Origin: Octopus sinensis
Taxonomy: Eukaryota
Length of the DNA: 64,000 nt
Assembly: GCF_006345805.1 (NCBI RefSeq)
Contig: NC_043000.1
Span: 157,046,001-157,110,000, forward strand
Direction: 5' to 3'
Translations under genes and position numbers: made by a program
Part shown: one piece after another, positions 1 to 64,000 of the stretch
Numbering within the stretch: the stretch's first letter is position 1
Layout: each line of letters starts with the position of its first letter
The notes under the pieces: generated by a model
What the model saw: the letters and a program-made list of their open reading frames with translations, nothing else
Databases searched by the model: none
Told to the model about the DNA's origin: nothing

Positions 1-395
1 GGTCGTTTGGGCAAAGTTGGCGATATATTCTCCGCATCGTACAAATGATGTACCGCTCACGGCGACGCTGGAGAGAGTAAAGTTTCAAGGCTTTAAGGCG
101 ATCCCAATAATCGAGAGCAGCCATGCCTTCAATTCGTTTAGTGAGTGCCCTCTGGGGTGACTCAATTCTTGAGATGTTTTGTCTTGTATGGGGAGACCAC
201 AGTGGGCAGCAGTATTCAAGGTGTGGCCGTACAAAGGAGGAGAAAAGTGGTATGATGACACCTTGTTCTCTGGACCGGAAAGTTCTTAAGATCCAGGAAC
301 TCATCCTACGAGCTATATCGACCTTCTTGTTGATGTGTGCACTCCAACTGATCTCGTCATCAACAATTACACCCAGTTCTCTGATATTGTTAGAG
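1..395 (-). mobile_element. CR1/L2-group LINE, C-terminal ORF2 (post-RT) fragment
   Basis: Minus-strand translation gives LGVIVDDEISWSAHINKKVDIARRMSSWILRTF..FVRPHLEYCCPLWSP..IESPQRALTKRIEG..YWDRLKALKLYSLQRRRERY, which are typical CR1-group motifs. It runs off the window start. Confidence 0.85.
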
Positions 396-640
396 GCTGT
401 GAGTATGGTTGTTTTAGTGAGGAATATATATGAAATATATATTCAATATATTTATAATCTAGAAACATGTTCGCAAATAACCGCCAGACTTTGTTTTCGT
501 TATTTATTCCTTCTGTTTTGCCAATGTGAATTACAGGGATATGTCGTGTGTGGAGTCCCACTTGTAGAAAATAGAAATAAACAGTCTTTGACTGCTATTT
601 CTAATTTTTCGGTATGCGGCCAAGCAACCTGTTGCCTGCC

Positions 641-678
<38 letters not shown>

Positions 679-1478
679 GTATACATATATATATACACAC
701 ACACGCATATATATATATATATATATATATACACGCACACACATACGCACATACACAGAAACAATGGTACACTTTATACAGATGTATCTTTGAAACAGAT
801 CTGACTTCCTTAATAGCCGGGTCGGATTGAGATTTAAGATATTGATGATTGATAAAAGGTATAACAACATCTCCCGTATGCGCCATCTACTTGTTTCTAT
901 GCTTCCTTGGAGTGTTGAACACACACACACACACACACACACTCACATAGATGCGCGCGTGCGCAGGCATACATACGCAGTTAGTGTTTAATTTAATCTT
1001 TCATCAATATCTCAGATGAGAGTGGGACTTCTACTGGAATGCTGGAAGTATTTGTTATTACAGCGATAAGTGCTATTTATCGAAGCTCACTCATTTGATT
1101 GCCACACAAAAAACAGTCATGGAACATAAAACACTTCACAACACACATGCACACATAGACACGCACAGACACGCACGCACAGACACGCACGCACATATAC
1201 ATGTTTAAGTTTCCGAACAACAAAAACAACTCGAAAAAAATCATTCAGTATAAAAACTAAAGTAATATGTCCATCTTTTGATCGAGGTAACTTGTAACCA
1301 AATTCTGGGGGTTAGTGTTTAGTAAGTAACGTCATTCTTTTAGAGATGTGTTTTGATAACCTCGGGTTTATAAACAGAGTTGCAAGTTTGCGTATTAACC
1401 CCCACCCAATTGTCGACAAGAACGCCAGATCTTTCACTGAAAAAACAACAAAATAACAAAAACAAAAACAAAAATCTA

Positions 1479-1876
1479 TGTGGCTGTGGAGTGGCAGTGT
1501 GGTAAGTAGCTTGCTTACCAATCACATGGTTCCGGGTTCAGTCCCACTGCGTGGCATCTTGAGAGAGTGTCTTCTACTATAGCCACGAGCCGACCAAAGC
1601 CTTGTGAGTGGATTTGGTAGATGGAAACTGAAAGAAGCCTGTCGTATATATGCATATATATGTTTGTGTGTCTGTGTTTGTCCCCCCCCCCCAACATCGC
1701 TTGAAACCGATGCTGGTGTGTTTACGTACCCGTAACTTAGCGGTTCGGCAAAAGAGACCGATAGAATAAGTACTAGGCTTACAAATAATAAGTCCTGGGG
1801 TCGATTTGCTCGACTAAAGGTGGTGCTCCAGCATGGCCACAGTCAAATGACTGGAACAAATAAAAGAGTAAAGAGA
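1479..1876 (+). mobile_element. SINE family A (tRNA-derived, internal TA/TG microsatellite, (GTAAAAGA)n tail)
   Basis: Head TGGCTGTGTGGTAAG..GGTTCAGTCCC (A/B-box-like). Body and tail match about 10 other copies in the window. Confidence 0.9.
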
Positions 1877-2033
1877 GTCTAACTCTTACCATTGATAACC
1901 ATACTAATTACATTCTACATGATCGTCATGTCCTTGCTAAAAATAGCAGCCAAATCTCCAAACACTCATAGTCTCATGTGTCAAAAAATATAGGAAAAAT
2001 ATATAATAATGTAGTCCTAGATATACTGACTAC

Positions 2034-2066
<33 letters not shown>

Positions 2067-2536
2067 TGTATGTATGTATGTATGTGTCTGTGTGTATGTG
2101 TGTATGTATGTATGTATGTGTGATGTATGTATGTATGTATGTATGTATGTATGTATGTATGTATGTATGTATGTATGAATGAATGTATGTATGTATACAT
2201 ATATATATATACATACATGCATGTGTGTGTGTATACACACATACACATATATATATATATTTGTACTCATATGCATACATATAGATTATGTCATATTTTT
2301 GTTGAAGACATCACACGTGATTTGCAGCTGTCTAAAATTGTCATCAAAATATTATCCCCCTATGAAGCACGATGTTGTCGCAAAAACGATGCCATCTGTC
2401 AAAAAGACTGTCCGGGAATAAATATACAGAATCCACCTGTTATTGAATGCGTACACAAACATCAAGACAAAGAAAGCTGGTGGAACATTCCCATAAAAAA
2501 TCTGTCAATTGTCAGGCCGGATATTTTTTGTTGTTT

Positions 2537-2765
2537 GGCGGCGAGCTGGCAGAATCGTTAGCACGCCGGGCGAAATGCGTAGCCGTATTTCGTCTGCCAT
2601 TACGTTCTGGGTTCAAATTCTGCCGAGGTCGACTTTGCCTTTCATCCTTTCGGGGTCGATAAATTAAGTACCAGTTACGCACTGGGGTCGATATAATCGA
2701 CTTAATCCGTTCGTCTGTCCTTGTTTGTCCCCTGTGTTTAGCCCGTTGTGGGTAGTAAAGAAATA
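2537..2765 (+). mobile_element. SINE family B monomer
   Basis: Head GGCGGCGAGCTGGCAGAATCGTTAGC, B-box-like GTTCAAATTC, central GCCTTTCATCCTTTCGGGGTCGATAAA. Flanked by the direct repeat ATATTTTTTGTTGTTTGG (TSD). Confidence 0.9.
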
Positions 2766-3178
2766 TATTTTTTGTTGTTTGGGGGCAGATAAGAAAAAAT
2801 ATGTAGAAGTCAGCCATCTTGCTAATGTGGTGAATATCTCGTTAAAAATCAAAGAGAAAAAGGATAAAACTATGGACAACTGCTTCGAAACCTCCAGTTT
2901 CTATATTAGGATTACAGATTTACATTTATATCTATGATAATTGGTGCACTTGGCTTTGTGAGTAAATACCTAACTGGCAGTTTGGATAAGCCTGGATTTT
3001 CAGAAAAGAAATCAACCAAGTCGCACATTACAAATACAATCCGTAAGTGGAACAATAAAATACTCCAAGATTTTTCTCAAGTTTAAAATGTGACATGGTT
3101 TTCGTTATCAACATTCCAACGCTGAGCTTTGTATCTTTGTTAGAAAACAACTCCTTCCACAGAATTTAAGTGTTTCAG

Positions 3179-3216
<38 letters not shown>

Positions 3217-3461
3217 ACACACACACACACACACACCACACACACACACATACACACACACACACACACTTCACATCTGGAATGCTTTTGTGCTTTTGAT
3301 CACAGATCCGTTACACCAGGGTTTACCGAGGGTTAAGACAGAAACAACAATGGCAGCTTTCACGTAGATTCCTCTCTACTGAAGTGTTAACTCTTCCACG
3401 AAGCTTGTTTTCTGTTATAATGTCAAGGAACTGAAGAATCATCTTGGAGGTTACTCGACTT

Positions 3462-3921
3462 ACTCTCTTTTTACTCTTTTACTTGTTTCAGTCATTTGAC
3501 TGTGGCCATGCTGGAGCACCGCCTTTTGTCGAGCAAATCGACCCCAGGACTCTTTGTAAGCCTAGTACCTATTCTATCGGTCTCTTTTGCCGAACCGCTA
3601 AGTTACAGTGACACACCAGCATCGGTTTCAAGCGATGTTGGAGGGACAGACACAGACACACAAACATATATATATATATATATATATAAGCGAGAAAGAA
3701 GCAACAAGAATGGATAGGTTTTTAGTACAATCGTTTCATACAATCGTTTCCTTGTATGAAACGATTGTACTAAAAACCTATCCATTCTTGTTGCTTCTTT
3801 CTCGCTTATAATCACCCCACATTACGTATTGTTAAAACAGTATAGTTTTTTTTTGGTGCATCTAAGTTAGGTACCATATTCAAGTAAATTCATTTAAATT
3901 AACTGAATCTTTATTGCTTTT

Positions 3922-3983
<62 letters not shown>

Positions 3984-4009
3984 CAATATATATACATATA
4001 TATATATAC

Positions 4010-4041
<32 letters not shown>

Positions 4042-4300
4042 TAATATATATATATATATATATATATTATAATATATATATATATATCTATATATATATA
4101 TAATATATATACAACAGGCGTCTTTCAGTTTCCGTCTACCAAATCCACTCACAAGCTTTTGGTCGGCCCGAGGCTATAGTAGAAGACACTTTCCCAAGGT
4201 GCCACGCAGAGGGACTGAACCCGGAATCATGTGGTTCGTAAACAAGCTACTTACCACACAGCCACTCCTTTGCCTATGCCACACAGCCACTCCTACGCCC
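3462..4300 (-). mobile_element. SINE-A, interrupted in its TA tract by a ~240-bp insertion containing a perfect hairpin
   Basis: Tail at 3462-3665 and head at about 4110-4300 match SINE-A. Confidence 0.85.
3685..3810. repeat. Perfect inverted repeat (59-bp arms, 8-nt loop)
   Basis: 3685-3743 is the exact reverse complement of 3752-3810. Confidence 0.95.
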
Positions 4301-4929
4301 ATGTTAGAAATTGAAGTAAAATTTCCTCCTTAACTGACAAGAAAATAAAATGCCCACCCCATCAAGCAGGACTAACATAACGCACAATATAGTTGTAGAT
4401 ACACTCAGTATAATACTGGATGGTCATGGCTGGAATACATTTTATCGATTTAGGACTGAGGAGGAGTTTTTTTCTTTCTATGATATAAAAAAAAATAGAA
4501 CAATTCCCCAGACCACTTTCAGGCCTCCTCTATGACTGGTGAAAGGAATGAAGTTATTCTTAGAGTGGAGACTTAGCTTTGAATTTCAGCAAAAGGGTGG
4601 GTACCACTAAAAGCAACTGTGGACCAGATGGTGCTGTAATGGCAAGTGACAGATGTCGCATTATCACTCAATAATAATAACAACAACAACAACAAAAACG
4701 ACTGCAAAACGTTGCTCTCCATAAAAATTTTAGCGATTCCAGGAAAAACGTCACGAGAAAAAATGTTGTAGGTAAAATCTTACAAACTTTTATCTTGGCT
4801 GATTTAATTTTATAGTTTGGTTTCACTTGGAACTAAACAACACCAACATTAATAATTAGTTCTAAGTTTTGCAGAAGGCCTACAATTTTCATAAAGATTG
4901 GGAGCGGTGTTAGCCATGTAATCGACCCC

Positions 4930-4984
<55 letters not shown>

Positions 4985-4987
4985 TAA

Positions 4988-5810
4988 GAATTTCTTTATT
5001 GGCCGCAATGGCCGGACACAAAACAAATGGGGACGATACAATACAAGGGACAAGCGGGATGTTGAACAATGGCGTGTATACAATAAATAAGAAAAACGTT
5101 AACAAAATAATTAAACAATATAAAAAATTCACCCAAAAGAGGGAGTTCCTCTCCGGGACCACGGAGGAACCCCACACATTCTGGTTATTCCGACCGTCAG
5201 ATGAATGTCAATAGGCACCTCTCACCTTCTCACCTCCTCCGGTTTACAAATTAAAGTTAAGAGCAGGCCCATTCACACGGGCCATCCTCGTCACATTCAC
5301 CTACCTTTCAACAAATTTACTGGGGTGGGATGGGGTGTGTTGGCGGTATGAAGAACTTCCCACTCTAGTCTCACCTTCCTTTTCAAGTGAAACTTGAACA
5401 AGTCGATGAGGGCTTGGCCGAAGAGGAAAGCATCTGTCTTAAGTCCTTACAATCTCGTCCACCACACTACCTCATTCGCAATAGCCACCAGGCGGAGGAA
5501 CACTGCCTTTCCTTCCCGGCCAAAGAAAGTCGGCAGGGCGATCTTCACAATGGACTCGGCTGATAACCGGATCCGTCCTACACGTGACAACAGCTGTTTG
5601 ACAAAGCTCCACAAGTCAATAATGCACAGACACTGGACGATTGCATGCAGTTTCGTCGCCCAGCGCACGCTTCGTGCAGGTCTGTCTCACAGCACTTCCG
5701 TGTCTGTAGAGATTGTCTCGAACCGGCAGAGCTCCCCGTTAGTACTGCCAGACCAGGAATTTCTGGAATTATCCATAGGCCCGGCCCGAAAGTCCCCCAG
5801 AAAAGACCAG
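4988..5810 (-). mobile_element. L1/Tx1-like LINE 3' fragment (ORF2 C-terminus and 3' UTR) ending in an (ATT)n tract
   Basis: Translation LHAIVQC..DLWSFVKQLLSRVGRIRLSAESIVKI..EVVWWTRL..FKFHLKRKVRLE resembles the L1/Tx1 C-terminal region. The 3' end is GGCCAATAAAGAAA. Clade assignment is from recall. Confidence 0.65.
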
Positions 5811-6139
5811 TTAATTGATCCTTCTTGATACTCAGACTTTTTGATATACTATATTAATGAAAACTTGTAGTACTTGTGGATAATTCACGGTCCGCTATAA
5901 CACATTCTACTCGGTAATAGTATTAAGGGATTTACTTCATAATCTTTTGATTAATTTCAATGAAACCATGTATATTTTCTACAATCATGTATTCTCTTCT
6001 AACCTGTTTTCCTATTCTGCCTGTGCAAAATATTCTTGCCTAGTATTGTCATTGATATTTTGCCTTCTTTCTTGATTAACAATTCTCATTCTTTCCCTAT
6101 TATCTTCAACTTCGTCGTTTATTTCCTTCTTGTTCTCTC

Positions 6140-6203
<64 letters not shown>

Positions 6204-6509
6204 ATCTCTCTGTTTATCTGCCTCTCTTTTACACACACACTTTACCATCCTCTTTCTACAGTATTAAAAATGTTTTACACTACAGGAATCTATCGTTACC
6301 GTTTTAATAAAAGAGACATGATGAGGATTACAGCTGATAATTAGTGATATGAATAAATATTTCGAAGATGTAGTAAGACCATTTATTCCGATAAGGGTTT
6401 GGCAAAGACTCAATGAAATAGAAAGTACAATCATATTTCAGAGCGATTATGCATAAATACATACTTACACATATACATACTTACGTGTGTGTGTGAGTTC
6501 ATATATGCA

Positions 6510-6554
<45 letters not shown>

Positions 6555-6764
6555 TATATATATATGTATGTATAAGTTTAGTTTTCTTTTGTGCTTAAAT
6601 GTACACTATTTTATAATAAGAATATGTTGTCTATTGACTATTTATACTTGCTAGGCCACTGGTGGTGATATTTCTAACGAACATTCGCTACCCTATATAT
6701 GCATGTCTGTATGTATGTATGCATGTATGTATGTATGTATATGTATGTATGTATGTATGTATGT

Positions 6765-6825
<61 letters not shown>

Positions 6826-7609
6826 TCTTCAGTTATATATATAATGCGTGTGTAATATAATATAATACATATATGTCTACATAATATTAATAACTTAAAT
6901 GGCATGACATTGCGAAAATTAAGTTGAGATAATATATTACGATAAACAGACGTACTCTCTCTATACTTTCATTGGATACATATTTATTTTTCCGACAGAA
7001 GTATGTACATATAGGAACTAAATATACACATCTCTTCAGTTATATATATCACCTTCATCTGTTTGTAATGGATGGATCAGTTTCGAATTTGAAAGAAATG
7101 GATCTCTAGATTTGATCAGAGGTAACCATGAAGAGGTGCGCAATTTCGATTCGTCATACGTGAAAGACAGGTCACATAATTTATAGAATGAAGTGAAAGA
7201 CAGGTTACATAACTTATAGAATGAAGTGTCGTATGCTACACTCGATCTCAGTCGCTGTCAATATAATAGTTTATTGTAGGTGACCTTAGAATTTGATGCC
7301 TTGATGACGTTCGTAACTTCCTGATGGGCGTTAACAACGTAAGTGAAATAAAACAACTTTCGCAAGTACGAGAGGTTAAAGTTCTCGCCACTAACTTGCA
7401 GTTGATACCAAGTCACAAATCTATTTGGAAGAGTACATTCTCAGACATATTTGTAGCTTATTTTATCAGCTTTGGAGAAATGAATTCATCTTATTGGGAT
7501 TTAAACCCAGAATGTAAAGAGGCGTAAATGGGTACCATAATGCATTTGTCAAGCTCAATACTGCTTCTCACACTCTAACATCTGTACTAACATTTAAAAA
7601 TATTGGGTT

Positions 7610-7825
7610 TCAAAATTTGGTTTAAGGCCAGCAATTTCGGGGGAGAGGTTAAGTCAATTCCATGAACTCCCAAACCTCAACTGATACTTCTTTTTTATCG
7701 AGCCCGAAAGGATGAAAAGTAAAGTCATCCTCGGCAGAATCTGAACTCGAAAAATGTAAAGACGGACGAATTGCCGCTAAGCATTTTGCCCGTAGCGGTA
7801 ACGATTCAGCCAGATCGTCGCCTCC
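7610..7825 (-). mobile_element. SINE-B, older diverged subfamily
   Basis: Diverged match to the SINE-B head and core, with the alternative tail CCCCGAAATTGCTGGCC..AAATTTTGAAACC. Confidence 0.75.
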
Positions 7826-8714
7826 CTGACACATAAAATATTAAGCAGAAATATTTGTTTCATATTTTCCTCTATATTAGGACAATGGTTTGGCAGACTA
7901 AATGTCTTACGGTATTTGGTTATGTCCCTTTAGAGCCTGCGATTAAATACCACCAAGGTCGACTCAATTTTTTACTCTTCAAAGGTCGATAAATTAAATG
8001 TTAGGGTTGTGTAGTATATGCTAATCGAACGTATCTATCTCTGCCTTGAAAAAATGTTATCTTATGTCATTGTAAACAAAATCAATATTTTATTATATTA
8101 AATAATTTATCCAATAAATTTGACTTTCAGTCATGTTGTGAAGATGCAGCTTCTCCACAGAGTTATCTAAACCATTCTAGCCCGCCCCCGCAATTCACTC
8201 TATTTCTCATGTGTGTCATTGCATTACTGTGAAGTGAGAATATAAAACATGTTTTAATAACTTTTAACGTTGAACGAAAGTTTATCAAATATCATTTTAT
8301 ATTTTCAGTGACATCTGGTTTTCACTGCATTTCCTCATTTTGGGGATTCGTGCCAGCGGTTTAACCTTTTGTTTATTGTCTTCATACGAACTAGGCCACT
8401 AGACTCTGGCGCCATCTGCCTCCCACTTACGTTTATATAAGACTGTAATTCTGGTACACAGAATCCCTTATTGTTACAGGCAAATTCCAGCCATGTGATG
8501 GAGCAACAAAAATGTAAAATATTATGCTATTCAATGCCAATATCAAGTGAGAATGTAAGGATTGCATCGCGAAAAGGAACTTCTCACGTAGTCACATGTT
8601 TATACATTTATGACAGAGGGTGTATTTAGTGGTAGAAAATCACTTCTGAATATTCAATTATTTTACGATTCTTTTACGGTTTCATCAACAAGCAATTATA
8701 TAATGTTGCATTTA

Positions 8715-8783
<69 letters not shown>

Positions 8784-8865
8784 CTTATAGATATAAACAA
8801 ATTCTACATTATATATGTAGTGGCCATTTTTTTCGTTTGCAAAAATGCAACACACGTATCTCTCT

Positions 8866-8914
<49 letters not shown>

Positions 8915-8916
<2 letters not shown>

Positions 8917-9056
8917 TTTTTTTTCTCAATCACTTTTGATCGGAATTTTACTTTTTTTTTCTTATTTTTCTTCTTTTTTTCATTTTCGAAAAGGAAAGCT
9001 CTATATTTGTATTTGTCCCCTCTGTGTTCAGCCCTGCGTGGCCAATAAAGAAAGTT
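8915..9056 (+). mobile_element. 5'-truncated LINE 3' UTR remnant inside a (CTAT)n tract
   Basis: Ends TTGTCCCCTCTGTGTTCAGCCCTGCGTGGCCAATAAAGAAA, the same tail type as 4988 and 42340. Flanked by CTAT repeats. Confidence 0.55.
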
Positions 9057-9109
9057 ACCTATATATCTAACTATCTGTCTGTCTGTCTGTCTGTCAATCT
9101 ATCTATCTA

Positions 9110-9201
<92 letters not shown>

Positions 9202-9457
9202 CCAAGCTAGTTAGCTATTTGTATGTCTGCCTGTCTACCTGTCTGTCTTTGGGTTTATGTATACGTATGTCTGTGAGGATGTTTTATAATTTATTCAATG
9301 TTAAGTGACTCTTCTAGGTTTAGTTCTGTTGCATTTTTGGAGAGTCTGAGGAACTTTCCAGTTACGTAACTCTACTATTGTAATAGTCATCATCAAATAG
9401 ATTAAAATATACGCCAATTGATGTATTGACTACTGCCGTTTCTAACGGAGTCATCGT

Positions 9458-9554
9458 ACACATACATACATACATACATACATACATACATACATACATA
9501 CATACATACATACATACATACATACATACATACGTAAATACATACATACATACA

Positions 9555-9587
<33 letters not shown>

Positions 9588-10051
9588 GCATGCGTGCATA
9601 CTACATACATACATAAATACATAAATACATACATACATTCATACATATATACATACATACTTACATACAAACATACATATATGCATGCGTGCATACATAC
9701 ATACATACATACAAACATACATACATACATACATACATCATGCACATATAAGTATGTACGAGAGTATATAGAGATGTTTATATATACCTATGCATAAATA
9801 TATTGCATGTAACTGTGTACGTATGTGTATGCATATGTATATGTCTACATACATACAAACATACATACATAACATACATACATACATATACACTTACATA
9901 CATGCATGCATACATACATACATACATACATACATACATACATACATACCATACATACAAACATACATACATACATACAAACATACATACATACATACAT
10001 ACATACATACATAAATACGTACATACATACATACATACATGCATACATACA

Positions 10052-10083
<32 letters not shown>

Positions 10084-10818
10084 CACTTACATACATGCAT
10101 ACATACATACATCATACATACATACATACATATACATGCATACATGCATACATACATACATACAACATACATACATACAAACATACATACATACATACAT
10201 ACATACATACATACATACAACATACTACATACATAAATACATACATACATACACTACATACATACATGCATACATACATACATACATACATACATACATA
10301 ATACATACATACATACATACATACATACACATACATACATGCATACATACATACATACAAACATACATACATACAAACATACATACTACATACATACATA
10401 CATACATACATACAACATAAATACATACATACATACATACATGCATACATACATACATACATACATACATACATAAATACATACATACATACATACATAC
10501 ATACATACATACATACATACAAACATACATACATACAAACATACATACATACATACATACATACATACATACATACATACATACAAACATACATACATAC
10601 AAACATACATACATACACATACATACATACATACATACATACATACATACATACAACCATAACATACATACATACATACATACATACATACATACATACA
10701 TACATTACAAACACATCATACAAAACATACATACATACATACATACATACAAACATACATACATACATACAAACATACATACATACATACATACATACAT
10801 ACATACATACATACATAC
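9458..10818. repeat. Very long degenerate (TACA)n microsatellite, ~1.35 kb
   Basis: Read directly from the sequence. It is the source of the spurious YIHT/MYVC ORFs. Confidence 0.97.
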
Positions 10819-11229
10819 ACTAAGCAAAGTCGCTCACGTGTGCTACTGCTTATGTGTAGCTACAAACTGCCCTTCTCCACTCGACACCGAGCTTGCCTGA
10901 TGAGGAAGATTATTAGAAATCCAGCAGAACAAAAAGTAACAACGCCTGTCTAAATAACGTATAAGCGCAACGTGGAGGTCAACGACCATTTAGCAATTGC
11001 GCAGGAACACAGAGATACTCATCATATTGAATAAGCGCACTGCAAAACTGTTCCTGTTACATCTCTCTAGGAGACGGACACTCTGATATAGAGCTTGAGG
11101 ATCGCTTAACTCCAACCCTTTAGCTGCTCTACTTCAACACTCAGGAAGTTATGCGATTAAACCATTCCCACAAACACTAATACTTCAACTGCTTAGGAGT
11201 ACATTCAAGACGAACCATTCCCAGTAACC

Positions 11230-11828
11230 TATTTCTTTATTACCCACAAGGGGCTAAACACAGAGGGGACAAACAAGGACAGACATAGGTATTAAGTCGA
11301 TTACATCGACCCCAGTGTGTGACTGGTACTTAATTTATTGACCCCGATAGGATGAAAGGCAAAGTCGACCTCGGCGGAATTTGAACTCAGAACGTAACGG
11401 CAGACGAAATACCTATTTCTTTACTGCCCACAACGGGCTAAACATAGAAGGGACAAACAAGGACAGACATAGGTATTAAGTCGATTACATCGACCCCAGT
11501 GCGTAGCTGGTACTTAATTTATCGACCCCGAAAGGATGAAAGGCAAAGTCGACCTCGGCGGAATTTGAACTCAGAACGTAACGGCAGACGAAATACCTAT
11601 TTCTTTACTGCCCACAACGGGCTAAACATAGAAGGGACAAACAAGGACAGACATAGGTATTAAGTCGATTACATCGACCCCAGTGCGTAACTGGTACTTA
11701 ATTTATCGACCCCGAAAGGATGAAAGGCAAAGTCGACCTCGGCGGAATTTGAACTCACAACGTAACGCAGACGAAATACCGCTAAGCATTTCGCCGGCGT
11801 GCTAACGTTTCTGCCAGCTCGCCGCCTT
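11230..11828 (-). mobile_element. SINE-B trimer (one head plus 3 x ~184-bp units)
   Basis: Units start at 11230, 11414 and 11598. TSD ATT(C/T)CCAGTAACC at 11217-11229 and 11829-11841. Confidence 0.92.
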
Positions 11829-12419
11829 ATTTCCAGTAACCATTTCCAGTAACCATTATACGTACATGCGTGTGTAAGAGGATTGGAATCATGACGAGGA
11901 CCCCTGATTTAACCTATATAGCGTCTTCTCACACTTGTGAGGGTTTGATTTCATGATTCTTAAAATACATAGTTCGTTAACCTATGCGTTATAACACCAT
12001 TATCATTTCACTATTTTGTGTAATTTAACCATTTTTCACATTCCTTAATATATTGTGTAACATCTCTAAGCCTCCCCTTGTTTTGTATAACTTTGTTGCA
12101 CATCCCAACACGTGTCTTTGAAGCTGCTTTGTATGTATGAATAGTCTCTGATTAATTGTATGCATAAATTTGCTTTGATGTTAAATATGTTTGAATAGGC
12201 CCTGATGTTAAATAAATTAAATAATAATAATAATTATTATTATTATTCTAGCTGGCAGAATCGTCAGCGCGCCAAGCGAAAAGTTTAGAGACATTTTGAT
12301 CGTCTTTACCTTCCGAATTCAAATTCCGCCGAGGTCGACTTTGCCTTTCATCTACTTGTGCATCTCTAGGTATGGCAATATTTAGGATCTAAGTCTCCTT
12401 CATCATTTTCTCACCTACG

Positions 12420-14148
12420 ACGTCTTTTCTCCGAATATCAGTCAGAGTTTCACTGAATTGTAAAATTTCACAACATTGTATTATTCTTGTTAGCCCTTTC
12501 TGATTTATGCTCGTACCAAAGACATTTCAAGACCGTAATTCTCACTCAATCTCCAATGAACACTGCGAGCCATCCAGCAAGAGAAGGTGAGAGGTAATTC
12601 GAGCAACCAAAATGGGTTTCCTACGTAGAATATTCCTTTTGCTGTTTTTCCTCTTAGCACTTCGGCGGTTGGTAAAAATAACAAGGACGTGCAGCAAAGC
12701 GACTACTAAACATAAAACTTTCGCTTGAGCAGAATCGCAGAATGGCTAGAACTAAAAAAATACATACATACAGAAATTTAGTTCAGATAAAAGAGAGAAA
12801 AGTCGTCTTAACTGGGACCTTGTAAGAATTACAAAGAGCGGAGAGAGATATGGTGATTCACAGATTCCTAAATATTAAAAGTCGCCGCGTAGAAAGGCCA
12901 TCGAATGCTCGGGTTGAGTAACAAAGGAGATGTTATGGCAGAAAGACTTCGTCATTCGTGGCAGGTACTTTGGGTCCAGCATAGTACAATATCTCTTTGA
13001 GGACAAAGAGAGGAGCACCTTCATGATCCAGCAAGGAATTTCTCTTCAATCCGGCTTATATAGGCTGGCGAGTTGTGAAGGTGAGAGTGGTGAAAATACC
13101 AGCAACAGAAAGTCTCAGCACAACAAGAACAAGACCCACAATGAAAATTTAGAAAACGGTCTTTCAACAGTGCCTCTCCCAGCCCATGAGAAAAATCTGC
13201 CAGACGTTTCTGTCAAAAGAAAAAATAGACAACGATAAAGGGACCTTTCCCTGTTGACAGCCGAAAAGTTGTACGAAGTAGCTTCAGTCCACACCTCTAC
13301 CACAGATGCGCCATGAAAACAACAGCATCCATTTTATACATCAAGCATCCCTTATCAATTTTACTTCTGTAAATAGAAACAACATTGAATTGATGAATTT
13401 CACAAAAAAGCAACTGAGAAAATAATAAGAAAGGGAGAGGACTTCGGAAATCTACTTCCTAAGGGACCCCCAAATAAACTTCTACGAACAACAATATCGG
13501 TGAGGAGGGATATATCAGAGAAGAGTGGACAAAAGTCTTTTGAAGAGAGCCGTTTAAGAAATTCCTTACCGCCATAACCTGCCCTTCTCCGAAATCGAGG
13601 TTAAGTGATCTTTACCGCTTTGTTCGACCAACATGACCATATACGGGGTATGTTAATATACGTGGTCCCGGGTCGCATTGCTCAGTGACTGGATATAACA
13701 GTAGTTGCTGTCGGTGAGACCAGCGTTTCCAAAACGCATGCGTCGATGTACAATCTCACTTATGAAGCCTGAACTGAAAGGCAGGGTGGAACTTCTGTTT
13801 CGGTAAAGCTTAGATTTTGAGCACGGGCAATCCTTCAGGATCTGGAGAATTTCTAAATTGTGAAGTTTTGTCGAACGGTACTGTGAAGTGTAGGACGGAT
13901 TCGATTATCGCCCGATCCTGTGGTAAAGGTCATCCGCTGCCTTCCATTTGTTGGGAAGGGCAGGTAGTTATCTTATGTTTGATGGCTATGGCGAAAGAGA
14001 CTGAGTGGTGAATACGACTCAGAGAACAGAAGACGGGCACTTTACTCTTCAGTTAAGCGCACAACTTAGAAAGGAAGGTGCGAGTGGAGAGGAAGATACT
14101 ACTCCCGGTAGATTTGTTGAAAGGTGTGTGTGTGTGTGTGTGTGTGTA

Positions 14149-14193
<45 letters not shown>

Positions 14194-14440
14194 CAAACAG
14201 GGCTCAAGAGAAAGGGGTCCAACTCTAACAATGCTTTTGCAGGTCGGGGAATTTCTGCAAGGAGAAGACTCGCCCTTTTTGGTCAGAGTAACACAAGATT
14301 TTTGGGTTCATTCATTAGCTCTAGATAGCTCTGCCCCCAATTAGGGACATTGTATTTTTTGTGTTGTCTCTTGTTATTGTTATTTTCTAATTTACTCGTT
14401 TATATGTAATCTGCCACTGTATTGCTTCCTATTTTATGTA
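12420..14440 (+). mobile_element. Highly decayed, internally deleted L1/Tx1-like LINE (ORF1-like region, start of APE domain, C-terminus, 3' UTR)
   Basis: LDITVVAVGET near 13690 is APE-like. 13890-14130 (GRIRLS..MAMAKET..LERKVRVER..RFVER) is homologous to the 5250-5600 element. Boundaries are approximate. Confidence 0.55.
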
Positions 14441-14500
14441 TTGACCCTATTGTCTTCAAGGTCATGTATTTCCGTAGCCCAGCAGTTATCTACCACTCGT

Positions 14501-14621
14501 TTAAAACTCAACACTTGGTCCATAATTGCCTCTACTGGAGTTCAACTCAGTTTCCGATCTCTCAAACGAGGTCTCCAATTTGGGAGTGTCTTTCTTCTTT
14601 GCTCCGACCGGACTCGAGCGC
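14501..14621 (-). CDS. Candidate terminal coding exon (RSSPVGAKKKDTPKLETSFERSETELNSSRGNYGPSVEF*)
   Basis: Non-repetitive sequence with an open frame to a stop and acceptor TATATTTTCAAG (AAG, weak). No recognisable homology. Confidence 0.2.
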
Positions 14622-15471
14622 CTTGAAAATATATAATAAATGAATAAAAGGAGCATCGTTGCTGCCCTTTTCTTCGGACAAAATTGTGAAAAAATATGCA
14701 TTTGATAGAAAGCTTTTATTTGAAATAAAAGCTTTTAGCTGTTGCTTTTGTTGTTGGTTAGCTCCATATAAGCCTCGGCTAAACATAACTATAATCAAAG
14801 ATGTTTCGATCAAGTTCACTTCACTCAACCTTTTTCCCCCAAACAAAAGGTGCAAAAGACTTTATTCAATGAGTATATTCGTTGTTGTTGTTGACTAGCT
14901 CAGGGTCTAACACCCCAAAACTGAGATTAAAAGCGTCCAAGCCGTGACTATCGCTTAGTTTTTGAAGTACCTCCGACTACATTATGTAACGTAGTGGCTG
15001 TCAAACAATGCACTTCACAGAGTATTTAGATATAACTCATGTTATTAGAAAAGTCCATATTGGTATTTTAGCGTTTTCAAAACTGTGTTATTCATAATCT
15101 GTTTACACACAAATACGATAGATTAAATAAAATAAACATTGATTTTCTATATCTTGTTTTCCAAATGTTTAAATCTAGAACAGTATTAAAAAAAAAACTT
15201 TACATGCAAAGTATGTCAGTAACATGTTTGATTTCCAGTGGGAACGCACTCAAAAAGACTTGCTCTAAGGAGTCCATCCCTTTTCAAAACTTATTAAGGC
15301 TCGTCACGACTTAAGTGAAATTTGGACGCTACTTCTAGTAGGTTGGGCGACTAGAGGCTTCCTCGGGATTGTTGAAGGTCATATAGCAGGTGATTTTACT
15401 GCGTATGTAGATATTTAGAGATATCTATAGAATAAAGTAATGATGTATTGCGGTAGTTTTAACCGTCGAGT

Positions 15472-15571
15472 NNNNNNNNNNNNNNNNNNNNNNNNNNNNN
15501 NNNNNNNNNNNNNNNNNNNNNNNNNNNNNNNNNNNNNNNNNNNNNNNNNNNNNNNNNNNNNNNNNNNNNNN
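15472..15571. other. Assembly gap (100 N)
   Basis: Run of N. Continuity across it is not guaranteed. Confidence 1.
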
Positions 15572-16984
15572 CACACACACATGTATGTATACGTAATTAC
15601 TAATCATGCAGTTGGATCGATTAAACTAGTTTCAATCCTATCCTACCCTGTGTGCAAATATGTGGCTTTGTGCGAAAGAGGAAATCAATATAAGTGACAT
15701 TACTATGACTCCAGATAGAGCGGTGGATAACTGGACTGTATGTCTTCCATTGGTTTTTTAATCGTTGGAAGAAGCCAATATCAAACGCTGCACCCATCAT
15801 CTGATGACTTAAAACCAGGGATCTATAAATGAGTAAAAACTCAGCGTCTACGTGGTTCGAAACATGGTGTGTTTAATAGAGCGAGCACCGTTCAAAGGGT
15901 GGAGGCATGCTTGGAGACTCACGGAAATACCGCAGTGGGCTCTCATTTGAAAAAAAGCCCCCCCACCTAAAGAAAACCCCCAAAGCAGTGAGTATATGAA
16001 ATACAGACGTATGCTAACTATGGTAGACATCATCAGGGGCTAACCTGAATCGATGGGGATACCTAGAGTGACTTTTTTAGCGCAGATATCTGGTGCACCT
16101 ACAGACACAAATCACATCATACTGTAACCACTTGGTCACCCTGACTCGAGTGAGGTGTGAAAATAACTGTCAGGGTATACATAATTTTAATATAGATTAT
16201 GGGGGCAGTAGGTCTAACATTGTTAATTTTATCTGAATATGGAAATATTTTGTTCATAACATTTGTAAGTGGTGCACTGTTTTGGGGAGGAAGATTTTTA
16301 TTGCTTCGTGGGAGTTAAGAATATTTCTAATATAAATATGGTGGTGTGTGAGGCACGATACCAAACAACAATCCACTCGAGTTCATTATGATTTGATCAT
16401 TTCAGGACCGTTAATATAAGCACTTGTAAGTATGTACATAAATTGATTCAATCGCCAATAACCTCGTCTCACTCTATAACCCGTCACATTTCTGTCACGC
16501 ACTTCTATAAATCTGTTAGTCGTGTGTCAATGACACAAACTGATGACACACGCTCATACGCACACTTACACAAGAAGCTCGCGATGAGGTCATCCTTGCT
16601 GACGAAAACATTGCTGTTTAAGAAGAAAACGACCTTATTTTATGTAGTTCACATGAAGATGTAAAATGACAGAGACTATCCTTCTGTCAGAACCACGCCA
16701 GTTCATTGGTGAAGTCTGCTGTTGTTTGTAAAATGCTAAAACATTGTGTCAACTGCCATCAGGATGATGTGTTATGTGTTCAGTGTCATAATCATATGAT
16801 ACTTTGATATACTTCATGAACCTTTGATGTTACTAGGGTAGAGTGAGTAAGGGGTCAGTATGCTATTTGCTCAAAGCGAACCTCCCTGATTAATATCAGA
16901 AAGATAAGGGTGGATGAGCATTCTAGATTTTTTCTATTCGTTGCTCCCTATATAAAGGTAACAACAGCGACAATATTATGCCGC

Positions 16985-17450
16985 CGGAGTCGACTTTCCC
17001 TTTCATCTTTTCGGGGTCGATGAAATAAGTACCAGTTGACTACTGGGGTCAATGCAATCGACTCGTCCCCTTCCCCCAAATTTCAGGCCTTGTGTTTTTA
17101 GTAGAAATGATTATTATTATTATTATTATTATTATTATTGTTGTTGTTGTTGTTGTTGTTGATGTTGTCGTTGTTGTTGTCGTCGTGGTCGTTGTTATTA
17201 GAACAACGATATGACAGAATCGTTAGCACGCTGGGCGAAATGCTTAGCGGTATTTCGTCTGCCGCTCCGTTGTGAGTTCAAATTCCGCCGAGGTCGACTT
17301 TGCCTTTCATCCTTTCGGGGTCGATTAAATAAGTACCAGTTACGCACTGGGGTCGATGTAATCAACTCATCCCCTCACCCCAAATTGCTGCCCATGTGGT
17401 AAAATTTGAAGCGATTGTTATTATTACTGTCGTTTTTGTTGTTGTTGTTG

Positions 17451-17481
<31 letters not shown>

Positions 17482-17713
17482 TGTTGTTATTAGAGCGACG
17501 AACTGGTAGAATCGTTACTGTGCCGGACAAAATGTTTAGCGGCATTTCGTCCGTCCTCACGCATTAAATTAAAATCCGTAGAAGTTGGTTTTTGCCTTTT
17601 GGAATCGTCAGAACAAGTACCAGTTGTGCACTGGGGTCGATATATTCAACTCATCTCCTACTCCGAAACTGCTAACTGCTGACTGCTGGCCTTGTGCCAA
17701 AATTTGAAACTGC

Positions 17714-17764
<51 letters not shown>

Positions 17765-18005
17765 TGCTGCTGCTGTTGTTGTTGTTGTTGTTAAGACGGC
17801 GAGCTGACAGAATCACTAACGTCCCGCGCAAAATGCTCGGCGGTATTTCGTCCCTCTCTACGTTTAGAGTTCAAATCCTACCGAGGTCAACTTTGCTTTC
17901 CATCTTCTCAGAGTCGATGAAATAAGACCAGTCAAGCACTGGGTGGATGTAATCGACTAGCCCCACCCCAAAAATTTCAGTCTGCGTACCTATAGTAGAA
18001 AGGAT
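16985..18005 (+). mobile_element. Cluster of four older SINE-B copies separated by (ATT)/(GTT)/(GAT) tracts
   Basis: Copies at about 16985, 17205, 17495 and 17793, all on the same strand. Confidence 0.8.
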
Positions 18006-18031
18006 TATTATTATAAGTAGCAGTAGTCATG

Positions 18032-18069
<38 letters not shown>

Positions 18070-18669
18070 TGTAGTAGTAGTAGTAGTTGTAGTAGTAGTA
18101 GTGATGATGATAATAATCATAATCGTCTTTATCATCGCCATCATATCCCCCAAATTGGTGAAGCACTGCGTCATATGAATAACAATGTTTTTTTTTTTTT
18201 AGTAATGTATTTCGGTCCGTCTCTCCAATACGCTCCACACCCTAACTTTACCTTGCTATCCATCGAAATGACTCACATTTGTCAACCTGGGATGAGGAAG
18301 GGGTATAGGGATGGCTAATGATGAAATCACTGTTTATAAGTCATACTTAAACAGTAGCATCCCAGGAAACTAATGATGGTTTGTAAGTCATAGGCTGCGT
18401 GTGCCTGGATAGATATTCAGCAGCAACAAAAAAAAAAACCATCCTTCTAAAAAATATCGTGATAAGTCCTTGAAAGAATTCGTTAATAGTTTTAATTGCG
18501 TTATTAAGAATTCTTTCTCTCGTCGTGACTGCGTTGACATAGGAAAGATTCTTCTATTACATTTATTCGGAATGTCACATGTTTACCGTGGTTAAATGAC
18601 AAGCGAAGTACGTGCTATCAGGTATCCCAGTATGAAAAACCAGGACTAGATGAGGAAAGGAAGCATGTT

Positions 18670-20985
18670 TACTCCTTACTCTTTTACTCTTTTACTTGTT
18701 TCAGTCATTTGACTGCGGCCATGCTGGAGCACCGCCTTTAATCGAGCAACTCGACCCCGGGACATTCTTTTGTAAGCCCAGTACTTATTCTACGGTCTCG
18801 TTTCTTTTGCCGAACCGCTAAGTAACGGGGACATAAACATACCAGCATCGGTTGTCAAGCAATGCTAGAGGGACAAACACAGACACAACAACACACACAC
18901 ACGCATATATATATATATATACATATAAACGACGGGCTTTCTCTCAGTTTCCCTACTCTACCAATCCACTCACAAAGCTTTGGTCGGCCCGGGGTCTATA
19001 GTAGAAGACACTTGCTCAAGGTGCCACGCAGTGGGACTGAACCCGGAACCATGTGAGTGGTAAACAGCTACTTACCACACACAGCCTGCGCCTATGTTTA
19101 TTAATTTTTTTTCGTTTATGATTCCTTATATTTTCCTTCCACACCTTGTTTTTGCAGGATGGCTGTGTGATAAAAACTTGCTTTCCAACCACTTGCTTCT
19201 GGGTTCAGTCCACTGCATTGCCATTTTACTATTTTACCATAACCTCGTGCCGACCAAAAACCTTGTGAGTGGATTTGGTAGCTGGAAACTGAAAGAAAAC
19301 CCTTCGTGCATATTCTCTTTACTCTTTTACTTGTTTCAGTCATTTGACTGCGGCCAGCTGGAGCATCCCCTTTAGTCGATCAAATCGACCCCAGGACTTA
19401 TTATTTGTAAGCCTAGTACTTATTCTATCGGTCTCTTTTTCCGAACCGCTAAGTTACGGGTACGTAACACACCAGCATCGGTTTCAAGCGATGTTGGGGG
19501 GGGGGGACAAACACAGACACACACAACACACACACACGCATATATATATATATATATACATATAAACGACGGGCTTCTTTCAGTTTCCCTCTACCATATC
19601 CACTCACAAGGCTTTGGTCGGCCCGGGGCTATAGTAGAAGACACTTGCTCAAGGTGCCACGCAGTGGGACTGAACCCGGAACCATGTGATTGGTAAACAA
19701 GCTACTTACCACACAGCCTGCGCCTATGTTTATTAATTTTTTTTCGTTTATGATTCCTTAATATTTTCCTTCCACACCTTGTTTTTGCAGGCATGGCTGT
19801 GTGATAAAAAAGCTTGCTTTCCAACCACTTGCTTCTGGGTTCAGTCCCACTGCATTGCACATTTTACTATTTTACCATAACCTCGTGCCGACCAAAACCT
19901 TGTGAGTGGATTTGGTAGCTGGAAACTGAAAAAAACCCGTCGTGCATATTCTCTTTACTCTTTTACTTGTTTCAGTCATTTGACTGCGGCCATGCTGGAG
20001 CATCCCTTTAGTCGATCAAATCGACCCCAGGACTTATTATTTGTAAGCCTAGTACTTATTCTATCGGTCTCTTTTTCCGAACCGCTAAGTTACGGGTACG
20101 TAACACACCAGCATCGGTTTCAAGCGATGTTGGGGGGGGGGGACAAACACAGACACACACAACACACACACACGCATATATATATATATATATACATATA
20201 AACGACGGGCTTCTTTCAGTTTCCCTCTACCATATCCACTCACAAGGCTTTGGTCGGCCCGGGGCTATAGTAGAAGACACTTGCCCAAGGTGCCACGCAA
20301 TGGGACTGAACCCGGAACCATGTGGTTGGTAAACAAGCTACTTACCACACAGCCACTCCTGCGCCTATGTTTATTAATTTTTTTTCGTTTATGATCCCTT
20401 AATATTTTCCTTCCACACCTTGTTTTTGCAGGCATGGCTGTGTGATAAAAAAGCTTGCTTTCCAACCACTTGGTTCTGGGTTCAGTCCCACTGCATTGCA
20501 CATTTTACTATTTTACCATAACCTCGTGCCGACCAAAACCTTGTGAGTGGATTTGGTAGCTGGAAACTGAAAGAAACCCGTCGTGCATATTCTCTTTACT
20601 CTTTTACTTGTTTCAGTCATTTGACTGCGGCCATGCTGGAGCATCCCCTTTAGTCGATCAAATCGACCCCAGGACTTATTATTTGTAAGCCTAGTACTTA
20701 TTCTATCGGTCTCTTTTTCCGAACCGCTAAGTTACGGGTACGTAAACACACCAGCATCGGTTTCAAGCGATGTTGGGGGGGGGACAAACACAGACACACA
20801 AACATATATATGCATATATACGACAGGCTTCTTTCAGTTTCCATCTACCAAATCCACTCACAAGGCTTTGGTTGACCCGAGGTTATAGCAGAAGACACTT
20901 TCCCAAGGTGCCACGCAGTGAGACTGAACCCAGAACCATGTGGTTCGTAAGCAAGCTACTTACCACACAGCCACTCCTACGCCTA
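18670..20985. repeat. Tandem triplication of a ~640-bp unit made of a minus-strand SINE-A plus an opposing SINE-A head
   Basis: The unique spacer ATGTTTATTAATTTTTTTTCGTTTATGAT recurs at about 19094, 19726 and 20368. Confidence 0.9.
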
Positions 20986-20989
20986 TATA

Positions 20990-21073
<84 letters not shown>

Positions 21074-21804
21074 TGTCCCACCACTGCTTCACAACCAGTG
21101 TTGGTGTGTTTTTGTCCCCGTAACTTAGCAGATCGACAAAACAGACGATAGGACAAGTACCAGGCTTTACAAAAAATAAATAAATAAATAAATAAGCACT
21201 GCGGTCGATTCATCCGACTATAAATTCTTCGAGGTGTTGCTCCAGTATGGACGTAGTTTAATGACAAACAGATAAAAGATGAAAAAAAATATATATGAAC
21301 AAAAGCGTCGTTTACTGTAAATTCTCAGCTATACACCTAAACCATATGTAAATTTTAAATACAAATTTAAGTGTGTTGGGTCACACATACTGTTATACAT
21401 CCAGGCATTCACCCCCACCCCACCCCACCCCACCCCACCACCAGCCGCCCACACACACATTCTGAACTAGATCCCGCATCGCACCAAAGAGTTATCTGTC
21501 TCTGAGTGACGGGTGTTCTGCAGTCATTGGTCTGTCGTCACTGCGAGTAAACTGTGAAGCAGGTTTGCTTGGAAACGCGAGTTCACAAAACAAAACCGGA
21601 ACTTTCTTACATAGAAACAGGATGTAAAAAATGTCTGGTTCACGAGGCTGTGAGGCAGCTTTGTTTTGAAACGTGCGATCAGAAAGCAAAACCGGAATAT
21701 GTTCTTATTACAACCAGGATGAACAATGAAGTATGCTACACGAGACAACAACAAATTTTTAAAAAAAATCCTGATGTTCCTGAAAAATTTTGCAAATTTT
21801 CCCA

Positions 21805-21980
<176 letters not shown>

Positions 21981-22199
21981 CTTCTTTCAGTTCTGTTTCC
22001 ATTTCTTGCCGAGTATCTTTCTGACACCTAGGGCAGAGAAACGTACTGTATACATTGGTAGACTATTAAAACAAGCTCACCAGATTGTTTATTTACTGAG
22101 ACATGTGATAGAGAAAAAGGGAAAGACAGAGTGAAAAAGGAAAAAAAAAAAGAAATAGAAGAGTAAACAAATAAAATAAGAGGAAAAAGGAAAGAATAT

Positions 22200-23156
22200 T
22201 TACAGCAACAATGCTCTTCTCAATGCGTATGACGTATCAGTTAAGACAATCTTTTGCACTTTCCTGCATGGATGGTAAGCCAGGGATCATTCTTAAATAA
22301 TTTTCTGTTCCTTTTTTGATCATTCCAAGTGCTCCTACAATCACTGGTATTGTAACTGTCTTGAGATGACACATCTTTTCGATTTCGATTAGCAACTCTT
22401 TATATTTTCTGAGCTTATCAAATTCTTTTGCAGAGATATTATGGTCACAGGGTATGTTAATATCAATCAGTAAACAGATTTTATTGCTTCTGTCTTTTAC
22501 AACAATATCTGGTATTTGCCTAGATTGTTCGATCTGTACATAATGGGAAGTCCCAAAGAATAGTTACATTTTTTCCCTCAGATACAGCCTCAGGGTGGTA
22601 CTATTTGCCAGCAGTTTTGATTTTATAATGCCGACACATTATCCAATGTAGATATTGGCCAACTCTACCATGTCTTGATTTGTACTCTGCAGGTGCTAAA
22701 GCCTTACATACAGAGATTAGGTGATCCACTGTTTCTATCCCATCGTTGCGGTATCGGTATTTTGGGTCTCCACCATTTTTCATCACATTGGCTTGATAGT
22801 TTCGGGTCAATAAGCTCTGATCTTGGACAGTCTAGATAAAGCTGTCACTCTCTGCTTTTAACCCTGAGAGCCATTGCCACTGATAGGTGTGCTTCTGGTC
22901 TACATCAGCCTGTTTGCTACGGGCCACATATTTGCCATGCAGAGGTTTTTGTTCCCACCTATTAGCCAATTGTTCAAACGCATTTTGCTTTGCTACTGAT
23001 TTCACCGTCTTTGCAACTACAGTTGCTGCACTTCCCTCATAATGTTCAACCTGGGTATTATGCATAAACTCACATGAAAGTTTTTTGCTCTCCTTCATAA
23101 CAGAATGAAGCTTCTTACGTCTTTCATGGTTTTCAACGAGCTTTAGCATCCAGTCG
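22200..23156 (-). mobile_element. R4/Dong-like non-LTR retrotransposon 3' fragment (CCHC remnant and restriction-like endonuclease), pseudogenised
   Basis: WEQKPLHGKY, QDQSLLTRNY, ETVDHLISVC..EYKSRH, ILWDF, PDIVVKDR..LLIDINIPCD..KYKEL, IPVIVGALG, with stops and frameshifts. The 5' junction abuts (TAA)n. Confidence 0.88.
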
Positions 23157-23168
23157 TTATTATTATTA

Positions 23169-23248
<80 letters not shown>

Positions 23249-24120
23249 TCCGCCGAAGTCGACTCTGCCTTTCTATCCTTTCTAGGGTCGATAAGATAAG
23301 TACCAGTTGAACACTAGGGTCGATGTAATCAACTTAACTCGTCCCCGAAATTTCAGGCCTTGTGCCTATAATGTTTCTACTATATGCACAAAGATTATTT
23401 TGTTATTATTGTTATTATCAGTATTATATTTTACACAGAAGGAGAAAGCAGCGCTCATGACTCTTTACAGAGCCTACAAGACTAAATAGAGGAGGGAGGA
23501 AGGTATCTTCAAAACGGTGATCGGGCCAGAATGCTTGCAACAGACCTGTTGGTAGTGTTAAAATGAGCAATTTATTAACTTTACCACCTTAGTAGGCAAT
23601 AGGAATTTCAGAACAATTATCGCATGACAGCTGGCTCCACGTTCTTACTACCCAACATTTGCATTTTCTTTTACCGACCCAAATGGATGAAAAGAAAAAT
23701 TTACTTAGGTGGGGATTTGAATTCAGAGACTAAATTGTGGGGACAAATAACGCAAAAGCATTCTATCCGACACACAAGGGACTTTACTAGCATAAATGAG
23801 AACTGCTTAAAATTAAAAATTGTAAACAGACTGGGAAGATATGTAACTGTTGATATTTACGCATGAACAGACTATGCTGCTTAGACTGTTGGCATTATAT
23901 CCCCACTACTTAGAACCTCAAAATCCACCCATTCGTGTACGCAAATCAGACTTCGAAAGTGTCAACCTATTAAAATTCTTCAGAAAAATCATTTCCCTTC
24001 AATAATTGTTTCAGTAAAACAGATCGACACCGTTACTTGTATATGCGGATGTCAAGCAGTTGGCGGTGGGTGGGGACAAACATAAAGACGCATACACACA
24101 TATATACATACATACATACA

Positions 24121-24154
<34 letters not shown>

Positions 24155-24212
24155 CATACATACACATATACATACATACATACATATATACATACATACA
24201 TATATACATACA

Positions 24213-25837
24213 TTAGAAAGCTACAAGAGAAAGAGGACATCTAAGGGCTATTGTTAAGGAGTTTGCAAATATAGTACTCAGTTTCATACCTATTATTATT
24301 GGAACAACAGGAAACATACGAACCAGTCTGGAGCAAAATATGGCTAAAATTAAAATCTTGGAGAGAGAATGAAAATCCTAAATTCATACGCTATAAATGA
24401 TTACAATATCTGAGACCATAAAAATCTGCAAGACCTCCGAAAGATTTAAAGGATGACGGCTAAATCAAGATACTTTCTTTCACAACCTCACTACCAAATC
24501 GATGGCCGGTCATAATTTACTCTAAGCTAAAAAGAGAAAGATAATACATACATACATACATACATACATACATACATACATACATACATACATACATACA
24601 TACATACATACATACCCTGTTTCTGATGTTGAAATTCCAATGAAGGAGCCTTAGATCTAGGTTAGAAACCGGCTCTTTCTCCATTGGTAAGAAATCTTGA
24701 AATAAAACTGAACAATGATATACATACATACGGAGTACATACATACATACATACATACATACATACATACATACATACATACATACATACATACATACAC
24801 TCGTCCTAAATACCTATCTTAAGAAATTAAGCTTCTCAAAACCAGAAAGAAGAAAGCTGATTCGAAGACTACATCTCCAATCCATCACTGGAACTGTAAA
24901 AATCTGTAAAACTTACCCGAATTATATATGAGCCTGTCTAGACATGCAACTATATGCATGAGGGTGCATACATAAAACAAAGCATACAAATCTACACATA
25001 TACATACAAACAAAAATACTCTGTTGATGTTGTTGAAATTCCAATGAGCTTTGGATCTAGGTTAGAAACCTACTCTTTCTTTATTGGCAAGAAATCTTGA
25101 AAACGGAAGAATGGCATACATGCATGCATACATACATACATACATGGTGGCTTCCCCCTCGTTATCGAGTATGGCCATTGCACGAAGCTTAATCAATGTT
25201 ATCGTGCAATACCTGTGCAAGAAGATTTTTTTTTAAGTGAGAAAAGGCTGTGCACTGAGTCAATACCACTCACTAAGCAACAGCAGCCATAATCCGAAAA
25301 GAAAACAAGTCAACATAATCGGTAACCACTGAGCCGCAGGTTTTATGTCAGAGTTATCCCACTTACCTGAGTTACCTTCTCCTAGAAGGATGTCCTAACA
25401 AAAGCTAGAAGTCATTCACTCCCAATGGTTTAACCGCGCGATCGGGTATTCAGTCCGATTATTTCTATGTCCCCGCGCATGATACAGCCTTAAGAAATTT
25501 ATTAGATGGCCGTTGACTCTCAAGAGTTCCTCCGCCCTTTGACGGGTTTTGTTTTTCATCCCGCAGGGTGTCCAATAATCCCCCTCCTCACCAAGCAAGC
25601 TTGGTGGGGTTGCCAGTTTAGTCGCCGACGGCCCGACCACACACGTTGTACTGGGTTACATGTTACCAGTAGCACTCGAAAGTGACCTGACATAACATAC
25701 ATACATACATACATACATGCATACATACATACATGCATGCATGCATACATACATACATACATACATACATACATACATACATACATGCATACATACATAC
25801 ATGCATACATACATACATACATACATACATACATACA

Positions 25838-25871
<34 letters not shown>

Positions 25872-26276
25872 CATACATATACATACATACATACATAGAT
25901 ACATACATACATACATACATACATACATACATACATACATACATACATACATACATACACACTTCCTAAATACCTATCTTGAGAAATTAAGCTTCTCAAT
26001 ACCAGAAAGGTGAAAGCTGATTCGAAAACTACATCTCCAGTCCATCACTGGAACTGTAAAAATCTGTAAAACTTACCAGAATTATATATGAGCCTATCTA
26101 GATGTGCAGCTATATGCATGAGGGTGCATACGTAAAACAAAACATGCAAATCTACACATATACATACATACAAAGATGCCCTGTTGATCTTGAAATTCCA
26201 ATGAAAGAGCCTTTGATCTAGGTTAGAAACCTGCTCTTTCTTTACTGGCAAGAAATCTTGAAAACTGAAGAATGGC
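24213..26276 (+). mobile_element. Four 5'-truncated 3' ends of RLE-type LINEs, each bounded by (TACA)n
   Basis: Copies at 24213-24545 (FIPIIIGTTG..ETIKICKT), 24615-24718 (3' UTR only), 24799-25115 and 25960-26276 (YLEKLSFS.PER.KLIR.LHLQSITGTVKICKT plus a shared 3' UTR). Confidence 0.75.
25145..25690. mobile_element. Dispersed repeat, possibly the 5' region of an RTE-type element
   Basis: 25505-25640 (GATGGCCGTTGAC..TTCCTCCGCCCTTTGAC..CCCGCAGGGTGTCCAA) recurs diverged at about 50838-50975. Confidence 0.5.
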
Positions 26277-26790
26277 ATACATACACATATACATACATAC
26301 ACATATACATGCATACATACATACATACATACATACATACATACATACATACATACATAATGCAAACATACATACACATATACATACACACATACATACA
26401 TAATACATACATACATACATACATACATGCAAACATGCATGCAACGAGCTTCCACGTACTTACTAAGTACCTAATTCATTCAGAAGGCATTGGTCGAATT
26501 GAGACCATAATCGAAGGCACACGTGCAAGATTTCACGCAGTAGGACTGAACTCGAAACCGCGTGGTCGCAAGGCGAACTTCTCAACCACACACTCAAGCC
26601 TCCGCCGTTAATTACGTGTTAACATGGTACTATTATCACTGTTTGTTTCAATCAACATTCTCTTACATTCAACAAACTAAACAGAGTGAAAAAAGGAGCG
26701 GCATTATCGCGGCTCTACTTCCACCAATCCTTTTAACGCCACACACCAATACACAGGAAACTCAACGAGAATAACAGACTACTAGTAACC

Positions 26791-27225
26791 TTTAGATATT
26801 ACGATTTTATAAAATATTACGAACTTTGAATATTATGACATTCGTAATTTTAAATATTGCGCATTGAGCGGGGGTGGATGGGTTAAACAGCAACAACAGA
26901 AATAACTACGAAGATGCAACACATGCAAGCATATACAGAGGTAAATTCATTCAAAGCCATGCCTCCCACATATATACACACATATAGACGTATAGAAAAA
27001 TTTAGGTGTTACGATTTTATAAAGCATTACGAACTTTGAATAATTACGTTCGCAATTTTAAGTATTGCGTATTGACCGCAGGTGGGTGGGTTTAACAACG
27101 ACAACAACAACAACAACAACGGAGGAAGCAAGAACGAAGATAGAACATATGCAAGCAGACACAGAGGTATATTCATTCATTCAAAGTCTTACTTCCCACA
27201 CACATACAGACACGTACACAATGGC
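26791..27225. repeat. Diverged direct tandem duplication (~210 bp x 2)
   Basis: TTTAG(A/G)T(A/G)TTACGATTTTATAAA..TTACGAACTTTGAAT at 26791 and 27001. Confidence 0.85.
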
Positions 27226-27609
27226 CACAAAACACACACGTTCAAACATAAAAGTACACACGAACACAGGCGAACACTGTATAATGTTCATCACACACCT
27301 ACGAAAACTCCCGAAAAAAAAACTAAATGAATATAAACTACAGCAGCAACAGCAACAACAACAACAGAGGTGCTTATAGTTCAGGTACCATACTGCTCCC
27401 TTCCTAACTAGCTATATTAGGAGATTGTAGGTGCAGCTGGGCGGTGTCTGGGTTTTGATCATAGTTCTGGTTACATTCCTCTTGGAAGACATCAAACTAT
27501 TGAAATCTGACATTTAGGGATTGTTCGCTATTTCGGGAAGTATTGCGACATTGCTAAGTTTAGTTATAGGAAAGTCAAGTGGAGGTGTTGCCATACGATC
27601 ACAGCACTT

Positions 27610-27672
<63 letters not shown>

Positions 27673-27846
27673 TCACTCTCTCTCTCTCTCTCTCTCTCTT
27701 CTTCACTCTCTCTCTCTTTCTATCTCACTCCTTTTCTCTCTCTCACACACACACAATTTCTTTTAATCATTCCGTCATATGTATCTGTGTAGACGTATCT
27801 GTATATGTATGCCTGCTTGATGTATGTATGTATGTATGTATGTATG

Positions 27847-27878
<32 letters not shown>

Positions 27879-28071
27879 CATGTATGAATTTTTGCGTATG
27901 CATGTTATGCATATGCATGTATATATATATACATACACATTATATGTATATATATATATATCACATATATATATGCATATATATATACACACATTTACAT
28001 GTATATTTGTATATATATATGCACATATTATATATATATACATACATTATATATATATATATATATGTATC

Positions 28072-28165
<94 letters not shown>

Positions 28166-28499
28166 CATATGTGCGTGTGCGTGTGTGGGGGTAAAAATGG
28201 ATGCATGCTTTATGTGCTTGTGTGTGTGTGTGTGTGCGCGCGCGTTTTCCCATGTAATTGTAAGAATCGTGCATAATTTGTATCAATGCAATTTGTGAAA
28301 AACATTTACAGACACGTAGATCTATCTCTGCTGAAGTGTCTCGCTCCCTCTCCTCTTCTCTCTCTGTTTTTTTGCACACACACACACGCGAGCGCGCGCA
28401 CACACACGTACGCATCTATGTGTGTGTGCATATGTAGATATGCATATGTGCGTACATGTATATGTGGGTGTATGCCTGTGAGTGTGTGTGTGTGTTAAC

Positions 28500-28562
28500 C
28501 CATAGCTGGAAGCCTGAGGGGTGCTACTGCTCTGGATGCCTCTATTCCGAGTCAGAGCTGAT
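28500..28562 (-). CDS. Candidate 63-nt exon (SALTRNRGIQSSSTPQASSYG)
   Basis: Acceptor TGTTTGTTTCCAG, weak donor GG|GTTAAC, one open frame (phase 2-2). A unique island among microsatellites. Confidence 0.22.
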
Positions 28563-28584
28563 CTGGAAACAAACAGCGGAAACA

Positions 28585-28632
<48 letters not shown>

Positions 28633-28806
28633 CATATACATTTTTGACTATTTATTAAAATTTATGTATTGATTAGTCTTTCCTTGTTTGTTTTGCAAAA
28701 TAGTGGTTTTGTCTCTAATAATATTTTATATGCATATATATATATGTATATGTGTATATATATACATATATATATATATGTATATGTATATGTGTACATG
28801 TATATA

Positions 28807-28850
<44 letters not shown>

Positions 28851-29010
28851 ATATATACATATATATATATATACATGTGTATGTATGTGTGTGTGTGAAT
28901 ATGAATAAAAATGACGTTTTTTATTATTTTTCCACTTCAATAATTCGATGCTTGTAAGTTATTAGGTGCTTCACCTAGTAACTAAAGTAAGAACTTTCTA
29001 TTTCTTATTC

Positions 29011-29042
<32 letters not shown>

Positions 29043-29045
<3 letters not shown>

Positions 29046-29425
29046 CGCAGGAGTGGCTGTGTGGTAAGTAGCTTGCTTACCAACCACATGGTTCCGGGTT
29101 CAGTCCCACTGCGTGGCACCTTGGGCAAGTGTCTTCTACTATAGCCCCGGGCCGACCAATGCCTTGTGAGTGGATTTGGTAGATGGAAACTGAAAGAAGC
29201 CCATCGCATATATATATATATGCATGTGTGTGTTTGTGTGTGTGTGTTTGTCCCCCTAGCATTGCTTGACAACCGATACTGGTGTGTTTACGTCCCCGTT
29301 ATTTAGCGGTTCGGCAAAAGAGACCGATAGAATAAGTACTGGGCTTACAAAAGAATGCTCGATTAAAGGCTGTGCTCCAGCATGGCCGCAGTCAAATGAC
29401 TGAAACAAGTAAAAGAGTAAAAGAG
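29043..29425 (+). mobile_element. SINE-A
   Basis: Full head GGCGCAGGAGTGGCTGTGTGG through to the GTAAAAGAG tail. Confidence 0.92.
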
Positions 29426-29592
29426 TATATAGTAGAATAAGAAATAGAAAGTCCTTGCTTTAGTTGCTATCATTCGCCATGATAGATCGCTGGCCACAAC
29501 ACATTCTTTATTTTGTCTTTGTTTCTTTCTGTGTTCCTGTCTGTGGAAGAGCAGAGCGTAGGTTCGAAACGTTAAAGACTTTTTCACTTCCT
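29426..29592 (+). mobile_element. Penelope pLTR-like repeat with hammerhead-like motif
   Basis: GATAGATCG..CTGTGGAAGAGC(AGAGC)GTAGGTTCGAAACGTTAAAGAC, homologous to 34762-34965. Confidence 0.55.
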
Positions 29593-29846
29593 TTATATAT
29601 ATATATATATCTACATATGTTCCTGATATCATTTCTATTCTGTGTAAGTCGGACCTTTTTATATGTAAACATATGTACGTTTTTTTTTGTATTAAACGTA
29701 TTTAATATTATTTGTATATCGACTTGCCTAACTTGCTGATCCTTACATTTACTCCTTTATCTGCTCAAGTTTAAATCTCTTGAGCACTGTGAAGTGTATT
29801 CTATACAGAGAATACCTGTCTTTAGTCTCCCTTTCTCTCTCTCTTC

Positions 29847-29879
<33 letters not shown>

Positions 29880-30008
29880 TACATATTTACGCACCCCTGT
29901 ATGTATGCGTACATGTGTGCTTGTGTATGTGTGTGTTTGTGTGTATGTGTTAAAGTATATTTAGATGAGTAATGTTCCAAAATATATGTTCACTGTTTGT
30001 ATTCTCAG

Positions 30009-30105
30009 GTTACGTTGGCGGGCTTTCCTCCTTATATTAAGCACATTGGACCATGGGACTGATGCGGACATCACCAATGGATTTTGAACTTTCAACCCTG
30101 AGTTT
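30009..30105 (+). other. Candidate non-coding or first exon (97 nt)
   Basis: Acceptor TTTGTATTCTCAG and donor GTGAGT. All three frames contain stops, although ATG GAT TTT GAA.. is open to the donor. Confidence 0.2.
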
Positions 30106-31019
30106 GTGAGTAATGTATGTTTGTGCGTTTTTTTCAGCGTTGCCCTTTGTAATAAGCTTATTTTTGTGAAGGTGCGTGACTCAGTGTTCGACTCGTGATC
30201 ATAATGTCTTAGAATCGATTCCTAAGCGAGGCAGCGTGCTGTGTCCTTGAGCAAGACACTTTATTACACCTTGGTCCAGTTTACACAGCAGTAAACGTGT
30301 ACCAGCCTCGTGCTAGAACATCCCTTAATCCCTCCGGCTTGATGTGCTGCTTAGTCAAGGTTGAGGGCGTTGAAGAAGGTAGGGGTCAAGAAAATATCTA
30401 TGTAAACATGGTGGCTATGTAGACATCTAAAACATCTAGACGACACAGACCAAGCCATAATCACTTACATGTGACGCTTGTAAAATTTTGTATTTTTCAT
30501 TGACTGTTTTCCCCTAATGTTTTCCTCTCTATTTTTGTTTGATGTTGTTGATAGAGTACAATAAAACTACTTCCAATTAAAACTGAAGTAACCCGGGGAG
30601 TAACAGCGCTGTGCCTGCACTGTTAATATAAAAGTTAGAGTTATGAAGTTTGCAACTTCCACATTTGAATTCAGCTTTATAAATCTTATTGTTACTAGGT
30701 TAATAGCAGTTTGTTCTTGGTTTGAATACTTGTGCCACACCAGTAATAAGACTTTTAATTTTAGTTTTCATGTAGAATATATTTATTTTTTCTTTATGGT
30801 TTGATGTAATGCATTTTGTGCTCCGTTTTATGAGGCTTTTAATACGGTACTAATCGACGTTATAGTTACAATATATTTCAGTTACAAAGATAGTTTATTT
30901 GCGGTTTGAATGTATTTGGCATATGTGAAATTTGATGCATTTATTGCGTGTAATTGTGTCCGCATTGCTTTATGCTTGGCCCATTAGTTAGGAGGTTTTA
31001 GCCAAGAGATATAACGCTG

Positions 31020-31880
31020 CACCTAAAATTGAGGCTAGTAAACTATTATATCATGCCAGTTATCCTCTACGGAGTAGAAATTTGGACAATGTATATATAT
31101 TTCTTTATTGCCCACAAAGGGCTAAACATAGAGGGGACAAACAAGGACAGACAAACGGATTAAGTCGATTACATCGACCCCAGTGCGAAGCTGGTACTTT
31201 ATTTATCGACACCGAAAGGATGAAAGGCAAAGTCGACCTCGGCGGAATTTGAACTCAGAACGTAATGACAGACGAAATACCTATTTCTTTACTACCCACA
31301 AGGGGCTAAACACAGAGAGGACAAACAAGGACAGACAAACGGATTAAGTCGATTATATCGACCCCAGTGCGTAACTGGTACTTAATTTATCGACCTCGAA
31401 AGGATGAAAGGCAAAGTCGATCCTCGGCGGAATTTGAACTCAGAACGTAACGGCAGACGAAATACTGCAAAGCATTTCGCCCGGCGTGCTAACGTTTCTG
31501 CCAGCTCGCCGCCTTATCGACAATGTATATAGCCATGAGAAGAAGACAGAAGCTTTTAAGGTGTGAATATTTTTCAGGATGGCTAGGATAAGCAGGAAAT
31601 GTAGGTTAACAAACAAAGTAGTTGTAGAAACGTTGAAATTTCAAAGACACCTATTGTTGGGAATGAAATATAAAACACTATTATATTATGAACATAGTGT
31701 TCTATGAGTCATAGTCCAAGACCACCCTGATAGGAAGTGTGGAAGGGAAGAAAGCAAGAAGCTGTCAAAAGCTTTTGCGGACTGAGGACATCAAAGAATG
31801 AACTTAAAACAGGAACCTGGCTGATTGTATGAATACAGTACAAGACAGAAGGAATTAGGGAATCTTGGCAAGCCAATCCC
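31020..31880 (+). mobile_element. Decayed RTE-clade LINE C-terminal fragment, interrupted by a SINE-B dimer
   Basis: YYIMPVILYGVEIWTM before the SINE; EAFKV*IF..RMARIS after it. Confidence 0.65.
31098..31515 (-). mobile_element. SINE-B dimer
   Basis: Units start at 31098 and 31282. TSD GACAATGTATATA at 31085-31097 and 31519-31531. Confidence 0.92.
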
Positions 31881-32252
31881 TGGACACTGGGAAGGCATGA
31901 AGGCACCTGACCGGTGATTGATGATTGCTTGTGCTTCGTTTGTGGAGGAGAAGTTTTCTAACAGATAAGGATTTTACCATTGAGATTAGATATTTGTGCG
32001 AACTTTCACCGTTCAATTACATGCGTATATTTTGCGTCAGTGGTGTAAAACGGTTGTGATACATCTGATACTTCATATTTGAATGTGTATGTCTACAAAA
32101 AGAAATCATTGATTGTAGTGCCAGAAGTTTTTGAACGGAGTATTTTTTTTGCTTAGATGCTTTGTTTTAATTTCTCTTCCGCTTTGTTCAGTAACGAGTA
32201 TAGCATAAGAGATCTAGCGAGTGTATTAGTATGAATTATATTTCGATAATAT

Positions 32253-32468
32253 ATTTCTTTACTACCCACAAGAGGCTAAACACAGAAGGGACAAACAAGG
32301 ACAGACAAACGGATTACGTCGACCCCAGTGCGTAACTGGTACTTAATTTATCGACCCCGAAAGGATGAAAGGCAAAGTCGACCTCGGCGGAATTTGAACT
32401 CAGAACGTAACGGCAGACGAAATACAGCTACGCATTTCGCCCAGCGTGCTGACGTTTCTGCCAGCTCG
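32253..32468 (-). mobile_element. SINE-B monomer
   Basis: Flanked by the TSD ATTATATTTCGATAATA. Confidence 0.9.
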
Positions 32469-32537
32469 ATATTATATTTCGATAATAGCCTCATAAAATG
32501 TGAACCTGAGAGTGGGCTTATTGCCACTTCACTTTGT

Positions 32538-32602
<65 letters not shown>

Positions 32603-33031
32603 ACACACATACACACATGCGCGCGCACGCCAAATGTGTTTGCAGTGTCAGTACTCATACCAGCATTTGGGCTGCTTGAAATGAAAACCCGAAAAATACG
32701 AACAAGCACACATAATTTCCACACAAACAGTGACGTAGACCGCCCAACCTAAAACGCAAACAAGGCGGCAGAGGCGTTCTTTCTATCAGCAACCATTAAA
32801 CAACAACGATCTATACATTCTATAATGCATAAATTAAATAATCCTTTCTACTATAGGCACAAGGCCTGAAATTTGGGGGAAGCGACTAGTCGATTACATC
32901 GACTCCAGTGTTTCACTGGTACTTAAGTCATCGACCTCGAAAAGATGAAAGCCAATGCGACCTCGGCGAAAATTGAACTCAGAACGAGGCAGCAGAAGCA
33001 ATACGGCTAAACATAAAGTATATGACCATAT

Positions 33032-33450
33032 AGGCGCAGGAGTGGCTGTGTGGTAAGTAGCTTGCTTACCAACCACATGGTTCCGGGTTCAGTCCCACTG
33101 CGTGGCATCTTGGGCAAGTGTCTTCTGCTATAGCCCCGGGCCGACCAAAGCCTTGTGAGTGGATTTGGTAGACGGAAACTGAAAGAAGCCTGTCGTATAT
33201 ATGTATATATGTATTTATATATATATATGTGTGTGTGTGTTTGTGTCTGTGTTTGTCCCCCTAGCATTGCTTGACAACCGATGCTGGTGTGTTTATTTCC
33301 CCGTCACTTAGCGGTTCAGCAAAAGAGATCGATAGAATAAGTACTGGGCTTACAAAGAATAAATCCCGGGGTCGATCTGCTCGACTAAAGGCAGTGCTCC
33401 AGCATGGCCGCAGTCAAATGACTGAAACAAGTAAAAAAGAAAAAGAAAAA
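33032..33450 (+). mobile_element. SINE-A, adjacent to an older minus-strand SINE-B at ~32840-33010
   Basis: Full-length match to family A. Confidence 0.92.
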
Positions 33451-33806
33451 AATAATATATATATATATATATACATTCTGTAACGTAGATTGCTTTCTGT
33501 ACGCTATGAAAATACGTGAATAAAATCAAAGACAATTAGCTTCTAACGGAAAAAGCTGGACAATACAACAGTGTCTATCTTAGCCTACTTTTGACACAGA
33601 TTGTTAAATCAATTATCTGTACAAATTTGGAGGCCTAAGCAACAGACCGTATTTACTCTAAGTTGTTTAAATAAAAGCGTAAAAATCAGCTACAAAAATG
33701 GCCATCATCTCTAAATAATAAAGTTTGATATAAATGGTGGTTGGTTGGTTGGTTGGTTGGTGTCTACTGCCATGCTTTACATCGTATAGTAGAAGAATGA
33801 GGGAGG

Positions 33807-33863
<57 letters not shown>

Positions 33864-34209
33864 AAGCAAAAAGGATACAGGGAGTTATCATGAAATAGAG
33901 GAACACTGAAATGGCTAAGCAGTGGCAGGAAAATGGTAAAGAGGATAAAAGGTAACCGTTGTCGATGGACTACAAATGCATAAAACATGCTTACACACCT
34001 CCACACACTTACTCTCTCTCAGAAATACGCAATCTTCTGTCCACCTCACTCGCGCACGCGTACACACACACACACTACATAACTACATAATTACTATTTA
34101 AGTAAGAGGATAATAAACTTGGCACACTAGTGATACCGAGAGGTAAAGAAGTAGTTCCTTTACAAACAAGCACGTATGGATACACACACATCTCTGTCTG
34201 TCTGCCTGC

Positions 34210-34251
<42 letters not shown>

Positions 34252-34382
34252 ATAATATATAATATGTGTGTGTGTTGAGGTATATATATATGTGTGTGGA
34301 TCTATGCTGAATCGAAACATGTGTAGGAGTCACTAAACAGGTATCGAATTGTACTCCCTCTTCCTTTTGACTCTATTATTTC

Positions 34383-34469
<87 letters not shown>

Positions 34470-34507
34470 ATATATAGACGGAGGTGAGCACCCGAGTAAA
34501 CACTTAC

Positions 34508-34528
34508 CTCGCACAGTTTCATCAGAGC
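34508..34528 (-). other. Candidate 21-nt micro-exon
   Basis: CTTCATGTTTCAG|GCTCTGATGAAACTGTGCGAG|GTAAGTG. Consensus acceptor and donor, length a multiple of 3. Confidence 0.35.
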
Positions 34529-34713
34529 CTGAAACATGAAGTGCAATTTATTTCAGAAAACAAATACATTTATGCGTACATACAGGCAAGCATTACCAAT
34601 GAGAAAACAAATATGCGGGGTATGACATCCAGAGGTTCCTTCCATAATTAGAATAAGATTAATTCTAAGATGTGTATACTGATGAGTATAGGCAGATAAA
34701 AATAAAGTGTGTG

Positions 34714-34759
<46 letters not shown>

Positions 34760-34761
34760 GG

Positions 34762-34965
34762 AAAGATAGATCGTTAGCTACTACACACATTTTTTCTCTT
34801 CTTGTTTCTCTCCTTGCTTTTTTTCTGTGTATCTTTCTGTAGAAGAGCGTAGGCTCGAAACGTAAAAGACTTTTTCTATTCCTGAGCGTTATACTAATAC
34901 ATCTGTTTGTTTGTACACCACCTGCCTTCTTCTTTTGCTTATTTTCGTAAACTTTCCATTTATAT
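34762..34965 (+). mobile_element. Penelope pLTR-like repeat with hammerhead-like motif
   Basis: TCTTT-CTGTAGAA-GAGC GTAG GCTC-GAAAC-GTA-AAAGA at 34832-34869. Confidence 0.55.
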
Positions 34966-35049
34966 ATGAAGTGTATATACATGTAGGTATGTATGTTCGT
35001 ATGCTTATGCATGGCTACGTAATAAAAGAGTAAAGGGTTAAAACACCAT

Positions 35050-35362
35050 TCATAAATGACCTTGGGATTGTACCTAGAAAGCTGCTCTCCAAGGAACAAG
35101 TCCGGGCAAGGTTGTTTATGGAAGACCAGCAGTCTCCCCACTCCACACCACCGATGTTATTCAAAGGAAAGGCAAAGGGGCCGATACAGCTTGCCAACAG
35201 TGGCGTCGCGACTCATTTCTGCAACTGACTGAACTGGAGCAACGTGAAACTGGAGCAACGTGTCTTGCTCAAGAACACAACACACTGCCCGGGCCGGGAA
35301 TCAAACTCAGTACCTCATGATTGTGAGTCCGACGCTCTAACCACTGAGCCATGCGCCTTCAC
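35050..35362 (-). mobile_element. SINE family D (tRNA head GGCGCATGGCTCAGTGGTTAGAGCG)
   Basis: A/B-box-like head and TTCTTGAGCAAGACAC core. Degenerate relatives at about 30168, 50520 and 52031. Confidence 0.8.
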
Positions 35363-35458
35363 TCTATGTTATGATAGTCGATATAAATGTTGGTTGATTG
35401 GTTGATTCATTCCTCCAGCCACACTTTACATTGTCTAGAAAGAGAATGTGTGTGCGTC

Positions 35459-35496
<38 letters not shown>

Positions 35497-35914
35497 GAGA
35501 GAGAGAGAGGAGAAGAGAGAGAGAGAAGGAGAAAGAGAGAGAGAAGAACAGAGAGATTGTAAAGATGATACAGAGAGAATGTAATAAAAGTGGTACAGAA
35601 TATGTACACATGAAGTTAGATAACAGGCAATATCAACTTTCTGAAAAATATTATTTTAAACAAAATTTTGCTGACACAAACTTTATTTATTGCAAAATAT
35701 ACAATTTTATTTCATTTCTACTTCAAAGTTAATAAATATTTTTCTACGAAGATTTGTATTCACTTCATCATTTTGCATAAACAGCAAAAAATTCGATAGA
35801 AGTTAAATTATGGTTATTATAGTTATGTTATCTTTCCTGAAATTACACATGGCGGCAAAAGCATATTTATTAAGTTACATGCTGTGTAACGGGTAATAAC
35901 TCTAGTTTGTGAAT

Positions 35915-36217
35915 AATCTTTTCTACTATAGGCACAAGACCTAAAATTTTGGTGTGTGGGGACCAGTCAATTACATCGACCGCAGTGTTTCATTGATACT
36001 TAACTTATCGACTCCAGTACTTAATTTCTTGACTCCAGTGTTTCACTGGTACTTAATTTATGAACTCCAGCGTTTCACTGGTACTTAATCTATCGGCCCA
36101 GAAAGGATGAAAGGCAAAATCGACCTTGGTGACATTTGAACTTAGAATATAAAGATGGACAAAATGCTGCCAAGAATTTTGCCCGGTATGCTAACGATTC
36201 TGCCAGCTCGCCGCCTA
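35915..36217 (-). mobile_element. Older SINE-B with internal short tandem repeats
   Basis: CTCCAGTGTTTCACTGGTACTTAA is reiterated inside the element. Confidence 0.75.
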
Positions 36218-36386
36218 TAGTTTCTTAATAATGATTAAGATAATGAGTAATAATGAAAAAATCTCGAACGACCAGTTAAAACAGCATCCAGACAACAGAA
36301 TGTACTTCGAGGGCAGAAGAAATCTGTTCCTTTATGGGAAAAATGCTTGACGGAGACAAACAATTACAAAGCAAAGAAACATCGCA

Positions 36387-36788
36387 GGCGCAGGAGTGGC
36401 TGTGTGGTAAGTAGCTTGCTAACCAACCACATGGTTCCGGGTTCAGTCCCACTGCGTGGAATCTTGGGCAAGTGTCTACTGCTATAGCCCCGGGCCGACC
36501 AATGCCTTGTGAGTGGATTTGGTAGACGGAAACTGAAAGAAGCCTGTCGTATATATGTATATAAGTGTGTGTGTATATGTTTGTGTGTCTGTGTTTGTCC
36601 CCCTAGCATTGCTTGACAACCGATGCTGGTGTGTTTACGTCCCCGTCACTTAGCGGTTCGGCAAAAAGAGACCGATAGAATAAGTACTGGGCTTACAAAG
36701 AATAAGTCCCGGGGTCGATTTGCTCGACTAAAGGCGGTGCTCCAGCATGGCCGCAGTCAAATGACTGAAACAAGTAAAAGAGTAAAAG
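36387..36788 (+). mobile_element. SINE-A
   Basis: Full length, with TSD AAAGAAACATC. Confidence 0.92.
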
Positions 36789-37074
36789 AAACATCTCAGA
36801 AGGTTCTAGTTCCTGTTACTCATACTCAAGGAAAAGACGAAAGGGTACAATATTGCGTTGTTGATTTGTGCAGTGACTGTCTTTGTGCTTCATTGAACTT
36901 TGTAGTTCCTGATATAAACCCGCCCTGCCCCGCAAAAAAAGAAAAACTCACAAGGCTGGTTGTAACAGAAGTCATCATTGTTCTGCTGTAAACAACAACT
37001 CTACATGATATTTCAGAAGTCCAGAATAGGTGAGGCATTTGATGGTGGCAAGAAACTGCGAACGTATCCTCGGT

Positions 37075-37245
37075 GATAAAGATGATGCGGATGGTGATTA
37101 TCGTCCTCGTAGTCATTGTCGTCGTCGTCGTCGTCCTCCTCCTCCTCCTCCCCATCATCATCATCAACATCATCATCATCATCGTCGTCATCATCATCAC
37201 CATCACCATCATCATCATCATCATCATCACCACCATCATCATCAC

Positions 37246-37301
<56 letters not shown>

Positions 37302-37438
37302 CCACCATCATCATCATTGTCGTCATCATCATTATCACCACTATCATCATTATCATCATTAGCAGCAGCAGCAGCAAACAACAACAACAACAGCAGCAGT
37401 ATCAACACCACCAACAACAGCAGCAACAACAGCTGCAA

Positions 37439-37485
<47 letters not shown>

Positions 37486-37580
37486 CCATTATCGTCATTG
37501 TTGTCGTTATCGTCGTCGTCGTCGTCATCATCATCATCATCATCATCATCAACAACAGCAACAACAACATCATCACCATT
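37075..37580. repeat. Compound trinucleotide microsatellite (CAT/CAC/CAA/CAG)
   Basis: Read directly from the sequence. It is the source of the poly-H/S/I/D ORFs. Confidence 0.95.
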
Positions 37581-37876
37581 TTTTACTGCTAGCTTTCACT
37601 GCACAACTGGCTGAAGCTTCCTCTGTCTATGCCATGTGCAGTGCTTTTGTTTCGGTTCTGATATTTCTCTTACTTTATTATAAGATCTGCATACAATAAA
37701 CGTGCAATGTCTGGCACTGCTATTTGCAGTATATTATAAATATTTGTACGTCTTAAGGTTTCAGGGTGTATATATTTCTATGCAATATTTTATGTTATCA
37801 TTCTTAAAGCATCTACTATTATGGGGAAAGTTTCCGTTTTCAGACCCCACCTTCGCGTCATCTCTATTTATAGATT

Positions 37877-38258
37877 GGAGGCGCAATGGCCCAGTGGTTA
37901 GGGCAGCGGACTCGCGGTCGTAGGATCGCGGTTTCGATTCCCAGACCGGGCGTTGTGAGTGTTTCTTGAGCGAAAACACCTAAAAGCTCCACGAGGCTCC
38001 GGCAGGGGATGGTGGTGATCCCTGCTGTACTCTTTCACCACAACTTTCTCTCACTCTTACTTCCTGTTTCTGTTGTACCTGTATTTCAAAGGGCCGGCCT
38101 TGTCACTCTCTGTGTCACGCTGAATATCCCCGAGAACTACGTTAAGGGTACACGTGTCTGTGGAGTGCTCAGCCACTTACACGTTAATTTCACGAGCAGG
38201 CTGTTCCGTTGATCGGATCAACCGGAACCCTCGTCGTCGTAACCGACGGAGTACTTCC
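37877..38258 (+). mobile_element. SINE family C, tRNA(Arg)-like head, full length
   Basis: GGAGGCGCAATGGCCCAGTGGTTAGGGCAGCGGACTCGCGG..GGTTTCGATTCC. Exact 11-bp TSD ATTTATAGATT at 37866-37876 and 38259-38269. Confidence 0.9.
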
Positions 38259-38622
38259 ATTTATAGATTATTATATTTGGATAATTTCTCCACCTCTTTC
38301 AGAAATACATTTGTCATCTTCCAGAAGTGATATGTCGATTAAGAATCTTTTGTTTTCCTCGTTTTCCTTGACAACGAAATCTGGTAATTTAGTCTTGATC
38401 TTTCTGTCTGTGTGTATGGGTACATCTCAGAGTATAGTTGTTTTGTCATTCTTGGAAAGCTTTTTTTCTGTTCGTATTTTGCTGTGCTGGCATAACTGGC
38501 CTGTTTTTGCAGATCAATAATTCTCTGTGCAACCCGCTTTTTAATTATTTAACTACGCAAAAAAAAGAAGAAAACATCCAGAAATTTAATAATGTTAACA
38601 TTTCTTTTATTTTTAAGCGTTA

Positions 38623-38826
38623 TCTTTTACCTGTTTCAGTCATTAGACTGTGGCCATGCTTGAGCACCGCCTTGAAACTCTTACTCGAATGAATCAACCC
38701 TAGAACTTTTTTTTTAAAGCCTAGTACTTATTCTGAACCGCTAAGTTACGGGAGCGTAAACACACCAACACCGGTTGTCAATTGGTGATCGGGGGGACAA
38801 ATACACACATACAAACACACACAGAC

Positions 38827-38909
<83 letters not shown>

Positions 38910-39015
38910 GACGTGCTTCTTTCAGTTTCTGTCTATCAAATCCACTCACAAGGCTTTGTGACGACACTTACCCAAGGTGTCACGCAGTGGGACTGAACCC
39001 CAAACCATGTGGTTT
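38623..39015 (-). mobile_element. SINE-A (diverged)
   Basis: Matches family A with deletions. Confidence 0.85.
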
Positions 39016-40251
39016 CCTGAAAACATTTTTTGTTAATTTTTGGTTACTGTAAATGTAAGCAGAAACCTGCCTAATTCAGTTTTGAATATCTTCGTCATCG
39101 GAAATAAAGCTGTCTTGATGTTTAAATTGGAAGACTGTGGCTAGCTCTTGTTATTACATTGAGTATAGTGTTCTACTGATAGTGGACATCTCACTTCTCT
39201 GGTGTCAACTGTCAGGCCGACTCTTTCATATGCTGCTGTAGATGCTGATAAAATGATGGCGTGTAGCGCTTTCGGAATGTAATGCTTGTCAATGCAGCAG
39301 CATTATTACCAGCCGATCAGCAATGTGTTGTTCATGAGCCCCAATGGTTACTGATAAATCGCATGCATATATAACACTGGCTGCACTGAATTCCACACAT
39401 CTGACCGTAAATAATTGACCTGGCTTCATTAACCTCGTTACTGGTGCGTGTACGAAGCATTCTGAGAAAAGATGAAGCAATCAAGAAATATAATTGACAG
39501 TCAGGATGAAGCGAAGTGGTTCCTCTTAGATGAATACTTGTATTAAATGTTGACTTATTTGTTTTTATGTGTATTGTGTATGAAAATGCTGCAGTTGTCA
39601 AAGAACGAACACATTTAGTAACAGAAATATTATGTCACTGCGTTCATTTGCAGTTAATTCCAGCTTGTGGCGATTCTAATGGTTCACCAAAAATGTTCCT
39701 GCCGTAATCATCCAGATCATCCCGTCTTTTTAATGTGTTCAGAACAACGGTATCTAATAAGTCGGAAAATTGACAGAGTCTCGTGACACTAGTTCCAAGC
39801 ACTTGCCGCTGAGTTCGAACCCCGCTGTAGTCTACTTTACCTTTCATCCTTTCAGTGCCGTTTAAAAAAAAAGAAAAAAGACAATTATCAATCTAGGGAA
39901 TCTAGGGCGGTGTATTGGTGGAATTGCTGCAGGTTCGTCGGATCGACTGCCGCATGGCTTATGTCCTGAATCTCAGCAACTTGAGTTCAAATCCTGATTA
40001 GGTCAGTATTATCTTTCACGCCTTTGGTGCTGATGAAATTTTTTAAAAAGTACTAATCTAGAGTGAGGCATTGGTGAAACTGTAGGCACATCGGTCTGTA
40101 TGCGTTATGATATTTGTTCCGTCTCTTTGCATTCTGAGATCGAATCACGCTTTATCTTATTAGCTGGGTCCTAGGTTCAATCTGTCGCTCGATTTAACAT
40201 TGTTGTAAGCATTTAGGGCAGCTCCCTGGCTCCAGGATGCATCTCTCTTAC

Positions 40252-40308
40252 CTTCCTGCCAGTTTTCAAGATCCTTTAAAAGGTCATGAGCCCTGATTTC
40301 TCTCCCAA
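40252..40308 (-). CDS. Candidate 57-nt exon (GREIRAHDLLKDLENWQE)
   Basis: Acceptor TCTTCATTATCTTTTAG, donor AAG|GTAAGA, single open frame (phase 1-1). Confidence 0.3.
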
Positions 40309-41035
40309 CTAAAAGATAATGAAGATTGCTCTTTCTTTTTTGAAGACTAATGTGCAATTTGAGGGAGAATTGTGTGCTATTTTAGCAGGTCAAGCAGTCA
40401 ATCAGATGCGTCTTCCATAGATCATGTTTACTCCAAGGCGGAAAATTGATTGGATCTTGAGAGTACAACGCCTAATCATGCTAAAGACAGTGCAATCCGT
40501 AATTCCTTACCTAGTTTTAAAAAGTCTGTTTAATATCGATATATAGGGACCATAAGGGACCCTATCAGATATTAAGTTGGAAGGTACAGATACTATTATA
40601 CATTGACCTTAGCTAAAGGGTAGAGAAGTTATGGTAATGGAATTTTCCCCCAGATTAATCCCGGACTGAGCTGACTCAATCATGATCATGTCGTCGTGTT
40701 TATATGAGACATCGCGCATCTAGGTCATATTAAAGGTTTGTTCCTGTTCTAGGTGTTAGGGTGTACTACTAACAGCTATTTCTAGCAGTTCGAGTGACCA
40801 TATAGTGGCTCCATTGTTGGCTCATTGCTATTGCTGGTGTTCTTGTTGTTGCGTAATTAACTTGACCGAAGTCGACTAATGATGTTTGACGTCACCATAC
40901 GTCACCGTATGTGTATGTGTAGGAGGTGGCGGCTGATTCACACCCTCGCTTTGGCAGTACTGTTCACTACTGAATGACTAATTACTACCTCGCTCTCTAT
41001 TTCACTTCATATCTTTCTATCTTATCTGTCTGTCA

Positions 41036-41067
<32 letters not shown>

Positions 41068-42158
41068 TATATATATATATATCTTTCTTTCACTCTCTTG
41101 TTATCTCGTTCTCTTTTATCTGTATATCAGCCAGGTTTTCCTCTCCCCCTCCCTCTATCTCTTTCTCTGTCGAACAATCTGTTTTCGTGGCTCCTTTGTC
41201 TCCCTCCGTTCCTCTCCTTTGTCTACGTAACAACTCCACCACTTCCCTCACGGTTCTCTGTATCTCTTTCTCTTTGTGTCTCTGCTCCACTATCTCTCTC
41301 TCTCCTTCCCTCTCCTCCTCTCTCTTTGTCCTTCTGTCTCTGTCACTGCCTCTTAATATGCCCTCTTCCCCCTCTCTCTCTCTCTTAGTCTTTCCTCACT
41401 CACACTTTCTCTCCCCCGTATATCTCTTCAACATCTCAAACTCGTCATTCTTTCATATCTTCTGTTTTGTTCTCTTTTACTCACACACAACTCCTCTTCC
41501 TCTTTCTTTCCTTCTCGCTCTCTTTCTGATTTTCTTTTTCCTTTCTGTCTATCTGCTTCTCTCTCTCCCCCTCACTCTCTCTCTCATATGTTCCCACTTC
41601 ACTCTTCTTCACAGTTATTCTTTCTACCTCTCACTCTCACCCTTGCCCTTTCCCTATTCAAATTTCCATCCTTCCTTTCTTTTTCACCTTGTATTTATTA
41701 CATTCCCTTTCTACTATTAACCATCAATCCCCCGCTTTTTTCCCTATACTCCTCTCTGTCTTTCTCCCGTACTCATTGTCTACCCCTCTCTCTCTTTCTC
41801 CCCCTCTCTCTCTCTCTCACTCTTTCTTTGCCATCAACCCCACCCCATTCTGTCTTATAGTCGTTGCTAGAAGGTCATGACTTGTCTTTTTCTGCTTGTC
41901 CAGCCTTTTGTCGATTGCACACACGACAACATTTCACATGGATAAGACACGAGAGTTAAAAGAAGAAAAAAATTTGATTAACTCCAATTGACTTTGCAAT
42001 TAGACACCTCTTGGAGATTTTTAAACATAAAAAGCACCAAGCAAGGGAGATAACTTTAATAACATCAGAGAGTCGATTATTATTATTATTATTATTAATT
42101 ATTATTATATTATTATTATTATTATTTATTATTATTATCATCATCATCATTATCATCA

Positions 42159-42190
<32 letters not shown>

Positions 42191-42279
42191 TTTATTTTAT
42201 TTTTTATTATATTATTATTATATTATTATCATCATCATATCATCATCATCATCTCATCATCATATCATCATCATCATCA

Positions 42280-42330
<51 letters not shown>

Positions 42331-42339
42331 TATTATTAT

Positions 42340-42620
42340 AGCCAGTGTGAAAGCGCCTGAAGGCCAGATGGAATGAAGGGGAGAGGGTATCTATCTCAGG
42401 TGCCTTTGGTGTTAGGGGTCCACAGTGTGTGAGGTTCCTTTGGTCACCTCTCAGTGGAACTCCCCCCAATATTAGGAAAGTATATTGTTGGTTTAATCTC
42501 TTTGCTGTGTTTTATTATTCTTTTTTTTTTGCTGTTTACACGTTTAACTTCACTGTCCCTCGTGTGTGTATCTTCCTTTATGTTTTTTGTTCGGCCCTGG
42601 TGGCCAATAAAGAAAGTATT
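42340..42620 (+). mobile_element. L1/Tx1-like 3' UTR remnant within (ATT)n
   Basis: GTGTGAGGTTCCT..GGAACTCCC..GGCCAATAAAGAAAG is homologous to the reverse complement of 4990-5180. Confidence 0.65.
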
Positions 42621-42669
42621 ATCATTATTATTATTATTATGCAAGAAGTCATCATTATTATTATCATTT

Positions 42670-43056
42670 AAGGTGGTGAGCTGGCAGAAACGTTAGCGTG
42701 CCGGGCGAAATGCTTAGCGGTATTTGTCTGCTGCTACGTTCTGAGTTCAAATTCCGCCGAGGTTGACTTTGCCTTTCATCCTTTCGGGGTCGATTAAAGA
42801 AGTACCAGTTATGCACTGGGGTCGATATAATCGACTTAATCTGTTTGTCTGTCCTTGTTTGTCCCCTCTGTGTTTAGCCCCTTGTGGGTAGTAAAGAATA
42901 GAAATAGGTATTTCGCCCGTCTTCGTGTTCTGAGTCCAAATTGCGCCGAGGTCGACTTTCCCTTTCATCCTTTCTGGGTCGATAAAAATAACTACCAGTT
43001 GAGCACTGGGGTTGGTGTAATCGACTTACCTTTCCCCCGAGATTGCTGCCCTTGTA
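42670..43056 (+). mobile_element. SINE-B composite: young unit joined to an older-subfamily unit at the same junction
   Basis: GAAATA|GGTATTTCG at 42901-42915. The second unit has the old-type tail. Confidence 0.85.
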
Positions 43057-43088
43057 ACATATATACACACACACACACGCACACACAT

Positions 43089-43136
<48 letters not shown>

Positions 43137-43683
43137 GTATTTATATTTATCGCCATATCAATATGGGTATTCGACATTAGTAACCGTCTTTAACCCCAGG
43201 AAGAGCCTCCTCCAGCTGGTTATCAATGCATTCTGCACCCGAGAGAGAGAGAGAGAGAGTGAGTGAGAGAAAGAGTGAGAGAGAGGGAGGGAGGGGAGAG
43301 AGGAGGAGAGAAAGAGAGCACATATGGATATCAACAACATAGGTAGGACAAATCTGCAGAGGATTGCTCAGCATGTTAAATACAATATATACGATATAGG
43401 TAATTGAGAAATATATAGCAAAGAACTTTGATTGGGATTAGCCATGCAATTAGTATGCAAAAAAACTTTCTAGCCTGGAACTTTTGAAATATGAAAACCT
43501 TCAAACAAGGGAGACGACTCAAATAATATAATCTAACACAATGTTTTTTGCAAGGTTAAGACGTTCTAGATGGGAACGAATCTTGTATATCCTAAGTTTT
43601 ATGGTTCTTGCTGTTGTTGACGTCGATGTTGTTGTCGTTGTTCTTGTTGTCCTTCGGACCACCTTTTAATATAGCCTAGTTTA

Positions 43684-44115
43684 ACGCAGCGAGCTGGTAA
43701 AATCGTTAGCACGCCGGACAAAATGCTTAGCGGTATTTCGTCTGCCGCTACGTTCTGAGTTCAAATTCCGCCGCGGTCGACTTAGACTTTCATCCTTTTG
43801 GGGTCGATAAATTAAGTACCAGTTACGCACCGGGATCGATGTAATCGACTTAATCCCTTTGTCTGTCCTTGTTTGTCCTCTCTGAGTTTAGCCCCTTGTG
43901 GGCAATAAAGAAATGAGGATCGTTAGCACGCTGGAAAAAAGTTCTTAACGGCATTTCGTTCGTCTTTTCGTTCTGAGTGCAAATTCCACCGAAATAGACT
44001 TTGTCGTTCATCCTTTCAGAGTCAATAAAATAAGTACCATTTTAGCACTGTGCTTGACGTAATCGACTTTCCTCAGCCTCTCGAAATTGCTGGCCTTTCA
44101 CCGAAATTTGAAACC
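43684..44115 (+). mobile_element. Two adjacent or nested SINE-B copies
   Basis: A young copy to 43914 is followed by a diverged copy starting ATCGTTAGCACG. Confidence 0.8.
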
Positions 44116-44786
44116 GATATATCAGCACCATTTGAGCTGACCTATACTTAAAGGCATTACAGTCACGTGTATTCCGCCCACTTTCTCTCTGTTGGGGGAA
44201 CGGTGCAGAAAAGCGGACATGCTGGATCTAAAGATACAACATTTCATCCGATGCGCCCCACCTTATTCTTATTGTCATATAACGGGTATGATTTTAGCGA
44301 GAATTAACTATGATTTCCAGCGGATCGAGAGATTACGCAGATTGTTCTTCATTGACACAATGTTACTGTTGTTGGTGCTGTTATTGTTTTTGGTGCAGCT
44401 GACATTGTGGATCTGCTGATAAGGGAGTTGGTGTTACAATGCTGACGATAACGGTGACGCAATACCGCAGCTCTCGTTTCTGTTGTTGGTTTGTTGTTGT
44501 TGTTGTTATGGTGGTGGTGGTGGTGGTGGTGGTGGTGGTGGTAGCATAGACTATTCTTGCTGCTGCTGTAATTGTTTTGAACTTCTGCTATTGTTTATAT
44601 TGCTGCTTTGAATAGTTCAGCTTTCATTTATACATTTATCTTCCTATTTTTGTTTTGTTTTGTGTTGTGTTTGTATATAATTTAGTCGAAATAGGAAGGG
44701 CAATAACCATGACAATTTTAGGAGGAAATAGACTGAGTTATGCTCGGACCGAAATCCTGTGAACTTTGCTAAAGACACCGAAGTGG

Positions 44787-45180
44787 TTGTCGGGGATGCT
44801 AAGCCGTGTGAAGGCGCATTACCCGCACTTGACAGCTGGTATACAAGCTGGCTATACAGAGATAGAGGGCATTACACAACATTAAGGTTCAGACACGTGA
44901 CCTCACCTCTTCCTCATTCTGCACTGAGACCTCGAACTGTGAAGACATGATCTAGTCTCTCTCTCAACACACACCAGCTAGCGGATAAGAGCCGAGCACA
45001 GAAGATCATGGACTTTATGCACCAACTATTCCATTTATCATTCCATTGTGCATATACATGTGGCCACAATAAACGTGTTCAAGTTACAACCTTGTTTGTA
45101 TATGTTCCTCATCCGAGTTTGCTACCAGCGAGATTACAGCCTTCTGAGAGTCATATTAGGTGGCTCAATGACGACTAACA
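44787..45180 (+). mobile_element. Possible solo LTR
   Basis: About 400 bp of moderately GC-rich unique sequence with imperfect terminal IR (GTTGTCG..CGACTAACA) and AATAAA about 110 bp from the end. No clear TSD. Confidence 0.3.
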
Positions 45181-45644
45181 CCATCTAATCGTGCAACAGT
45201 TTAAAAGCAAAGGACACATCTATGACATAACAGCTGTGAGAGGCTGTGAATTTTTAGGTGACACGCAATAAGACTTTGAAAAAGTTTCTCCTTGCTATTT
45301 CGCGTGAAGAAGCTTATCTAAAATGTTCTGATGGCCGTATTTTCTTCACTCATGAGAAGAGTTAATTTCTTGACCTCTCCTTATTAATAACTCCCTCACA
45401 GCAGACATTCTTATCCTGTCTTTTATACCTGTAGTTCTCATCCGAATGTAAAGGCTATATTGGCAAGTCTTTCACGTTTAATCACTTTGCGAATATATCT
45501 TTTCCACGTCTTACCTCTAAAGGGAGCATTTGGACTTAACAAAATTTCATTTCAATACCTTTGTAAAATTAAGTAACGATATCCAATTGTATTTTTGGTG
45601 TTAATCAATATCAATTGCTCCATACTACATCAGACCATCTAGAC

Positions 45645-45721
45645 CAGTGATTCTCAACCATTTTACGTCTATGAACCTCTTTCATTCCTATTTTACTCTT
45701 TTGGATCTCTACAGTCATTCG

Positions 45722-45763
<42 letters not shown>

Positions 45764-46480
45764 AATCTTACTGTATTTTTATAATTAAATATTATTAGCA
45801 ATTGCATAAAGATTAAAAATATTGGGTTGTCCGGAAAGTTCGTGCCGATTTATAGTAGCTTACCTTTCGACTTATTTTAGAACATGGTTGAGTCCATAAA
45901 ATACCTCCATATAGAGCACAGTTTAAGCTATCTTTTCGTGGAAGAAGATTTATGTTCCTATAAACTGTGTTAATTCTGTAGCCCTTTAAAATGGAAGACA
46001 AGATAATTCATTTTCGGCACTTGCTGCTTTGGGAACCAAACAAAAATTGCTGCAGCTCGGCTGGGATGTGCTCCCCACTCTCCATATTCACCAGTTATTG
46101 CTCCTCTGGATTTCCACTTATTCAGGTCTCTGCAGAATAGTCTTAATGGTAAAAATTTCAATTCCTTGGATGACGTAAGAATATACCTTGATGAATTCTT
46201 TGCCATGAAACCACCTCAACTCTGGGAAGAGGGTATTTTCAACTTAAAGGAAATATGGAGACGCATTGTGCAACAAAATGGTTCATATTTAGTTGATTAA
46301 AAATGTAACGGCAAGTATTTATTGACCTTTTTATTTCCTTTAAAAATCAGCACGAACTTTCCGGACAACCCAATATTGTGTGTATTGTAGAAGTATAACC
46401 AATTTATTGCAGATAAATTTTACCAAGAGAATCTTAAATGGAGGCCCAAGGGCCAAATGGACCTCCGTTGAGAACCACTG
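45645..46480. mobile_element. hAT (Charlie-type) non-autonomous element carrying a nested mariner
   Basis: TIRs CAGTGATTCTCAAC / GTTGAGAACCACTG, flanked by NTCTAGAN 8-mers (ATCTAGAC, GTCTAGAT). Confidence 0.75.
45822..46373 (+). mobile_element. Internally deleted mariner transposon
   Basis: 30-bp TIRs TTGGGTTGTCCGGAAAGTTCGTGC with TA TSD. Encodes MEDKIIHFRHLLL fused to C-terminal QLGWDV..PYSPVIAPLDFHLFRSLQNSL..IVQQNGSYLVD*. Confidence 0.9.
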
Positions 46481-47493
46481 GTCTAGATAGAATGAGTAAG
46501 AGACGTTTCTGGATTCCTTTCTATATTCACTACATTTTGTAGGCAGGTTTGATGAAAAGTTTAACAGGAGAGCAAAGAACAGTGTTGACAAGCTAGCGCC
46601 TAGCTGGATGTCTTTGTGGTGATGTGTGATATCATATTTAAAAGGTAAAGGGCTAGCATATTCGCATTATATGTTAATTACCAGCTAGCAGTGGTTACAG
46701 AACTTTGGTTAATGTAATGCCTCGAGACTCCACCTTTGCGGATAACTATCAAAGGCTGTCTAGCAGTCCGACCACTTTACACCAAATTCCCATGGTTCCT
46801 CACTGCTTTTACATTTTGTAGAGTAGTAGCTGCTCGATACAGCCCCACACTTCTTTCTTTTATTCTGTTTACTCATGTGTCAACGACATTGTTTCGAGGA
46901 TACAATGATTATGTAAGAGTCGATTGAGGCAGCCATTGAATGTCATTTATTGTTCTGAAAGGCTATTTGGCAGCGACTTGGGTGTTCAGAATAGTTTTGT
47001 AAGGAGTGGAATGATGATGACAGCAATTTGGGTATGTTAACATATCTCTAATGCATATATCTATGTGCGTGTGCAGGTATAGATATATATGCATGTGTGG
47101 ATGTGCATGTATAAACTTGCTTTCACTTGCACAAAGCATATATGCATATATTAGAATACATTAGTCTAAAATATGTACAAATATGTATGTAGCTTAAATA
47201 TATATACATACATACATACATACATACATACATACATACATACATACATACATACATACATAAATGCAAACATACATACATACATACATACATAAATACA
47301 TACATACATACATACATACATACATACATACAAACATACATAAATACATACATACATACATAAATACATACATACAAACATACATACATACAAACATACA
47401 TACATACATACATACATACATACAACATACATACATATATACATACATAACATACATACATACTACATACATACATACATACATACATACAAC

Positions 47494-47526
<33 letters not shown>

Positions 47527-47679
47527 TCATATATATATATTCATATACATATATACACATATATATACACATACGTGTGCATGCGTATACACACATTAAT
47601 ACAAACATGCCTACACATGCACAAAGATATCTACATTTATGTGTCGACGTGAAAATACATATGCATCACTCTCTTCCTA

Positions 47680-47733
<54 letters not shown>

Positions 47734-48627
47734 GATATAGATATATATATATATATATATGAATTATTATTAATCCAAACAATTGGAAGAAAATTAACAG
47801 AGAATATATTAGAATGAATTAATTAGAGTTTAATTAGATTTTAGAATATAGAAAAACAATTTATTGTTTTCACATTAAATTTTCAAAAGTGTATAATATA
47901 TCGAGCTGTGTGTCGAATTGTTTCTTATATGACCATTGTTATAGAAACTGTTTATAAAAAATGAACGTGGCCCAGAATGTTATACGTTAACGTACAAAAT
48001 TATGACTATTGCAAGAAAGTCACACAGAGTTTTTCATCATTGATTATGTCATATGATAGTTCGAAAAGAGAGATATGATTAAGTGATATTTTACTGTGTT
48101 TTCTCTCTCGTTTTATGCCAGCAGTAATAAAGACTGAAACTTGACATTCATTTAAAAAAAAATATGTTATAGTTGCTTACATAATGTGTTACACATAGTT
48201 ATTGTTTTTTATTCAGTCGAAGAAGGACGTAATTAATTAATGTTAGTTCACTCACATTGAACGTGTTAAAACATATCTTTTCTTTGTTAAGAAAGTTTAT
48301 GGTGAGTAAGATAATGAGGTGTGGAGCAAGTACGATAGATAATAGCCTCTACACGAATTTTACTTAAGAACGTGTGCAAGACGACATACGTAATATATTT
48401 TCACAATAATCAATTCATAGGAAAAGGAGAATCATGTATTACTGATGTTTTTATAGCCTTTTCTGCAGTGGCTTGTATTTTTTAATAAACGAATTTCCGT
48501 TTTTTTTTATTCTTGTTCGATCTGTGGTATGGTCTGCACATTGATAGAATGGGAAGACAAGACATTTAAGAGATCTGGTTTTCGAGCATTTATCCAGATG
48601 TTCACTGAGTGGAATTTTTCTATTATT

Positions 48628-48833
48628 AAGGCGACGAGCCGGCAGAATCGTTAGCACGCCGGGCGAAATGCTTAGCGGTATTTCGTCCGTCTTTATGTTA
48701 TGGGTTCAAATTTCGCGTAGGTCGACTTTGTCTTTCATCCTTCCAGGGTCGATAGAATAAGTACCAGTTGAACACTGATATAATCGACTCACTCCTCCCT
48801 CAAAATTGCTGCCCTTGAGGCAAAATTTGAAAC

Positions 48834-48869
<36 letters not shown>

Positions 48870-49445
48870 GGCGGCGAGCTGACAGAATCGTTAGCATGCC
48901 GGGCAAAATGCTTAGCAACATCTCGTCCGTTTTCATGTTCGGAGTTCAAATTTCATCGAGGACAACTGTAACTTTCATCTTTCGGGGTCGATGTAATCGA
49001 CTTAACCTCTCCCCCAAAATCTCAGACCCTGTGCCTTTAGTAGAAAGGATTATCATTATCATTACTAAGGCAGCGAGCAGGCAAAATCGTTCGTATGTCA
49101 CAGGACAAGATGTTTTGTGTCTTTATACTCTGAGTTCAAATTCTGCTGAGGTTGATTTTGCCTTAAATGTCGATAAAATTAGAACCATTTGAGCAGTGAG
49201 GTCGATTAAACATTACTACCGAAACTTCAGGCTTTGTGCCTTTAGTACAAAGGACTATTGTAAGGCAGCGTGCTGGCAAAATCGTTAGCATGCAGGAAAA
49301 ATCCTTTGCGACATTTCTACTGGTTCTTAATCTTCTGAGTTCAAATTTCGCCGAGGTTTATTTTGCCTTTCAACCTTTTGGGATCAATAAAACAAAGTAC
49401 GAGCTTAGCACCGGGATCGATGTAACCGACTTATTTCTTCCTCCT
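48628..49445 (+). mobile_element. Cluster of four older SINE-B copies chained through (ATT)n tails
   Basis: AAGGC(G/A)GCGAGC heads at about 48628, 48868, 49067 and 49262. Confidence 0.8.
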
Positions 49446-49989
49446 AAATAAAATTCTCATTTCTTTATTTTGATAGATCATTCTCTTTTAGTTATCCCGT
49501 AACTACGTATCTGACATAACAGTCGTTTACACTTCTAGTAATATTTCATTCAATTTTTCAAAACAGACTCGCATAAATTATAACAATCTATTTTCAATTT
49601 CCTTTCGATGATTTCAGTACGCTAAATCAGACATTTCTAGCAATTTCTTTTTTTCCTATTTCGATTCACCATTACTCTTCTAATTAAAAGCAGATTATTT
49701 CCTAGTTCTGTTCAATTTTCCTACAGTTTTCAATAACATAACCTTATAGCAAATATAAGCAACTTACTTTACAGATACATTTATTTAATTCATGTACCAC
49801 GCTCAATAAATACTTGTTCAATTCGTTTTCTGATTTATGTTCGAGGTTCAATAAATAACCAGCTTTCATTTCATTGACGTTTAATAACATTGAATCTTTT
49901 AATATCGGGAGCTATTATATGCTCGGTTCAATGCTCAAGACACCAGAAATAAAACTACGTACCTGAAAACACACATGTACACACACACA

Positions 49990-50029
<40 letters not shown>

Positions 50030-50086
50030 ATCGGTGTGTGTTCTTTTACTTGTTTCTGTCATTGGATTGCGACTATACCGGAGCAC

Positions 50087-50119
<33 letters not shown>

Positions 50120-50273
50120 TGTATGTATGTATGTATGTATGTATGTATGTATGTATGTATGTATGTATATATGCATGTATGCACGTATGTGTATGTATGT
50201 ATGTATGTATGTATGTATGTATATGTATGTATGTATGTATGTATAATACATGTTAAATACATCTATATACAAT

Positions 50274-50505
50274 AAGGCGGCGAGCTGGCAGAAACGTTAG
50301 CGCGCCGGGCGGAATGCTTAGCGCTATTTCGTCTGTCGTTACATTCTGAGTTCAAATTCCGCCGAGGTCGACATTGCCTTTCATCCTTTCGGGGTCGATA
50401 AATAAAAGTACCAGTTTCGCACTGGGGTCGATGTAATCGACTTAATCCCTTTGTCTGTCCTTGTTTGTCCTCTCTATGTTTAGCCCCTTGTGGGCAATAA
50501 AGAAA
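50274..50505 (+). mobile_element. SINE-B monomer
   Basis: Full head through to GGGCAATAAAGAAATA. Confidence 0.9.
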
Positions 50506-51320
50506 TATATATACATGTATGTGGGGTTACCTGGCTTAGTGTTTAGGATGTTGAACACGTGATCGTAAACTTGTGTTTCCGATTCCTGGACCAGGAGATG
50601 CGTTTGTGCCCTTGAGCAAAACATTTCATTACACGTCGCTCCAGTTCACTCAATTGACAAAAATGAGTAATCCTTCAATGGACTGGTGTCTCGACCAGAG
50701 GGGAATATATAAGCCACGGAAACCAGAAAATCCGCTTTTACGATCCCGTGATTTGGGAAGGAATTTTGGTCCTTTTGTTGATATGTATGATATGTATGTA
50801 AAATAAAAATGATATATTCATATTTGCACATATTTGTTGGATGGCCGTTGACTACTCATGAATTCCTCCGCCCTTTGACTGCTCTTAGTTTTCGTCCCGC
50901 AGGGTGTCCAACAATCGCCCTCCTCATCAAGAAAGCCTAGTGGTGTTGCCACTTTATTCACCGATGACCCGACTATGCAACAGCTTGTGACAGACCATGC
51001 CTTTCTTTTGCTAGGTTCCAATGCGGATCCCTGAAAAAACGAGCCTCCTCCAACTACTCTGCCTATATATCTGTGCACACATTTTAATGCCGTATATGCC
51101 ATAAGGTCTGCAAATCTAATGGGGTCCTCAAACGACATTTTAAGATCCACAAAGATCAGAACTTAACTGCAGATCTTGGTGGTCCAAATCAGATATGCAA
51201 TCTATGTGGGTGTCTTTTCAAAACATTGTCTGATTTGAAAAGCCGTACCAAGCGCCATGTTAGATCTAAGATGTTAGTACAAGAGGTGGCCAGACTCTGC
51301 ATAAGGAGTACACAACCACC

Positions 51321-51750
51321 ATGTATGTATGTATGTATGTATGTATGTATGTATGTATGTATGTATGTATGTATGTATGTATGTATGTATGCATGCATGC
51401 ATGCATGCATGTATGTATGTATGTATGCATGCATGTATGTATGTATGTATGCATTTATGTATGTATGTATGTATGTATGTATGTATGTATGTATGCATGC
51501 ATGCATGCATGTATGCATGTATGTATGTATGCATGCATGTATGCATGTATGTATGCATTTATGTATGTATGTATGTATGTATGTATGTATGTATGCATGC
51601 ATGCATGCATGTATGTATGTATGTATGTATTTATGTATGTATGTATGTATGTATGTATGTATGTATGTATGTATGTATGTATGCATGCATGCATGCATGC
51701 GTGTATGTATGTATGTATGTATGTATGTATGTATGTATCTATGTATGTAT
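51321..51750. repeat. (TATG/CATG)n microsatellite
   Basis: Read directly from the sequence. Similar tracts at 2037, 25695, 47205 and 50091. Confidence 0.95.
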
Positions 51751-52301
51751 AACAAATTTTTATTGACTGGGACTTTAGGCTTTGTTGATGACTGTTAAGC
51801 CATTGTTATTCACCCCATCAGTATCACTAAATATTCCCCTATTGTTCTTAAGCTTCCTTTGAATTAATCCCAGTTTAGTGATACAAACATTCACATATCC
51901 ATATATGCATGCATACATACATGCATATAGATATTCTGTATACATACATACATACATACATACATACATACATACATACATACATACATACATACATACA
52001 CACACATATATGTATACATATATGCTTATATGTGAAGGCACCTACTGGTTAGGCTGTTGCACACGCAATCGTTAGATCGTGGGTTCGATTCCAAGATCGG
52101 GCAGCGCGTCGTGTTCTTGAGCAAGACACTTCATTTCACGTTGCAGTAGTCGCCGTTTCGCTCAGTGGGGGAATGCTGACCTGCTCGCTCAGTCAGCAGG
52201 GTGGCGTCATTCGCAGTCTAAAACAATGCAAAGTGCATTGTGTAACAACACCCGATAATCTGGTCGGTCATGTGATCACGTGATACGCATACACAAACAC
52301 A

Positions 52302-52337
<36 letters not shown>

Positions 52338-52339
52338 TC

Positions 52340-52460
52340 ATACTAGAGTACTACATAAGCACCTGCTTCTCTAAAAATAGAAGTCAAAATACTCCTGTGG
52401 CTTAGGGGTAATTTGACTTCTATTTTTAGCGAAGCAGGTTCTTATGTAGTACCCTAGTAT
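52340..52460. mobile_element. Fold-back hairpin / MITE-like element in a TA tract
   Basis: 57-bp arms (52340-52396 and 52404-52460) with about 5 mismatches and loop GTGGCTT. Confidence 0.75.
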
Positions 52461-53034
52461 ATATGAATATATTTATATATCTTATATACAATTACTAATT
52501 TTGCATATACAGATTTTACGCTCGAGGCCACTAAGGCTATTATTCTTAGGAATAATAATGTTCTCTTATATACACACACGTAATTGTATGTTTGTGTGTG
52601 TGTATATATATATATGCATATATGCATCTTCATACATATACACATAAAGTGTTTGTCTATAGAAGTAACCAGCCAGAAATATTATAAATAGCATTGCTTG
52701 AAATAAAAGTTTATTAATGCAATCAATGTGAATTCGGTGTCAAGTCAAAAATAAACTGTAGGCCGCTTGGCTTGCTCAAGCGAAGCCTTACAGGATGTAA
52801 ATGGAATTTCAAGTACTAATTGCTTAGAGACAACACGAAAGCTGATTGGAATGAGGCCTGACACATCTTCTGAGAAGCAGACGGCCATGAAATTATCTCT
52901 TAATTCTAGTCATTTCTTCTTCAGGTAACTGACCATTTTTACAGTACGACAAAAATATACAATATGGTGTCTTTACTTTTACGTTTCCACACATACACGT
53001 AAACATGCGCTCACACAAACACACACACACACAC

Positions 53035-53072
<38 letters not shown>

Positions 53073-53164
53073 TGCACACATATGTATATACACATACACA
53101 TGCCGATCTTTATATACATGTGCGGATGTATATATATATAAATATATATACATATACATACACA

Positions 53165-53214
<50 letters not shown>

Positions 53215-53281
53215 CATACATACATATATATATATACACATATTTACATATATACGTACATTCATACTTATATACATATAA

Positions 53282-53314
<33 letters not shown>

Positions 53315-54355
53315 ATATATATATAATAATATATATATATATATACATACACACACACAGACATATATATATACACACACACATATATATATATGGATGT
53401 ATGTATATGAATGTGTGTGCGTATGTGTGTGTAATGCAGTCACCATTTACAGTTCATTATCTCTTAGTCATTGAGAATCACGCTTTCAATCAACACACAC
53501 TAAGACGTTAAGATACTCACACATGTACACATAAATGTACAGTCTCACACTTAGACATATTTTAAAAGAACGACTGGGAAAAAATACCCAGACACGCCTA
53601 TTGTATATACTAGCATACTTGATTTATATTAAGTCAAGAATTTTTTGGCAATTAGTGATGGAGAGAATAATTTCCAAAATGATTAATTCTGATAATAAAA
53701 AAATACAGGAGAACAACCCTGAAATTATAATGAATTGAAGTTAATTAAATATGGAATGCAATGGAATGTGTATTACTAAATTTTACAATGGAAACGTCAC
53801 CAAATAACGACACTTTACGTCAAATTGTCCATCGACTATTGCAGTCCAGCATTAGTTATGTAACCGTAACAGCTTGGGATTGAAATTACCTTGACTGTTA
53901 TAAAAGCGAAACGAGCAATATATATATATATACACAAGAGTAAGGAAATTAAAATGTGATATATTGATTGCTATGTTAGGGCTACAGTTGACAAATACAT
54001 TGCGGAATTTAGTCACGTTGCGAGATCGATTTTGCCAATCAGAGTCAATAGTGCAAAGTATAAGCTTATGGTTGAGTGAAAATACTTCAAGGGAGCGGTT
54101 GCAAACTAAATATACATACAGGGAGTGGGGCCTCACTTATTTTGATCAAATCAACTGCTAATATCCATCCAAGCTAGTATTTGTTTCTCTGTAGATGTTT
54201 GTAAACACATGAAGCAACAATCAAGGGAGTTAACGTCATTAAGATCTGATGATCAAAATATTTGGACAGGATACACTGTATAGATTGGTATGTATAGGAT
54301 GTTTAAAGCCAATTAGTAGAATACCGATTCAGTCAATACATCGCATTTACTCCGG

Positions 54356-54756
54356 CCATTGTCGAACACCTCTAGCCAGTCTTCGTCATCGCCTGAATCT
54401 CCGGCCCCTCCCTTCTGTGCTTCTACAATGGTGCTTAAGGCGGTTCGGTCATGCGGCCCGGCGTCCAGAGGGTGAGCTGATTCGCGATGTCCTTCCCCCA
54501 CCTCCACTTCCCAACTGGCGCAAACGCACGGGCGGACAGCTGAAGACCTGGGCAACGACGATAAAGGAGGACCTCTCCGAACTCTCAGGTCCGCAGGTGG
54601 TCGGTCAGCGCAGATGGAACCGCGAATGGCTCGCTATCTCCAGTGACCTCGCACGGGACCGTTGAGCCCGGACCGCCATGGTTCGTGATGCCGTCAGGAC
54701 CAGAGAAGAAGTCGGCTCAATCCGCCCTGGGTGAACGCCGTCACAAGTAAGTAAGT
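54356..54756 (+). mobile_element. RTE-clade LINE 3' end, GC-rich, with (AAGT)n tail
   Basis: LRRFGHAARRPEGELIRDVL..WRKRTGGQLKTWATTIKEDL..DLARDR. TSD ATTTACTC(C/T)GG at 54345-54355 and 54757-54767. Confidence 0.88.
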
Positions 54757-55922
54757 ATTTACTCTGGTAATCCGCTCAATACGTGGCTTTATGTCAAATT
54801 TACAAAGTAATATTTGTAGTTGATACACATGTTTAAGGTTCTTGCAGAGTGTTGTTGGTTATTATCGTTGTTTAACGTCAGGTCAGCCTACCAGACCATA
54901 GGGAAAATAGAAAACTTCTCAAGCCTCAAGCTCTCTGATTTACCAGTTTACCAGTGAGTAACAGTTATGTCATTATCCCAACATTTAACCAGTCGAATAT
55001 CTGAAGCCCATACAACAAACAATACAAGAAAAGAATATTCAGTGCCCATCCACAAACAAGCATGCCTCATATAATCTTTTCAAAACATCACTAAACTTGT
55101 CGAATTGTACCTTTGTATCTACCCTTCACTGATTCATCGGTCCATGTCTGTACATTTCGCGCGGATCTTTAAATAACAACTAGCAAGCTATGCTCTACTA
55201 ATTTGTATTTACGGACCTTAGGCGAAAAGCCAATGGTACTAACTCTACTCCCTTACATTAAACAATATTAATAAACATTCTTTTTTAATGTTAAGTACTT
55301 CATAACTGTTATTCCAGTGACTCATCCGAATGTTGCTTTCTGTTTGTCTTTTCTTGGGTTTTCCAACTTACTGGTCTTTACAGTGTCCGCCACTTCGGTA
55401 AATTCTATTACAAGTGTTTATCACAACCAGTGTTTGTTCAATGTTTTAGTCGCTACAGGATAAAGACAAAGATCTGAGAAACCGAGTACACAATTGTAGT
55501 TGTTGTTGCTGTCGTTTTTATTGTTGTGATTGTTGTTCTTGTCGTTTAACCACGTCTACTCTGGTTGAACAAACATATGATCAAAGGAATTCTAACTCAG
55601 TTTATCCTGTAACTTTTTTTCCAGGCACTGTGCAACCAGAACATCAATGTCCTATTTCCCCAACAGTAGGGTTGTTTGAATTTAGGGATATTTGGTTGCT
55701 TTTCAGGCAGGTGTACATTTTATATTTTCTTAGAAGGGAGGATGGTTGTTGCTATTATTGTCATCGTCACCGTTGTTATTATTAAGCCCCACCCCAGCCA
55801 ACATCAAACTGCTCCATAATCAAAGTTGCTCCAGCATGGCAGTTTCGTTATTGCAGTTTGCCTCAGATTCAATTACCCAGTACGTGTTTCGGTGATTTGA
55901 GAACTATGTAACTGCTATTTCT

Positions 55923-56511
55923 TATTTCTTTATTGCCCACAAGGGGCTCAAAATAGAGGGGACAAACAAGGACAGACAAACGGATTAAGTCGATTACTTC
56001 GACCCCAGTGCGTGACTGGTACTTAATTTATCGACCCTGAAAGGACGAAAGGCAAAGTGGACCTCGGCGGAATTTGAACTTCGAACGTAGCGGTAGACGA
56101 AATACCTATTTCTTTACTACCCACAAGGGGCTAAACGTAGAGGGGACAAACAAGTACAGACAAACGGATTAAGACGATTATATCGACCCCAGTGCGTAAC
56201 TGGTATTTATTTAATCGATCCCGAAAGGATGAAAGGCAAAGTCGACCTCGGCTCAGAACGTAACGGTAGACAAAATACCTATTTCTTTACTACCCACAAG
56301 GGGCTAAACGTAGAGGGGACAAACAAATACAGACAAACGGATTAAGTCGATTACATCGATCCCAGTGCGTCACTGGTACTTAATTTATCGACCCCGAAAG
56401 GATGAAAGGTAAAGCCAACCTCGGCGGAATTTGAACTCAGAACGCAGCGGCGGACGAAATACCACAAAGCATTTCGCCCGGTGTGCTAACGTTTCTGCCA
56501 GCTCGCCGCCT
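55923..56511 (-). mobile_element. SINE-B trimer
   Basis: Units start at 55923, 56107 and 56280. TSD ATGT(A/G)ACTGCTATTTCT at 55906-55922 and 56514-56530. Confidence 0.92.
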
Positions 56512-56904
56512 ACATGTGACTGCTATTTCTATCAGATCGAACGAGTGAGTAATAGTTCTCTTTCACAATTACAATTCAGAGTTGTAGCATTCAATACTTT
56601 CCTCGAACGATTAGTGTAGTGAAAGTCAAGGTATTGCAACCAATAATCCTATATCGATCAATGAAGCTATCTAGCGGGAACATATAGGTGTGTCGTGCAA
56701 CTGTTGCATGAGTTCGATACGAAGGTAAATGCGTGAAACAATCAATAAACAACGTTTTAAACGAAATGGTGTTAAATGTCGTGAAGATTACTCTATGAAG
56801 CTATAAAGAAAAATGTATATCATTCATTACATGCATATGTGTATATGTGTATTTATATGCGTGGGATGTGTATGTAGGTGAATGTATATATATAACATAT
56901 ACAT

Positions 56905-57049
56905 AGGCGCAGGAGTGGCTGTGTGGTAAGTAGCTTGCTAACCAACCACGTGGCATCTTGGGCAAGTGTCTTCTGCTATAGCCCCGGGCCGACCAATGCC
57001 TTGTGAGTGGATTTGGTAGACGGAAACTGAAAGAAGCCTGTCGTATATG

Positions 57050-57086
<37 letters not shown>

Positions 57087-57282
57087 CTGTGTTTGTCCCC
57101 CTAGCATTGTTTGACAACCGATGCTGGTGTGTTTACGTCCCCGTCACTTAGCGGTTCGGCAAAAGAGACCGATAGAATAAGTACTGGGGTCGATTTGTTC
57201 GACTAAAGGCGGTGCTCCAGCATGGCCGCAGCATGGCCGCAGTAAAATGACTGAAACAAGTAAAAGAGTAAAAGAGTAAAAG
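56905..57282 (+). mobile_element. SINE-A inserted at the left end of the Tc1 element
   Basis: Family A head and tail with internal deletions. Confidence 0.88.
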
Positions 57283-58507
57283 AGGGGTTGCACAAAATAA
57301 TGGAAACACCTAGCATCATAGCATCATAATTTTGAAATATCTATAAAACCGTCAAAAGCTTGCTCATTTTTATGTTTTCTGATTTATTATTAGTGTTGCT
57401 TAATATGTTTTGCTAAAATTGCTGTTTCTTTTCAGATATCATCAGAAAAAGTTAATTAAAATTCTTTAAAATGACAGATCTGTCGAACTTTCAAAGAGGT
57501 CAAATTGTTGATGCTCGTATGGCAGGCGCTAGCGTAACGAAAACAGCTAAAATGTTTAGTGTATCGATAAGTACTGCCTCGAAAGTAATGACAGCCTTTC
57601 AGAAAGAGGGAAAAAATCTTCTCGAAACAAAACTCCGGAAGAAAACCAAAAATTTCAGATAGGGACCGTTGGATTCTTACGCGAATTGTTTGAAAGGATC
57701 ACATAAGTACAGCTCCCAAAATTACTGCAGAGCTTAATGACCACCTCGAGAACCCAGTTTCCACAAAAACTGTTCGCCGGGAACTGCACAAAGCCGGATT
57801 TCACGGGAGGGCTGCAATTAGAAAATCACTACTTTCAAAAACAAACGTTGCAAAGCGTTTAGAGTGGAGTAAAAACCTACAGAATTGGTCCCTAGAGCAG
57901 TGGAAGAATGTTATATTCTCGGGCGAGTCATCCTTTACCTTATTTCCAACTACCAGCCGAGTATACGTGTGGAGACAGGCAAAAGAAACATTTGACCCAG
58001 ACTGCCTTCTTCCAACTGTTAAACATGGAGGAGGATCTGTGATGATCTGGCGGGGCTATATCTTGGAAATCCGCCGGCCCAATTATTTCCCTAATTAATA
58101 GGAAGACTATTTAAGCATTTTACCTGATCAAATTCATCCTATGGTTGCAGAAATGTTTCCTGACGGAAACGCAATCTTTCAGGATGATAATGCACCAATT
58201 CACACAGCTAAATTTGTTATTGAATGGCACAAGGAACATTCTAGTGAAGTTGAACATCATATCTGGTCACTATAGTCCCCAGATCTCAATATTAAGGTGT
58301 TGATATCCTCCCCCATCATCACTACAAGAACTGGAGACTGTTTTAGCTGAAGAATGGACAAAAATTCCTTTGGAAACAATTCAAACTTTGTATGAGTCCA
58401 TACCTCGTAGAATTCAAGCTGTAATTACTGCCAAAGCGGTCCTCCCCCAAATTAAAATAAACTTATCTGAAATTTTAAGATGTTTCCATTATTTTGTCCA
58501 ACACCTG
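57283..58507 (+). mobile_element. Tc1-family DNA transposon, near full length, transposase pseudogenised
   Basis: TIRs GGGGTTGCACAAAATAATGGAAACA / TGTTTCCATTATTTTGTCCAACACCTG followed by TA. Protein remnants MTDLSNFQRGQIVDAR (HTH), WKNVIFSGES, VKHGGGSVMIW, IFQDDNAPIH, SPDLN, with frameshifts and stops. Confidence 0.92.
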
Positions 58508-58729
58508 TACCTATATATATATATTCGGCGCCTTGGGTAAGTATCTTGTACTATAGCTTCGGATCCACCAAAGTTTTGTGAGTGGATTTGATGGACGGAG
58601 ACTGAAAGAATCTGTCGTATATATATCTAAGTGTTTGTGTCTGTGTTTGTCCTCCCACCGCCGCTTGATAACCGGTGCGCGTGTGTTTAAGCCCTCATAA
58701 CTTAACGTTTCGGCAAAATTCTTGATGCT

Positions 58730-59300
58730 ACTGTCAGTAGTTAAGAAAGAAGGTATTAGTTATACGCCAGACCCTAACCTCTCCAATAGAAAACGCTACC
58801 GGAAAGCTCTGTGGTTTACACTATCCATCTCTTTAGGTTTTAAAACCCGAGAAGCTAAGATTTTCCTTAGCTTAGTAGACAAACACTTCCCTCGTACAAA
58901 TAGGTTCAGTAAAATATTTAATAGACACACTCTGAGAGTTTCCTTTAACTGTGCACCCAATGTAAAAAAAAATGTAGGCTCATCTGAGGCAGAAGCAGGA
59001 TGGTCATGTAGGAGTAACACGTGTCCATTAACTGGCCACTATAATACGGAAACTGTCATTCCATTTTTGTAATCAATGGATTTATTTCACTAGAATTCTT
59101 ATATGTTTACAAGCATCTCCAACTAGCAGGCCATGCCACTCCAGACTGATGACGAGCAAAGAGTCAGAAACTAGTCTCTGGATGCTGGCTTAGCTGGGTG
59201 GAGGGGCTTATCTCCCCCTTGTAAACATATGGACACAGGAAATGTGTCAAGGCCGACAGGAAGCGTTGCTGCTTCCTAGGGCTAAATAACAGTAGTATTA
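58730..59300 (+). mobile_element. Penelope-like element remnant (Naiad-type RT-thumb/linker region) with structured pLTR
   Basis: KRYRKALWF..KIFLSLVDKHFPRTNRFSKIFNRHTLRVSFNCAPN..SCRSNTCPLTG matches the recalled PLE pattern WFNPP..FL.L.DKHFP..KIFNR.T.K.SYSC.PN..CNCR..CPL.G. Confidence 0.75.
59135..59189 (+). ncRNA. Minimal type I hammerhead ribozyme motif
   Basis: Stem I (T)CCAGA/TCTGG(A), CTGATGA at 59146-59152, GAAA at 59167-59170, palindromic stem III ACTAGT, GTC cleavage triplet at 59174-59176. Stem II is poorly paired. Confidence 0.7.
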
Positions 59301-59342
59301 TTCCCTTCATGGGACTATCACATTAAGTTGACAGTATACAAT

Positions 59343-59386
<44 letters not shown>

Positions 59387-59596
59387 TATATGTATGTATA
59401 TATATATGCATATATATATATATACATATACACACATATACACACATATATATACATATATACATATATATATATATACACACACATATATATATATGCA
59501 TGTGCGTATATATACACATACAGATATATGCATATATATATATATATATCACAACTCTGTGTATATGTGAATTATGCTTTATTTAGAGCTTCTGTT

Positions 59597-59650
<54 letters not shown>

Positions 59651-60834
59651 TGCATAATATATCCTTGATATGCGAATGGATGTGTTGTATAATGGGAATG
59701 TGCATGTATACGAATGTGGGCGGTGTGTATATTTATGTATGCATTTTGGCAGCCACATGGAGTTAAATGAATGTACGAGTGTTTATATAGTTATAAAAGA
59801 GTTGTAATGCATGAATAATAAAAGTGTTCGCTATGATGTTGTTTTTCTTGATGTTGTTGTGTCTGTAATAAATATGTCGCATGTGTATTTCCGTGTGACT
59901 GAACATGCGTGCACGCGAAAGCATTTGTGTATGTGCATGTGTGTGTATATGCGTTTGTATGCGTATATATTTTGTCTGTTTTTATATGGCGCATATGATT
60001 TTAAGCGGGAGATATTTGTTTCAAGAGCTTTCAACAGAAATGAAAATCAGTGAGTAAAAAAAAAAAAGAAAAGAAAAACAAAAATAGGAAGAAAAATAAT
60101 AGAAATAAAGTGAAAACCACAAGGGAACCCAAAATATTACCATTACACCTCACTCACCACCCACGACCATCCATGGAAAATGACGAAGAAGTAAGGGGAA
60201 AAAAAGCGATGAGTGGTGTGTATGAGTGTGTGTGTGTAGGTAGGTAGCGGAAGAGATGCGCGTGGAGGCGCTGATGATTTGATGATGAGTAATAAACAAA
60301 AATTGACATTGACCGAATAATTTCATTGTTATCTCACTGACATCGTTTCCTCGAAGTCAGCAGCAAATGGCGAACAGGCGGTCGGTCGCCTGCGATGAGC
60401 CAACCCTTTCCCCTCTTAATGTTCCCACAAGCCTTCATAAATATACAGAAGTTCTTTCAAGCCTTGGTCATAGACGATAATCTTAAAACTGTATTTATTT
60501 TATTTCATTTTGCTTTAACTTTCTTGCCTTTACTTGGGCAAAAGAATTTTTGTCAATGATATCACATTTTTCATCCTTCTTTTCAACTCACTTCCTTGCT
60601 TGTACCGTTTAAAACAATTCTTCCTGTCTCTCCGTCCGTCTATCTGTCCGTCTGTCTGCCTTCCTGTCTGTCAGCATGTCTTTGTGCCTATCGGTCTCTC
60701 TCTTTCTGCCTATCCCTCTCTCTCTCCCACCCTCTATCTATCAATCTCTCTCTCCGTTTATCCATCTATCCCTATCTCTCTCTTTCTCCATCTATCTTAT
60801 CTATCAATCGACCTATCTGTATGCATGTGGATAG

Positions 60835-61278
<444 letters not shown>

Positions 61279-61479
61279 GAGGGAGAAAGAAAAGTGAAAG
61301 ATTGGGAGACGAGAGAGCATCTACTTACGTATTTGGATGTTAAGCGAAGGCTATATTGCTTTTTTCTTTATTGTGTAATTTTAATTGTTGTGCAGTTTGT
61401 CCTTGACATTTACTGAAATTTGCATCGAGATGCGATCAGTTATGTCTGAACACATTTCGTCCCCTCCTTCACGCACACA

Positions 61480-61550
<71 letters not shown>

Positions 61551-62008
61551 CAGAGTTCTAGTGTCTTCCAGTCATAGACTCTCATAATGGTGAAAACATG
61601 CAATAATATGACAAACCAAGACTCCGCCTCGCAGACACAGACGTCACTTCAAGGAAGGTTTGTATTTGCTTTAATGAGAGGACAATCGCGATTGCTCCGT
61701 CCTGTTCTAACCCCTTGTGTTAACTCCACAAGCGACGTAACTATGGAAGTCGTGGTTCTTCACTGTGTTAGACACGCCTGATATCTTGGCTAGTAGCAAA
61801 AGGTCCATCGTTTATTTGACGTTACAACAAATATGTCTCACACTCGGGAAAATGGGCGTAAAAGTATCTGCCTCAAGCATAAAAATATATCTAGAATCAA
61901 AGGCATGTGTGACACAAGCGCCATTCTCTAAATGTTTGAATATTTCAAATCGACAGGTATAGGAAAGGCATGATAGTAAAATACTGCAAAGTACGCAGGT
62001 TTCAAGTA

Positions 62009-62465
62009 TCGTAAATCCTAGAGTATAATCCGCATTTTCCCCTGAAAATTTAAAGGTCAAAATCTCTAGTGCGTACTATATACGAGGTTAAAAATGAAAA
62101 TTATTTTCTAAGCAATGTCCGAGTCTCTATTTGCTGTCCGGCTATGTTTATTCAGACGCATACCTTAAATCATCCATAACTTGCAGTTAGCAACGTTTAT
62201 TAAACGTTATTACTGTTATTTCTTTATTTTCTGCAAACAAAATGCACAAAAAAGCTACACGTCTGCATTATGTTATATATACAATAATAATAAAGGACGT
62301 TACCGTATACAGTTTTACAAACCAAGGACGTTATATAGACCTCCTTGACTCAAGTTAGAGAAGGGGTGCGTATTATACACAAGGTTTAGGTTTTTCAGAG
62401 GTACAGGCCCCTAAAAATCCCCTGCGTATTATACTCAAGGGCGGACTATAATCGAGGATTTACGC
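62009..62465. mobile_element. Non-autonomous pogo/Tc2-type DNA transposon (MITE)
   Basis: TIRs CGTAAATCCTAGAGTATAATCCGC / GCGGACTATAATCGAGGATTTACG, with internal reiterated GCGTA(C/T)TATA motifs. Confidence 0.7.
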
Positions 62466-63055
62466 AAAGGGATTCTTTTTCTCCCGCATATTTATATGCA
62501 AATGTAAATACACGAGCACGCGCGCACACACACACACACATGTGCATACATTTGCATACGCTACTAGATGGGCATTGAGTTACTTACCTTTATTTAGTCT
62601 TTGGTATGCTTTGTCTTCATTTTGTTGGGTATCCAAAATCACACTCCTCTCAAAGTGACCTAGGTGGGCTTGCTGCTTTAGTCGCAGACAGCCCAACGAT
62701 CACCTACGGGTTGCGCGGGCTTAAATGTTACGAGAAGCAACTCTCTGGTTAGCAGATCTTTGATGTGACAGGCTCGTAATGTATGTATGTATGTATGTAT
62801 GTATGTATGTACGCATGCATCCATGTACGTATGTACGTGTGTATGTGTGTATGTGTGTATGTATGTATGTATTTATGTATGCCTGTATGTTAAAATGCAT
62901 TTGTACAAAAATATCTGAGATGTTGGACTAAGATGCTATTAGAATATTGATGGCAAGGTGAGAAGATTTGCCTTTCTTGGTAAAGGGACACTATAGTGTG
63001 TGTTTAAGATAAAAATATATTTCTCTACATATATACGCGCACGCACGCGCATGAT

Positions 63056-63390
63056 GTATGTGTGTGTGCCTAAGCATGTGTGTGTGCCTAAGCATGTGTG
63101 TGTTCCTCAGTATGTAAATGTGCCTAAGCACGTGTGTGTGCCTTTAAGCATGTGTGTGCCTAAGCACGTGTGTGTGCCTTTAAGCATGTGTGTGCCTAAG
63201 CATGTGTGTGTGCCCTTAAGCATGTGTGTGCCTAAGCAAGTGTGTGTGTCTAAGCATGTGTGTGTTCCTCAGTATGTAAATGTGCCTAAGCACGTGTGTG
63301 TGCCTTTAAGCATGTGTGTGCCTAAGCATGTGTGTGTGCCCTTAAGCATGTGTGTTGCTAAGTATGTGCGTGTGCCCAAGCATGTGTGTG
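63056..63390. repeat. Minisatellite, ~16-20-bp unit GTGTGTGCCTAAGCAT with higher-order repetition
   Basis: About 18 units. The block GTTCCTCAGTATGTAAATG recurs 162 bp apart. Confidence 0.9.
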
Positions 63391-64000
63391 TATATTGATC
63401 TGGGACCTATTGTTTGAAGGTAAAGGACACTATAATGACGAGGTGGGCTTGTTGGTTTGAGATAACCAGAAGTATGTGTGCATGAATCTGTACATCAAGG
63501 CATGTATTTTCACGCAGATGTGTGTATGCAATTCTAGCATTTCAGCTATTTAGGAGTACAGATTTACTTAACGTGTACATTGCTGAGGACCCGAAGCAAA
63601 GCGTGCAGTAAACATGGAAGCTTTCGCTGCCGGAGAACTGCTTATGGAACTATCGTCGACATTTAATGAAGTTAACCGAAATTATCTTTACAATTATTTA
63701 TAATCTCTAAACTTATTGTTACATGCAATTTTTTTCTTTTTTAAAATATTTCATCATGAACATTACTGTGTATAAACGGCATCATTTTATTTTTAACCTT
63801 TAGTACGATTCTCCCATTAAACATAAAGTATTACACAAATAGAGTTGGAGTGTCAAGCCATTGGTGACATATTAAAGAAGTTGCAGTCGGTCAAAATATT
63901 TTCAGACTGCTACTTATTAGCAAATCTTAGTGATCGTTCAGAAATATCTTAATCTCATTTGTTTAGGAGATATTATTGCGTTTTTCTTTTTAGATCTTAT

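What the first reader, a model, noticed from the sequence alone, without database searches (positions are those of the whole stretch)
11230..11828. SINE-B forms head-to-tail multimers with a nucleotide-identical junction at four independent loci
Seen: trimers at 11230-11828 and 55923-56511, a dimer at 31098-31515 and a composite at 42670-43056. In element orientation all six junctions join the 3' end (..GAAATA) to GGTATTTC(G) (one unit has a single substitution). That site lies about 48 nt into the head, in the loop of the hairpin CGAAATGC-TTAGCG-GTATTTCG. The unit is 184 bp, only the first unit has the head, and three arrays are bounded by a single 13-17-bp TSD. The junction is itself a mini-palindrome (GAAATA-GG-TATTTC), so the RNA 3' end could pair next to the joining site. 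Inference: this reflects a multimeric master copy, RT template-jumping between RNAs cleaved in the anticodon-like loop, a ~184-nt circular RNA intermediate, or self-targeted insertion. I do not know of a description of this for octopus SINEs.
Basis: partly seen in the sequence, partly recalled or inferred. Interest (0 to 1): 0.8.

Follow-up and report, generated by a model that had tools for sequence, protein, structure and literature searches.

The report
SINE that homes into itself
A young LINE retrotransposon in this octopus-type genome inserts almost only at one base inside the head of a common short repeat (SINE), and that SINE, which shares the LINE's tail and so likely borrows its enzymes, has piled up inside its own and older sister copies at the same base, leaving about 40,000 identical head-to-tail junctions.

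Summary
The exact junction occurs 40,480 times genome-wide (reversed control 0).

It marks a DNA target site. A 5.35-kb L1/Tx1-type LINE shares the SINE's 3' tail, has intact ORFs in some copies, and sits at SINE position 49/50 in 53 of 54 distinct copies read, with a ~16-bp target duplication.

The arrays were built by later insertion into resident SINEs. Terminal units of older sister families are as diverged as their monomers, while the upstream units are young (47 pairs, p=4e-5). No terminal unit shares its neighbour's haplotype (0 of 34). Because the incoming SINE is homologous to its target, the duplication is absorbed and the new unit looks headless.

An RNA read-through that pairs with the nick is likely but inferred. 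Junctions are 99% G although about 40% of heads carry C, and flanks at unique sites mirror each tail variant's junction.

A circle or a fixed multimeric master is disfavoured as the general cause. This is a new variant of the known Tx1/SINE target-specific systems, a closed self-homing loop, not found in ten literature searches.

The parts
11598..11828 (-). Trimer 1: head-bearing SINE-B unit (bases 1-233)
11414..11597 (-). Trimer 1: headless 184-bp unit; near-identical to the head unit (1.2% apart, 2 shared rare variants), so same template or local duplication
11230..11413 (-). Trimer 1: terminal 184-bp unit, different haplotype (6% from its neighbour); inferred original resident element
11217..11229 (.). 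TSD copy at the 3' end of trimer 1 (partner 11829-11841; a third copy follows at 11842-11854)
11829..11841 (.). TSD copy at the 5' end of trimer 1
11770..11792 (-). Head hairpin holding the target site, base 49/50 (GCTTAGC|GGTATTTCG); A-box/D-loop-like
56280..56511 (-). Trimer 2: head-bearing unit
56107..56279 (-). Trimer 2: headless unit, 173 bp (11-bp deletion)
55923..56106 (-). Trimer 2: terminal unit with the CAA-type tail, different haplotype; 17-bp TSD at 55906-55922 and 56514-56530
31282..31515 (-). Dimer: head-bearing unit
31098..31281 (-). Dimer: terminal 184-bp unit, CAA-type tail; 13-bp TSD at 31085-31097 and 31519-31531
42670..42906 (+). Heteromer: SINE-B unit ending AAAGAATAGAAATA
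42907..43056 (+). Heteromer: headless, truncated unit of an older sister SINE (A1-like tail), starting at base 50
43683..44115 (+).
2537..2764 (+). SINE-B monomer
32253..32468 (-). SINE-B monomer
50274..50506 (+). SINE-B monomer
8914..9053 (+). 3' end of a sister LINE family with a related tail. The SINE-targeting LINE itself is not in the window; the nearest copy read lies about 2.5 Mb away on the same contig (L215).

Best explanation
The arrays are likely built by repeated target-primed insertion of SINE-B into base 49/50 of the head of SINEs already in the genome, using the enzymes of an L1/Tx1-type LINE that itself sits at that base. Steps: (1) Shown: a 5.35-kb LINE with SINE-B's tail occupies base 49/50 with a ~16-bp duplication (bases 50-65). 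(2) Inferred: its APE endonuclease nicks there and its RT also copies SINE-B RNA, recognised by the shared tail. (3) Shown as a pattern, mechanism inferred: the SINE cDNA is homologous to the target, so its 3' end anneals to the target's own head and the duplication is absorbed. The result is one head + a 184-bp unit + the old element, inside the old element's TSD, with the crossover anywhere from about base 45 to about 95. (4) Inferred: each product is a complete SINE gene with no TTTT terminator, so it would read through the junction; the RNA extension GGUAUUUCG would pair with the nicked primer at any other G50 head, a positive feedback. (5) Shown for a minority of inner units: runs of near-identical units, from re-copying one RNA or from local duplication.
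For: LINE at base 49/50 in 30 of 30 best hits to its 3' end, with a query that had no flank, and in 29 of 30 tails taken in genome order, the 30th with a 7-nt slip at the same site. Six loci overlap, so 53 of 54 distinct copies are exact. Of 20 copies read at both ends, 20 have SINE sequence up to about base 65 upstream, base 50 (12 G, 8 C) agrees on both sides in 20, and 19 are full length. ORF1 has zf-CCHC; ORF2 has APE + RT + zf-RVT. SINE-B TSDs start within 1 base of GAAATA in 40 of 49 and are mostly 13-21 bp, mode 16-17. Only B tails form headless junctions: 136 of 255, against 0 of 110 sister-family tails. Terminal A1/A2/A3 units are as diverged as their monomers (0.097/0.099/0.058 vs 0.116/0.085/0.064), while the B unit upstream is young (0.038 vs 0.070, 47 pairs, p=4e-5). 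Target-type bases appear in the upstream unit: column 65 in 13 of 66 vs 3 of 118 (p=1.4e-4), and rare variants in bases 51-72 are shared 12 times vs 2.0 shuffled. L014 repeats private variants from base 50 to about 95. L053 and C4:282265 show a full-length B with a visible duplication. 14 of 30 unbiased A3 tails carry a B unit. Enrichment is about 150-fold over equal use of GGTW sites (15 loci vs 6). For RNA pairing: junctions with C50 number 432 vs 40,480 with G50, while heads are 19,364 C vs 28,491 G. 18 of 19 C50-headed arrays have a G-starting junction (14 of the 19 came from loci picked on a G junction, and 4 of the 5 unbiased ones are G). Unique-site flanks start with GG after 22 of 55 TAR tails and 0 of 30 CAA tails (p=1e-5), mirroring the base-50 (TAR 114 of 123) and base-17 (CAR 12 of 15) junctions. 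The trimer has no TTTT.
Against: No empty-site allele was shown. The LINE family read is small (169 exact tails) and younger (mostly <1.5% apart) than the bulk of SINE-B (3-4%). It ends GAAATT with a CAA-type tail, whereas base-50 SINE junctions mostly have TAR tails, so the enzyme that made most junctions may have been an older relative. The LINE uses C50 heads freely (16 of 30) and its main young clade hits both bases (11 G, 4 C), so its own targeting is not simply RNA-templated. Over half of unbiased B ends (30 of 56) are at unique TAT/GAT/GGT/AGA sites, so SINE specificity is partial. In B-B arrays the age gap is small (p=0.010, p=0.057). 26 of 56 inner pairs are near-identical at diagnostic columns, which one-by-one homing alone does not explain. 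Family yardsticks may inflate A-family divergence through subfamily structure.
Confidence: 0.78

Rival explanations
1. Endonuclease-only targeting by several partner LINEs. SINE tail variants were carried by different or successive Tx1-like LINEs, each with its own site (base 50, base 17, TATC-type microsatellite). RNA read-through plays no part, and C50 heads are simply younger than most junctions.
For: Sister LINE families with related tails sit at fixed sites of other repeats. The LINE hits G50 and C50 alike. GGTA at unique sites is present in both TSD copies, so it is target sequence.
Against: No base-17-specific LINE was seen (not searched for directly). Off-target GG sites share only GGT(A) with the head site. 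Terminal A3 units carry B-type base 65 in 12 of 27 vs 1 of 18 monomers (p=0.006), which suggests pairing or copying beyond the nick. One TSD (L045) has target C but G in the 3' copy. This differs from the best explanation only in step 4.
Confidence: 0.3
2. Single-event chimeras: the RT starts on one SINE RNA at a new site and jumps by homology to the read-through end of other SINE RNAs, or copies a multimeric master, so that all units arrive together.
For: One TSD bounds each array. Heads often match the first unit rather than the last. Some inner runs share a haplotype (L034, L057).
Against: Old A1/A2 terminal units next to young B units (11 of 13 older). Private target mutations duplicated into the upstream unit. 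Visible duplications around full-length B and around the LINE. No recurring first/last haplotype pairing (0 of 34 identical, mean 4.3 differences vs 4.9 random).
Confidence: 0.12
3. A 184-nt circular RNA, made by cleavage in the head loop and ligation, is copied in rolling-circle fashion (retrozyme-like).
For: Fixed junction, a hairpin across the junction, and 17 of 56 inner pairs identical at 10 diagnostic columns.
Against: It cannot supply the head or heteromers. Terminal units always differ from their neighbours. No Rfam match at E<=10 over the trimer. The LINE shows the same position without any such RNA.
Confidence: 0.04
4. DNA-level tandem duplication or unequal crossover, or assembly error.
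For: A few adjacent units are 0.6-2.4% apart and share private variants.
Against: There is no homology at the breakpoint to create the first dimer. Most adjacent units are 5-15% apart. The same junction lies at tens of thousands of unrelated loci. Only one family's tail does it. It explains secondary expansion only.
Confidence: 0.03

Closest known systems
SINEU with Tx1-Mar LINEs in crocodilians (Kojima 2015, PMC4494074; passages read)
   Same: A Tx1-type LINE and the SINE it is thought to mobilise share a preference for one site in a dispersed repeat. Tandem SINEU-3 copies arise by sequential insertion and sandwich a TSD. The paper notes that co-transcription with target sequence can strengthen targeting.
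   Different: The target there is a third element (the Mariner-N4 DNA transposon), units keep their heads, and the TSD stays visible. Here the target is the SINE's own head, so units lose the head, the TSD is absorbed, and each product is itself a potential source gene and target.
Tx1L in Tx1D (Xenopus), Keno (U2 snRNA), Kibi/Koshi (microsatellites) (as summarised in PMC4494074)
   Same: L1-superfamily LINE with APE endonuclease and sequence-specific insertion.
   Different: The target is a dispersed SINE head at an A-box-like GG; 19 of 20 copies read are full length.
R2/R1/SART1 site-specific LINEs (PMC6895275 passages; PMC7265360 passages)
   Same: cDNA pairing with upstream target forms the 5' junction and favours full-length inserts (R2). 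Downstream target sequence in the RNA anneals to the nick and sharpens priming (R1Bm, SART1Bm).
   Different: Their targets are rDNA or telomeres and the element is autonomous. Here the same two pairings would act for a non-autonomous SINE whose target is itself.
Tandem B2, Dip and Ves SINEs (Vassetzky 2021, PMC8466645; passages)
   Same: A large share of copies (up to 49% for Dip) lie in head-to-tail multimers of up to eight, including mixed families.
   Different: Those units are described as full length (PMC10702118); for B2 the authors leave open insertion into the tail or dimeric templates. There is no fixed internal site and no headless unit.
SINE-derived satellites of squamates (PMC10702118; passages)
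   Same: Tandem repeats of part of a SINE with SINE ends on both sides.
   Different: Attributed mainly to duplication by recombination at the locus. Here units are mostly of independent origin and age.
Retrozymes (PMC11722881, PMC4209133; search listing only; mechanism recalled)
   Same: Tandem short non-coding retroelement units with fixed junctions.
   Different: No ribozyme match, and units are not copies of one template.

Membership tests
tRNA-derived SINE | Short, non-coding, interspersed, high copy, bounded by TSDs | tested here: met
   233 bp, 132,833 exact 3' ends, TSD found in 49 of 71
tRNA-derived SINE | 3' tail shared with a partner LINE | tested here: met
   about 81% over the last 42 nt
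tRNA-derived SINE | tRNA-related head with A and B boxes | tested here: inconclusive
   No ARAGORN or Rfam hit. Weak alignment to own tRNA-Lys covering the A- and B-box motifs, z 3.5, best of 20 distinct tRNAs.
tRNA-derived SINE | Transcribed by RNA polymerase III | not testable with these tools
   needs RNA data or an assay
Nin-DC SINE superfamily / octopus OK, OR1, OR2 families | Central domain matches Nin-DC; identity to the named families | not tested
   Resemblance is recalled only; no reference sequence came from a call (searches give names only).
Tx1-clade target-specific LINE (partner) | ORF1 with CCHC knuckle; ORF2 with APE endonuclease, RT and C-terminal zinc finger | tested here: met
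   both ORFs open (520 and 1134 aa) in 3 of 20 copies
Tx1-clade target-specific LINE (partner) | Sequence-specific insertion (above 20% of flanks in one target, the criterion in PMC4494074) | tested here: met
   53 of 54 distinct copies exact
Tx1-clade target-specific LINE (partner) | RT groups with named Tx1 elements in a tree | tested here: inconclusive
   Best named homolog is annotated Transposon TX1 149 kDa protein, E 2e-90; best PDB match is human L1 ORF2p, E 2e-64. No tree with reference clades was built.
Tx1-clade target-specific LINE (partner) | Endonuclease cleaves the target in vitro | not testable with these tools
   bench test
SINEU/Tx1-Mar system | SINE and Tx1 LINE share one target site | tested here: met
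SINEU/Tx1-Mar system | U1/U2 snRNA head; target is a Mariner DNA transposon | tested here: not met
   no Rfam match; the target is the SINE head
Retrozyme / circular-RNA retroelement | Self-cleaving ribozyme in the unit | tested here: not met
   0 Rfam matches at E<=10; an undescribed ribozyme is not excluded
Retrozyme / circular-RNA retroelement | Units of an array copied from one template | tested here: not met
   0 of 34 terminal pairs identical; true only for some inner pairs
Dimeric SINE from a multimeric master (Alu type) | Fixed arms of equal age that move as one unit | tested here: not met
   1 to 10 units and four terminal families

The most novel reading that the evidence does not exclude
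A closed, RNA-guided self-homing loop in an animal genome. The SINE is mobilised by a LINE whose endonuclease cuts the SINE's own promoter. Every homing event makes a new source gene whose read-through RNA is the guide for the next. The incoming cDNA overwrites old heads, rejuvenating dead sister SINEs. A compensatory head variant (T45.G50 to G45-C50, 41 of 155 B heads) keeps the hairpin but largely escapes SINE homing, while the youngest LINE clade still hits it. The same LINE lineage has radiated onto several other octopus repeats, giving a natural panel of active site-specific APE integrases.
Probability: 0.5. Interest if true: 0.87.

Novelty: new variant of a known kind. Interest (0 to 1): 0.72.

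Why it matters
It explains a genome-wide structure with one target site: about 30% of the 3' ends of a major octopus SINE family are such junctions. It shows a route by which SINEs recombine with and overwrite each other during retrotransposition, which bears on how SINE heads, bodies and tails get shuffled and on repeat-age estimates, since arrays mix ages. It supplies a very young, apparently intact LINE with near-perfect specificity for a dispersed site and mostly full-length inserts. That makes a tractable system for testing how APE-type LINEs choose targets and form 5' junctions, and a candidate site-specific gene-insertion tool.

Tried and rejected
(1) Empty-allele test: laying contigs of four public runs on L014:4776-5385 was swamped by paralogous SINE contigs (73,000-219,000 laid per run, no piece spanning the stretch), so no verdict.
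(2) No RNA holder was listed for window 42300-44300, so there is no evidence on expression.
(3) Rfam and ARAGORN found nothing.
(4) Monomer fold z = -2.3. In the one fold of the tail plus read-through, the junction palindrome did not form; the read-through paired with an upstream stretch instead.
(5) The idea that GGTA at unique sites is added from the RNA was rejected: it is in both TSD copies.
(6) Strict RNA memory of target base in the LINE was not supported for the main clade (11 G, 4 C), though one sub-lineage is 5 of 5 C (p=0.008).
(7) Head typing by regular expression was too noisy and was replaced by alignment.
(8) The A2/A3 split is unreliable, so only the pooled 110 is used.
(9) Earlier-findings look-ups by words on SINE multimers and by the SINE sequence gave nothing.
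(10) The R1Bm paper was not held; it is cited only through PMC7265360.
(11) I first suspected a Dong/R4 or RTE partner; the domain architecture rules that out for this LINE.

Full report
1. OBSERVATION. The four loci are as described: two trimers, a dimer and a composite, with six junctions GAAATA|GGTATTT, 184-bp units (one 173 bp), a single head and, for three arrays, one 13-17-bp TSD. The window lies in a 2.72-Gb genome. The junction 18-mer has 40,480 exact matches (reversed control 0), against 132,833 exact 3' ends of the family. In an unbiased 464-kb stretch around the window, 56 3' ends split into 30 at unique flanks, 17 at base 50 plus 4 near-exact, 3 at base 17, and 2 before a full head. 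Of 38 B-containing elements there, 20 are monomers, 9 dimers, 6 trimers, 2 tetramers and 1 has seven units. Arrays of 10 occur in loci picked on the junction. The join is at base 49/50 of a 233-nt monomer; a second site at base 17 has 3,472 exact matches.

2. FOUR SISTER FAMILIES. The head and body (bases 1-169) are shared by four families that differ in tail. Their divergence from their own column majority at 69 stable non-CpG columns is A1 0.116, A2 0.085, A3 0.064 and B 0.031 (monomers). Only B tails are followed by a headless unit (136 of 255, a set enriched by my targeting, against 0 of 110 A tails). The terminal unit of an array is often A-type: 14 of 30 A3 tails taken in genome order carry at least one B unit upstream, and in many of these loci one TSD spans the whole heteromer.

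3. THE UNITS DID NOT ARRIVE TOGETHER. At 10 diagnostic columns, a terminal B unit is never identical to its neighbour (0 of 34; mean 4.3 differences vs 4.9 for random pairs). Inner pairs are bimodal, 26 of 56 having 0-1 differences. In heteromers the terminal A unit is as old as A monomers and the B unit upstream is as young as B monomers (0.070 vs 0.038, 47 pairs, p=4e-5). In B-B arrays the same trend is weak (p=0.010; p=0.057). Upstream units carry target sequence just past the junction position: the A-type base at column 65 in 13 of 66 B units of A1/A3-ended arrays vs 3 of 118 otherwise, and 12 rare variants in bases 51-72 shared with the terminal unit vs 2.0 in shuffles (69 pairs). L014 repeats private mutations over bases 50-95. 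L053 and C4:282265 show a nearly full-length B inside an old A element with a visible duplication. This is what insertion into a resident element gives when the incoming cDNA is homologous to the target.

4. THE AGENT. A search for relatives of the B tail found LINE 3' ends. One locus (L171+L011) shows SINE head 2-65, a 5.4-kb LINE, then the SINE from base 50, with an outer TSD around everything. Querying the genome with the last 408 bases of that LINE, without flank, gave 486 candidates, 40 scored and 30 fetched; all 30 end at base 50 of a SINE. A pattern for the tail has 169 exact matches; of the first 30, 29 end at base 50 and one has a 7-nt slip at the same site. Six loci are in both sets, so 53 of 54 distinct copies are exact. 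I read both ends of 20 of the 30 best hits: 20 have SINE sequence to about base 65 upstream, base 50 agrees on both sides in all (12 G, 8 C), 19 are full length, and 3 have both ORFs open. Base 63 differs between the two duplicate copies in 7 of 19, and two loci share a variant only in the 5' copy, so the end of the 5' copy may come from the LINE RNA (inference). ORF1 has a CCHC knuckle; ORF2 has APE, RT and zf-RVT. Its best solved relative is human L1 ORF2p and its best named homolog is annotated Transposon TX1. Fifteen of 20 copies form a star with branches down to 0.02%, so the family is likely active. SINE-B TSDs begin at the first base after GAAATA (offset 0 in 25, within 1 base in 40, of 49 found among 71 elements) and peak at 16-17 bp, matching the LINE's stagger.

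5. IS THE SINE RNA A GUIDE? The trimer has no TTTT, so a pol III transcript would run through the junction (established pol III behaviour; transcription not shown). Three patterns fit pairing of that extension with the nicked primer. (a) About 40% of exact heads carry C at base 50 (19,364 vs 28,491) and the LINE uses them in 16 of 30, yet SINE junctions with C are 432 vs 40,480. (b) At unique sites the first target bases mirror the junction typical of that tail variant: GG after 22 of 55 TAR tails and 0 of 30 CAA tails; AG after 8 of 30 CAA and 3 of 55 TAR. (c) Terminal A3 units have the B-type base 65 in 12 of 27 vs 1 of 18 monomers. Heads are often imported: 18 of 19 C50-headed arrays have a G-starting junction, including four on A3 targets, a family with no C50 heads in the sample. 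Fourteen of the 19 were picked on a G junction; 4 of the 5 unbiased ones are G. The C50 head co-varies with G45 (TG 80, GC 41 of 155 B heads), a compensatory pair in the head hairpin. The rival, several partner LINEs with different endonucleases plus a late origin of C50, explains much of this too: sister LINE families do target other repeats. I put the RNA-guide step at about 0.6 given the rest.

6. WHAT THE SITE IS. The best of 20 distinct own tRNAs aligns GCTTAGCGGTA with the D-arm GCTCAGTCGGTA of tRNA-Lys and the downstream motif with its B box (weak, z 3.5). The cut would thus fall before the conserved GG of an A box, not in an anticodon loop. A SINE insertion restores A box and B box in the first unit; a LINE insertion separates them.

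7. AGAINST, AND NOT SHOWN. No empty allele, no RNA and no enzyme assay. The LINE copies read are younger and fewer than the SINE junctions and carry the CAA-type tail, while base-50 junctions are mostly TAR; a few older LINE tails (L231, L245, L247, L248) also sit at base 50. More than half of B insertions are off target. Runs of near-identical inner units need a second process (re-priming on one RNA through its terminal redundancy, or local duplication); some pairs share private mutations and look like DNA duplications.

8. LITERATURE. Ten full-text searches found no description of this octopus system or of a SINE homing into its own head by way of its partner LINE. The library lacks most subscription papers, Repbase and Dfam. 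Read as passages: PMC4494074, PMC8466645, PMC10702118, PMC4758252, PMC3747384, PMC3531059, PMC7265360, PMC6895275. PMC13282606, the 2026 O. vulgaris repeat annotation, was read in parts 1-2 of 3, the main text: it lists 13 recently active L1-Tx1 families and SINEs at 11.6% of that genome but says nothing on targets or multimers; its supplement and deposited library were not seen and could hold these families. Ohshima and Okada 1994 on octopus SINEs was seen only as a reference line. Earlier notes of this scan report Tx1-like LINEs at fixed SINE sites in other genomes (unchecked), so a LINE targeting a SINE is recurrent. What is distinctive here is the closed loop and its scale.

9. VERDICT. 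A real, genome-wide feature. The best explanation is targeted retrotransposition into SINE heads by a Tx1-type machinery with an absorbed TSD (0.78). New variant of a known kind; interest 0.72.

Noticed in passing
L302-L318 (for example L307, L317; about 400 bases past the match start): A sister LINE family ending TATGAAATAAAG sits at one fixed base of a different tRNA-type SINE in 11 of the 16 rows printed for these loci (the others show no readable 3' end or are rearranged): a second SINE-targeting family.
   Followed up: partly
L294-L301: An old LINE family whose tail has the longest match to the SINE-B tail is followed in 8 of 8 loci by what looks like the same unidentified dispersed repeat (7 printed at the tail, one row mis-anchored).
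   Followed up: partly
L060:1-1870; window 8914-9053 (+); window 42590-42620 (+): Further LINE relatives with the related tail end in TATC/TATT-type simple repeats, matching the TAT/GAT class of SINE-B target sites.
   Followed up: partly
L154:1197 and L170:1596: SINE-B monomers inserted in antisense into other SINE copies at the same GGTACTTAATTT site: a possible third recurrent site.
   Followed up: no
G000 C4 stretch 123063 (L133), array hB-hB-hB-hB: Four full-headed units separated by GGTA, three sharing an internal deletion: a tandem of a different type.
   Followed up: no
window 11829-11857: The 13-bp TSD of trimer 1 is present twice on the 5' side, three copies in all.
   Followed up: no
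SINE head bases 45 and 50: Compensatory change T.G to G-C in the head hairpin, only in family B (41 of 155 B heads, 0 in A1-A3); a possible escape from self-insertion.
   Followed up: partly
window 5354-5805 (-): Fragment of a Tx1-like LINE (73% to the L060 family).
   Followed up: no
L049:7593-8228 and L012:8265-8867: Mariner-type transposase ORF fragments (PF17906, PF01359).
   Followed up: no
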